Program-made: the position numbers and the translations under genes
The notes under the pieces: model-generated
Told to the model about the DNA's origin: nothing
Databases searched by the model: none
The model's input: the letters and a program-made list of their open reading frames with translations, nothing else
Source of the DNA: Fibrobacter succinogenes subsp. succinogenes S85
GTDB taxonomy: Bacteria; Fibrobacterota; Fibrobacteria; Fibrobacterales; Fibrobacteraceae
Reading direction: 5' to 3'
DNA length: 32,000 bases
Assembly: GCF_000146505.1 (NCBI RefSeq)
Contig: NC_017448.1
Coordinates: 780,001-812,000, forward strand
Part shown: positions 1 to 32,000 of the stretch, in pieces
Layout of the letters: the number at the start of each line of letters is the position of its first letter
Numbering within the stretch: position 1 is the stretch's first letter

Positions 1-569
1 CCACCGGAAGCGGCAAGACGACAACACTTTACGCAGGCCTTCGAGAAATCATCCAACGAAAAATAAACGTCACAACGATCGAAGATCCCATAGAATACGA
101 ACTCCGCGGAGCGAATCAAGTTCCCGTCAACGAGAAATGCGGATTCACGTTCGCCGTTGCATTGCGTTCTATTTTGCGCCAGGATCCAGACGTGATTCTC
201 GTCGGGGAAATCCGCGATGCAGAGACCGCACAGATTGCATTGCAAGCAGCACAGACAGGACATCTTGTCTTGAGCACTTTGCACACGAACAGTGCAAAAG
301 CTGCGGCGGCGAGACTTCTTGATTTAGGCGTTCAAAAGAGTATCTTGGACGAAGCTTTACTTGGAGTTTTTGCGCAGCGTCTCGTAAGGAAACTTGATAA
401 AACAACGTCTCAGGAGTCTACACCACAATACAAAGGCAGAACCGTTGTCTGTGAATTGCTACTCCCCAACAACACCTACGCCGACTCCTCCATGCAAGAA
501 AACGCAAGAAAGCTCGTAGAATCCGGCATCACCACCGAAGAAGAAATCAAAAGGGTATTAGGATCATAA
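1..569 (+). CDS. Type II/IV secretion-family ATPase (GspE/PilB-like), C-terminal part; the 5' end lies outside the window
   Basis: The frame starting at nt 3 reads TGSGKTTTLY (Walker A), then DPDVILVGEIRD (Walker B/Asp box) and TGHLVLSTLHTN (His box). Stop TAA is at 567-569. Confidence 0.9.
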   Translation, partial: TGSGKTTTLYAGLREIIQRKINVTTIEDPIEYELRGANQVPVNEKCGFTFAVALRSILRQDPDVILVGEIRDAETAQIALQAAQTGHLVLSTLHTNSAKAAAARLLDLGVQKSILDEALLGVFAQRLVRKLDKTTSQESTPQYKGRTVVCELLLPNNTYADSSMQENARKLVESGITTEEEIKRVLGS

Positions 570-570
570 C

Positions 571-595
571 AAGTGAACTATTTCTTAGTTCACTT
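571..595. other. Perfect 10-bp inverted repeat (AAGTGAACTA-TTTCT-TAGTTCACTT) between convergent genes; possible bidirectional terminator hairpin
   Basis: The inverted repeat was read directly. It sits between the stop of the ATPase gene and the stop of the minus-strand gene and overlaps the latter. There is no flanking T-run on either strand, so the terminator call is weak. Confidence 0.35.
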
Positions 596-1762
596 CTTCC
601 CACCAAACCAATCGTTGATGTCTTCGCCTTCTTTCATCGACAATTTGCCAAATTGATCTACGCCATCACCAAGCACAACCGTGCGGATATTCGCATTCGC
701 AAAAACCGTCTGCAAATACTCCGTACCGCTGCGCCCCGCCTCGTCCTTGTCCAAACAAAGCACGACGCTTTTGTTCTTGAACAGCGGGAGCCATTCTGTC
801 TTGAAAGAACGCACGCCCGGGATTCCAATTGCCGCAATGCGTTGTCCCAAGAACGTAAGCGTATCAACCACGCCTTCGCAAAGGTAAACCCATCCCGGCC
901 TTTCGTCAAGCGCTGAAACATTGTACGGGAACGGCACCGTTCCGCGCAAGTTCAGTTCCTTCGGCACAACCGTGCTATCGATTGCGCGTGCCTGAAAATA
1001 AAACGATCGACGCTTGGTATCGAGATACGGGAAAAATAGCGGATGCTTGTAATACCTCAAGTTCCCTTTTTCACTGAAAAGCCCCACGTACTTGAGGACT
1101 TCCAAATCGTAAGTTTCCTTGAGCTTGTTGTTCAGCGCACCATAATCCGTAATCGTGCGCAAAAGCATTTTATCCCAAATCGGCTTGTAAATGCGACGGC
1201 GTGCAAGGTAGGCAGCCGCAGGCGTCTTGTCGACAGGACTCAACATTTTCAAAAACGAGAGGATAATCTTCTTGCGTTCATCTTCGCTTACAAGCTCTTT
1301 TGCAGGCTCGGGAGAGCGGTATTCAAGAGCGGCATCACGGACTGCCGTTTTTGCAACAAGTGCGGCACTTTGTTCTAGCGACACATTCGAAGCAGGAGCT
1401 CGATTCGGCATCGTTGATGCAGAGGCGGAACTCGTCGTTGATATGCGATTTTGCACCTGAGGCTTAGCCCCACGCAACAGGAATCCGTACGTTTCCTTGA
1501 GCCAGTTCAAAGCTTCCAGAAAAGAACAATTCTTGACAAACTGCACAAGCGAAATTACATCACCGCGAACGTCATCGCAGACCCAGCAGCGGAATGTTCC
1601 GCGTTCTTCGGAAAATGATACAGACGGAGTTCTATCGCCATGCGCATGGCGTGTCGGGAAAAAGCAACGACAACGGCCACGCACCACCGGGAGGCCTAAA
1701 TCCATAGCCACCGTCGTAATCGAGAGCGCAGCCTTAAATTGTTTGAGTTCCTCTTCTGTCAT
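590..1762 (-). CDS. CHC2 zinc-finger / Toprim domain protein (DNA primase-like), 390 aa
   Basis: I chose the ATG at 1762 (MTEEELKQFK...) because the longer 612-aa ORF runs antisense through murB. It has a CHC2 finger (CFFPTRHAHGDRTPSVSF...CWVCDDVRGDVISL) and Toprim acidic motifs (LCEGVVDT; LCLDKDEAGR). Confidence 0.8.
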   Translation of the reverse strand: MTEEELKQFKAALSITTVAMDLGLPVVRGRCRCFFPTRHAHGDRTPSVSFSEERGTFRCWVCDDVRGDVISLVQFVKNCSFLEALNWLKETYGFLLRGAKPQVQNRISTTSSASASTMPNRAPASNVSLEQSAALVAKTAVRDAALEYRSPEPAKELVSEDERKKIILSFLKMLSPVDKTPAAAYLARRRIYKPIWDKMLLRTITDYGALNNKLKETYDLEVLKYVGLFSEKGNLRYYKHPLFFPYLDTKRRSFYFQARAIDSTVVPKELNLRGTVPFPYNVSALDERPGWVYLCEGVVDTLTFLGQRIAAIGIPGVRSFKTEWLPLFKNKSVVLCLDKDEAGRSGTEYLQTVFANANIRTVVLGDGVDQFGKLSMKEGEDINDWFGGKK

Positions 1763-1789
1763 TGCACCAAGAATATATATATTTTCGTC

Positions 1790-2713
1790 ATGATTATTCA
1801 AGAAAATATACCGATGAGCGAGCATACGTCCTTTAAAGTAGGCGGTTCCGCACGATATTTCATCAAAGCAGAATCCGTAAGCGATATTAAAGAAGCAATC
1901 GCATTTGCAAACGAGCACGCGCTCCCGAACTACATTCTCGGTAAGGGAACGAACTTGCTCGTCTCTGACAGCGGATACAACGGCGTCATCATCCAGCTCG
2001 GTAAATTTTTCTCGGAAATCACAGATCTTGGCAACGGGAAGATTTGCGCTAAAGGCGCCACGCCGCTTGCCCGCCTCGCCCGCTACACAATTAATGAAGG
2101 ACTCGCAGGCATCCACAAGCTTGCCGGCATTCCCGGGAGCCTCGGCGGTGCGATTTACATGAACGCAGGCGCTTACGGTCAAGATGTTTCGCAGACTTGC
2201 ATTGAAGTCGAAAGCATCGATGCCGCAGGCAATTTGCACACGCGAACCGCAACCGATTGCGTCTTCAGCTACCGCCATAGCATTTTTCAAGAACTCGCTA
2301 CATCTGAAAATGCAGAAACAATTCTTTCTGCCACATTCCAGCTCACGCCCGCAACAGAGCTTGGCAAGACAGCCAAGGATCTCGAAAGCGAAATGCAGGA
2401 ATGCATGACAAAGCGTCGCAATTCGCAACCGCTTTCCATGCCAAACGCAGGTAGCACCTTCAAGCGTCTAGATGCCGGCGCCGCCGAAACGCCGACACAA
2501 ATCGCACCAGGTTACTACATCGAACAGGCGGGTTTAAAAGGCTACCGCATAGGCGGCGCCGAAGTGAGCCGAGTGCATGCAAACTTTATCGTAAATGCCG
2601 GAGGCGCCACAGCAGCCGACATCAAAGCACTCAGCGAATACGTTCAGAAAGTTGTCGCCGAAAAATTCGGCATTAACCTTCACAGAGAAGTGATTCTGCT
2701 CGGAGAATTTTAG
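1790..2713 (+). CDS. murB: UDP-N-acetylenolpyruvoylglucosamine reductase
   Basis: Starts MIIQENIPMSEHTSFKVGGSARYF. It has the FAD-binding GKGTNLLVSD and the C-terminal PNAGSTFKRL and GGAEVSRVHANFIVN, which are classic MurB blocks. The ATG at 1790 is preferred over the track start at 1739. Confidence 0.9.
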   Translation: MIIQENIPMSEHTSFKVGGSARYFIKAESVSDIKEAIAFANEHALPNYILGKGTNLLVSDSGYNGVIIQLGKFFSEITDLGNGKICAKGATPLARLARYTINEGLAGIHKLAGIPGSLGGAIYMNAGAYGQDVSQTCIEVESIDAAGNLHTRTATDCVFSYRHSIFQELATSENAETILSATFQLTPATELGKTAKDLESEMQECMTKRRNSQPLSMPNAGSTFKRLDAGAAETPTQIAPGYYIEQAGLKGYRIGGAEVSRVHANFIVNAGGATAADIKALSEYVQKVVAEKFGINLHREVILLGEF

Positions 2714-2745
2714 TATTTTATCCTCAAAAAATTAAGGATAAGCTC

Positions 2746-3390
2746 ATGATTTGCCATAAATGCGGAAAAGAATACGAAGACGATATGCCCAACTGCCTTT
2801 GGTGCGATGCACCCAACTTGCAACATCCAGCCAACAAGGGCAAGCAATTCACAGAAGCTCCCGCACAAAGCATTTCAACAGAGCCCGCAGAAACAGAAGC
2901 CACAGAAGCGCACCCCGCAGGTCTTTTCATGTGGACCGCCGCCATTTTAGCAGCATGCAATCTCGGCTACTTATATATCGCAATTCTCATCACATTTTTC
3001 CATAAAAAAGCATTACAAGAAAATAAAGCCCTCGGCCGTTTTTTCGTAGGAATGCTAATCGCAAGCATCGGACTTTACTTTATAACAGCCCCTGTCATCA
3101 GCGTAATCAGCACATCGCTCTTAAAAATTAATGAGCTTAATGGAGGTCATTCCTCATCAACTATTTTGCTCGCCTTAAGCGCTCTGTACCCCATCACGCA
3201 AGGATTTATCGGCGCCAAGCTACTCAAGTTCTACACGCCAGACTACGATTCCAAAGACTACCGCAAAAACAGCGTCGTGAGCACCATCGCTGCAATCGTT
3301 TTGTTTTTTATTTGCGCGTTATGCGGTTTTTATACTGACATAGCGCAAAACGGTACGCAGTTCACACAAATTCTAACGAAAAAATACTAA
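2746..3390 (+). CDS. Zinc-ribbon domain membrane protein (hypothetical)
   Basis: The N-terminus has CHKCG...CLWC (two CxxC pairs), followed by several hydrophobic segments. AAGGA lies upstream of the ATG. Confidence 0.7.
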   Translation: MICHKCGKEYEDDMPNCLWCDAPNLQHPANKGKQFTEAPAQSISTEPAETEATEAHPAGLFMWTAAILAACNLGYLYIAILITFFHKKALQENKALGRFFVGMLIASIGLYFITAPVISVISTSLLKINELNGGHSSSTILLALSALYPITQGFIGAKLLKFYTPDYDSKDYRKNSVVSTIAAIVLFFICALCGFYTDIAQNGTQFTQILTKKY

Positions 3391-3394
3391 AAGT

Positions 3395-3802
3395 CTACTT
3401 AACAAGCGGATCGTACTTGTTCAAAATTTTCACGACGAGCCAATAGACAAGCCCGCCAATCATGCCGCCGAGTGCATCGGCAATCAAGTCATAACCGCTG
3501 CAGTCTCGGCCTTCCACAAAGCTCTGGTGGTATTCGTCCGTGCAACCGTAAGCAAGTGCAATTGCCATAACAATCAGCACCTTGAGCCACGGCTTTATAG
3601 ACCACTCACCACGTGCCCACCACATGCAAAAACAGCCCGCCAAAGTGGCGTATTCACAAGTATGCGCAAGCTTATCCCACACATGCGGGAAGTCTTCGAG
3701 TTCATAGGATGTCATCGAAGAAATCTTGAAGATAATTGCCATGCAGAGGATGGCTGGGACTTTTCTGAAAAACGGGTACTTGTCAAAGAGCGATTCAAAC
3801 AT
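3395..3802 (-). CDS. VanZ-like family membrane protein
   Basis: A 135-aa hydrophobic protein with DKLAHTCEY ... DEYHQSFVEGRDCSGYDLIADALGG, the VanZ-like signature pattern. Confidence 0.75.
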   Translation of the reverse strand: MFESLFDKYPFFRKVPAILCMAIIFKISSMTSYELEDFPHVWDKLAHTCEYATLAGCFCMWWARGEWSIKPWLKVLIVMAIALAYGCTDEYHQSFVEGRDCSGYDLIADALGGMIGGLVYWLVVKILNKYDPLVK

Positions 3803-3828
3803 GCGCCCAAATTTAGCTTTTGTAAAAG

Positions 3829-5376
3829 CTATTCGTTCTTGAGCAAGCGCTTGGAGACGACATTTTTGTATTCTTCTTCTGCCGTCATGTCGTTGATTCG
3901 GTTACTCTTCTTGCCATCTTCGTAATTTTCGAAGAAGCAATACGTCTCATAGACTTTCCTTGCCTTAATCTTCTTGCCATTTACGAATATTGCATCAATT
4001 TCAAAATGGGCAATTCGGTTCTGCTTGAGGCGAATCGGCAATTTAAATGAATTTGTCATCAATTCATCATCTGCAAAGGCCTTTACCACAACACCCTTGC
4101 GCTTCACGATAATCTTCTTGATTTGACTCAGGTCCGAGCCCATCAAGCCCGCCACGCTAAAACGGAGCGTCGCCGGGATATCGCGTTCTTCAGGCAGCAC
4201 GTGGATACGTTCGCGGCCGGAACCTTCAATGACAATCGAAGGCTTAAGCTTTTTCGGCTGGACCGTATCTTTCGGAGCGTTAGACTTGCGTACATCCGCT
4301 TTCGTCAAGACTTCAGCCATTTTTGCCGAGACAAAATTTGTATGCCACGTATGGCAAATGTATTCCACTTCGCCATTGCTGCAATTCACAACAAAATGCT
4401 TCGGACCAAACGCCGTGGAATCCGCCCATTCAAACGTTCGCTTGTAAAGTCCGCTTTCAGGAATCGTATCGACAATTCCGAGCACAGAAACTAAGCTTCC
4501 CGGGATAAACAACGCTTCAAGCGTCACACTGGGCTTGCCAATGTATTCATTCAGGACCTTCGGCTTAAACTCAATCTGCGAACTCTTTATGAAAGCCTCA
4601 GCCTTTTTCTTGTAGGCTTCATCAAATTCCAACAGCATCGTTTCGAGTTTGTCGAGATTCAACCTTGCAGCATGCACTCCGAGTTCAGTAGCAGCTCCCG
4701 TTGCAATAGAATCAAGAGCACGAGCCAAGATAAGCGTACCCGAACTTGCAAGCGATAAAATCTTTACGCCATTCATATTGGCAATCAAAGTCTGCCCGCT
4801 CTTGACCGACTGCGCCGTATCGGTTTTCACCGCCACGTCAAGACGGCCTTCCTTAAGCGAGGAGATTTCCAACCCATCAACATTTTCAATAAAGCCAGCC
4901 GTTCCACGAACTACAGACGAAACATTTTCTGTACGAATTTCAAACTCGTCCTTAACCGCCTGTTTCTGCACATCAAACAACAACTTTCCATGGCGAAGCG
5001 CAACGGTCATTCTTGTTTTCAGTTCATCCGCTTTCGCCACTTCAATAGCCATCTCTGACCGACCGTCAATCTTGAGTGCAGAACCGTCATCAACAGAAAT
5101 CACGACCGAAGAACCCGCCTCAGTCACAATCGATGACTTTTCATGAACGCGCGAACCGACTTTCAGCGACTTTGCATGGTCATCGGAGATCTTCACATGA
5201 GCATCGCCCACAACCCTCTGGACAACGCCATTAAACAAAGGCTTTTCGGGAATCGCATTTAACGAATCTTTTTCGGAGGATTCAGAATCGCCACAGGCAG
5301 ATAAAGATACAGCAAAAACAAGGGCCAAGCCCAATAGTCCAACCCTAAAATTCTTTGCTCTATTCATTGCTACCAT
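3829..5376 (-). CDS. Lipoprotein with FecR-like N-terminal domain (hypothetical)
   Basis: The start is taken at MVAMNRAKNF (an alternative ATG is at 5367). The signal peptide plus lipobox is LALVFAVSLSAC. The segment VVGDAHVKISD...KVGSRVHEKSSIVTEAGSSVVISVDDGSALKIDGRSEMAI resembles a FecR domain. Confidence 0.7.
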   Translation of the reverse strand: MVAMNRAKNFRVGLLGLALVFAVSLSACGDSESSEKDSLNAIPEKPLFNGVVQRVVGDAHVKISDDHAKSLKVGSRVHEKSSIVTEAGSSVVISVDDGSALKIDGRSEMAIEVAKADELKTRMTVALRHGKLLFDVQKQAVKDEFEIRTENVSSVVRGTAGFIENVDGLEISSLKEGRLDVAVKTDTAQSVKSGQTLIANMNGVKILSLASSGTLILARALDSIATGAATELGVHAARLNLDKLETMLLEFDEAYKKKAEAFIKSSQIEFKPKVLNEYIGKPSVTLEALFIPGSLVSVLGIVDTIPESGLYKRTFEWADSTAFGPKHFVVNCSNGEVEYICHTWHTNFVSAKMAEVLTKADVRKSNAPKDTVQPKKLKPSIVIEGSGRERIHVLPEERDIPATLRFSVAGLMGSDLSQIKKIIVKRKGVVVKAFADDELMTNSFKLPIRLKQNRIAHFEIDAIFVNGKKIKARKVYETYCFFENYEDGKKSNRINDMTAEEEYKNVVSKRLLKNE

Positions 5377-5530
5377 GTTTTTTAATCTAGTAATTAAAAT
5401 TTCAAAAAAGAAATTTACAATCACTTTTCCCCCTCGATTAAAAACAATAATTTGCGCACCGTCACACGTTTTATGAACCACACAAATGCGTGACAAAATA
5501 AATATAACTAAAAATTCTAAATTTTCACCT

Positions 5531-6733
5531 ATGAAAGCAATTACATTGAAAGCCGGGCGCGATAAATCAGCCCTCCGTTACCACCCGTGGATTTTTAGCG
5601 GCGCCATTGATGAAGTTGTTGGCGACCCCGCTCTTGGTGACGTTGTCGAAGTTTATAGCTACCATAGCGATTTTTTGGGCCTTGCAGCCTATTCCCCGAA
5701 ATCCCAGATTCGAGGCCGTTTCTGGACATTCGGGACCGAAGGAAAGAACGTCAAAATTGACCGCGAATTCTTTAGCGACATTTTGGACCGCGCCATCGCC
5801 TCCCGCAAGAGCCGTGGGTTCGACATCCACGACAAGGAATGTGCATTCCGCCTTGTGAACGCCGAAAATGACGGCATTCCGGGTTGCATCATCGACAAGT
5901 ATGCCGACATCTACTCCGTCGAAATCCTTGCTGCAGGCGCCGAAGTCAATCGCCAGATCATTTACGAATTGCTCGCCGAAAAGACGGGTTGCCGTGGCAT
6001 TTATGAACGCTGCGATTCCGAAGTCCGTAAAAAGGAAGGACTCCCCCTCCGCACGGGCGTTGTATTTGGCGAAGTTCCGGACGAACCGGTCATCATCAAC
6101 GAAAACGGAATTCTGTTCCCGATTGACGTGAAGAACGGACACAAGACCGGCTACTACCTCGACCAGCGCGATGCCAGACGTCGCGTGGGCGAACTCGCCC
6201 GAGGCAAGAAGATGCTCAACTGCTTCTGCTACACCGGCGGCTTTGGTCTGTACGCTCTCCGTGGCGGCTGTGAAAAGGTTTACCAGGTCGATGTTTCCAA
6301 GGACGCGCTCAAGCTCGCCAAGGAAGGCATCATGCGCAACAAACTAAGCACAGCGCATGCAACACACATCGAAGCAGACGTCTTCCAGTACTTGCGCAAG
6401 TGCCGCGATAAGGCCGAAACGTTCGACTTCATCGTGCTTGATCCGCCGAAATTCGTCGAAAGCAAGGACAACTTGCAGAAAGGCGCCCGCGGCTACAAAG
6501 ACATTAATTTACTTGCAATGAAGCTCCTTGCCGAAGGCGGCATGCTCGCTACGTTCAGCTGCTCTGGCCTTATGGAAATGGACTTGTTCCAGAAGATTAT
6601 CGCCGACGCCGCAGCCGATGCCCACCGTCGCGTGCAGATTATCGAACGCTTTGGACAGCCCGCCGACCATCCCGTGAACACGGCCTTTCCCGAAGGACAA
6701 TACCTCAAGGGCCTCCTGGTTCAGGTTGTGTAA
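5531..6733 (+). CDS. rlmI: 23S rRNA (cytosine1962-C5)-methyltransferase, PUA + SAM-MTase
   Basis: Close collinear similarity to E. coli RlmI, recognised by eye: HPWIFSGA, HKTGYYLDQRD, LNCFCYTGGF, VLDPPKF, GYKDINLLA, FSCSG, FQKIIADAA and PEGQYLKG. Confidence 0.9.
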   Translation: MKAITLKAGRDKSALRYHPWIFSGAIDEVVGDPALGDVVEVYSYHSDFLGLAAYSPKSQIRGRFWTFGTEGKNVKIDREFFSDILDRAIASRKSRGFDIHDKECAFRLVNAENDGIPGCIIDKYADIYSVEILAAGAEVNRQIIYELLAEKTGCRGIYERCDSEVRKKEGLPLRTGVVFGEVPDEPVIINENGILFPIDVKNGHKTGYYLDQRDARRRVGELARGKKMLNCFCYTGGFGLYALRGGCEKVYQVDVSKDALKLAKEGIMRNKLSTAHATHIEADVFQYLRKCRDKAETFDFIVLDPPKFVESKDNLQKGARGYKDINLLAMKLLAEGGMLATFSCSGLMEMDLFQKIIADAAADAHRRVQIIERFGQPADHPVNTAFPEGQYLKGLLVQVV

Positions 6734-6762
6734 AAAGAGCGTAAAAGCTTTCAAAAAACTTA

Positions 6763-6796
6763 CTACACAGGTGACAAAGCCTGTGTAGTTTTTTTA
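6763..6796 (+). terminator. Rho-independent terminator after rlmI
   Basis: A 9-bp stem, CTACACAGG-(8 nt)-CCTGTGTAG, followed directly by a T-run. Confidence 0.8.
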
Positions 6797-6848
6797 TAAT
6801 TTTGCAAGAAGCAAAAAGGTATATGTGGACGGTTTTATAGAGGTTAAA

Positions 6849-8381
6849 ATGTATTTAGTCACTTACGACATCGGTAATTCCTTTATAAAAGCAACGCTCA
6901 CAAAAATTGCTAATTCGATTGAATTCGTAGGAGCAACCGTCGTAAGCACACACAGTACCTCGACTTTAGGCGGCAAGGGTGTTGAACAGAGCACCGAACA
7001 ATGGTGGGATTCCATCTGCCGCAGCACAAAGGACCTCCTTAAAAATTACGGTATTACAAGCGACCAGATCAAGGGCATCAGTTTCTGTTCACAGATGAAC
7101 GCAACTGTGCTCGTCGACGCCAACGGAAATACTGTACGCCCCCCTATGACGTTCCTTGACAGACGCGCCGACAAGGAATTCAAGGACTACTTCGACCATG
7201 GTTTCAAGATCCACGGGCTAAACATCTGGAAGCTCATCAAGGCTATGCGCCACACAAGCCTGGTCCCCGTCGGAGCTTACAGCCCCATCTGGAAATACAA
7301 GTGGGTGCAAAACAACGAGCCCGAAAAATTCGCTAGAGTCGATAAATTTTTGGACGTTGGCGACTACCTCCTGTACAAGACTACCGGCAGATTCGTCCGC
7401 ACCGAAGACTCCGCATTTTGCACAGCGCTCAACGATTGCCGCAAAGGGCATTCCGGCTGGAGCCATACAATGGCGAAGGCTTACGGCATCATGGAAAAAC
7501 ACTTGCCCGAAATTGTGCAAAGCACCGACATCGTTGGTCGTATCACCGCAACCGCAGCCGAGCAGATGGGCTTGAAAAAAGGGACTCCCGTCATTGCAGG
7601 TGGCGGAGATGTCGCTATGGTTGCCGTCGGCTGTGGCAACACTCAAAATAACCAAACCAGCATCTACTGTGGAACTTCAGGTTCTGTCAGCACGGTCGTC
7701 GACCATATCATTCAATTTGCCGACATCATGATGATTGCAGTCAAGGGCCCGAATCCCAGGCAAAAGTATCTGTATGGCGAACTTGAAACCGCAGGCAAGT
7801 GCTTCGCCTGGGCGCGTGAACTTATCGGCAAGCTTGACAATTCGCAATACAGCTACGAAGAATGCGCACAGCTTGTTTCAAAAGCGAAACCCGGCGCACA
7901 TGGGCTTATGTTCACGCCGTTCATGAACGGTTGCAAGACGCCATTTGAAGACGGAGACATCCGCAGTTCACTTTCAGGCATTAGCTTAGAAACTACTCGT
8001 GGCGATTTGCTTCGCGCCGTCATTGAAGGCATCTGTTTCCACTTCCGCTGGCTCTTGGAATGCCAGGCCAAGAAGTGCAAGATTTCTGACACGATCCGCT
8101 TTGCAGGCGGCCTTGCAAGAATCAACATCATGAACCAAATTCTCGCCGATGTGACCGGGCATACGATTGAAACGGTCAAGCATCCGCAGTACGTGGGAGC
8201 GCTCGGCGCCGCCGCAGTTGCTGCAATCGGGCTTGGACAGATGAAATTTGAAGACATCCACAGCTACATTGAAATCACAAACACGTATACGCCAAATCCT
8301 GAGAATCACGAGATTTACAACAAGCTCTACAAGAAATTCTTGGATAAAGTCAAAAGCGATAGAAAGCTTGTAAAAGGATAA
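6849..8381 (+). CDS. FGGY-family carbohydrate kinase
   Basis: The ATG at 6849 follows GAGG. Motifs are YLVTYDIGNSFIKA (phosphate-1), GGGDVAMVAVGCG and IRFAGGLARINIMNQILADVTG (FGGY C-terminal signature). Confidence 0.85.
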   Translation: MYLVTYDIGNSFIKATLTKIANSIEFVGATVVSTHSTSTLGGKGVEQSTEQWWDSICRSTKDLLKNYGITSDQIKGISFCSQMNATVLVDANGNTVRPPMTFLDRRADKEFKDYFDHGFKIHGLNIWKLIKAMRHTSLVPVGAYSPIWKYKWVQNNEPEKFARVDKFLDVGDYLLYKTTGRFVRTEDSAFCTALNDCRKGHSGWSHTMAKAYGIMEKHLPEIVQSTDIVGRITATAAEQMGLKKGTPVIAGGGDVAMVAVGCGNTQNNQTSIYCGTSGSVSTVVDHIIQFADIMMIAVKGPNPRQKYLYGELETAGKCFAWARELIGKLDNSQYSYEECAQLVSKAKPGAHGLMFTPFMNGCKTPFEDGDIRSSLSGISLETTRGDLLRAVIEGICFHFRWLLECQAKKCKISDTIRFAGGLARINIMNQILADVTGHTIETVKHPQYVGALGAAAVAAIGLGQMKFEDIHSYIEITNTYTPNPENHEIYNKLYKKFLDKVKSDRKLVKG

Positions 8382-8385
8382 ATTC

Positions 8386-8476
8386 TCAAAAAAAGGAGAT
8401 GCCCGCCCTTCGACAAGCTCAGGTCCCTGAGCGGGCATGACATCTTAAAAACAACGAAGCCGGGGACAAGCCCGGC
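8386..8476 (-). terminator. Two tandem GC-rich hairpins downstream of the TPR gene, each followed by a T-run on the minus strand
   Basis: GCCGGG-(6 nt)-CCCGGC at 8459-8476 is followed on the minus strand by TTCGTTGTTTTT. ATGCCCGC...GCGGGCAT at 8399-8438 is followed on the minus strand by CTCCTTTTTTT. Confidence 0.55.
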
Positions 8477-8538
8477 ATAACATTGTTCAAAATCTTTCAG
8501 TTGTAACTAATAACTAAAGACCATTGACTAATGGCCGA

Positions 8539-9852
8539 TTAGCGCTTGTTACGCGGGAGTTCGCTTGCGTGCTTTTCAAGCCACACAGCGTCTTCGAGAG
8601 CGCGTTCAGCTTCGGTCGCCCAGTCAGAATCCGGGAATTCACGGACAACATCACGGTAGCGCGTTACAGCACTGTGGAAGTCTCGCATTTCGCGGTAAAT
8701 GTTGCCCATCTGGAGCATCGCAAAGTAGCGTTCGTCCGGCGTGATTTCGTTTTCGAGCAAAGCCTTGTACATCTGGAGAGCGGCTTCGTGATAGCCATCT
8801 GCATAAAGTGCATTAGCGTTGGCAATGGAATTCGAAGCGGTCGGAGCGACGTCTTCCCTCTGCGGTGCAACGTCAACAGACTTCGACTTGTCGTTCCCGC
8901 TTTTCTTGGCATCCTTCAAAGCCTTTGCTTCGGCTTCTTGCATAGCCTTTTCTTCGGCAGCGGCACTAGCAACAGCATTGATTTCGGCCATGCGGTCTTC
9001 AGCAACCTTGCGGAACTTAGCATCCGGGGCAGCCTTCTTCAAATAAGCGGCGAGATACTTCTTTTCCTGTTCGGTGCGCTTGCTCTTCTGGTTGATCTTC
9101 GCCAAATAGTAGTTAGCGTCGTTACCGCGTTCCTTGTACGAAAGTCCCTTCTTCAAGTTGAACTCGGCCTTGTCGTATTCTCCCATCTCATAACGGGTTA
9201 GGCCTGCATAGAAGTACGCACCGGCATCGCCAGGCTTCTTCGAAAGAACTGCTCTCCAAAGCGGAGCGGCTTCAGCATAGCGGCCTTCGGCAAGCAAAGC
9301 CTTGCCCTTTTCAAACGGATCTTCAGAGGCGACAGCCGTTGCAGGCGCCGGTTGTGCAGCCTTCGGAGTTTCAACCTTTGCAGGAGCTGCGGTCTTAGCC
9401 GGTTCAGCCTTTGCAACAGGAGCAGTTTGTGCGGGCTGTGCAGTCTTTGCAGGTTCTGCTTTAGCCTCAGCCTTCGGCGTACTTGCAGCAGCTTTGCCGC
9501 CCTTCATCTTAGCGCGTTCAGCGTCAGCCTTTGCCTGCTGGCCCATAGCTTCGTAAGCCTTGGCAGCACCTTCGTACGCTTCCGTCAAGCTCGGATCATA
9601 ACCATAAGCGAGGCGGAAGTTAGCCACAGCCCCCTTATAGTCCTTCATCTTCATGCGAACCTTGCCTGCCGCCATATAAGCTTCAGTATTCTTCTTATTT
9701 TCAGCCAACATGGCTCGGTATTCACCAAGAGCCTTATCATACTGGCCCTTGGCCTCAAAGCGAGCTCCCTGTTCAATACGGGGGTCCACAGCCCAAGCTT
9801 GAGACATTCCAACCAACAACGCAAGCGCAATAAAAGACAATTTCTTGTTCAT
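8539..9852 (-). CDS. Secreted TPR-repeat protein with Ala/Pro/Lys-rich linker
   Basis: The start is MNKKLSFIALALLVGMSQAWA (signal peptide). TPR-like A/Y/G-patterned 34-mers flank the low-complexity stretch KAEAKAEPAKTAQPAQTAPVAKAEPAKTAAPAK. Confidence 0.85.
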   Translation of the reverse strand: MNKKLSFIALALLVGMSQAWAVDPRIEQGARFEAKGQYDKALGEYRAMLAENKKNTEAYMAAGKVRMKMKDYKGAVANFRLAYGYDPSLTEAYEGAAKAYEAMGQQAKADAERAKMKGGKAAASTPKAEAKAEPAKTAQPAQTAPVAKAEPAKTAAPAKVETPKAAQPAPATAVASEDPFEKGKALLAEGRYAEAAPLWRAVLSKKPGDAGAYFYAGLTRYEMGEYDKAEFNLKKGLSYKERGNDANYYLAKINQKSKRTEQEKKYLAAYLKKAAPDAKFRKVAEDRMAEINAVASAAAEEKAMQEAEAKALKDAKKSGNDKSKSVDVAPQREDVAPTASNSIANANALYADGYHEAALQMYKALLENEITPDERYFAMLQMGNIYREMRDFHSAVTRYRDVVREFPDSDWATEAERALEDAVWLEKHASELPRNKR

Positions 9853-9949
9853 GGTAAAAAATTTAGTAAAAACCATTGACTTTATGACACAGATTGGCGA
9901 TATTACTAGCAGAGACGCGGATAATTTGATTATCTGCAAAGGAGAAAAA

Positions 9950-10195
9950 ATGAAAATCACTGAAGCCGTCGATAAATACAACGCCGCAGAACAGGAGCTC
10001 ATCATCGAAGCTTACGAACGCGAGGGAGGCGACACCGAAGATGTGGATCTCATCCTCCTTGACCGAATTTGCGCACGACTTGGACTCGGACTGGATAACG
10101 ACGATATAGACAACGACGACATCGCCGAAGAAGTCAATTTTGACGAATATGGGAGTCATTTCGGAGATGTGTCCGAAAGCGAGGATGAACTGTAA
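9950..10195 (+). CDS. Small highly acidic hypothetical protein (81 aa)
   Basis: GGAGAAAAAATG gives a strong RBS. The protein is MKITEAVDKYN... with a D/E-rich C-terminal half. Confidence 0.6.
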   Translation: MKITEAVDKYNAAEQELIIEAYEREGGDTEDVDLILLDRICARLGLGLDNDDIDNDDIAEEVNFDEYGSHFGDVSESEDEL

Positions 10196-10271
10196 AAACA
10201 AGTAGTGACATTTAATGACATTATCTTTATCTATTTTATAAGCAGTTAAAGATAAACATTAAAGGTCACAC

Positions 10272-10424
10272 ATGTTCAACATTCACCATCCTTTTAGCCC
10301 GAGCAAAATTTTTCTTCTTTCGTTAACGGTAATCGTTTTCGGGCTTCTCGTTTACCTCTCGGGGAGTTTTGTCTCTGCGACCGTTTTTTCTATACTGTAC
10401 GCATTTTTCGCCGTTGCCGATTAA
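10272..10424 (+). CDS. Possible 50-aa membrane micro-protein
   Basis: An ATG ORF I found by hand (MFNIHHPFSPSKIFLLSLTVIVFGLLVYLSGSFVSATVFSILYAFFAVAD), below the ORF-track cutoff. It is hydrophobic and its stop overlaps the stop of the convergent gene. There is no clear RBS. Confidence 0.25.
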   Translation: MFNIHHPFSPSKIFLLSLTVIVFGLLVYLSGSFVSATVFSILYAFFAVAD

Positions 10425-11440
10425 TCAGCAACACAGCGGACATAGAGTCCCTTGTAAACACTGACATCGGTACGATCGATATCCTTGTCAGAGCGATTGA
10501 ATTCCCACGAGCGTGCGGTATTTTCCTGGATAGAACTCTTGGACCAGTAATGTCCTGAATTAAAGCCATCGCAGAAATTATCCCAGTCCTGGCATCCGCC
10601 CTGCCCTAGATTGTCCCAATCAAGCGTTGCGCGGTCTTTCTGGAAATCACGCCATTCGCCATCATCCGGCAAATGCCATCCCGGAGGGCAAGCCTTGAGC
10701 GCATCTTCGTAGGTGTAATAGCGTCCGAATTTTTCGCAGAACGACTTATCTTCAACATAACACTGTTTTGCTGAGGTCACACTGAACGCAAGGTTTTTCA
10801 TCATCCAGATTTTACCACCGCGAACACCGACCTTGTACTTTTTATTATCGCGTTTATCCGTAAATATCATATCCTTCGGAGAGATATTCTTTTCAGCAAA
10901 CTGATCACGAGGAAAAACGCAACGAATCTGAACGGCATCGGCATCTTCAATATCCACGTATTTCGTAGTTCCACGCTTGGTTTCAAGCCTTATGACATGA
11001 TTGGCGGGGCCACGCACTGCAAAATACACAAAGCCCTTTCTTGCATTCACCACTTCATCCATTTCAAACTTGTAAAATCCACGTGAAGAGTTCCCTGCAA
11101 AATCACTCATATTCTGCATTTTGTCAGGACCAGAAAATTTATCTTCGATGAGTTCATCCCAGTCGGTTTCATCCGGGAGCTGTGTACCCTCCGGGCATGA
11201 AGCCTTCCAGCTATCGCTACGATAAAAAGGGATTCCGTTTTCGTCGGTAAAATATGAGGTCTTGCTGTACTTGAGACTTTGTTTAAACCAGTTTAACGAT
11301 CCTGATGGAATTCCACGATAAACGCGCCCATCTCTAAAATCCTTAAACTCTACTGCGTAATTATGGGTGACCACAGACACGGTCAAAATCGCTACGGCGC
11401 ACAACGAACGCCACACCTCATCCAACATCAATAACCTCAC
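10421..11440 (-). CDS. Secreted protein with two Fibrobacter succinogenes major paralogous (FISUMP, TIGR02145-type) domains
   Basis: CPEGTQLPDETDWDEL and CPPGWHLPDDGEWRDF modules, ending ...GLYVRCVAD. The N-terminus is hydrophobic. Confidence 0.85.
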   Translation of the reverse strand: MRLLMLDEVWRSLCAVAILTVSVVTHNYAVEFKDFRDGRVYRGIPSGSLNWFKQSLKYSKTSYFTDENGIPFYRSDSWKASCPEGTQLPDETDWDELIEDKFSGPDKMQNMSDFAGNSSRGFYKFEMDEVVNARKGFVYFAVRGPANHVIRLETKRGTTKYVDIEDADAVQIRCVFPRDQFAEKNISPKDMIFTDKRDNKKYKVGVRGGKIWMMKNLAFSVTSAKQCYVEDKSFCEKFGRYYTYEDALKACPPGWHLPDDGEWRDFQKDRATLDWDNLGQGGCQDWDNFCDGFNSGHYWSKSSIQENTARSWEFNRSDKDIDRTDVSVYKGLYVRCVAD

Positions 11441-11512
11441 AAATAATAGACTTACCGAGTAAGCCTACACAATATATATACGCTTTTTCGGAAAAAATGC
11501 TATAAAAAATTG

Positions 11513-12382
11513 TCAAAAGTAAAAAATAGCGCCTATATTGCCCGGAATTGCCCAAAAAGAAATATTCTTTTTACATAATTCATGCAATTTGAGGACTCCA
11601 AGGCTCACGCCCGTCCCCATAAGCGATCCAACTACCACATCAGTAGGATAATGTTTGCCCGCAACCACGCGCAACGCGCCAACGGCAGCCGCAAGTGTCA
11701 ATGACGATGCCCAGACGAGACTTTTGTACTGGGAGTTTGGGTAAATTTCAGAGAACCATTCGCCCGTAAACACAGCCACCGTAAACGCCGCCGAAGCATG
11801 CCCCGAATAAAACGAGCCATAAGCCTCCCCACGCGCGGACTCCGCCTTTCTGCGGCCTTCACCACGTTCCGCATAAATGTAAGGGCGCGGCCACAACTGC
11901 GTCGAACGGACAATCTGGTTCAAGGCATTCTGCAAGGCAATCGCTTCTACAAACATAAGCGTAAAGGCGCCAAAGTCATGACCATCGGCATCGCCCTTAT
12001 ACCAGGAGTACCCCGCCAAAGCCAAAGGAGCAACCACCAAGGCTCCCGAATAATGGCTCACGGTCATAGCCCACCCGCAGTAATGCCCTGCAAACGGGCG
12101 GTCCCAAGGCAACAGCTCCGATTTGGGCTTCAAGTCGCTCGAAGAGATGCGCGACATCCCATAGTACTGATAAACGCCTAGCACCGAAGTCATAACGATT
12201 CCAAGCGAAAGCGGAACATCCAAGCGGACAGAAACTTCGTAATGGCGAGGTGCGGGATTATCTACGAGGGATGCGCCGAGCATGTTCCGAGATGCGTCGG
12301 GCGTACCCAAGACAAGCGTTGCAGAACACAACACCGCAAAAAGCGCTTGAAACAAGCTTTTAAATCGCCCAGAAAACATCAA
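11513..12382 (-). CDS. PAP2-family (phosphatidic acid phosphatase type 2) membrane phosphatase
   Basis: The three PAP2 motifs are present: ...RPYIY, SFYSGHAS and RVVAGKHYPTDVVVG. The protein is multi-TM. Confidence 0.85.
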   Translation of the reverse strand: MMFSGRFKSLFQALFAVLCSATLVLGTPDASRNMLGASLVDNPAPRHYEVSVRLDVPLSLGIVMTSVLGVYQYYGMSRISSSDLKPKSELLPWDRPFAGHYCGWAMTVSHYSGALVVAPLALAGYSWYKGDADGHDFGAFTLMFVEAIALQNALNQIVRSTQLWPRPYIYAERGEGRRKAESARGEAYGSFYSGHASAAFTVAVFTGEWFSEIYPNSQYKSLVWASSLTLAAAVGALRVVAGKHYPTDVVVGSLMGTGVSLGVLKLHELCKKNISFWAIPGNIGAIFYF

Positions 12383-12488
12383 AAGTCCATTAAAAATTTA
12401 TATTCACAAAGACAAACATAAAAAAGTATTGGCGGAACACGTGACAAATTCGAATTTAAACCAGAACCGAGAACCTATCATCCCGAAC

Positions 12489-13394
12489 ATGGAACTTTTT
12501 GGAGCCATTTCCGACGAAATGCGCCTCAAGATACTGCTCCTACTGGACCAGTCCGAATTTACAGTCAACGAAATCAAGGACATTCTAGATATCCACCAGA
12601 GTAACGCAAGCCGCCACTTGGCAAAGCTTGCGCAATGCGGGCTCGTAAAAGACCGTCGCGACGGCATCAAGGCTTATTACCGCCTGAGTGAAGAACTTTA
12701 CATGAGCAGCCGCCTATTGCAGATTATCCGCGAAGCTTACGACGAACTGCAGGACAAGGATATTCTCAAGTGCCGCGCCGCACAAGCGCTCGAAGAACGC
12801 ACCGACAAAACCAAGGGACAAATCCACAAGCTCGACCAGGCCGGCGGCAGCCTCAAGGCTCAAATCAGCCTGTTCAGCAAGCTCATGGTGCCGTTCGAAA
12901 ACGCCGTGGACATCGGTTGTGGCGAAGGCGGAGACCTCTCGCTCATGCTCGCAAGCCGTTGCAAGAACGTGACCGCACTCGACTACGACCCGAAAATCAT
13001 TAGCGGATTCCAGCAGATTTTGCACCAGAAGGGCATCGAAAACGTGACGCCCAAGGTCGCCGACATGACGCAGACGGGTCTCCCGTCCAACTATGCTGAC
13101 CTCGTCTTGATGAGCCAGGTATTGCACCATGCGACCGACCCGCGTCTTGCCCTCAAGGAAGCGACCCGCATTTTGAAACCGGGTGGAATGCTTGCGCTTC
13201 TGGACCTCGCCCAGCACAAGGAAGAATCGTTCCGCACGACACACGGCCACATTTGGCTTGGTTTTGAACGCAGCCAGCTTGAATTCTTTGTGAAGGAGCT
13301 CAACTGCAAGGTGGTCGAGAGCGAAATCATCCCGAGTGAAAACGAAGTCGACAAAAAGCTCCCCGTGATTTGCATGATCATCACGAAGGAGTAA
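12489..13394 (+). CDS. ArsR/SmtB-family HTH regulator fused to a class I SAM-dependent methyltransferase
   Basis: ISDEMRLKILLLLDQSEFTVNEIKDILDIHQSNASRHLAKL (ArsR wHTH) is followed by VDIGCGEGGD ... LKPGGMLALLD (MTase motifs I and post-II). An upstream TTG at 12429 or GTG at 12441 are alternative starts. Confidence 0.85.
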   Translation: MELFGAISDEMRLKILLLLDQSEFTVNEIKDILDIHQSNASRHLAKLAQCGLVKDRRDGIKAYYRLSEELYMSSRLLQIIREAYDELQDKDILKCRAAQALEERTDKTKGQIHKLDQAGGSLKAQISLFSKLMVPFENAVDIGCGEGGDLSLMLASRCKNVTALDYDPKIISGFQQILHQKGIENVTPKVADMTQTGLPSNYADLVLMSQVLHHATDPRLALKEATRILKPGGMLALLDLAQHKEESFRTTHGHIWLGFERSQLEFFVKELNCKVVESEIIPSENEVDKKLPVICMIITKE

Positions 13395-13429
13395 GAAGTA
13401 GACAGTAGACGGTAGGAAGTAGGCGGTAT
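13395..13429 (+). repeat. Five tandem imperfect heptamers containing GTAG/GTAT
   Basis: GAAGTAG ACAGTAG ACGGTAG GAAGTAG GCGGTAT, read directly immediately after the stop codon at 13392-13394. Confidence 0.8.
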
Positions 13430-13496
13430 TAAAAAAATCGCTTGACCGCTTTGCAAAAAACAAATATTTTTACTTAAAAAGTCAAGGAGAAACCTT

Positions 13497-13607
13497 ATGG
13501 GAAAATTGATTAAGTACGTCGTCATCGCCGCAGTGTGCATTATTTCTGCATTCGGCATCTACAGTCTTGTCAAGACCGCCAAGACCGACGAAAACACGCT
13601 CGAATAA
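13497..13607 (+). CDS. 36-aa single-TM micro-protein upstream of the YfhO-like gene
   Basis: AAGGAGA lies 6 nt before the ATG. The sequence is MGKLIKYVVIAAVCIISAFGIYSLVKTAKTDENTLE. It is below the ORF-track cutoff and was found by hand. Confidence 0.55.
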   Translation: MGKLIKYVVIAAVCIISAFGIYSLVKTAKTDENTLE

Positions 13608-13689
13608 TCTCGATAGCAAATTCGTTCAAAAGCAAACAATTTAACAAACCGTAGTGGGCATCCTCTGCGGTATTTTTATATTTCCTAAC

Positions 13690-16296
13690 ATGAATTTTCT
13701 CAATAAGAAACCCGCATTCTTTGTGGCAATGGCCACAGTTTTCTTTGCGATTTTGCTGTTTGTCTTCCGCGATTTCGCATTCGATTCCAGTCAACTCATG
13801 CTCAACAGCGACCAGCTGAACGGCATCGGCAGCCGCATTTTGCGCACGTTCGACGTCATCCTCACGGAATGGGACGATAGCCGCCTTGGCGGTGTCCCGA
13901 CTCTTGACGCGCTCTTTGCCGACGCTTACCACCCGCTCGTGTGGACGCAGTTCATCATGGATCCGGCACGCGCCGTCGGTTTCAAGTTCATCTTGACCGT
14001 ATGGGTTGCCTTCATGAGCGCAATGCTCCTCGCCTGGAACTTGACCGGCAACAAGTGGTGGGGTTCGCTTCTCGGATTCCTTTATGCATTTTCGCCGGAA
14101 TACTTCACTTACATTTACGGTGGCCACGATGGAAAGATGATGGTTTTCGCCATCGCCCCGTTGGCTCTCCTTGCCATCCGTAAGATCGTCCGCGACGGTA
14201 GCCTTCCCTACCTTATCGTCTTTGCGCTTAGCGTCACCTGGATGATTCTCGGAAGCCACCTGCAGCTCACGTATCTCTTCTTGTGGGGTGCAGGTCTTTA
14301 CACGCTTTACGAAGCTGCCTTCCATTGCAACACACTTGCCATCCGCGGTAAACGAGTCGGACTCGCTGCCGCAGGCCTCGCCTTTGGACTTGCCCTCAGT
14401 TGCTTCCAGGTGATTCCGCCTTACCTCTACACCACGACGCAATCCGTCCGCGGTGAAGGAGACCACACCAATTACGGTCACGCCGTGAGCTGGTCCTTCC
14501 ATCAGGAAGAAATGGCACAGATGCTCATCCCAGGATTTATCGGTGTCGACGTCTACGAACAGGACGAAAAGACGAATGACCTGAAGAGCAGTTCCTTGGT
14601 CAACATCACCATGGACGAATACCGCAAGATGGCCGAATCCGGCAGTCAAGGGAGCCCGTTCTACTGGGGCCATAACAGCTTCAAGCTCGACCACAACAAC
14701 GCAGGCGCACTCCTCACGTTCCTCGGATTCCTCTGCCTGTTCCTACCGGGCAAGCGCCGTTGGGCTAGTTTCTGGGGACTCGGTGCCGTTGTCGCTTTGA
14801 GCTACGGCATGGGTGACCATTCTCCGCTCTTCAAGCTCTGGTACAATATTCTACCGGGCGTCAAGAACTTCCGCGCTCCGGGCATGGCCCTTTTCTGGCT
14901 CCCGCTCTTGCTCGTGATGATGGCAGGTCCTGTACTCAAGGCCATCTCTGATGAAAGCGAAAATGCCGCCAAGAACCATCGCGCACTGTTGCACGGAACA
15001 GCGATGTTCGTCATTCTACTTTTGCTCGTCGTGATTGCTCGTTTCAACTGGACACTCTTTATCAGCCCGTTCGGATTCGTCGTTTGCCTCGCCTACGCAG
15101 TCGCATGCCTCGGTGTGATGAGCCTAGACGATCAAGGCAAAGCAATTAACGTCAAAAATTTTATGGACGCATTCAAGGCAAAACTTCCGGGAACATCGAG
15201 AGGTGTCCAGGCAGCCGTCGTTATCGGATTTGCAATCATCGGGCTCTTCCTCATGAGCGGTCAGAAACTCTTGAACGACCCCGTCACAGCCCCGTACTTC
15301 AAGCCGCTGAACGAAGTCGTGATGAACGCCACCGCATCAAAGATTCTTCCAAGTTTCTTCTTGATTCTTATCGTCATCGGCGTAAGCTTTGCCGTATTCA
15401 AGTGGAAAGGGAGCATCCCTGCCAAGGTCGGCATTCTCGCAGCAGTTGCTGGCCTTGAGCTCATGACCATCAACGGTGCGTTTATCCAAAACGTGGCCGC
15501 CAAAGAATACTTGCAGCCGAACAACGGCGTCGTTGCCGCGCTCAAGGCTCCGTTCAAAGCAGATTCCATCAACCAACCGCGCGTACTTTCGCTCTCGCGC
15601 AACAAGGCTATCAGCGGAAACATCTTCCCACAGTACCACATGCGTAATGCGGACGGTTTCCACGACAACGAACTTGCAAGCTACCGCGAATTCCGTGGCG
15701 GTCAGGGCAATGCGAACTACTTGATGAACATCAACGAACCGGATGGAGCACATCCGTTCCTCGACTTGATGAACATCAACGCCATCATCTTCGACACACA
15801 GCGCGGCACGACCTACATGCCGATTACAACCGCCATGGGCGAAGCCTACATCTATGGTGAATCGACCACGATGGAAGATTCCAAGGCCATTGACGCGCTC
15901 AAGAACGGGTTTGCCTACCGCGAAAAAGTCATCCTCTCCGAAGAACCACAAAACAAGGGTGAAGGAGGCATCGCACAGGGCAAGGCAAAGCTTGTTGCAA
16001 GCCCGAAGATGGACACGCAAGTGTACCAGGTCGAAAGCGACCGCGCAGGCTTCATGGTTGTCGCAGGCAACTACCACCCCTACTGGAAAGCAACCGTCAA
16101 CGGCAAGGAAGCCAAGGTCTACAAGGCATTCGGCGATCTCCGCGCTGTCGAAATTCCGAAGGGCAAATCCGAAGTCCGCATGGAATACCGCAGTAAGCCG
16201 TTCCACGCTTGCCTGAAGGTGAGCCTGTTTGCTGCCATCTTGCTCATCGCCTTCGGCGTGTATGTATTCGTGAAGAACAAGAAAGCAACAACTTAA
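13690..16296 (+). CDS. Large polytopic membrane protein, YfhO-like
   Basis: An 868-aa protein starting MNFLNKKPAFFVAMATVFF. It has many TM segments over about 560 aa, then a soluble C-terminal domain and a final TM helix. The family call rests on architecture only. Confidence 0.75.
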   Translation: MNFLNKKPAFFVAMATVFFAILLFVFRDFAFDSSQLMLNSDQLNGIGSRILRTFDVILTEWDDSRLGGVPTLDALFADAYHPLVWTQFIMDPARAVGFKFILTVWVAFMSAMLLAWNLTGNKWWGSLLGFLYAFSPEYFTYIYGGHDGKMMVFAIAPLALLAIRKIVRDGSLPYLIVFALSVTWMILGSHLQLTYLFLWGAGLYTLYEAAFHCNTLAIRGKRVGLAAAGLAFGLALSCFQVIPPYLYTTTQSVRGEGDHTNYGHAVSWSFHQEEMAQMLIPGFIGVDVYEQDEKTNDLKSSSLVNITMDEYRKMAESGSQGSPFYWGHNSFKLDHNNAGALLTFLGFLCLFLPGKRRWASFWGLGAVVALSYGMGDHSPLFKLWYNILPGVKNFRAPGMALFWLPLLLVMMAGPVLKAISDESENAAKNHRALLHGTAMFVILLLLVVIARFNWTLFISPFGFVVCLAYAVACLGVMSLDDQGKAINVKNFMDAFKAKLPGTSRGVQAAVVIGFAIIGLFLMSGQKLLNDPVTAPYFKPLNEVVMNATASKILPSFFLILIVIGVSFAVFKWKGSIPAKVGILAAVAGLELMTINGAFIQNVAAKEYLQPNNGVVAALKAPFKADSINQPRVLSLSRNKAISGNIFPQYHMRNADGFHDNELASYREFRGGQGNANYLMNINEPDGAHPFLDLMNINAIIFDTQRGTTYMPITTAMGEAYIYGESTTMEDSKAIDALKNGFAYREKVILSEEPQNKGEGGIAQGKAKLVASPKMDTQVYQVESDRAGFMVVAGNYHPYWKATVNGKEAKVYKAFGDLRAVEIPKGKSEVRMEYRSKPFHACLKVSLFAAILLIAFGVYVFVKNKKATT

Positions 16297-16349
16297 TCTT
16301 AAACGTAATTTAAAGCATTCAATTTTTCAAATTTCAAAAATTCACAAAA

Positions 16350-16377
16350 GACCGTTCTCTACGAACGGTCTCTTTTT
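16350..16377 (+). terminator. Rho-independent terminator after the YfhO-like gene
   Basis: GACCGTTC-TCTAC-GAACGGTC followed by TCTTTTT. Confidence 0.8.
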
Positions 16378-16799
16378 ATGTCCCGTTCCGGTTCCGGAAA
16401 ATTCGCAGTTCGCCCTGACGCAGAAATAACGGTCTGAAATTCTAAATTTCCAAGATACTCAAAAGCGATCGAAAGGCCGCCTTTTTTCCAAAAAAAAGAT
16501 TTTTGAAAGTTTTCAACCCCACTGAGCCAGTAAATGATTTATATTTGTCCCGTATGAAAGTTTTTGGTAACATGGAAACGCTTTCCAATACGGCATCCGA
16601 CCTTAAGGAGCCGTTAAACCTGTTACCTCCCCCCAGCGAAAATTCTAGTTTACAAAACAAGGCTGCTAGCGAAAACACCTCCATCGGCCTGTTCGACGTG
16701 CATGTGTACATGGGGCAGTATTTCGACGATTACTATACGCCGACTTCCACAGGAATAGCAAATTAAGCCAAACAATCAAAAAAAAGATCACATACTTTT

Positions 16800-17612
16800 A
16801 TGGCCATCTTCTTAAACGACATATTAAAAATTGAAAATTTCGCAGATGTGAGAATTCGTTTTAATCTGCAAATGAATGGAAATTACAACCCTATTGATGC
16901 ATTCGATAAAAACAACCTCAAAAAATACATAGATGGACATTATTGGAATTATCCCCAAAGAAAATCTTTTAAACTTAATCAAAGGACGCTGGGCTTTATC
17001 CCCTACGACCGTAAAGATAATACATGGCTTTTATTCCATGCGGGCAAGGTGATTAAGGATTTAAACATACTCAACGGCGTAGGATACGACTATAGCGATA
17101 TTGAAGAATTTTCAAAATACTGCGGTCGTTTAATCATCAGATATAAAAACAAAAGTCGAAATCCCATCTTTTACGCCGAGACCTGTATAAACGATTGTGA
17201 AGTTGTTGAAATATTGCCAGATATATATGATGACGATGTTTTCCCTGGTTATGAGAACGTGAATATTTCTTGGGAAAAGCTGTCCCGTGTTATAAGTAAA
17301 GAGTCATGGAAAACAGCTCTTCAAAATCAAAAGGGCGTTTATTTGATTACTGATAAAAAAACGGGAAAAATGTATGTAGGGTCTGCGTATGGCGAAAACA
17401 TGCTTTTAGGTCGATGGACAAATTATGCAGAAAATTGTCATGGTGGAAACGTTGATTTCAAAAAACTTAAACCCAATTATATAAAGTCTAATTTTCAATA
17501 CACTATTTTGGAAATATTTAAATCGACTACTGCTGACGAAGTAATTATAAATCGAGAATCTTGGTGGAAAAACGTTCTTATGACAAGAGATTTCGGTTAT
17601 AATAACAATTGA
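16800..17612 (+). CDS. GIY-YIG nuclease domain protein with an uncharacterised ~170-aa N-terminal domain
   Basis: The C-terminal region GVYLITDKKTGKMYVGSAYGENMLLGRWTNY ... NRESWWK matches GIY-(10 aa)-YVG plus the conserved Arg and Glu. I recognise no motif in the N-terminal half. The gene is visibly AT-rich. Confidence 0.8.
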   Translation: MAIFLNDILKIENFADVRIRFNLQMNGNYNPIDAFDKNNLKKYIDGHYWNYPQRKSFKLNQRTLGFIPYDRKDNTWLLFHAGKVIKDLNILNGVGYDYSDIEEFSKYCGRLIIRYKNKSRNPIFYAETCINDCEVVEILPDIYDDDVFPGYENVNISWEKLSRVISKESWKTALQNQKGVYLITDKKTGKMYVGSAYGENMLLGRWTNYAENCHGGNVDFKKLKPNYIKSNFQYTILEIFKSTTADEVIINRESWWKNVLMTRDFGYNNN

Positions 17613-17654
17613 TTTTTAGTCTGTAATTTTCAACTTTTTAACAAAGGAAAATGA

Positions 17655-18680
17655 ATGGCTCTTTTTTGTAGAAAATGTGGAGAAGAAATAGGCCCCATTG
17701 ATTGTCAGATACATAATAGTTTATGTCATAACTGTTATAGAGAACAAAAAAAAGCTGAAGAGCATAGGGAACGCCTAGAGGAACTCAGAGAAGAAGAAGT
17801 CGAATACCAACGTCAGGCAGCTCGCGATGCCGAAGAAGCTAGACGCATTGCTGGCCTAACCACATTTACGTGTTGCCATTGCCAGGGAACATTTAATGAA
17901 GAACGAGGATATTCCGCGGTCGAATCCCCTATCGGCAAACCCGTTTGCAACAAATGCTTTGAACTGCTAAAAAAGTGCATTGATTGTAATCAGTACTTTT
18001 GGAAAAACGATCCTAGATCAACACCAATTCGCCTGATAGAAAAAGAATATTATAGAACAAAAACTTTTTTTGACGAGCCAGTCATATATGTAAAAGATAG
18101 AAACGACTATGTTTGTGACAATTGCGCTTCAACAGCTAAATATGAATCGTTCTTTGAAGAACAAAAAAAGCTGAAACAAGAATACGACACCCAAGAACGT
18201 ATCCGACGAGAAAAAGAAGCTGCAGAAAGAGCGGAACGAGAGCGCAAAGAAGCGGAAGCTGCTGAACAAGCTCGTATAAAAGCAGAACGAGAAAAAGAAG
18301 CCTACGAAGCAGAACGAAGGGAACGAGAGGAGGAAGAACATCAGAAAGCCGTTTTATTTAATGTCATTTTTGGAATCATTTTTACACTATTGTCAGCATA
18401 TGTATGCTACTCACTCATGTCCAACGTAGGCCTAATACTAGGTATAATATTAGGCATAGGTGTAACAACAATACGTTTAATTCAGCTATCACAAAATTTC
18501 GGAGACTTCCTAGTGAGAGTAGCCGTATGTATTGTGGGAAGTGCGGTTGTTTGCTGGTTGTTTGGACTCTTTTACGGGTTTGCTTGCTGGTTGTTTGGAT
18601 TTACAGATATTTCCGGAACAACTCTTTCTATAATTTGGCTAATACTGACACTAGTGTCAGTATTTCTGCTTAACAGTTAA
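17655..18680 (+). CDS. Multi-zinc-ribbon, coiled-coil, C-terminally 4-TM membrane protein (hypothetical)
   Basis: CxxC pairs at CRKC/CHNC, CCHC/CNKC, CIDC and CDNC. There are two E/R/K/A-rich predicted coiled coils (EEHRERLEELREEE...; RREKEAAERAERERKEAEAAEQARIKAEREKE). About 4 hydrophobic helices follow over the last ~110 aa. The gene starts 42 nt after the GIY-YIG gene on the same strand. Confidence 0.8.
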   Translation: MALFCRKCGEEIGPIDCQIHNSLCHNCYREQKKAEEHRERLEELREEEVEYQRQAARDAEEARRIAGLTTFTCCHCQGTFNEERGYSAVESPIGKPVCNKCFELLKKCIDCNQYFWKNDPRSTPIRLIEKEYYRTKTFFDEPVIYVKDRNDYVCDNCASTAKYESFFEEQKKLKQEYDTQERIRREKEAAERAERERKEAEAAEQARIKAEREKEAYEAERREREEEEHQKAVLFNVIFGIIFTLLSAYVCYSLMSNVGLILGIILGIGVTTIRLIQLSQNFGDFLVRVAVCIVGSAVVCWLFGLFYGFACWLFGFTDISGTTLSIIWLILTLVSVFLLNS

Positions 18681-18740
18681 TTACAAAGAAAGCACTTACC
18701 AAGAAAAAGTCAAAAGACATTAAGAAAACTGATAACAATA

Positions 18741-18764
18741 AAAGCCTCGCTTACGCGAGGCTTT
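18741..18764. terminator. Bidirectional terminator hairpin between convergent genes
   Basis: AAAGCCTCGC-TTAC-GCGAGGCTTT, with T-rich sequence following on both strands. Confidence 0.75.
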
Positions 18765-18807
18765 GCTATTTTCAACAAATCGGGAAAAACGACTTTTATT
18801 CGCACAC

Positions 18808-19484
18808 TTATTTCACAACAACGTTCGCAACGCCATAATGCCCCGCATTACGCACAACAACTAGGTAATGCCCTGCATGGACACCTGTTGAAAAGCGAAC
18901 CGTATTTGATGTTGTATGGATTTTTTCGACAACGGTTCCAATCGCAGAAACAAGGCTAACTTCGGTCACTCCGCGATTAGCAGGCGCAATGTTCGAGATG
19001 TCAATAACCTTGCCTTGCACTCTCACTTGCGGCACAGCGTCTTTAGCCCATCGCGCAACTTTTCGAACATTGGTCGTCGAATCTTGTTTTGAGCCGCCAG
19101 TATTGCTAGAATTCCCCGCAGCATACAGCGGAGCCAGAGCCTCCGCCCACAGGTGATGCATCGCCTGACCACCGCCTTCAGAATTCGGATGGACACCATC
19201 GCTTCCGAGGAGTTCCTGATGTTCGCGGAAATAGCTATAAAAGTCAGGGCCCTTCGGCAATTTATTGTCAAGAGCTTTTTAGGGCCCTCGCCCACCATCA
19301 ACACAATTTCCTTGGCATTGCTACTTTTCCAGTTCGTCAAATAGCCATCGGTCAAGTAATCCGTCGTTGTAGATTCCGTATGCGCCGGGATTCCGCCAGA
19401 AACAAGCTTGTTCGGGGTAATGCCATAAGCAAGCCCCATACCGCATGCGACCGCTACAGTCGCAAAGCTTTTAAAAGAAAACAT
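18808..19484 (-). pseudogene. Secreted SGNH/GDSL-type esterase with C-terminal sorting-domain-like tail, split by a frameshift at a homopolymer
   Basis: The signal peptide is MFSFKSFATVAVACGMGLAYG. The N-terminal frame ends ...LMVGEGPKK, and the second frame continues ALDNKLPKGPDFYSYF...GSDGVHPNSEGG (SGNH block V). Adding one A to the A5 run (T5 on plus at 19276-19280) fuses the frames. The length is 677 nt (3n+2). SGNH blocks I-III are not evident. Confidence 0.55.
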
Positions 19485-19525
19485 TCCAACACACTCCAAT
19501 AATAAAACTACACCAAAAATAACAA

Positions 19526-20227
19526 TCAATTTTTATTATACAAGAAATTAACGACTCTGCCCTGAATATTTTGGCGAACGATATAGTGCCCCTGCGGTAA
19601 ATTAGACGTCGAAGTTTCCATATAATTGCCATTCATATCGAAAATTTTCACGGCCTCGGAATTTCCACGCAAGCGGAGTTTTTCAACAATCCGCGTCGTA
19701 CTTGATTCCGGTGTATCTGAAGGATCCGTCACAGTTGACTCGTCTGCAGCGCCCTTTTCCACAAGCACTTCAACGCGGCCCGTATATTCAGTTTTATCGT
19801 CGCCTTTGACTATGTACTTGAACGAAGCCAAGCCTTTAAAATTTGCCTTCGGCGTAAAGCGAGCCGTGTAGCCATCTGCAAGCAATTCAACCGTTCCATT
19901 CTCTGCAGCAGATACGCTGTAAGTCGGTTTGACCGACTGGAATCCACACGTAATAGTACGCAAGTCAAAATTGCGTGAAGATTCGTCCGTAATGTGCATA
20001 TGCGAAGCCCCGAGCCAGTTGATGTACTTTTCGATACGCACATAACCATCGCTTTCCTTGGTCATTGCGTCATCTTTATTGACATCGTAGCCCATAGCTT
20101 CTTCAAAGTAATCGGGCATGCCGTCCTTATCGGAATCCTTCGCGGCAGTCCCTGCAATCACTTCGCCCCAGCCGTTGTTCGTTTTGATGCCCATGTCGGC
20201 AACGCTTTTTACGAGTGCGCCCGCACA
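19526..20227 (-). pseudogene. C-terminal fragment of a secreted carbohydrate-active enzyme (pectate-lyase-like tail + beta-sandwich + C-terminal sorting domain)
   Basis: It contains DSDKDGMPDYFEEAMGYDVNKDD...GYVRIEKYINWL, then an Ig-like segment and a terminal ...VKIFDMNGNYMETSTSNLPQGHYIVRQN sorting-type tail. The frame is open only from 20227, there is no catalytic domain or signal peptide, and it abuts another truncated gene. Confidence 0.5.
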
Positions 20228-20595
20228 TCACCGCCGAAGAAGCGAAAAAGTCGGTGCAGTTGCTCGAAGAATGCGAACTGATTAAAAAAGATAAAAGCGG
20301 AAAATACGTGCTGACGGAGAATTCCATCACCACGGGTGACCGCACGTCGAAACTCGCGCTCCGCGGCTACCACCAGCATTGCCTAAAGCTCGCCGCCGAT
20401 TCCATCGACCGCGACCCGCCCGGCAGCCGCCACATTTCAGGACTCACGCTCGGCATCAGCCAAGAAGGCTACGAACGCATCGTGGAACGCATCAACGCCT
20501 TCCGCAAGGAAATCGCGCTCATCGCCGAAGAAGACCAAAATAGCGACAAAGTCTTTCAGCTAGAGTTTGCGATGTTCCCCGTCGGCGGGAAGTAA
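20215..20595 (+). pseudogene. 5'-truncated TIGR02147/DUF4423-family gene (about the C-terminal 125 aa only)
   Basis: ITAEEAKKSVQLLEECELIKKDKSGKYVLTE...ISGLTLGISQEGYERIVERINAFRKEI...KVFQLEFAMFPV matches the C-terminal half of this ~270-aa family as I recall it. The N-terminal HTH half is absent, and that space is occupied by the opposing fragment. Confidence 0.55.
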
Positions 20596-20611
20596 AGATT
20601 ACTTCGCAACG
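20542..20611 (+). repeat. Direct repeat copy A (3' end of the TIGR02147 fragment plus downstream flank)
   Basis: AGCGACAAAGTCTTTCAGCTAGAGTTTGCGATGTTCCCCGTCGGCGGGAAGTAAAGATTACTTCGCAACG. Over the first 55 nt, 51 positions match copy B by my hand alignment. Confidence 0.85.
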
Positions 20612-20688
20612 GAATAAAAAAAACAGCTTCTGCAGTGACAAATTGCAAGCCCAATTTTTACTAGCGAATATAAGTTTTTTTCCTAAAT

Positions 20689-21426
20689 TCACCAATTTGT
20701 GCAAAGCCATTCTTTAAAAAAGTCACAAGATCTTTTTCCTTCAGCTTTAGCATATTTTTCCATTGTAATAAACCAGCACGGCTCAGATGGATGATTTGTA
20801 TAAATGTAATCAATATTTTTTCCTTTAGTCCAGTCCCAAAAATCTTGTTTAAAACAACGCCAATAGTCTCCAGGATATCTAGAATTTCTTTTTCCCTTAT
20901 CATCGAAAACACCTTCAACACAATCCTTAACCAACCTACTCATAAAAACGATGAGATTTGGTTTAAGAATACCTATAACATCGACCAAATTTTTGATAGC
21001 ATATTCTCTATCATCTTTTTCTCCTCCATGTTTACTCCAAAATTTCTGCATATTTTGTTCACTTTCATCTGCTGGGCGTAAAAAATAATTGTAAAACGCA
21101 ACTGATTTCCATGCATCCCTTTTTCCTGTAGCCAAATCCATTGTTTCTTGAACACGGTTACAAAATGTTGTATTACGCCATACGCCCCAAGTTTTACGCG
21201 TAGCGCAATTATTTTCTTCTTTAGAATTATGAATCACTGTTGGATTCATATACCATGTTGAAACATCGTGATGAACAATTGTACCATCAGGCATATAATG
21301 GCTATCTCCAACCAACAAGAGTTTTTTATGCTTACTCAAATCGTAATCATCTCCAACAAAAGGAAGCATGTACGCGTGATTCTTGTAAAAAGGCAGCTTT
21401 AATAAGTCATTATCATATTTGGACAT
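20689..21426 (-). CDS. Hypothetical protein with uracil-DNA-glycosylase-superfamily-like motifs
   Basis: A 245-aa AT-rich ORF. KLLLVGDSHYMPDG resembles UDG motif A (GQDPY/GEAPG position), and YIYTNHPSEPCWF resembles motif B (HPSP). The fold assignment is tentative. Confidence 0.65.
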   Translation of the reverse strand: MSKYDNDLLKLPFYKNHAYMLPFVGDDYDLSKHKKLLLVGDSHYMPDGTIVHHDVSTWYMNPTVIHNSKEENNCATRKTWGVWRNTTFCNRVQETMDLATGKRDAWKSVAFYNYFLRPADESEQNMQKFWSKHGGEKDDREYAIKNLVDVIGILKPNLIVFMSRLVKDCVEGVFDDKGKRNSRYPGDYWRCFKQDFWDWTKGKNIDYIYTNHPSEPCWFITMEKYAKAEGKRSCDFFKEWLCTNW

Positions 21427-21558
21427 TGTTACTCCTTGACAAAAGATTTTATAGAAAAACCACTATCGACTAAAAATAACATAAAAAGACATGGAAAAAG
21501 CCTTATACACTTTGCCATAAATGTCTCATCGAAGCAGCAGAATAATCAAATTCGCAGC

Positions 21559-21588
21559 GGAAATAAAAAGAGCCCGCTTCTGTGCGGG
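21559..21588 (-). terminator. Terminator-like hairpin upstream of the cassette gene (minus-strand sense)
   Basis: The minus strand reads CCCGC-ACAGAA-GCGGG followed by CTCTTTTTATTT. It would block read-through from ilvC into the 20689-21426 gene. Confidence 0.5.
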
Positions 21589-21664
21589 GGCAAACTACAG
21601 ATTCAATTTTCACTATAAGCAAGTATAGCAAGGCCGCAGACCCCGAAGCTGTACATACTAGTAC

Positions 21665-21731
21665 AGCGACAAAGTCTTTCAGCTAGAGTTCGCGATGGTT
21701 CCCGTCGGTGGGAAGTAAATTACTGCGAACG
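21665..21731 (+). repeat. Direct repeat copy B: orphan 3' remnant of a TIGR02147-type gene (encodes ...SDKVFQLEFAMVPVGGK*)
   Basis: AGCGACAAAGTCTTTCAGCTAGAGTTCGCGATGGTTCCCGTCGGTGGGAAGTAAATTACTGCGAACG. An in-frame TAG lies one codon upstream (21659-21661), so it is only a remnant. Confidence 0.85.
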
Positions 21732-21809
21732 ACCGCCCCAAACGCGACAGGAAGCCGCCACAAACGCAACAAAAAGCTGCGAGAAAATCATTATCGCATA
21801 AATGCACAA

Positions 21810-21829
21810 AGCCCGCCTTTCGGCGGGCT
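21810..21829 (-). terminator. Terminator hairpin downstream of ilvC
   Basis: AGCCCGCC-TTTC-GGCGGGCT. On the minus strand it is followed by TTGTGCATTTAT. Confidence 0.55.
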
Positions 21830-21893
21830 GTTGTGTTGCGAAAGTTGGATAAGCGAGCTTAGACAACTTTCATCTCGCTAAGCGGAACCGAGG

Positions 21894-23372
21894 TTACACG
21901 ACGCGGGTCATGCCGCTCATGCGGTCACGCAGCCAAGCACCGACTTCTTCCACCGGATGTTGACGGATGTTCTTGTTAACCTTGATGAGTTCTTCGTTAT
22001 CGACAGCGTTGGTATTGCCTTCGTTGAAGATATCGCCAATGTCGCCCTTCTTGACTTCGTTCTTCATGAAGTCAGCGAGGAGAGGAACGCACTTGTTAGC
22101 AAAGAGGTAGCAGCCGTATTCTGCGGTATCGCTGATGACGCGGTTCATTTCGAACAGCTTCTTACGAGCGATGAGGTTTGCAATGAGCGGAGTTTCGTGG
22201 AGGGATTCGTAGTAAGCGCTCATCGGCTTGATGCCCACAGAGCACATGGTTTCGAATGCGAGTTCCACACCGGCCTTGATCATAGCGGTCATGAGAACGC
22301 CACGGTCGAAGTATTCCTGTTCGGTAATCTGCTTGTCAGTTGCGGCAACCTTTTCGAATTCGAGTTCGCCGGTTTCGCCACGCCACTTGAGGAGGTCCTT
22401 GTCGCCAGCTTCCCAGTCGACCATCATCGTGCTGGAGAACTTGCCAGAGATGATGTTGTCCTGATGTTCCTGGTAGAGCGGCTTCATGATCTTCTTCATC
22501 TTTTCAGCAAGTTCCGTTGCGCGGATCTTAGCCGGGTTGGAGAGACGGTCCATCATGTTCGTGATACCACCATGTTTGAGGGCTTCGGAAATCGTTTCCC
22601 AGCCGTACTGGAGGAGCTTCACAGCGTAAGCCTTATCGATACCGAATTCCTTCACCATCTTGTCGTAGCAAAGGATCGTACCGGTCTGGAGCATACCGCA
22701 AAGGATGGTCTGTTCGCCCATGAGGTCAGACTTCACTTCGGCGACGAAAGAGCTTTCGAGAACGCCCGGACGGTCAGCGTGGAGACCAGCAGCGTAAGCC
22801 TTGGCATAGTCCCAGCCCTTGCCTTCAGGGTCGTTTTCCGGGTGGACAGCGATAAGGCACGGCATGCCGAAACCACGGAGGTATTCAGAACGAACTTCGG
22901 AACCCGGTCCCTTCGGAGCGACCATGATCACAGTGATGTCCTTGCGGATTTCCTGGCCTTCTTCGACGATGTTGAAGCCATGGCTGTAAGAAAGAGCTGC
23001 GCCCTTCTTCATGAGCTTCATGATAGCCGGGATCACGTTGTGGTGCTGCTTATCCGGTGTGAGGTTGCAAACGAGGTCTGCATCCGGAATCATTTCTTCA
23101 TAAGTACCGACCTTGAAGCCGTTTTCAGTAGCGTTCTTCCAGGACTGGCGCTTCTGTTCGATGGCTTCCTTGCGGAGCGTGTAGGAAACATCCAAACCGC
23201 TATCGCGAAGGTCGAGACCCTGATGGAGACCCTGAGCACCGCAACCGACGAACACAATCTTCTTACCCTTGAGGGCTTCAACACCACGGCTGAATTCAGA
23301 ATGTTCCATGAAACGGCAGTGGCCAATTTCTTCGAGTTGGCGACGCATAGGGATAGAGTTGAAATAATTCAT
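21894..23372 (-). CDS. ilvC: Ketol-acid reductoisomerase, long (class II) form
   Basis: A 492-aa protein collinear with E. coli IlvC by eye: NYFN...[58 protein letters not shown] and NLTPDKQH. Confidence 0.95.
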
Positions 23373-23471
23373 TTTTTTGAACCTCTGTTAAATAAAATGT
23401 TCCAAGCGGAAAGATAGCAAAGTAAAGTGGAAAAAGTTACTAGTTTCCATCCACTAATTACTAGAAAACGT

Positions 23472-23565
23472 AAAAAAAAGGGACTGGAGGGGGAAGCCTC
23501 CCCCTGATTGCAGCCCCGGCACGCCGGGTCTTCCATCACCCCTACTCCTAGGGGCTCCGCCCCTA
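23472..23565 (-). promoter_or_regulatory. GC-rich multi-hairpin block in the spacer upstream of ilvC (terminator of the upstream gene and/or ilvC leader structure)
   Basis: Read on the plus strand: AGGGGGA-AGCC-TCCCCCT (23488-23505), preceded by A8 at 23472-23479 (T8 on the minus strand); CCCGG-CACG-CCGGG (23515-23528); CCCCTA-CTCC-TAGGGG (23539-23554), which overlaps TAGGGGC-TCC-GCCCCTA (23549-23565). Confidence 0.45.
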
Positions 23566-23648
23566 ACACCCCGGATTCAGCTACAAGAGTTTCTTTTTGC
23601 ACAAACAAATTAAATCAAATTCACGCAAACAAGGCCTAGATTCACGTT

Positions 23649-25332
23649 TTAATCCTTGAGACAACGAACTAAAAACTTTTCGTATTTGTTGAAGTTTAGC
23701 AAGCCCGCGTTTTCAGTTTCGGAAAACAGAATCATGCTGTATGCGGTTGAATAATTGGGTTCCGTAGAACTCCAGAAGTGCGTGCTGATAACATCAATAG
23801 GCAAAGCACTGAACCCGAAGGAATCTTCATTACAGTTATAACACCAGGCGCTCTTGGACTTGAGTTTGGGACCGGCCGTAGTCGCCCCCCCCAACTGTAG
23901 TAAGTAGGACTTCCCATTCGTCTTTATTCGGCAGGTGCCAACCACTGGGGCAAATTCCCTGCACATGGCCCGTAAAGTCGCACATTTTATCGTAACCGCA
24001 GTTCATTGGATTGATAGTATCGTTCGCCAATTTCACCGAATCAATAGCAGCAGCCCAAGTGTAAAGGCGACCTCCCACATGGCAATACTTCGCCTTATTG
24101 TCATAGCACCAGCTAGAGGAATCGCTAGTGTTGCTGTAGAATTTATATGGAACACGTGTGTAAGCATAATTGAGATTCTGTGCCATCCAAGTTTGCGAGC
24201 CAATGACAACGGTCTTGTATGTTTGACCATCACGCTCATCAGTCATGGAGCCATAGGTAACATCTGGATTCAGGCGAGCATACTTGGGTACATTCCAACT
24301 CCAACCATTGTCCCTGAGGCAACGAACAGAAAAGCCGTCATTTTTATAGTAGTCATACAGATGCATTTCCCCGCTGTTAGCGTCCAAATACACAAAACAC
24401 ACGCCGTTCATACAGCCCTTGTCACACAGCTCACTTCCACCACAGGACTCAGTAGAACTCCAGAATACCGTGAAGTCATTACTGCTTACAAAGTAATCGC
24501 CTCTACTATTCCATAAGCCAACAGGCAAAGCACTGAACCCGAAGGAGTCATCGCCGTTACCATCTTTAGCCCATCCGCTTTGAGACTTGAACCCGATATC
24601 TGCTAAACGTTTGGAACTAAACCGATCGAACAGTCTTCTCCATTCATCCATACTCGGTAGGTGCCAGCCCTCGGGACAAATGCCACGAATCATGTTTCCA
24701 AGGCCACAATACTTGTCGATCCCGCAGTCCAGTGGGTCCAAGCTATCATTAGCCAATTTCACCGAATCGATAGCAGCAGCCCAAGTGTAAAAGCGACCTC
24801 CTACATTGCAGTTTTTCGCCACATTTTTATAGCACCGATTATTGCCCTTAAGACTTGGAGTTGCGGAGCTGTCTGCATAGTTTAGATTCTCCGCCATCCA
24901 CGTTTCAGAATACGGATGTCCTTTCGGGGCAATAGTCACAATCTTATAAACCTTGCCATCACGAGAATCAATCATAGTATCGTACTGTATTTCGGGATTC
25001 AAGTAAGTTTCTTTAGGCACATCCCAGCTCCAGGCAATCTGGGAACTAGACGATTGCTGAATTGATTCAGAACTACTGCTTGACTTTACAGAACTCGATG
25101 ACGAGGACTTAGCCTTTTCACTGCTAGAAGAATTCTTCTGAACGCTAGAACTCGAAGACTTTACTCGAGATCCTGATGAACTCAGCTTTTCCGACGAACT
25201 AGAACTAATCTTGCTTACCGGTTCATCACCCGCACTAACGGAATTACTATCATCTCCGCCACATGCAGCAAGGAACAACAATAAACAAGAAATAGCAATG
25301 CATTTTTTGCCAATAACAATATCAAAGCTCAT
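23649..25332 (-). pseudogene. FISUMP-domain lipoprotein (Ser-rich linker + three paralogous domains) interrupted by a frameshift in a G8 tract
   Basis: The start is MSFDIVIGKKCIAISCLLLFLAAC (lipobox). There is a long S-rich linker and CPEGWHLPSMDEW and CPSGWHLPNKDEW modules. The frame changes at C8 on plus (23885-23892). With G7 the protein reads ...EWEVLLTTVGGATTAGPKLKSKSAW...FGFSALP...VRCLKD. The length is 1684 nt (3n+1). Confidence 0.75.
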
Positions 25333-25405
25333 AAAATCTTCTAAATTAAAATTACCCCACAAATATAAATTATTTCTTCCAAAATAACGAAAGAATGGTT
25401 TCCCC

Positions 25406-26155
25406 ATGCCCATCACAAATAAAGCTACCGTCACGCAATGGAACGAAGAAAAAGGATTCGGTTTTGCAACCGCAAACGGAACAAAATATTTTGTCCATAT
25501 TTCAGCTTTAGGGCATCCCGTGAGACCGCCTAAAGTCGGTGATACAATCATCATCTACAACTTCGGCAAAACTGAGAAAGGCGCAAGAATCGAAAAAGGA
25601 ATTCTCGATGGTGTCGCCTCACGAGACGAGCAAGTAACCTCCCCAGTACGCAAAAATTATCGTAAGACGAAAAAATCCAAGATCGCTGTGATAGTCGCGA
25701 TATGCATTGCGTTAGCATTCGCATTCGACATATACGTAGTTTACACAACCCCCGATGATGCCCCCCGCAAGAAAAAAGTCTGCCTATTAAAAGAAAATCC
25801 CGCCGAAAAGGAATACACATCAAGGCTTCATGTTGCAAAGTACATCTGCGACAACGGACAACTTCCTTCAAACTACATCACCAAAAGCGAAGGCAAAAGA
25901 CTCTACGAGCAGAAAACCGGTCGCAATTTTACCAAATGGAATTTCAATCCTCTCACGACGCTCGGCGTGATGATTGGCGGCGACAACTTCGACAATCGCG
26001 AAGGACAACTGCCTCAAGGAACATGGTACGAAGCCGATGTTGATTACTTCGGAAACAATCGCGGCACAAACCGCCTTATCTATAGCAGCGGTTGCAATAT
26101 CTATTACACCGGCAACCATTACAAAACATTCAATAAAATTGAATTTGGAAATTGA
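25406..26155 (+). CDS. Cold-shock-domain / single TM / barnase-family ribonuclease fusion protein
   Basis: The N-terminus VTQWNEEKGFGFATANGTKYFVHISAL is CSD-like (KGFGFI, FVH). The TM helix is IAVIVAICIALAFAFDIYVVY. The C-terminus LPSNYITKSEGK...GGDNFDNREGQLPQGTWYEADVDYFGNNRGTNRLIYSSGCNIYYTGNHYKTFNKI parallels barnase (LPDNYITKSEAQ...GGDIFSNREGKLP...WREADINY...RNSDRILYSS...YKTTDHYQTFTKI). Confidence 0.85.
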   Translation: MPITNKATVTQWNEEKGFGFATANGTKYFVHISALGHPVRPPKVGDTIIIYNFGKTEKGARIEKGILDGVASRDEQVTSPVRKNYRKTKKSKIAVIVAICIALAFAFDIYVVYTTPDDAPRKKKVCLLKENPAEKEYTSRLHVAKYICDNGQLPSNYITKSEGKRLYEQKTGRNFTKWNFNPLTTLGVMIGGDNFDNREGQLPQGTWYEADVDYFGNNRGTNRLIYSSGCNIYYTGNHYKTFNKIEFGN

Positions 26156-26185
26156 TTAGGTAATTGCGCATTCCAGATAAATTTC

Positions 26186-26896
26186 CTACCCTTCCAATTT
26201 CCAGCCGCAATCATTGTGGTAAATCATCTGGCGAGTCATACCGCCATCGATGCAGATGTTTTCGCCGGTGATAAAGCCGGCCTTGTCGCTTGCAAGGTAA
26301 AGAACCATATTTGCGATATCAAGAGGATTGCCGACACGACCCGCAGGCTGCTGAGTGGCATCAGGACCTTCGTAGACTTTGAAATCCGTATCAATCCAGC
26401 CCGGCGAAATTGAATTCACACGCACACGGCCCGCAAAACTCACAGCTAGCGCATGCGTGAGAGCTGCAATCCCGCCCTTCGCTGCCGTATAACTTTCCGT
26501 TTGCGGTTGGCTCATACGGTCGCGAGATGACGAGATATTTATAATGCTAGCACCCTTTGCAAAATGCGGCGCAAAAAGTTTTGCGAGGTAAAATGGGGCC
26601 GTCACGCCGACAGCTAACGCATAACTGAATTCCTCGTAGCTACATTCGTCAATACCTTTCATGAGCGGGAGTGCGTTATTTACTAGCACATCCACATGAC
26701 CGTATTTTTCGATGACGAATTGCGCAAACTTTTCCAAAGTCTCTTTCTTTGAAAGATCCCCGACAAAACAAGGATTTTCGCGGATATCAATGTACACGAC
26801 ATTCGCGCCCTCTTTTTCAAATTCACTCACTATGGAAGCGCCAATCCCATGTGCTCCGCCCGTCACCACGACCACTTTATTTTCAAACAATTTCAT
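26186..26896 (-). CDS. Short-chain dehydrogenase/reductase (SDR) family oxidoreductase
   Basis: The start is taken at MKLFENKVVVVTGGAHGIGAS (TGxxxGIG). It also has NNA, a catalytic NISS...YTAAKGG (YxxxK) and a PGWIDT motif. Confidence 0.9.
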   Translation of the reverse strand: MKLFENKVVVVTGGAHGIGASIVSEFEKEGANVVYIDIRENPCFVGDLSKKETLEKFAQFVIEKYGHVDVLVNNALPLMKGIDECSYEEFSYALAVGVTAPFYLAKLFAPHFAKGASIINISSSRDRMSQPQTESYTAAKGGIAALTHALAVSFAGRVRVNSISPGWIDTDFKVYEGPDATQQPAGRVGNPLDIANMVLYLASDKAGFITGENICIDGGMTRQMIYHNDCGWKLEG

Positions 26897-27084
26897 AAGA
26901 GTAAATATACATTCCTGTTCTTCTGGCAAGAACGGCCGACAATCATAGGCGACAAAATCAAGCTTTTTGCAAACGGTTGGTTGCAAAATTTAGGGATTTC
27001 TCTTTTTTCAAATATTTCAATTGTAGATTTGGACTCCAAGTTTTTACTTGGAGTCCTTTTCAATATAGACGTAAAGAAAATTTC

Positions 27085-27113
27085 TTGACAGGAGAAAAGA
27101 TTTTTCATATATT
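27085..27113 (+). promoter_or_regulatory. Sigma70-like promoter TTGACA-17 nt-TATATT upstream of the toxin-antitoxin pair
   Basis: The hexamers were read directly: TTGACA at 27085-27090 and TATATT at 27108-27113. Confidence 0.5.
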
Positions 27114-27376
27114 ATGAATGTAATAACAAAACCAAAAATTCTAAAAGCAGTAAGGCTTATGTCCCAAAAAGAGCAAGTTCTTTCGCCAAATTGGTAAGAG
27201 ACTTGCACGAGAAAGGGCCTGTCCTACCCAACTGGCCGAACTACAAAAAACTTGTGAACACAAATACGCATCATTGCCACCTATCATACCACTGGGCGGC
27301 ATGCTGGATTGAAACGATTAAAGGAATCGAACTGGAGGTCACCTATGTTGGAAGCCGTGAAAATGCGCCTTACTAG
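27114..27376 (+). pseudogene. RelE/HigB-family toxin, apparently frameshifted at an A5 run
   Basis: The C-terminal frame reads ...FAKLVRDLHEKGPVLPNWPNYKKLVNTNTHHCHLSYHWAACWIETIKGIELEVTYVGSRENAPY*, a RelE-like pattern (...H.L...W...Y......I.......G.RE..Y). That frame has no ATG. The ATGs at 27114 and 27159 are in another frame that stops at 27195-27197. One extra A in the A5 run (27166-27170) fuses them. Confidence 0.45.
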
Positions 27377-27737
27377 CAAGGCAAAAAACGGGACCGTTTT
27401 TACATTCGAAGGGAAAAACATCCCCGATTATCTCGTCATATTTTTAAAGTCCGCTTTTCCAAATGTAGAGGAAATCAAGAGCGAAGACAATGAAGAATCC
27501 ATAAATATTATGGATACCGACTGGTTCAAGGAAACGGAAGCCAGGTCCACTCCCGCTGAAAGCTTAAAGCTTTTGCGAACGACCTTCGGCTACACGCAAC
27601 AACAGCTGGCAGACAAAGCAGGAATTACAAAGCAACAAGTATCTGCAATGGAACGAGGCAAAGAGCCTATCGGACGCAAAATGGCACATCGTCTCGCCAA
27701 CGCTCTCGGAACTAGCTACAAGAACCTGTTCTGGTAA
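27345..27737 (+). CDS. XRE-family HTH antitoxin (HigA-like) with extra N-terminal domain
   Basis: GGAGG lies 6 nt before the ATG at 27345, and the gene overlaps the toxin 3' end by 32 nt. The C-terminal LKLLRTTFGYTQQQLADKAGITKQQVSAMERGKEPIG is an HTH_3 motif. Confidence 0.8.
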   Translation: MLEAVKMRLTSKAKNGTVFTFEGKNIPDYLVIFLKSAFPNVEEIKSEDNEESINIMDTDWFKETEARSTPAESLKLLRTTFGYTQQQLADKAGITKQQVSAMERGKEPIGRKMAHRLANALGTSYKNLFW

Positions 27738-27758
27738 CCTTCTTTCTGCAAAAAGCCT

Positions 27759-28664
27759 TTACTTCGCGAATCCCGGAGGGGGCAAGTGCATACCCGCCAT
27801 CAGGAGTTTGTTTTCACGAGCGTATTGCATAATGCGTTTGCGGCTTGCAGCGGATTTTTCCTTGTCCATATCGTAATTGGAATTGATTTCGGGATGATTC
27901 TTTTGCAAAGCATAGCCGTGCATCAAATCGCCGATTACTAGCAAGTTTGAAATTTTGAAAGCGGTATGTCCCGGCGTGTGGCCAACGGCATCCATCGCAA
28001 GCACTCCATGCGGGAGGCTGTCTCCGAACGCAAACAAATGAAGACTATCTTTATAAAGAGCCATGATGTTCTTTTGCAAATCATTTTTCGGGATGTTGTT
28101 CATCCAAGCATCATATTCCACCTTGCCCGCATAAACGGAAGCATTTTTAAAAACCTTTTCCATCTTTCCGGTGCCACCGCTTTTCACAAGACCTGCAATG
28201 TGGTCTGCATGGAAATGCGTCAAGTAGACAAGACCGATGGAATCCGGATTCACTTTCAAAGCATCAAGACGCTTTAAAAGCTGTCCGCCCCACGCGCCAA
28301 GACCAGCATCAAACAAAATGTACTTACCATCCGTTTTTACCAAGAACGTGCTGACAGAAGCAGGGAGCCCTGCCGGCATATTCAAACTTTCGTAAAGTGA
28401 ATCGCTTGCATCGCTGAAAAGTTCGCGAGGCATAAATTTTTTACCCTCGTTATCCTGAATCCAGGTGACAACAGCTCCGTTCGCAAGCGTAATGGTTTTC
28501 GTTCCCTCAACAGCAAGCGTACTCTCTTTTGCAGGAGCCTCAAAATTTGACGCCACCTTACTTTCCGCAGAATCTTTCGTGGAATTTTTTGATTCGTTGC
28601 AACCAACGACAGTCAAAGCAAGCGCTGCGATAAAAGGAATAAAAATATTGTCAAACAGTTTCAT
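27759..28664 (-). CDS. MBL-fold metallo-hydrolase lipoprotein
   Basis: The signal peptide plus lipobox is FIAALALTVVGC. It has the HFHADHIAG (HxHxDH) motif, a later GHTPGH, and a conserved D/H near the C-terminus. Confidence 0.9.
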   Translation of the reverse strand: MKLFDNIFIPFIAALALTVVGCNESKNSTKDSAESKVASNFEAPAKESTLAVEGTKTITLANGAVVTWIQDNEGKKFMPRELFSDASDSLYESLNMPAGLPASVSTFLVKTDGKYILFDAGLGAWGGQLLKRLDALKVNPDSIGLVYLTHFHADHIAGLVKSGGTGKMEKVFKNASVYAGKVEYDAWMNNIPKNDLQKNIMALYKDSLHLFAFGDSLPHGVLAMDAVGHTPGHTAFKISNLLVIGDLMHGYALQKNHPEINSNYDMDKEKSAASRKRIMQYARENKLLMAGMHLPPPGFAK

Positions 28665-28708
28665 AAGAATAAATATATACTAAAAGACGCAGGATTACAT
28701 TCGCAAAC

Positions 28709-28737
28709 TTGACACACAAGACTCATTATCCTATTCT
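28709..28737 (+). promoter_or_regulatory. Sigma70-like promoter TTGACA-17 nt-TATTCT; the ATG lies only 8 nt past the -10 (leaderless-type)
   Basis: TTGACA at 28709-28714 and TATTCT at 28732-28737. The start codon is at 28746 and there is no SD between them. Confidence 0.5.
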
Positions 28738-28745
28738 TTCTGCAA

Positions 28746-29300
28746 ATGCTCCAGTTTTTCGATGTCACAAGAGATGCCCCCTGGTTTCCGCAGGTCAAGG
28801 CGCTGTACGAATCGGCGTTCCCGGCGAACGAACGCATTCCAATAAAGCATTTGCTCGACGATAAAATCAAGCGAGAATTTTGGGCATTTTTCGACAAGGA
28901 AGATGGCAAGAACGCCGCGGCTCCCAAGTTCTGCGGGTTCTCGAACTCCATCACGCACGGGAGCATTACGAACATCGTCTATTTCGCAGTCGTTCCAGAA
29001 CTGCGCAGTCGCGGATACGGCTCACAAATTCTGCAAGTCATTCGCGAACAACACCCCGACACACGCATCGTTGTCGATATCGAAGTCGAAGAAGATTCCA
29101 AGGACGCCGAGGAACTCGAACGCAGAAATCGCCGCCGCGAATTTTATTTACGCAACGGCTTTGGCTCCTCCCCCTTTGATTACGTCTGGCAAGGCGAGCA
29201 CTACCGCCTGCTCACCGCAGGCGGCACAGTCACCGAAAAGGAATTCCGTGACTTCTGGAAAGAAATTCTGAAGAACGTCCCCGGAGCAAAGTACCCGTAA
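28746..29300 (+). CDS. GNAT-family N-acetyltransferase
   Basis: A 184-aa protein. VVPELRSRGYGSQILQ is the acetyl-CoA-binding R/Q-x-x-G-x-G/A motif, and ...FYLRNGF lies near the C-terminus. Confidence 0.85.
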   Translation: MLQFFDVTRDAPWFPQVKALYESAFPANERIPIKHLLDDKIKREFWAFFDKEDGKNAAAPKFCGFSNSITHGSITNIVYFAVVPELRSRGYGSQILQVIREQHPDTRIVVDIEVEEDSKDAEELERRNRRREFYLRNGFGSSPFDYVWQGEHYRLLTAGGTVTEKEFRDFWKEILKNVPGAKYP

Positions 29301-29443
29301 AAATCTGAAAATCAACAGCCACTTCGGCAGCACCAGGGCTCCAAAAAAAATGGCCCAAATCCCAGGAATCCATCCAATTTTTCTGATTTTTTCAGCGTCA
29401 AAACGCTTGCGAACCCGCATAAAATAAGGTATATTCAGAAAGT

Positions 29444-29481
29444 AGATCTTATAGAGGCTCTTTATGAGCTGAGGTAAAACT
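29444..29481 (+). repeat. 38-nt direct repeat, copy 1
   Basis: AGATCTTATAGAGGCTCTTTATGAGCTGAGGTAAAACT. By hand alignment 33 of 38 positions match copy 2. Confidence 0.85.
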
Positions 29482-29608
29482 TTAGTTGCTGCAAAATATA
29501 GAGTTTTTTGGGGTGAACACGAAGATTTCTCAAGTGCTGTTATGCAAACTTGGGGCTTTGATAACTTTAATCCATAAAATATTTATTAGGAAGTGAATAT
29601 TGTTTCAG

Positions 29609-30118
29609 ATGACTCGAAAATTTTTTTTCTTATGCAGCTTTGCTTTTGTGTTTGTATGCACTTCGTGTGATGGAAAGGCCCTTTTTGAAGGCTATGGAGA
29701 GTTTCATTTTAAGAAAAAAACTTCAGATGGGAAACAAATGGAACGTTGTGTGATTGAAGGAAAAAAACTTTCGGTATATGAAGAGAATGTTGAGGCTGAT
29801 TTTTGGAGTCGTCTGTATTTCTCCATTGGTGCGAAAAATTTAAACCGTGTTTATCGATTTGCTTATGAAAATGAATCAGAAAAAGAATTTTTTGGAACAT
29901 ATCAATTTCCTGTAACGACGGGAATAGGGGCTATTCATGAAAATACTGGTATGGTTGTTGTAGAAACATCCGATTTAATAACAATTTTCTATAATAAGGA
30001 ACCTGTAGATGGTTTTTTCATAGAGAAAAACCCATTTTCAAAAAAAATACTTTTTGTATTTAAGTCTAGATTGTCGGAATTAAAACGTAAAGAAGGAGTG
30101 TGTTTTTATTATATATAA
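29609..30118 (+). CDS. Hypothetical small lipoprotein/secreted protein (AT-rich gene)
   Basis: MTRKFFFLCSFAFVFVCTSC is a signal peptide with Cys. I recognise no motif. The codon composition is visibly more AT-rich than the neighbours. Confidence 0.65.
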   Translation: MTRKFFFLCSFAFVFVCTSCDGKALFEGYGEFHFKKKTSDGKQMERCVIEGKKLSVYEENVEADFWSRLYFSIGAKNLNRVYRFAYENESEKEFFGTYQFPVTTGIGAIHENTGMVVVETSDLITIFYNKEPVDGFFIEKNPFSKKILFVFKSRLSELKRKEGVCFYYI

Positions 30119-30208
30119 GTTTATTTTGTTGTTTTTTATTTGTGTTGTATCAAAACTCTTTTATGCCTTGACGAACGCGGCAATGTCATTGTGGCTCATT
30201 CGCCTCTC

Positions 30209-30246
30209 AGATCTTATAGGTGCTCTTTGGGGGCTGAGGTAAAACT
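30209..30246 (+). repeat. 38-nt direct repeat, copy 2
   Basis: AGATCTTATAGGTGCTCTTTGGGGGCTGAGGTAAAACT. Confidence 0.85.
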
Positions 30247-30300
30247 ATCCCTTTGAAAAAGTGGTATATTGTCCTAAAAGAGTTTTATCATGTTTAGTTA

Positions 30301-30336
30301 AGTCTTATAGGGATTCTTTAAAAGCCGAGGCAAGCA
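30301..30336 (+). repeat. Degenerate third copy of the repeat, ending at the RBS/ATG of the GNAT gene
   Basis: AGTCTTATAGGGATTCTTTAAAAGCCGAGGCAAGCA shares TCTTATAGG, TCTTT and GC-GAGG blocks with copies 1 and 2. Here the GAGG serves as the SD for the ATG at 30337. Confidence 0.6.
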
Positions 30337-30783
30337 ATGATAATCGCGATCAACAAAGATGATCCGTGGTGGGAAAAGACCCGCGCTTTCGCGAAAGATT
30401 GCCCATGGCTGCCGGGGCGTCGTTTAGCCGAGCGAATGTCAAAAAACGATTTCCTAGACTGGGAAAAAGTTTTCGTTGCTGTACACGGTGAAGATGTTGT
30501 CGGCTTTTGCGTTCTCGAGGAGAACGGGAACACTCCTGCGCAATTCAATTGCAGCCCCTTTATTAACCTCGTTTACGTTGGCGAAGAATTCCGGGGAGAG
30601 CGGCTATCCAAAAGCTTAATTGACGCAGCGCTTGATTACGCCCAAAGGCTCGGCTATAAAAAAGTTTATCTTAAAAGCGAACATCACGGGCTGTACGAAA
30701 AATACGGATTCAAAAAAATTGCAGATTTTAAGCCAACGGTCGGGCTTGCGAACCAACTGTTTGAAATAGAAATTTCAGTTTAA
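30337..30783 (+). CDS. GNAT-family N-acetyltransferase
   Basis: A 148-aa protein. VYVGEEFRGERLSKSLIDAAL occupies the R-x-x-G-x-x motif position, and ...GLYEKYGFKKI follows. Confidence 0.8.
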   Translation: MIIAINKDDPWWEKTRAFAKDCPWLPGRRLAERMSKNDFLDWEKVFVAVHGEDVVGFCVLEENGNTPAQFNCSPFINLVYVGEEFRGERLSKSLIDAALDYAQRLGYKKVYLKSEHHGLYEKYGFKKIADFKPTVGLANQLFEIEISV

Positions 30784-30822
30784 CGTTAGCCTTTTAGCAC
30801 TCATTCGTGGCAAAAAAATTTT

Positions 30823-30852
30823 TTGACTTTTCCGCCCTTTTTATCCTATATT
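30823..30852 (+). promoter_or_regulatory. Sigma70-like promoter TTGACT-18 nt-TATATT; the ATG lies 6 nt past the -10 (leaderless-type)
   Basis: TTGACT at 30823-30828 and TATATT at 30847-30852. The ATG is at 30859 with no SD. Confidence 0.5.
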
Positions 30853-30858
30853 AAAAGT

Positions 30859-31302
30859 ATGAAATACTTAAAAATGTTTTGTAGGGGTCTGCTAGGGTTA
30901 TTTATGACCTACGCAGGTTTCAGTCACTTGACCATCGCTAGGCAGGAATTCCTAGCGCAGGTCCCATCGTGGTTTCCGCAGAATCCGGGATTCCTGGATT
31001 TCGTGGTATTGGCCTCGGGCGTCGTCGAGATTTTGCTCGGCCTCAGCATGATATTCTTGTACAAGCACAAGGGTACGGTTGGCGTACTGCTTGCTCTGTT
31101 CTACGTTGCTATTTTCCCGGGCAACATCAGCCAGTACGTGAACGGCATCAGCGCTTTCGGGCTCGATACTGACCAGGCCCGATTCATCCGCCTGTTCTTC
31201 CAGCCGGTATTGATTGCCTGGGCGCTCTGGTCCACTGACGGCGTGCAGAAGCTCAAGGAATGGCGAAATCGCTATTGCAACAAACGCAAAGAAAGCAAGT
31301 AA
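30859..31302 (+). CDS. DoxX-like family membrane protein
   Basis: A 147-aa protein with 4 hydrophobic segments. GFSHL...VPSWFP...VVLASGVVEILLGL...AIFPGNI fits the DoxX-like pattern. Confidence 0.7.
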   Translation: MKYLKMFCRGLLGLFMTYAGFSHLTIARQEFLAQVPSWFPQNPGFLDFVVLASGVVEILLGLSMIFLYKHKGTVGVLLALFYVAIFPGNISQYVNGISAFGLDTDQARFIRLFFQPVLIAWALWSTDGVQKLKEWRNRYCNKRKESK

Positions 31303-31336
31303 GCGAGTTCATTAAAAGTCAATTTTTCACAACCGG

Positions 31337-31376
31337 GTACCTATAAATCCACGCCAAACCACGTTTTTATAGGTAC
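31337..31376. promoter_or_regulatory. Perfect 11-bp inverted repeat GTACCTATAAA-(18 nt)-TTTATAGGTAC; candidate operator or RNA hairpin
   Basis: Read directly. It lies in the 267-nt spacer upstream of the glycoside hydrolase gene. Confidence 0.4.
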
Positions 31377-31457
31377 TCCAAACCCACAGCGCAAGAATTG
31401 CGCAAAAGTCCTAAAAAGGCGGAATCTCCGTAAAAAAAACGCCCATCCCTAAAAATG

Positions 31458-31499
31458 CGCCTGTAGTCACAAATGTCCACAGGCGTTTATTTAATTTTT
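31458..31499 (+). terminator. Terminator-like hairpin with T-rich tail
   Basis: CGCCTGT-(14 nt)-ACAGGCG followed by TTTATTTAATTTTT. The loop is large, so confidence is modest. Confidence 0.4.
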
Positions 31500-31569
31500 G
31501 CCAAACTATATTTTGAGTATATATTTACAGGAAAACCGTTCCGCAGGGACCATTTAAAAGGCGTTGTTT

Positions 31570-32000
31570 ATGGGATATTCAAATTTTTTCACAGTGGCTG
31601 CATTCGGCACGCTATTTGCTATCTCCCCCACATTGGCCATCGACATTACCGTTGATGCAAATGCGGGCATCAAGAAAATTTCGCCGTACCTTTACGGGCG
31701 AAACATCGACAAAATCAGCGATGGCGACGCTGAGGTGACCGAAGAAGAGTCTGCCTTCATCAACCAGATGCTCGAAGCAGGCATCCACATGTTGCGAGCG
31801 AACAACGGCAACAATGCCACGCGCTACAATTGGCGTCACAAAATGACAGTTCACCCCGACTGGTATAACAACGTGTACTCGCACGATTGGGCAATTACTG
31901 CACAAAAGGTGCTTGACAAGATGCCGGGAGTCGACGCCATGTACGCCTTCCAGCTCACAGGCTATGCAGCTAGCAGCACTGACTACAACTTTCCCGACTG
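31570..32000 (+). CDS. Secreted glycoside hydrolase, N-terminal part (GH44-like by motif); the 3' end lies outside the window
   Basis: I translated this by hand with no stops to the window end. It starts MGYSNFFTVAAFGTLFAISPTLA (signal peptide), then ISPYLYGRNI ... LRANNGNNATRYNWRHKMTVHPDWYNN, resembling the GGN..T.YNW...DW block of GH44 endoglucanases. Confidence 0.7.
   Translation, partial: MGYSNFFTVAAFGTLFAISPTLAIDITVDANAGIKKISPYLYGRNIDKISDGDAEVTEEESAFINQMLEAGIHMLRANNGNNATRYNWRHKMTVHPDWYNNVYSHDWAITAQKVLDKMPGVDAMYAFQLTGYAASSTDYNFPD

Follow-up and report, generated by a model that had tools for sequence, protein, structure and literature searches.

The question raised by this locus of Fibrobacter succinogenes S85 is whether two adjacent genes, one for a GIY-YIG nuclease and one for a zinc-ribbon membrane protein, form an uncharacterised defence system, as a reading of the sequence alone had proposed, or only stand side by side. 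In the window, that is, the whole 32,000-nt stretch of DNA that was analysed, both open reading frames lie on the forward strand, at 16800-17612 (gene 1, 270 aa) and 17655-18680 (gene 2, 341 aa), with a spacing of 42 nt. Each has conserved homologues, so both are real genes. Our analysis makes it very probable that gene 1 is UzuA of the Uzume system, that it came as a cassette of ~0.9 kb, and that gene 2 is an older, unrelated neighbour.

Layout and composition of the locus

The co-directional arrangement, the 42-nt spacing and the terminator downstream of the two genes were all reproduced. The terminator is a hairpin at 18741-18764 that closes gene 2, has a 10-bp stem with 6 GC pairs and scores on both strands. 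It falls within a block 97-100% identical to a close relative lacking UzuA (locus L004) and is part of the resident gene 2 unit, not of the UzuA cassette. On the other side, upstream of the cassette, the YfhO-like gene is followed by a terminator-like hairpin (16346-16374). No terminator was found in the 42-nt gap; uzuA and gene 2 may therefore be co-transcribed, and a lineage-specific functional link between them is conceivable.

The AT-rich composition of the pair was confirmed by both GC content (0.34-0.40 vs ~0.50 overall; 0.35-0.38 over 16500-18500 vs ~0.47-0.56 in the flanks) and GC3 at synonymous sites (0.33 in gene 1 and 0.295 in gene 2 vs 0.48-0.72 in backbone genes), and both genes are compositionally foreign. 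The possibility that the AT-richness of gene 2 is an artefact of its Glu/Lys composition was ruled out on account of its GC3, which departs from the backbone values in the gene 2 relatives as well. S85 uzuA is not in a defence island, and its surroundings are a housekeeping region of the Fibrobacter chromosome. A neighbouring S85-specific orphan, Fisuc_0312, represents a second S85-specific orphan insertion and is an uncharacterised accessory gene.

Identification of gene 1 as UzuA

Gene 1 (16800-17612, forward strand) matches the PADLOC UzuA profile PDLC03974 with E 2.5e-57 over protein residues 4-270 and profile positions 39-310 of 310, and a second UzuA profile, PDLC03973, with E 1.5e-55. 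The family comprises 1670 matches with a uniform length of ~270 aa, and clustering at 50% identity and E<=1e-30 gave 289 clusters. The S85 protein shares 55-71% identity with its nearest relatives, homologues across phyla share ~60%, and the AF2 model has a pLDDT of 89.5. Domain fusions were examined as a clue to function, and the longer variants offered nothing beyond DUF6508, their sole extra domain.

By its sequence, gene 1 is thus assigned as UzuA, the only protein of Uzume, a single-gene system that already has a name. One source (10.1101/2024.10.26.620412) lists Uzume among the systems of a single GIY-YIG gene, and two further articles (PMC12926258; PMC13223576) credit it to Millman et al. 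2022 and give its mechanism as unknown; the name does not occur in the preprint version of the primary Uzume paper. Since both PADLOC and DefenseFinder recognise Uzume, the defence nuclease at this locus is already known. The earlier label of an uncharacterised defence-type gene consequently holds in its second half, gene 1 being a predicted defence-type nuclease, and fails in its first, given the name that PADLOC already supplies.

Domain architecture of UzuA

The C-terminal domain (residues 178-270; 17331-17609, forward strand) is a GIY-YIG nuclease of the I-TevI type in which no catalytic residue is missing. Pfam PF01541 (GIY-YIG) is matched over residues 178-262 with 24.6 bits against a cut-off of 22.6, and the motif reads G179-V-Y181, 10 aa, Y192-V-G194. 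Residues Y181, Y192, R205, E253, and N268 align to I-TevI Y6, Y17, R27, E75, and N90 and are invariant among 57 UzuA homologues; the Arg and Glu that the sequence-only reading had singled out as part of the catalytic core are R205 and E253. A UzuA profile finds the I-TevI catalytic domain (1ln0/1mk0) with E 3e-7, and Foldseek pairs the nuclease domain with I-TevI-type folds at a probability of 1.00 and 27-28% identity.

The N-terminal domain (residues 1 to ~170; 16800-17309, forward strand) is a mixed alpha/beta domain rich in invariant aromatics and is modelled confidently, with pLDDT mostly >88. Its invariant residues include Y48, W49, N50, H80, F148-P-G-Y151, W158, and W170. Searches of Pfam, NCBIfam, and PDB sequences returned no match for it, in line with the previous failure to place these ~170 residues in any family, and in Foldseek searches of PDB and BFVD only the GIY-YIG part of the UzuA model was matched. 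We infer that the N-terminal domain serves in target recognition or as a sensor.

Genomic contexts of UzuA

Within three positions of UzuA in 79 loci we found genes of 382 clusters, the largest with only four members (n=4), and the direct neighbours (146 proteins) represent 154 Pfam families, each of them found in 3 of these proteins at most. Integrase, ResIII, HSDR_N, and TA genes are among the neighbours elsewhere. UzuA has no conserved neighbour or partner gene. It is AT-richer than its own flanks in 72 of 78 loci. The closest relative with available context (L087) sits in a defence island together with a methyltransferase, a giant helicase, SRA-McrA, a PLD-helicase, and RelB.

These contexts bear on the alternative that gene 1 is above all a selfish gene for a free-standing homing endonuclease of the Seg/I-TevI type, which would spread by cutting genomes without it and for which any anti-phage effect would be secondary. 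The nuclease domain is indeed closest to I-TevI and to phage Seg/intron endonucleases, weak matches to PADLOC 'HEase' and PHROG 'homing endonuclease' were obtained, the gene is a solitary AT-rich intergenic insertion that a close relative lacks, and an identity of ~60% between homologues from different phyla points to frequent transfer. The match to the homing endonuclease family NCBIfam TIGR01453, however, reaches 40.5 bits and stays below the cut-off of 56.05, and the domains of UzuA stand in the opposite order to those of I-TevI/Seg. Phage genomes also seldom carry relatives of UzuA (3 of 50,697 records, none full-length), whereas on plasmids, with 428 records, UzuA is common as a lone cargo gene, and catalogues of defence systems include the family. 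Moreover, the flanking genes are wholly different between the 79 loci; in the absence of a conserved homing site, site-specific homing was ruled out. We therefore regard this alternative as unlikely.

Insertion of the UzuA cassette

Junction mapping places UzuA on a minimal, AT-rich, S85-specific cassette of one gene and ~0.9 kb (about 16745-17641, forward strand). At the left edge (~16744), homology of a small upstream ORF to other loci stops after 'TACTATACGCCG'; at the right edge, 97-100% nucleotide identity to the gene 2 allele of locus L001 starts at ~17642. Cassette DNA is absent from the close relative L004, and in L004-L006 the order YfhO, gene 2, Big_9, DUF4423, ilvC is kept at 92-96% nucleotide identity without UzuA. 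Apart from chance A-rich 12-mers, no terminal direct or inverted repeats were found at the cassette ends, and no recombinase is encoded in the window, which ruled out a transposon-like or integrase-borne element. UzuA entered alone, in a variable region, where it now separates gene 2 from the conserved small ORF. With unusual clarity, the locus shows the states before and after the entry of a single-gene defence cassette of 0.9 kb into a chromosome.

The small ORF, or conserved leader (16503-16766, forward strand), has had its 3' end displaced by the cassette. It resembles sequences that precede gene 2 relatives by 0.3-1.1 kb, with 74-87% nucleotide and 51-73% amino-acid identity (compared in L097-L099, L100-L101, and L103-L105). 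The ORF has no match in Pfam, PADLOC, or Rfam, and no Rfam model came close to threshold when the 300-nt leader was considered as a known riboswitch or other RNA. Ancestrally it accompanies genes of the gene 2 family on their upstream side, and it stands outside Uzume.

Gene 2 and its family

Gene 2 (17655-18680, forward strand) encodes an accessory membrane protein whose architecture agrees with the earlier description. It has three Cys4 zinc ribbons, with CxxC motifs at six places (residues 5, 24, 73, 98, 108, and 154); two charged helical segments (28-66 and 160-230) consist of 67% charged or polar residues, and approximately four hydrophobic transmembrane helices lie between residues 230 and 341. 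No PADLOC, Pfam, or PDB match was obtained. Sub-threshold Pfam, NCBIfam, and PHROG matches were rejected as driven by low-complexity or transmembrane sequence, and the AF2 model (pLDDT 78) found no PDB match from which a function could be read.

The family is small, with only 19 homologue clusters in Fibrobacter-type loci, and its members adjoin orphan and DUF285 genes, not defence genes. The alleles are mosaic: 5', core, and 3' modules can be exchanged, and one paralogue can be converted by another. Elsewhere, the interval between the small ORF and gene 2 holds unrelated orphans of 43, 69, or 246 aa. The small ORF and the mosaic gene 2 might accordingly frame a variable cargo 'slot' in Fibrobacter-type genomes, filled by UzuA in S85, a reading to which we give a low probability; were it true, gene 2 would be conflict-related, marking an uncharacterised integration hotspot or modulating the upstream cargo, UzuA included. 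The 246-aa cargo gene of L097-L099 was compared with the 245-aa orphan of the window, and, in view of their lack of similarity, equivalence of the two was ruled out.

Relationship between the two genes

The alternative from which the study started is that the two genes make up a defence system not described before, with the membrane-anchored zinc-ribbon protein, as a sensor of infection or a disruptor of the membrane, working alongside the nuclease. Their shared direction and close spacing, with a common terminator downstream and none between them, their low GC3, and the mosaic, variable alleles of gene 2, of a kind often seen in conflict-system genes, would all fit such a system. Their homologues, however, are not syntenic in either direction. 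A tblastn search with gene 2 over 80 UzuA loci from many phyla found a homologue in none (0/80), the reciprocal search with UzuA over the gene 2 loci L001-L006 gave no match, and no UzuA-like gene was called beside gene 2 in L097-L105; UzuA was thus missing from every type of gene 2-family locus examined. A close relative keeps gene 2 at this very locus without UzuA, and the insert junctions indicate that UzuA arrived by itself. The description of Uzume as a single-gene system, together with the absence of a PADLOC match for gene 2 and the orphan/DUF285 surroundings of its relatives, further weighs against a partnership.

A known single-gene UzuA inserted as a cassette beside an unrelated gene argues that the proposed two-gene system is not real, and we consider that alternative very unlikely. 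Gene 2 is older at the locus and compositionally atypical, and we take its position next to UzuA, as well as any transcript that the two may share, to be a chance result of the insertion. Of the earlier idea of horizontal acquisition, the foreign character of both genes stands; the two were acquired at different times. No support was found for gene 2 as a membrane-disrupting or sensor partner.

Mechanism and comparison with known systems

It is very improbable that gene 1 is an orphan type II or IV restriction endonuclease, its host spared by a distant methyltransferase or by cutting of modified DNA only. In favour of this alternative, GIY-YIG type II enzymes and the type IV enzyme CMoRE exist (PMC12923530), a putative recognition domain stands apart from the nuclease in UzuA, some relatives of UzuA adjoin the restriction-modification components HsdS, HSDR_N, and ResIII, and the type IV version overlaps with the mechanism we propose below. 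Against it, a methyltransferase is absent from the 25 commonest Pfam families among direct UzuA neighbours (146 proteins), no DNA methyltransferase lies within 10 kb in the window (the sole methyltransferase there is an ArsR-fused small-molecule type), PADLOC gives UzuA no PD-T4-3 or REase match, Foldseek found no reader-domain fold in PDB or BFVD, and UzuA lacks the GIYxY motif and has a domain order opposite to that of CMoRE.

With gene 1 taken as UzuA of Uzume, we propose as its most likely mechanism that the N-terminal domain would recognise something in the DNA of an invader, for example a modified base, a structure, or a sequence, and that this recognition would license the GIY-YIG domain to cut that DNA. 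UzuA would act alone, with neither a methyltransferase nor an immunity protein nor a membrane partner. Such a mechanism would match the sensor-plus-nuclease logic demonstrated experimentally for CMoRE/PD-T4-3, to which it is related by analogy.

In practical terms, the value of the result lies in the removal of a false lead: with the nuclease already recognised as Uzume and gene 2 only a bystander, an effort to clone both genes as a novel system would be misdirected. The N-terminal domain of UzuA, with no detectable fold relative, is a reasonable structural and biochemical target on the model of CMoRE, and the mosaic gene 2 family and Fisuc_0312 may merit separate study.

Among known proteins, the I-TevI/Seg homing endonucleases share with UzuA the catalytic fold and the Y, Y, R, E, and N residues at 27-28% identity. 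In these enzymes an N-terminal nuclease is followed by a C-terminal DNA-binding domain, whereas the UzuA nuclease is C-terminal, after 170 unrelated residues, and UzuA has no I-TevI-type linker or DNA-binding domain. The best mechanistic analogue is CMoRE/PD-T4-3, a single-protein GIY-YIG type IV restriction enzyme whose target is set by a domain of novel fold (PMC12923530). Like UzuA, it joins a nuclease and a putatively equivalent target-determining domain of novel fold in a single polypeptide with no partner gene; in contrast to UzuA, its nuclease is N-terminal and its sensor C-terminal, and its motif is GIYxY-YIG, while that of UzuA (G179-V-Y181-L-I183) is I-TevI-like with no third Tyr. 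From Uzume itself the S85 copy, whose activity is predicted, shows no structural difference, although it sits outside defence islands. The two have in common the two-domain layout of ~270-290 aa with a GIY-YIG C-terminus, and Uzume is a stand-alone gene whose settings include plasmids, defence islands, and variable regions, gene 1 being likewise solitary.

UzuA and its nuclease domain

The sequence-only reading had placed two open reading frames 42 nt apart upstream of a terminator, and all of these features were reproduced: gene 1 (uzuA, 16800-17612, plus strand) encodes 270 aa, gene 2 (17655-18680, plus strand) encodes 341 aa, and a hairpin with a 10-bp stem, scoring on both strands, lies at 18741-18764. 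Their AT-richness also held, with a GC content of 0.35-0.38 over 16500-18500 versus ~0.47-0.56 in the flanks on either side. The dip extends to synonymous sites, since GC3 is 0.33 in gene 1 and 0.295 in gene 2 compared to 0.48-0.72 in backbone genes.

Gene 1 matched the PADLOC UzuA models PDLC03974 (E 2.5e-57, residues 4-270, the whole length) and PDLC03973 (E 1.5e-55). Judging from these profiles, it is predicted to encode UzuA, the sole protein of the already known Uzume system, which standard defence annotation tools would call. Its earlier description as an uncharacterised defence-type nuclease thus stands as to the nuclease and falls as to "uncharacterised". One survey names three single-gene systems that contain a GIY-YIG domain, Uzume among them (10.1101/2024.10.26.620412), and reviews credit Uzume to Millman et al. 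2022, giving its mechanism as unknown (PMC12926258; PMC13223576). The name Uzume is not found in the preprint version of the primary paper.

The C-terminal 93 residues of UzuA scored above the Pfam GIY-YIG cut-off, and a PDB search with the family profile retrieved the catalytic domain of I-TevI (E 3e-7). The AlphaFold model (pLDDT 89.5) matched the same I-TevI structures with a probability of 1.00, as well as GIY-YIG domains of ~100 residues in many phage homing endonucleases. In the profile alignment, R205, E253 and N268 correspond to the I-TevI catalytic residues R27, E75 and N90, and Y181 and Y192 to the GIY and YIG tyrosines; all five are invariant among 57 homologues. In UzuA, a conserved N-terminal domain, unassigned as to fold, is thus joined to an I-TevI-type GIY-YIG nuclease that is intact. 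Three homologues of 377-387 aa (P0049, P0081 and P0155) carry an extra ~110-aa N-terminal extension matching DUF6508, a domain of unknown function.

Gene 2 and its relationship to UzuA

The gene 2 product contains six CxxC motifs (at residues 5, 24, 73, 98, 108 and 154), sufficient to form three Cys4 zinc ribbons. It also has a pair of long helices in which 67% of the residues are charged or polar, and its C-terminus comprises about four hydrophobic helices. This agrees with the layout proposed from sequence (at least four CxxC pairs, two long charged coiled coils, about four transmembrane segments). The zinc-ribbon core was modelled with a pLDDT of ~90, and the whole model had no PDB match. 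As a best guess, the protein would be a multi-zinc-ribbon scaffold that faces the cytoplasm and has a C-terminal membrane anchor, belonging to a small paralogue family that exchanges segments. A 214-aa ORF elsewhere in the window (2746-3390, plus strand) starts with a zinc-ribbon-like "MICHKCGKEY...CLWC" motif; it had no Pfam match and no similarity to gene 2 (tblastn).

The proposed two-gene module did not survive comparison with other genomes. Gene 2 homologues form only 19 clusters, each of them in Fibrobacter-type chromosomal neighbourhoods, and tblastn found no gene 2 homologue in 80 UzuA loci (up to 6 kb of flank per side). In a close relative (loci L004-L006), the order YfhO-like, gene 2, Big_9, DUF4423, ilvC is kept at 92-96% nucleotide identity without uzuA, with 478 bp there versus 1474 bp in S85. 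Further gene 2 relatives have ilvB/ilvN, a radical SAM gene, ffh and DUF285 genes in their vicinity, and neither UzuA nor any PADLOC match was found near them. Gene 2 was rejected as a partner on five independent tests, including synteny in both directions; homologues of the two genes are therefore not syntenic elsewhere, the outcome that the sequence-only reading had named as counting against its module. That the two proteins work together seems very improbable.

Assembly of the locus

The ends of homology on both sides indicate that uzuA entered as a ~0.9 kb one-gene cassette (~16745-17641). On the left, the 300 nt 5' of uzuA, including a small ORF or conserved leader (16503-16766), share 74-87% identity with DNA that lies 0.3-1.1 kb ahead of gene 2 relatives at three other types of locus; the small ORF or leader recurs at L098 279-562, L103 4466-4717, L097 3755-3884 and L100 3184-3237. 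This homology ends after "TACTATACGCCG", at ~16744. On the right, 97-100% identity to the gene 2 allele of L001 begins at ~17642. Around its gene, the cassette includes 55 nt on the 5' side and 29 nt on the 3' side; no terminal repeats were found, nor any recombinase genes within the window. What lies between the small ORF and gene 2 differs among loci: uzuA in S85, and elsewhere unrelated orphan genes of 43, 69 or 246 aa. This interval is possibly a variable slot or a hotspot of integration.

At this locus uzuA has so far been seen only in S85, and gene 2 is common to its relatives, whose gene 2 homologues have a GC3 of ~0.30 versus 0.70-0.77 in their flanks. Horizontal acquisition was thus rightly suspected from composition, which is foreign in both genes, but the two were acquired separately rather than jointly. 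On the YfhO side (16297-16495), S85 has ~130 nt after the YfhO-like stop codon that are absent from L004, including a terminator (16346-16374), followed at ~16455-16495 by a degraded version of the terminator present in L004, so this intergenic region was remodelled more than once.

Gene 2 itself is a three-part nucleotide mosaic (17642-18800 compared to L001 and L004). The 5' module matches L001 at 97-100% identity but L004 at just 32-42%; within the central Cys-rich core, identity is 95-100% between L001 and L004, and S85 matches either at 55-88%; the 3' half and terminator are 97-100% identical to L004. Because L001 and L004 are different loci, these alignments suggest gene conversion among paralogues. 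Just 5' of the present start codon, L001 retains a truncated remnant of an alternative gene 2 start (365-425; "MPLCRKCRVKKICRTSKRN*"; "MPLCRKCRV...*"), a fossil of the replacement of the 5' module.

A second S85-specific insertion (20597-21664), missing from L004, contains Fisuc_0312 (20689-21426, minus strand), a 245-aa orphan with a GC3 of 0.26 and no match in Pfam, PADLOC, NCBIfam, PHROG or PDB. Its family comprises 30 clusters, and in the two contexts examined WCX (WYL-type regulator) genes are adjacent or close to its relatives, and Fic and an SLFN-g3/Nhi-like helicase are encoded in the vicinity. Fisuc_0312 is possibly an uncharacterised accessory or defence gene. Further along, a 172-aa low-GC ORF (29600-30118, plus strand; GC 0.32, GC3 0.23) without a Pfam match has an N-terminus resembling a lipoprotein signal ("...FLCSFAFVFVCTSC"), and GC skew is locally reversed around it (29500-30500).

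Distribution and mobility of UzuA

The UzuA family has 1670 matches of uniform length (~270 aa), forming 289 clusters at 50% identity (E<=1e-30), with ~60% identity among Fibrobacter, Proteobacteria, Bacteroidota, Cyanobacteria, Desulfobacterota, Campylobacterota and Spirochaetota. At 72 of 78 genomic loci, uzuA has a higher AT content than the surrounding DNA (mean GC 0.32 versus 0.39; in high-GC hosts 0.34 versus 0.54-0.57). Plasmid records with a relative number 428, among them 6-24 kb plasmids from lactic acid bacteria where uzuA is the lone cargo gene amid replication, toxin-antitoxin and orphan HsdS genes. Of 50,697 phage records, only 3 contain a relative. The closest relative for which genomic context was available (71% identity) sits in a classic defence island with a methyltransferase, a 1614-aa helicase, SRA-McrA, NUDIX, PLD-helicase and RelB. 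Together, these observations show that UzuA is a mobile, stand-alone gene.

Clustering of the genes within three positions of uzuA at 79 loci gave 382 clusters, and the largest of these had 4 members. Immediate neighbours, a mix of housekeeping genes, integrases, restriction subunits and toxins, represent 154 Pfam families, each in at most 3 of 146 proteins (E<=1e-5), and no methyltransferase family is among the 25 most frequent. uzuA has no conserved partner, recurrent methyltransferase neighbour or candidate immunity gene. The sole recurrent neighbour, at 4 of the 79 loci, is a ~271-aa protein immediately upstream that starts "MNTYLFLWNPKKWNW..." (L034 4089-4901, L055 180-1409, L084 162-974, L086 5114-5926).

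The main rival explanation is a selfish homing endonuclease, which would account for the nuclease subtype, the solitary AT-rich insertion and the transfer across phyla. However, UzuA loci share no conserved insertion site, the domain order is reversed, UzuA scores below the TIGR01453 threshold, and the family is rare in phages.

Comparison with a known GIY-YIG defence protein

As a defence nuclease, UzuA would rely on its N-domain for target discrimination, and this domain would license the nuclease, leading to the cutting of invading DNA. Membership in CMoRE/PD-T4-3, another single-protein GIY-YIG defence, was rejected, since UzuA has the reverse domain order, an I-TevI-like rather than UvrC-like nuclease, no GIYxY motif and no PD-T4-3 match. 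CMoRE/PD-T4-3 is a type IV restriction enzyme in which 5hmC or glucosyl-5hmC is sensed by a second domain, novel in fold, of the same protein (PMC12923530). By analogy, this enzyme is the nearest experimental precedent for the mechanism of UzuA.

Follow-up and report, generated by a model that had tools for sequence, protein, structure and literature searches.

Integrase-mediated islands have a classic signature: foreign AT-rich DNA enclosed by direct repeats that stem from a gene 3′ end. In the pan-genomes of E. coli and P. aeruginosa, accessory and defence genes also gather in hot spots between conserved core genes, and homology-facilitated illegitimate recombination (HFIR) and single-crossover duplication have been described in Acinetobacter, S. 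pneumoniae and P. stutzeri. In an HFIR study of conjugation in E. coli, most of the recovered events duplicated 109-950 bp of the homologous anchor, to either side of the inserted DNA, through a single crossover of a recircularised fragment (PMC3240628). HFIR has further been proposed for the displaced gene ends in the T6SS arrays of Vibrio cholerae, for which there was no evidence of an integrase (PMC5361080).

Here we analysed a window of 32,000 nucleotides from Fibrobacter succinogenes subsp. succinogenes S85 (NC_017448.1, positions 780,001 to 812,000 of the forward strand), to whose first letter all coordinates below refer. Downstream of ilvC, an AT-rich insert with a single gene is bracketed by two copies of the 3′ end of a TIGR02147 gene. 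On the balance of the evidence, this structure is probably a recombination scar in a hypervariable accessory-gene slot rather than a self-contained mobile cassette. The locus contains the following features:

19526-20194, minus strand: remnant of a Big_7/Big_9 surface-protein gene with weak Pfam Big_9/Cadherin_5 matches; 800 aa in L014
20215-20595, plus strand: 5′-truncated TIGR02147/DUF4423 pseudogene, the last 126 of the 282 codons of the ilvC-adjacent orthologue
20228-20249, plus strand: left copy of the short direct repeat D2, whose partner lies at 20519-20540 (18 of 22 positions identical)
20542-20611, plus strand: repeat copy 1, final 17 codons plus stop codon, followed by a tail of about 16 nt (AGATTACTTCGCAACG)
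20612-21613, no strand: AT-rich foreign segment (32-37% GC) that holds the cargo gene, its upstream region and the terminator; absent from L013, L040 and L032
20689-21426, minus strand: 245-aa cargo gene, the sole ORF of the insert; unnamed family with a predicted UDG-superfamily-like fold
21573-21588, minus strand: terminator-like hairpin with a T-run, upstream of the cargo gene
21614-21669, plus strand: segment C, native Fibrobacter spacer that ends in a GCTGTAC...GTACAGC hairpin
21663-21669, plus strand: ACAGCGA, the 7-nt microhomology at the join of segment C and copy 2
21665-21731, plus strand: repeat copy 2, an isolated relic of the TIGR02147 gene end with 17 codons, the stop codon and the tail ATTACTGCGAACG
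21732-21893, plus strand: native TIGR02147-ilvC spacer, homologous to L013, L032 and L042, with a bidirectional terminator at 21810-21829
21894-23372, minus strand: ilvC, ketol-acid reductoisomerase with KARI_N and KARI_C domains; conserved core gene and anchor of the variable slot

A sequence-only reading of this DNA had claimed a 55-nt repeat with 51 of 55 positions identical and the copies 1123 bp apart, and both a repeat search and alignment confirmed it. The search returned 20542-20596 and 21665-21719 (55 nt, 93% identical, spacing 1123), and gapped local alignment extended the pair to 20542-20611 against 21665-21731. The mismatches comprise four substitutions spread through the 55 nt and two indels in the tail past the stop codon. 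A degenerate 35-nt core of the repeat occurred exactly twice in the window, against none expected from 100 shuffles. The encoded peptides end in ...SDKVFQLEFAMFPVGGK for copy 1 and ...SDKVFQLEFAMVPVGGK for copy 2, and copy 2 keeps only 17 codons because a stop codon sits directly upstream of it. The stretch 20501-21760 was found exactly in the reference genome and in nine contigs from other sequencing runs, so the structure is no assembly artefact. Between the copies, the same reading had placed one AT-rich minus-strand gene with a terminator-like hairpin upstream, and the ORF, GC and hairpin analyses agreed with it, the bracketed DNA having 32-37% GC versus 50-60% in the flanks. Judged from its sequence, the hairpin at 21573-21588 would stop read-through from ilvC; a promoter of its own is probable for the cargo gene, which the upstream terminator would shield from that read-through. 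No Rfam match was found in 20000-24000.

We then identified the gene from which the repeat derives. The fragment at 20215-20595 matched TIGR02147 at profile positions 148-269 of 272 (131.5 bits, cut-off 50) and the C-terminal part of DUF4423 at positions 47-165 of 165 (92.5 bits, cut-off 30). Since the TIGR02147 match is confined to these positions and intact orthologues have 282 aa, the gene is truncated at its 5′ end. An intact version of 282 aa, convergent with ilvC, exists in L014, L017, L019, L028, L029, L033 and L035-L044, and the repeat is therefore the end of that orthologue. The pseudogene shares 98.2% identity with L040, 96.6% with L033 and 87-91% with most of the other full-length orthologues, while the TIGR02147 fragment is 96-98% identical across S85, L040, L013, L033 and L044. 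To the left, L014, L017 and L019 have an intact divergent Big/TIGR02147 gene pair, and the truncation junction of S85 is also found in L013, L040 and L032; one deletion removed the 5′ part of the Big gene and truncated TIGR02147. L032 has additionally lost 291 nt between the D2 repeats through recombination between the two copies, which demonstrates that short-homology events are active at the TIGR02147-ilvC locus.

Comparison of strains revealed empty sites. L013 (isolate GCA_900177805.1), L040 (a metagenome) and L032 (a MAG) carry the same truncated pseudogene with a single repeat copy and no insert, and window positions 18800-20596 and 21663-23601 both align to L013 with an overlap of 57 nt. 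Empty sites were what the sequence-only reading had proposed to look for; because these three strains have them, the fixed synteny that it had named as the contrary finding does not exist here. The tail of L013 and L040 (AAACGCAAGTCAGG...) is unlike either tail of S85. Other strains have different occupants in the slot, all lacking a second copy of the gene end: L044/L037 have a GIY_YIG_2 gene with a zinc-ribbon membrane protein, L035/L038/L043 a two-gene module, and L033/L031/L030/L016 a 570-aa gene. A PADLOC match to UzuA and GIY-YIG genes are among the occupants. Relics are found in L016/L030/L031/L042, and L028 keeps a remnant start codon of the 570-aa gene. Altogether, at least five states of the slot were counted among about 20 haplotypes, and strain-specific genes have a hot spot in the spacer that directly follows the 3′ end of this one TIGR02147 orthologue. 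Two more variable slots lie at 16654-18799, between this slot and YfhO, and at 23602-25389, beyond ilvC; no flanking repeats were visible at either.

The tandem arrangement itself appears confined to S85. A search of the genome collection for a tandem gene end AARGTNTTYCARYTNGARTTYGCNATG found none, with seven Fibrobacter loci that were each single-copy (the S85 genome was not among them). The GTT and GGT variants of copy 2 were seen in no other sequence: the genome scan had none, a metagenome scan open to either body allele returned 10 loci, all of them TTC/GGC, and a protein search with the 126-aa fragment, whose matches were mostly fragments, did not find the FAMVPVGGK allele. Among the matches of that protein search, three apparent fusions with a common junction at ADSIDRDPPG suggested a shared breakpoint, but this candidate was set aside. 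The fusion in L046 is probably a scaffolding chimera because it lies beside an N run and joins a PilT-like motif of similar sequence, and that in L045 belongs to another species and another locus.

The two copies resemble different strains. The body of copy 1 is L040-like, differing from L040 at 1 of 55 positions, and its diverged tail resembles that of L044. At 93-95% identity, copy 2 matches the end of the orthologue itself, and its tail corresponds to the spacer downstream of that gene; in this tail and the adjoining spacer, the sequence follows that of single-copy L032. The copies diverge from each other by 7-10% over 57-70 nt. With S85 and L040 diverging by 1.8% in the pseudogene, the three private changes of copy 2 in 55 nt exceed the decay expected after a recent duplication and fit a different allele.

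The right-hand 56 nt of the insert, segment C, are native to the locus. They are 94.6-96.4% identical to sequence lying 26-99 nt from the ilvC stop codon in L012, L015 and L031, and their exact 32-nt core is found at no place but next to ilvC, a single time per locus. In L031, segment C separates another cargo gene from ilvC, the arrangement that we propose below for parent B. The native segment C continues as ...ACAGCGA/GAGGG and the native TIGR02147 gene reads ...AAACAGCGA/CAAAG, while the S85 junction runs from segment C as ...GTACAGCGA/CAAAG... into copy 2; the stretch in common is ACAGCGA, which AA precedes in the native gene. A possible decayed TIGR02147 relic after segment C in L012, from which an ancient origin of the junction between C and the relic would follow, was also considered and discarded, as shuffled sequences did just as well in the anchored alignment (1199 of 2000 equalled or exceeded its score). 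Among strains, ilvC is 94-98.6% identical at the DNA level; its 3′-terminal 150 nt are generally divergent.

Across the species group, the spacer between the TIGR02147 3′ end and ilvC carries differing strain-specific genes, or none, and we propose that S85 (CP001792.1) combines two alternative versions of this slot. Haplotype B would consist of the TIGR02147 3′ end, a diverged tail, the AT-rich UDG-fold gene, the terminator, segment C and ilvC, and haplotype A of the TIGR02147 3′ end, its tail, the spacer with its terminator and ilvC. The two may have been joined by an illegitimate exchange at the 7-nt ACAGCGA, between the end of segment C and a point 51 nt before the TIGR02147 stop codon. 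A second exchange would have been homologous, either in the TIGR02147 fragment on the left or in the spacer and ilvC on the right. The gene end would now be doubled because the illegitimate join lay before it in one parent and after it in the other, and the 7-10% divergence would be explained since the two repeats would be alleles of one site. Linear DNA (HFIR), or a microhomology-circularised fragment followed by a single crossover, could have served as the route, and either would give the same product.

Two features expected of an HFIR scar are present at the locus, namely microhomology at one junction and extended homology at the other (the TIGR02147 fragment and ilvC). As for the parental arrangements, the A type is found in L013, L040 and L032, and the architecture of the B type only with another cargo (L031); parent B proper, with the UDG-fold gene followed by segment C and no copy 2, was not found. 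We infer the existence of such a parent with the S85 cargo, as well as the direction of the transfer and its means. A sliding-window comparison of ilvC gave no clear signal of a recombination breakpoint that would fix this direction. The mosaic patterns of similarity among the strains imply frequent exchange. In the literature, nothing relevant was found on competence or DNA uptake in Fibrobacter, and nothing useful on TIGR02147 in this genus.

The same strains could also be read with the opposite polarity. If the ancestor of S85, L013, L040 and L032 had both copies and the cargo, the single-copy strains would have lost the cargo by homologous deletion, and excision from repeat to repeat yields the single copy of L032 exactly, with its copy-1-like body and copy-2-like tail. 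Deletions do dominate the locus, as seen in the D2 event of L032, the relics of L016/L030/L031/L042 and the start codon of the 570-aa gene left in L028. However, three independent losses or one shared loss are required, L013 and L040 are not simple excision products of S85 because their tail is unlike either S85 tail, and the outgroups with an intact gene (L014, L029 and L027) have one copy and no cargo. Such a history, which we regard as unlikely, would change only the polarity and leave the origin of the duplication still to be explained. Less probable again is that the two copies are the attL and attR sites of a small non-autonomous mobile cassette, moved by a site-specific recombinase acting in trans with the 55-70-nt gene end as its attachment site. 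S85 does bear the signature of the islands, and past the stop codon, its cargo and that of L044 have starting points no more than 1-3 nt apart; yet the right end of the insert is native segment C at a microhomology and not the end of an element, and the differences at four positions and the tail indels leave no difference-free stretch for a crossover core. Moreover, three other cargos of the slot came without a second copy, and the cargo family occurs in unrelated contexts without DUF4423. In the gene table, no recombinase, integrase or transposase domain is listed for the roughly 10 kb to each side of the S85 locus, and signs of an integron were likewise missing, with no integrase in that range and a sole boundary hairpin that belongs to native segment C. 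Taken together, these observations make the cassette very unlikely.

The sequence-only reading had also suggested a target duplication, which did not survive comparison. Direct repeats of target sequence do bracket the insert, as would be expected if foreign DNA had entered at a double-strand break, or through a transposition-like event leaving a long target-site duplication. However, the repeat (57-70 nt) is far longer than known ones and 7-10% diverged, within each copy one half looks native and the other foreign, and the insert contains native DNA of the locus in segment C. Neither a transposase nor terminal inverted repeats were present: the stretch 19000-23500 has four pairs of inverted repeats, and 20597-21664 is enclosed by none of them. 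We thus consider this origin highly improbable. Almost no weight can be given to the idea that copy 2 is the end of another, decayed TIGR02147 paralogue, one that always stood beside ilvC. TIGR02147 is indeed multi-copy, with a second paralogue 6 kb away in L014, but relatives have a single gene end at this place, so that the single-copy strains effectively refute it, and the identity of copy 2 and its tail to the orthologue's own end and downstream spacer also speaks against it. The 3′ DNA of that neighbouring paralogue in L014 (n=1 compared) is unrelated, which likewise speaks against the family-wide landing pad envisaged in the sequence-only reading.

Recombination between two versions of the slot thus remains our preferred explanation, and it is close to one part of the earlier claim, insertion by recombination into the gene end, with which the junction evidence largely agrees; the discrete cassette assumed there does not exist, the right 56 nt being native spacer. 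The broader suggestion that such gene ends could act as landing pads for cassettes is not supported, in that the three other cargos of the same slot lack the duplication and the cargo homologues have no DUF4423 neighbour in the three contexts inspected; what is left of it is the hot spot described above. We also considered a preferred site of recombination. Four independent junctions lie 46-78 nt before the stop codon (in L042, in S85 copy 2, in L016/L030/L031 and in L032), and the unrelated cargos of S85 and L044/L037 begin within 1-3 nt of each other past the stop codon. This clustering of junctions and cargo starts hints at a site preference, which a random illegitimate process would not predict. 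On these grounds, the last ~50-80 nt of the TIGR02147 orthologue and the first ~15-20 nt past its stop codon may form a preferred recombination site at which strains swap small AT-rich defence-type genes without a dedicated recombinase, the gene end persisting, even as a relic, as a homology handle. We put this forward tentatively, as a rather unlikely extension.

The cargo protein had no match in Pfam, NCBIfam, PADLOC or PHROG and no sequence match in PDB. We found 29 relatives, the nearest 48-49% identical, and the exact protein occurs only in S85-type contigs. Its AlphaFold2 model (pLDDT 91, pTM 0.90) was compared with PDB and viral structures by Foldseek, and the top matches were all UDG family 4, UdgX, SMUG1 or TDG, the likeness being distant (TM 0.42-0.52, probability ~1.0). 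G40-(D/E)41-S42-H-Y44 and H212-P213-S214 are conserved across the family, and they were compared with the UDG motifs, a GE.PG-type motif A and an HPS motif B. By this model, the predicted fold of the cargo protein is uracil-DNA-glycosylase-like. In the three genomic contexts of homologues that were inspected, a WCX-domain gene was nearby in two (adjoining in one) and McrBC was two genes off in the third, while a DUF4423 gene was beside none of them; the neighbours are thus of restriction and regulator type, resembling defence genes. No relatives were found in viral contigs. Because of the modelled fold and the genes neighbouring its relatives, a DNA glycosylase-like role in defence or in the sensing of DNA modification is suggested.

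Altogether, the S85 locus reflects ordinary pan-genome dynamics and no new kind of mobile element. It provides a clean natural example of how single accessory genes are shuffled with no recombinase or transposase gene near the locus: a conserved gene end gives the homology, and a microhomology of a few bases closes the other side. The TIGR02147-ilvC locus is also a compact and well-sampled hot spot, useful for seeking new defence-type genes in rumen Fibrobacter, and the uncharacterised UDG-fold family is one candidate for such a gene.

Among the known systems, the hot spots between core genes share with this locus a fixed spot, here flanked by ilvC and YfhO, that holds different small genes in each strain; the Fibrobacter slot, however, is very small, with single genes of 1-2 kb, and its occupants are bounded by pseudogene relics and not by the ends of mobile elements. 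The integrase islands at the 3′ ends of tRNA or protein genes resemble it in their AT-rich foreign DNA and imperfect direct repeats of a gene 3′ end, whereas S85 lacks an integrase, has native spacer at a microhomology junction and shares its slot with other occupants that have no repeats. In the T6SS, Rhs and CDI arrays of V. cholerae, a conserved gene end likewise serves as the homologous anchor, and arriving modules push resident sequence aside instead of replacing it, so that relic 3′ ends stand in tandem with cargo (PMC5361080). Those arrays, however, exchange toxin-immunity modules functionally tied to their anchor, whereas the cargos at the S85 slot are unrelated to the pseudogene that anchors them and only one Fibrobacter strain has the tandem relic. 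HFIR is matched in that homology accounts for one junction and a few-base microhomology for the other, with non-homologous DNA brought beside the anchor; the S85 event differs in being reconstructed from natural strains, in its shorter duplication (57-70 nt) and in its donor, which appears to be another version of the same locus.

The sequence-only reading described an AT-rich insert in Fibrobacter succinogenes S85 bracketed by two direct repeats of a TIGR02147 (DUF4423) gene 3′ end. Repeat search recovered a 55-nt direct repeat (20542-20596, copy 1; 21665-21719, copy 2) with 51/55 identical positions and a spacing of 1123 nt, and gapped alignment extended the similarity past the stop codon into a tail of about 16 nt (20542-20611 against 21665-21731, two indels), in agreement with the position and identity first reported. 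A degenerate 35-nt repeat core matched two sites in the window, which are the two copies, where none is expected by chance. Copy 2 comprises only 17 codons and has a stop codon immediately 5′ of it. The GC content between the copies is 32-37% versus 50-60% in the flanks, and the AT-richness, the single minus-strand gene and the upstream terminator-like hairpin were all confirmed. The region 20501-21760 was identical in the reference CP001792.1 (GCA_000024665.1) and in nine contigs from other sequencing runs.

Features of the repeat region
20215-20595: TIGR02147/DUF4423 fragment, C-terminal 126 residues (profile positions 148-269 of 272)
Between the copies, minus strand: cargo ORF of 245 aa, the sole ORF there
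21588-21573, minus strand: terminator-like hairpin upstream of the 245-aa ORF

Relatives were gathered by exact look-up of the ilvC protein, followed by pattern scans of genome and metagenome collections. Strains sharing the exact ilvC protein differed greatly in the content downstream of ilvC, and the slot, which runs from the TIGR02147 stop codon to the convergent core gene ilvC, was found in five states across these loci.

States of the slot
State 1, intact 282-aa TIGR02147 gene convergent with ilvC, no cargo: L014, L017, L019, L029, L039, L027, L028, L036, L041
State 2, S85-type truncated pseudogene, one gene-end copy, no cargo: L013, L040, L032
State 3, other cargos (three types), no second gene-end copy: GIY_YIG_2 gene with zinc-ribbon membrane protein (L044, L037); small two-gene module (L035, L038, L043); 570-aa gene (L033, with intact TIGR02147 gene; L016, L030, L031, with gene-end relic only)
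State 4, YfhO almost directly after ilvC: L012, L015
State 5, two gene-end copies: S85 only

The three state 2 loci join the pseudogene to a Big-domain gene remnant at the same junction as S85, and they carry a single copy without cargo; therefore the occupied/empty polymorphism by which the sequence-only reading proposed to be judged does exist. Window blocks 18800-20596 and 21663-23601 both aligned to L013, where they overlap by 57 nt, so that S85 exceeds L013 by 1066 nt and, in addition, has those 57 nt twice. The closest relative of S85 is L040 (98.2% in the pseudogene), and the tail after the stop codon, TAAATTACCGCGAACGACC, is the same in L032 and copy 2. The S85 insert is a real, strain-specific insertion polymorphism. 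L028, L036 and L041 are seemingly empty, yet after the TIGR02147 stop they retain a remnant (AATTTCAT) that matches the sequence around the start codon of L033's 570-aa gene, indicating that they once carried this cargo and lost it by deletion.

The view of the insert as a discrete cassette did not hold. Its last 56 nt (segment C, 21614-21669) are 94.6-96.4% identical to a stretch of L012, L015 and L031 that lies 26-99 nt away from the stop of ilvC, and the 32-nt core of this segment occurs once per locus, solely at that ilvC-proximal place. In L031, a gene-end relic is followed by the 570-aa gene, a terminator, segment C and ilvC; S85 keeps this arrangement except that its cargo differs and copy 2 lies between segment C and ilvC. 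The insert is a mosaic. Native segment C reads ...GTACAGCGA/GAGGGTCG, the native gene ...AAAACAGCGA/CAAAGTC and S85 ...GTACAGCGA/CAAAGTC, with ACAGCGA (21663-21669) common to both native sequences, and segment C and copy 2 meet at a microhomology junction. No recombinase or transposase families were found within about 10 kb either side of the S85 locus, repeat search found no inverted repeats flanking the insert, and no DUF4423 gene lay beside the cargo relatives in the three contexts examined. The suggestion that 3′ ends of this gene family act as landing pads was not supported either: the one other paralogue compared in DNA, 6 kb away in L014, ends in VYQLNFQLFPMMKKKD before its stop and is dissimilar to the repeat. 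On this comparison the repeat is not a family feature, and both S85 copies derive from the 3′ end of the orthologue next to ilvC.

The pair of gene ends has the look of two different alleles. Between copy 1 and L040 there is a single difference in 55 positions, and a T just upstream (AAAATAGCGAC) is also common to both; the tail of copy 1 (AGATTACTTCGCAACGG) has diverged and lost a G from GCGAAC, as in L044. The tail and following spacer of copy 2 track L032, the spacer at only about 86% identity, and its GTT and GGT changes were peculiar to copy 2 in the genome scan, metagenome scan and protein search. With S85 and L040 diverging by only 1.8% across the pseudogene, the three private substitutions in the 55 nt of copy 2 exceed the expectation from recent post-duplication decay. 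These substitutions fit an origin of copy 2 from a more distant allele that brought its own spacer.

Searches with the 245-aa cargo protein against Pfam, NCBIfam, PADLOC and PHROG gave no match, nor did a sequence search of PDB. AlphaFold2 modelled the protein confidently (pLDDT 91, pTM 0.90), and the best structural neighbours among PDB and viral models all belong to the uracil-DNA glycosylase (UDG) superfamily (family 4 UDG, UdgX, SMUG1, TDG), at a distant TM of 0.42-0.52. The 29 relatives found are at most 49% identical; the family conserves G40-(D/E)-S-H-Y44 and H212-P-S214, which we take to resemble UDG motifs A and B. WCX-domain genes lie near the relatives in two of three contexts examined (adjacent in one), the third has a McrBC pair at a distance of two genes, and an SLFN-like helicase occurs in one. 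One reasonable conjecture is that the cargo protein acts in defence as a DNA glycosylase.

Other variable slots lie nearby. An AT-rich, strain-variable slot at 16654-18799 carries a 270-aa GIY-YIG protein (16800-17612, plus strand) matching the PADLOC model UzuA of the Uzume anti-phage system (E 2.5e-57) and a 341-aa zinc-ribbon, coiled-coil membrane protein (17655-18680), a pair resembling the L044/L037 cargo; L013 has different genes there, and the UzuA part is missing from L040. The slot 23602-25389, across ilvC from the cargo and with no flanking repeats visible, contains, upstream of ilvC, a gene for a 572-aa Fib_succ_major (TIGR02145-type) lipoprotein, replaced by 20 nt in L013 and by NYN/OST-HTH genes in L012 and L015. 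The spacer past the ilvC stop (window 21861-21882; L014 11480-12000) contains locus-specific AGACAACTTTCNTCYCGCTAAG modules, tandem in L014 with hairpin-forming inserts, found nowhere else in the window and without an Rfam match. The 3′-terminal 150 nt of ilvC (21894-22043) account for most between-strain differences (3-19, versus 0-12 and mostly 0-7 per other 150-nt block), which is the pattern to be anticipated if tracts of recombination originating in the variable slot frequently ended there. In the metagenome scaffold L046 (391-400), a stretch of N immediately precedes the join of a PilT-like motif (HTNSAA) to TIGR02147 (LAADSIDRD); the join is probably a scaffolding chimera via similar sequence, which warns against taking 'fusion' proteins of the protein collection at face value.

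Short-homology events are clearly active at the slot locus: L032 lost exactly 291 nt between the 15-22-nt D2 direct repeats (TCA[C/T]CGCCGAAGAAG; 20228-20249 and 20519-20540; L032 reverse complement 6477-6491), leaving 25 pseudogene codons, and the metagenomic protein P0051 is an S85-type pseudogene fragment with another internal deletion. Four independent rearrangement junctions fall 46-78 nt before the TIGR02147 stop (S85 copy 2 at 21663; L042; L016/L030/L031; L032) and only one lies deeper, the shared 5′ truncation 378 nt before the stop; search-pattern ascertainment does not account for the missing intermediate-length relics. The unrelated cargos of S85 (20611/20612) and L044/L037 (L044 reverse complement about 917) start 1-3 nt apart, 14-20 nt past the stop, and their tails have the G loss in common; either a hot spot or inheritance of the left junction from a common ancestor could underlie this. 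The clustering and the near-coincident starts keep alive a narrower reading of the gene end as a preferred site, which we consider rather unlikely. We judge it quite improbable that two copies flanking the cargo were the earlier condition, with deletion between the repeats then removing the cargo from single-copy strains, a reading that leaves the origin of the duplication unexplained and is at odds with the L013/L040 tail.

We favour, with some reserve, the repeat-flanked insert as a recombination scar joining two slot versions in an accessory-gene hot spot. Version B would have carried gene end, diverged tail, cargo, terminator, segment C and ilvC, and version A gene end, tail, spacer and ilvC. 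They would have been joined by an illegitimate exchange at ACAGCGA plus a homologous exchange in flanking homology, either the pseudogene (96-98% among strains) or spacer and ilvC (94-98.6%); a resident genome of type A or B would give the identical product, and the ilvC comparison across strains did not fix the direction of transfer. The postulated parent B with the S85 cargo was not found, and the exact 245-aa protein was confined to S85-type contigs. A linear route would correspond to classical homology-facilitated illegitimate recombination (HFIR), while in a circular route the fragment would close at the microhomology and integrate by a single crossover inside the 57-70 nt of the repeat. 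Such an event would be of a known kind: an E. coli study built to find HFIR scored 60 events, 56 of which were anchor duplications via the circular route, of 109-950 bp in the 14 sequenced (PMC3240628), and HFIR has been proposed for the displaced gene ends of V. cholerae T6SS arrays (PMC5361080).

What the first reader, a model, noticed from the sequence alone, without database searches (positions are those of the whole stretch)
25406..26155. Cold-shock domain / TM helix / barnase fusion with no adjacent barstar-like inhibitor
The C-terminal ~110 aa align by eye almost block-for-block with Bacillus barnase. They retain equivalents of the catalytic Lys (ITKSE), Glu (WYEADV), Arg pair (RGTNRLIY) and His (NHYKTF), so an active secreted-type RNase is plausible. 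It is fused through a single TM helix to an N-terminal OB-fold cold-shock domain (KGFGFA...FVHISAL). I do not recognise this architecture. Barnase is lethal in the cytoplasm without barstar, and no ~90-aa acidic ORF lies next to it, since the flanks are only 30 and 73 nt. The RNase domain may be displayed outside the cell with the nucleic-acid-binding CSD inside. Alternatively immunity is encoded elsewhere.
Basis: partly seen in the sequence, partly recalled or inferred. Interest (0 to 1): 0.65.

Follow-up and report, generated by a model that had tools for sequence, protein, structure and literature searches.

The report
Membrane-anchored barnase with cytoplasmic cold-shock domain
This Fibrobacter gene encodes a barnase-type RNA-cutting enzyme held on the outer face of the inner membrane by one helix, with a small RNA/DNA-binding cold-shock domain on the inner face; the combination is real, conserved and unstudied, and it has no linked barstar-type safety inhibitor.

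Summary
Window 25406..26155 (+) is a 249-aa ORF with three parts: a cold-shock domain (CSD, residues 1-72), one transmembrane helix (93-115) and a barnase-family RNase (136-249).

- **RNase:** it matches Pfam PF00545 (4.4e-15) and barnase (about 41% identity, Foldseek TM 0.83). All catalytic and guanine-loop residues are kept.
- **Real fusion:** the fusion is in frame in about 18 Fibrobacteraceae genomes. dN/dS is 0.09 for both folded domains.
- **Topology:** all 37 homologues have one hydrophobic segment with more K/R upstream. Paralogues carry the same RNase domain behind lipoprotein signal peptides. Two Cys absent from barnase are invariant. The CSD is therefore cytoplasmic and the RNase faces the periplasm, not the cell exterior.
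- **No inhibitor found:** there is no barstar-like ORF in the window or around 89 Fibrobacter barnase genes, and no conserved neighbour. A 2012 census lists barnase but not barstar in Fibrobacteres.
- **N-terminal cassette:** the CSD-TM unit is widespread and unstudied. Elsewhere it is fused to Excalibur, sunset or DUF1294 domains, or to nothing.

Best reading: a tethered periplasmic RNase that is safe because it is exported. The role of the CSD is unknown. This is a new variant of a known kind, of moderate interest.

The parts
25406..26155 (+). Complete gene for the 249-aa CSD-TM-barnase protein, including the stop codon at 26153-26155.
   Evidence: The ORF is listed. The exact 249-aa sequence is on record in NCBI/UniRef (P0328). 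More than 100 homologous protein clusters exist, almost all from Fibrobacter.
25406..25621 (+). Cold-shock domain (residues 1-72), predicted to be cytoplasmic. The RNP1-like motif is KGFGFA and the RNP2-like motif is YFVHI.
   Evidence: Pfam CSD scores 18.9 bits, below the cut-off. The family profile hits only Csps in PDB. The AF2 model has pLDDT 89 and five beta-strands. The Foldseek top 50 are all CSDs. W12, F20 and F29 are invariant; F18 and H31 are nearly invariant. dN/dS is 0.089.
25622..25681 (+). Variable basic juxtamembrane linker (residues 73-92, ...RKNYRKTKKSK), predicted to be cytoplasmic.
   Evidence: There are 7 K/R in the 15 residues before the helix. K/R upstream exceeds downstream in 37 of 37 homologues. 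pLDDT is low.
25682..25750 (+). Single transmembrane helix acting as a signal anchor (residues 93-115, IAVIVAICIALAFAFDIYVVYTT).
   Evidence: The Kyte-Doolittle mean is 2.69, and it is the only hydrophobic segment; the next best scores 0.58. AF2 predicts a helix at 93-112. The sequence is not conserved but the hydrophobicity is.
25751..25810 (+). Variable periplasmic tether (residues 116-135). In most homologues it is Ser/Pro-rich.
   Evidence: Alignment A1. dN/dS for linker plus TM is 0.575. pLDDT is below 50.
25811..26152 (+). Barnase-family guanyl-preferring RNase domain (residues 136-249), predicted to be periplasmic. Catalytic residues and their codons are K160 (25883-25885), E209 (26030-26032), R219 (26060-26062), R223 (26072-26074) and H238 (26117-26119). 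The invariant cysteines are C148 (25847-25849) and C230 (26093-26095).
   Evidence: Supported. dN/dS is 0.093.

Best explanation
The gene encodes a type II (N-in, C-out) inner-membrane protein.

**Shown by sequence and structure comparison.**
- Residues 1-72 fold as a cold-shock domain that keeps the aromatic residues used to bind single-stranded nucleic acid.
- Residues 136-249 are a complete barnase-type RNase with all catalytic and guanine-recognition residues.
- A single hydrophobic helix lies between them.

**Inferred.**
- The helix acts as an uncleaved signal anchor. The RNase domain is threaded unfolded through Sec, folds in the periplasm and stays tethered to the inner membrane by a 20-35-residue flexible linker.
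- There it cuts RNA after G. The purpose is most likely to degrade RNA that reaches the periplasm, for nucleotide or phosphate scavenging or for clearance of foreign RNA.
- Because the enzyme folds only outside the cytoplasm, no tightly linked barstar-type inhibitor is needed.
- The two invariant cysteines (C148 and C230, at barnase positions Q15 and W94) probably form a periplasmic disulfide. This may make folding depend on export and so add safety.
- The cytoplasmic CSD belongs to a widespread CSD-TM cassette and probably binds cytoplasmic RNA or ssDNA at the membrane. Its purpose is the weakest part of the model. It might help mRNA or membrane localisation, or act in regulation.
For: - **Domain identities** are established.
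- **Reality of the fusion.** Full-length in-frame matches occur in about 18 Fibrobacter/Fibrobacteraceae species genomes, including F. intestinalis ATCC 43854 and Fibrobacter sp. UWB10. dN/dS is 0.089 for the CSD and 0.093 for the RNase, against 0.575 for the linker plus TM.
- **Topology.**
  - All 37 homologues have one hydrophobic segment. Mean K+R in the 15 residues upstream is 4.9 against 1.8 downstream, and upstream exceeds downstream in 37 of 37.
  - The post-TM linker is Ser/Pro-rich and variable.
  - Fibrobacter paralogues carry the same RNase domain, with the same two Cys, behind a lipoprotein signal peptide (L054 2782..3339 and L058 2755..3363) or behind a K-rich tail plus TM (P0117).
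  - C148 and C230 are invariant in 37 of 37 and are absent from barnase.
- **Disulfides in this organism.** The title of MacLellan and Forsberg 2001, seen in a reference list, reports disulfide formation in vivo in an F. succinogenes nuclease.
- **No linked inhibitor.**
  - Five different genomic contexts with precomputed Pfam show no PF01337 and no shared neighbour.
  - No barstar-like ORF was found at E<=1 in the ORFs of 88 loci (558 kb) plus the window.
  - No conserved small neighbouring ORF family was found.
  - The tables of Zhang et al. 2012 list Tox-Barnase in fibrobacteres but not Imm-Barstar.
- **Cassette nature of the N-module.** The same CSD plus basic linker plus TM occurs alone (P0134, P0136 and others). 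It also occurs with Excalibur (P0173, P0273, P0279), DUF1294 (P0259) or a sunset domain (P0292).
Against: - Nothing was tested biochemically.
- Topology rests on the positive-inside rule, on paralogues and on the conserved Cys pair, not on a dedicated predictor or reporter fusions.
- The distance between C148 and C230 in the model could not be read, because no coordinates were available. The disulfide is therefore inferred only from the alignment and from my recollection that barnase His18, one helical turn from position 15, contacts Trp94.
- All reported recombinant expression of active barnase needed barstar even with a signal peptide (PMC8403359). An unlinked or non-homologous inhibitor may therefore exist in Fibrobacter.
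- Only single-sequence phmmer, which has limited sensitivity, and Pfam hits on neighbours were used to look for barstar. Whole genomes were not searched.
- A CSD on the opposite side of the membrane from the RNase has no obvious functional logic. The model does not explain why the CSD is as strongly conserved as the enzyme.
Confidence: 0.6

Rival explanations
1. It is an interbacterial or polymorphic-type barnase toxin. The RNase is delivered to competitors, for example on vesicles or by contact. The producer is protected by an immunity protein that is encoded elsewhere or is unrelated to barstar.
For: - Barnase domains are common toxin modules, and Fibrobacteres are listed among the carriers.
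- Several barnase paralogues occur per Fibrobacter genome, for example RUG12208 with L011, L019 and L060.
- The gene's modules are mosaic between close strains. Identity to the window protein across CSD / linker+TM / RNase is 95/96/83% for P0001 but 94/26/95% for P0005. dS is 0.98 in the RNase part against 0.15-0.32 in the rest for window versus L010. This resembles toxin-module recombination.
- An unannotated 113-114-aa ORF lies just upstream on the same strand in four loci (L001, L002, L003, L027).
Against: - There is no trafficking or repeat domain such as RHS, filamentous haemagglutinin, WXG or PAAR. The N-terminus is a cytoplasmic CSD.
- No adjacent immunity gene is seen in most of the 89 loci, and there is no conserved neighbour.
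- The RNase domain is under strong purifying selection (dN/dS 0.093), with none of the hypervariability typical of toxin/immunity pairs.
- A protein anchored in the inner membrane has no evident route out of a diderm cell.
- PADLOC gives no match.
Confidence: 0.15
2. Both domains act on the same, cytoplasmic, side. The hydrophobic segment would only tether a CSD-guided RNase to the inner face of the membrane, as in RNase E or RNase Y. The CSD would recruit RNA substrates, as the CSDs of RNase II and RNase R do.
For: - The combination of a CSD and an RNase makes best functional sense on one side of the membrane. This rests on established knowledge of RNase II/R architecture, not on a test here.
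- The CSD keeps its nucleic-acid-binding aromatic residues.
- No dedicated topology predictor was run.
Against: - A 19-23-residue segment with a Kyte-Doolittle mean of 1.9-2.8 is long and hydrophobic enough to span the membrane.
- The charge bias is N-in in 37 of 37 homologues.
- The same RNase domain sits behind lipoprotein signal peptides in paralogues.
- Two invariant Cys suit an oxidising compartment.
- The same CSD-TM cassette carries Excalibur, which Pfam describes as a calcium-binding domain and which I recall (not tested here) as extracellular.
Confidence: 0.1
3. The fusion is not real. Under this reading, the true product is the 155-aa protein called in the source genome, or a signal-peptide form that starts near the helix. 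The upstream 'CSD' would then be untranslated sequence or an assembly or annotation artefact.
For: - One annotation of the source genome calls only 155 aa, starting at a GTG inside the helix (P0055).
- Several database homologues of 151-153 aa start at a Met within the helix (P0106, P0109).
Against: - The CSD codons show dN/dS of 0.089 with a median dS above 1, and 51-95% amino-acid identity across the family. Untranslated sequence would not show this.
- The long form is in frame in about 18 genomes and more than 50 full-length protein clusters.
- The short calls begin inside the hydrophobic core and lack a positively charged n-region.
- The 249-aa form is also on record for the same 3.84-Mb contig.
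Confidence: 0.03

Closest known systems
Barnase (Bacillus amyloliquefaciens) and binase; Pfam PF00545, the microbial N1/T1 RNase family
   Same: - About 41% identity over about 105 residues.
- The same alpha+beta fold (TM 0.82-0.84).
- The same catalytic Lys, Glu, Arg, Arg and His and the same guanine-recognition loop FxNRE.
- An extracytoplasmic destination.
   Different: - It is not secreted through a cleavable N-terminal signal peptide. It is anchored by an internal signal-anchor helix that follows a folded cytoplasmic domain.
- It has two invariant Cys, at barnase positions 15 and 94, which barnase lacks.
- It has a 5-residue insertion after helix 2.
- No barstar was detected nearby, and a 2012 census reported none for the phylum.
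Fibrobacter lipoprotein-type and K-rich-tail/TM-type barnase paralogues (for example L054 2782..3339, L058 2755..3363, P0117/P0311)
   Same: - The same RNase subfamily (44-66% identity across the RNase-domain-only loci) with the same two Cys.
- Membrane-tethered through a flexible Ser/Pro/Thr-rich linker.
- No adjacent inhibitor gene.
   Different: The anchor is a lipobox signal peptide or a short Lys-rich tail plus TM. There is no cold-shock domain.
Membrane-anchored cold-shock-domain proteins: CSD-TM alone, CSD-TM-Excalibur, CSD-DUF1294 and CSD-TM-sunset. PDB 2k5n, titled the N-terminal domain of Erwinia ECA1580, is a solved CSD among the structural matches; whether ECA1580 is membrane-anchored was not checked here.
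   Same: An N-terminal CSD with the motif W-x-[DE]-x-[KR]-GFGF ... F-[VI]-H-I-S-A ... R-x-P-x-x-G-D, then a basic linker and a single TM helix.
   Different: The C-terminal extracytoplasmic part is an enzyme (barnase), not a small Excalibur or sunset domain or the DUF1294 membrane domain. The barnase version was seen only in Fibrobacteraceae. No member of this class has a published function in the literature searched.
Tox-Barnase / Imm-Barstar pairs of polymorphic toxin systems (Zhang et al. 2012, PMC3482391)
   Same: The barnase-clade RNase domain. Fibrobacteres are listed among the carriers of Tox-Barnase.
   Different: There is no trafficking domain and no toxin-immunity gene order. Imm-Barstar is not listed for Fibrobacteres and was not found next to any of the 89 loci.

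Membership tests
Barnase / microbial RNase family (PF00545) | Profile-HMM match above the curated threshold | tested here: met
   56.4 bits against a cut-off of 24, E 4.4e-15, residues 148-245. Barnase in PDB scores E about 5e-17.
Barnase / microbial RNase family (PF00545) | Catalytic residues equivalent to barnase K27, E73, R83, R87 and H102, and the guanine loop N58/R59/E60 | tested here: met
   K160, E209, R219, R223 and H238 align with these residues and are invariant in 37 of 37 sequences. N197 is invariant; R198 is kept in 34 of 37 and E199 in 33 of 37.
Barnase / microbial RNase family (PF00545) | Alpha+beta barnase fold | tested here: met
   The AF2 model has pLDDT of about 90-95 in the domain. 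Foldseek against barnase and binase gives TM 0.82-0.84 and rmsd 2.3-2.4 A. This is a predicted, not solved, structure.
Barnase / microbial RNase family (PF00545) | Guanyl-preferring endoribonuclease activity | not testable with these tools
   This needs an enzyme assay of the purified domain.
Classical barnase-barstar pair | A cognate barstar (PF01337) inhibitor in the same genome | tested here: inconclusive
   None was found in the 32-kb window, in five annotated neighbourhoods, or in the ORFs of the 88 Fibrobacter-related loci (558 kb) and the window. A 2012 census does not list barstar in Fibrobacteres. Whole genomes could not be searched here.
Classical barnase-barstar pair | A cleavable N-terminal signal peptide giving a free secreted enzyme | tested here: not met
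   The N-terminus is a folded CSD. The only hydrophobic segment is at residues 93-115 and has no conserved A-x-A cleavage motif across the family.
Cold-shock domain (PF00313) | Profile-HMM match above the curated threshold | tested here: not met
   18.9 bits against a cut-off of 27; only residues 6-35 align. NCBIfam Csp models score far below their cut-offs.
Cold-shock domain (PF00313) | Five-stranded OB beta-barrel superimposable on CspA/CspB | tested here: met
   The model of residues 1-72 has pLDDT 89 and five strands. The Foldseek top 50 are all CSDs, with TM 0.72-0.81 and rmsd about 1.8-2.1 A to Bc-Csp. The family profile hits only Csps in PDB, best E 4.4e-5 over positions 8-61.
Cold-shock domain (PF00313) | RNP1 (K-G-F-G-F-I) and RNP2 (V-F-V-H-F) aromatic residues used for nucleic-acid binding | tested here: met
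   The motifs are KGFGFA and YFVHI. W12, F20 and F29 are invariant. F18 is kept in 35 of 37 (otherwise Y) and H31 in 35 of 37. Binding itself was not tested.
Membrane-anchored CSD cassette (CSD-TM-X) | An N-terminal CSD, a basic linker and a single TM helix | tested here: met
   The layout matches P0134, P0136, P0139, P0142, P0173, P0273, P0279 and P0292.
CSD-DUF1294 / CSD-Excalibur proteins | A C-terminal DUF1294 (PF06961) or Excalibur (PF05901) domain | tested here: not met
   Only PF00545 is found C-terminal to the helix.
Polymorphic toxin (Tox-Barnase) | An N-terminal trafficking or repeat module and an immunity gene immediately downstream | tested here: not met
   There is no such domain. 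The downstream gene is a convergent SDR. No conserved small neighbour was found in 89 loci.
Anti-phage defence systems (PADLOC) | A match to a model of a known defence protein | tested here: not met
   There was no PADLOC hit for the protein or for its CSD.

The most novel reading that the evidence does not exclude
The CSD-TM cassette may be a general, so far unrecognised device that links binding of cytoplasmic single-stranded RNA or DNA to domains working outside the cytoplasm (barnase here; Excalibur, sunset and DUF1294 elsewhere). In the Fibrobacter proteins it would replace barstar as the safety mechanism. The first-emerging CSD would hold the translating mRNA at the membrane so that the RNase is inserted strictly co-translationally. 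A periplasm-only disulfide (C148-C230) would then keep any cytoplasmic copy unfolded. This would make Fibrobacter a lineage that runs several barnase-type RNases with no protein inhibitor at all.
Probability: 0.15. Interest if true: 0.7.

Novelty: new variant of a known kind. Interest (0 to 1): 0.45.

Why it matters
Barnase and barstar are the textbook case of a lethal enzyme that needs a dedicated inhibitor. A whole bacterial lineage appears to keep several active-looking barnase genes with no detectable barstar. All of them are membrane-tethered and all carry a new conserved Cys pair. This offers a natural test of how cells can make such an enzyme safe through architecture alone, namely co-translational export and oxidative folding.

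The finding also draws attention to the CSD-TM cassette. It is a widespread family of membrane-anchored cold-shock domains, and no functional study turned up in the literature searched. The Fibrobacter fusion gives that cassette an assayable partner. On the practical side, a self-contained exported barnase could be useful wherever barnase expression is limited by toxicity. A periplasmic RNase may also help explain the nuclease barrier of Fibrobacter. None of this changes what is known about either domain, so the finding is of moderate, not high, importance.

Tried and rejected
- **Barstar in the window.** phmmer with B. amyloliquefaciens barstar (sequence from my own knowledge) against all stop-to-stop ORFs of at least 50 aa gave only chance-level matches (best E 0.2-0.3). 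A Pfam scan of ten small ORFs gave VanZ, DUF4423, GNAT, HTH_3 and MauE-like hits, but no PF01337.
- **Barstar or any conserved immunity gene around relatives.** The precomputed Pfam of five contexts shows none. phmmer over the ORFs of the 88 loci (558 kb) and the window found nothing at E<=1. Clustering of neighbouring ORFs found only a syntenic aminotransferase/SDR context, the ubiquitous Fib_succ_major proteins and shadow ORFs.
- **The 113-114-aa ORF upstream in UWB10.** It is present in only four loci and absent from the window, so it is not a general partner.
- **Defence-system reading.** There was no PADLOC hit.
- **Promoter and terminator scan of 25100-26400.** It gave nothing above the shuffled expectation.
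- **Signal-peptidase cleavage after 'AFA'.** I rejected this as the general mechanism. The motif is not conserved in homologues and lies in the middle of the hydrophobic run.
- **Literature.** I searched for Fibrobacter barnase or barstar, for DUF1294 or Excalibur with cold-shock domains, and for membrane-anchored cold-shock proteins. No functional study was found.
- **Technical failures.** One script call failed on the remote machine and was repeated, and one literature query was malformed.
- **Searches not spent.** I did not use the last large protein search on barstar. A Bacillus query would not rank Fibrobacter proteins within the listed hits.
Full report
**What is there.** Window 25406..26155 (+) is an ATG-initiated ORF of 249 codons. 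It lies 73 nt from a divergent gene and 30 nt from a convergent one. The divergent gene encodes a Fib_succ_major lipoprotein. I place its true start at 25332, at a Met followed by the lipobox LAAC, from my reading of the translation. The convergent gene is a short-chain dehydrogenase at 26186..26986 (-). The minus-strand ORFs inside the gene (25551..25871 and 25868..26119) have no support and are shadow ORFs. The window closely matches Fibrobacter succinogenes MAGs (best 88% identity). Its neighbours are typical Fibrobacter genes, and the source contig is 3,843,004 bp long.

**The RNase domain.**
- Residues 148-245 match Pfam PF00545 at E 4.4e-15, with 56.4 bits against a cut-off of 24.
- phmmer against PDB sequences finds barnase and binase at about 5e-17 over residues 143-245.
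- In that alignment K160, E209, R219, R223 and H238 fall on barnase K27, E73, R83, R87 and H102. FDNREG falls on the guanine-recognition loop FSNREG.
- In a 37-sequence family alignment (A1) all five catalytic residues, plus D193 and N197, are invariant.
- An AlphaFold2 model built on A1 has pLDDT of about 90-95 in this domain. It superimposes on barnase and binase with TM 0.82-0.84 at about 41% identity.
- Nothing in the sequence suggests an inactive enzyme.

**The N-terminal domain.**
- Pfam CSD scores only 18.9 bits against a cut-off of 27, so by that single criterion membership is not met.
- A profile of 17 family N-domains (A2) hits nothing but cold-shock proteins in PDB, with best E 4.4e-5 over almost the full length.
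- The AF2 model of residues 1-72 has pLDDT 89 and five strands. Its top 50 Foldseek matches are all cold-shock domains, with TM 0.72-0.81.
- The RNP1 and RNP2 aromatic residues are kept. W12, F20 and F29 are invariant, and F18 and H31 are nearly invariant.
- It is therefore a divergent but genuine CSD that probably still binds single-stranded nucleic acid.

**The fusion is real.**
- A search with the whole protein found 141 proteins (120 listed), more than 100 of them spanning 98-100% of the query. Every hit that carries a source organism name is Fibrobacter or Fibrobacterales.
- A scan of one genome per GTDB species found full-length in-frame matches in about 18 Fibrobacter/Fibrobacteraceae genomes, including F. 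intestinalis ATCC 43854. The isolate Fibrobacter sp. UWB10 carries it as well.
- Nei-Gojobori dN/dS over 18 genes is 0.089 for the CSD and 0.093 for the RNase, but 0.575 for the linker plus helix. The N-terminal codons are therefore translated and constrained.
- One annotation of the source genome calls a 155-aa product that starts at a GTG inside the helix (P0055). That call is a truncation. The 249-aa form is also on record.

**Topology.**
- Every one of the 37 homologues has exactly one strongly hydrophobic 19-residue window, with a Kyte-Doolittle mean of 1.9-2.8. Its sequence is not conserved but its character is.
- K+R in the 15 residues upstream averages 4.9 against 1.8 downstream, and upstream exceeds downstream in 37 of 37. 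With no N-terminal signal peptide, this predicts N-in, C-out.
- Three independent observations agree:
  - The segment after the helix is a variable, mostly Ser/Pro-rich tether.
  - About 60 of the 79 loci returned by the genome scan, nearly all from Fibrobacter or Fibrobacteraceae genomes, match only the RNase domain. In the two such loci examined (L054, L058) the gene encodes a paralogue with the same RNase domain behind a lipoprotein signal peptide and Ser-rich linker. Others have a Lys-rich tail plus a TM helix (P0117/P0311).
  - All these forms share two invariant Cys (C148 and C230) that barnase lacks.
- The two Cys fall on barnase positions 15 and 94. From my own knowledge, barnase His18, one helical turn from position 15, packs on Trp94, so a disulfide is geometrically plausible. 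I could not measure it because model coordinates are not exposed.
- That F. succinogenes forms disulfides in an exported nuclease is indicated by the title of MacLellan and Forsberg 2001, seen in a reference list.
- Because Fibrobacter is diderm, the RNase faces the periplasm, tethered to the inner membrane, rather than the outside of the cell.

**No linked inhibitor.**
- There is no barstar-like ORF in the window.
- Five different genomic contexts of full-length homologues share no neighbour and show no PF01337. These are the UWB10 context, a context syntenic with the window, one next to NERD genes, one after rpsP-rimM-trmD-rplS, and one beside a cellulase gene.
- Across the ORFs of the 88 loci (558 kb) and the window, which together hold 89 barnase-family genes, phmmer with barstar finds nothing at E<=1. 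Clustering of neighbouring ORFs reveals no conserved small partner.
- The tables of Zhang et al. 2012 list Tox-Barnase in fibrobacteres, while the phyletic list for Imm-Barstar omits them.
- This does not prove absence, since whole genomes could not be searched and the phmmer query was a single sequence.
- It is still notable, because reports of recombinant active barnase all required barstar even with export signals (PMC8403359).
- The lipoprotein paralogues also lack a partner, so the CSD cannot be the general substitute for barstar. Export, perhaps together with oxidative folding, is the simplest explanation.

**The CSD-TM cassette.**
- Searches with the N-domain profile recover many 95-135-aa proteins that consist of a similar CSD, a basic linker and a C-terminal TM helix. 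They come from cyanobacteria, Enterobacterales and other groups.
- Longer proteins have the same cassette followed by other domains:
  - Excalibur (P0173, P0273, P0279);
  - DUF1294 (P0259; P0244 and P0293 by sequence);
  - a sunset domain (P0292).
- The closest non-barnase relative of the Fibrobacter N-module is a CSD-TM-Excalibur protein (P0173/P0310, E 4e-25).
- The barnase fusion thus looks like one more use of a pre-existing cassette. So far it has been seen only in Fibrobacteraceae.
- I found no functional study of any membrane-anchored CSD.

**How it most likely works.**
- Shown: an active-looking barnase domain, a CSD that looks competent to bind nucleic acid, and one membrane-spanning helix between them.
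- Inferred: the helix is an uncleaved signal anchor. The RNase is exported unfolded, folds (probably with a disulfide) in the periplasm and degrades RNA there while tethered. Because it never folds in the cytoplasm, no linked inhibitor is required.
- The physiological role is a guess based on analogy with other periplasmic and extracellular nucleases. It could be nucleotide or phosphate scavenging, or clearance of foreign RNA.
- What the cytoplasmic CSD contributes is unknown. Its conservation, equal to that of the enzyme, says it matters.
- I put 0.6 on this overall model. The topology and activity parts are stronger than the role.

**Rival explanations.**
- An interbacterial toxin with unlinked immunity (0.15) is favoured by the multiple paralogues per genome and by module mosaicism. 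It is disfavoured by the lack of any trafficking domain or immunity neighbour and by strong purifying selection.
- A cytoplasmic, membrane-tethered, CSD-guided RNase (0.1) is functionally attractive. It is contradicted by the charge bias, the lipoprotein paralogues, the Cys pair and the toxicity of cytoplasmic barnase.
- An annotation or assembly artefact (0.03) is refuted by dN/dS and by conservation across genomes.

**Novelty and score.** Both domains and the CSD-TM cassette are known kinds. Databases already label homologues as 'ribonuclease domain-containing protein' or 'cold shock CspA family protein'. The specific architecture, its restriction to Fibrobacter, the conserved Cys pair and the apparent absence of barstar have not been described in the literature I could search. 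I rate it a new variant of a known kind, with interest 0.45.

Noticed in passing
window 25406-26155 compared with P0001, P0005 and L010: The gene is mosaic between close relatives. Identity to the window protein across CSD / linker+TM / RNase is 95/96/83% for P0001 but 94/26/95% for P0005. dS for window versus L010 is 0.32/0.15/0.98. This points to recombination that swaps modules between alleles.
   Followed up: partly
L001 9610-9954; L002; L003 77-418; L027 2600-2950: An unannotated 113-114-aa ORF with no Pfam hit lies 46-50 nt upstream on the same strand as the CSD-TM-barnase gene. It is present in Fibrobacter sp. UWB10 and three other loci only, and absent from the window. It could be a lineage-specific partner or inhibitor.
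   Followed up: partly
window 25694-26155 (P0055): One annotation of the source genome calls a 155-aa truncated product that starts at a GTG inside the transmembrane helix. Several database homologues of 151-153 aa look like the same kind of mis-call.
   Followed up: yes
L054 2782-3339; L058 2755-3363; about 60 loci among L028-L088: Fibrobacter genomes usually carry one or more further barnase paralogues with a lipoprotein signal peptide (...AAC|S) and a Ser-rich linker. A third form has a Lys-rich tail, a TM helix and a Pro/Thr/Glu-rich linker (P0117). All three share the two-Cys RNase domain and all are membrane-tethered.
   Followed up: partly
L091 5001-5756 (P0176, Fibrobacter sp. MAG JAZLIJ01): This is a divergent CSD-TM-barnase copy. 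The catalytic His equivalent is replaced (…YYTKDLNNTF) and the NRE guanine loop is lost. It may be an inactive pseudo-enzyme paralogue.
   Followed up: no
L089/L090 5001-5591 (P0310): The closest non-barnase relative of the N-terminal module is a CSD-TM-Excalibur protein. It lies just downstream of McrB- and McrC-like restriction genes in a metagenomic contig.
   Followed up: no
P0136 (CSD-TM protein, 111 aa): This membrane-anchored CSD protein from another lineage matches the PADLOC CSD_V model (PDLC02916) at 5e-7. From its name I take CSD_V to be a retron type V effector model; the library gives no description. It also weakly matches the NCBIfam retron Se72 effector model. The window's CSD matches neither.
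   Followed up: no
window 23836-25554 (-): This is a Fib_succ_major (PF09603) lipoprotein gene with long Ser-rich linkers and two copies of the paralogous domain. The listed ORF over-extends by 74 codons into the RNase gene; the likely start is at 25332. Fib_succ_major genes neighbour barnase genes in 22 of 89 loci, which probably only reflects how abundant they are.
   Followed up: partly
window 27309-27737 (+) and 27759-28664 (-): An HTH_3/XRE-type regulator lies next to a metallo-beta-lactamase-fold protein. The orthologue of the latter in L004 has a weak Anti-Pycsar Apyc1 Pfam hit.
   Followed up: no
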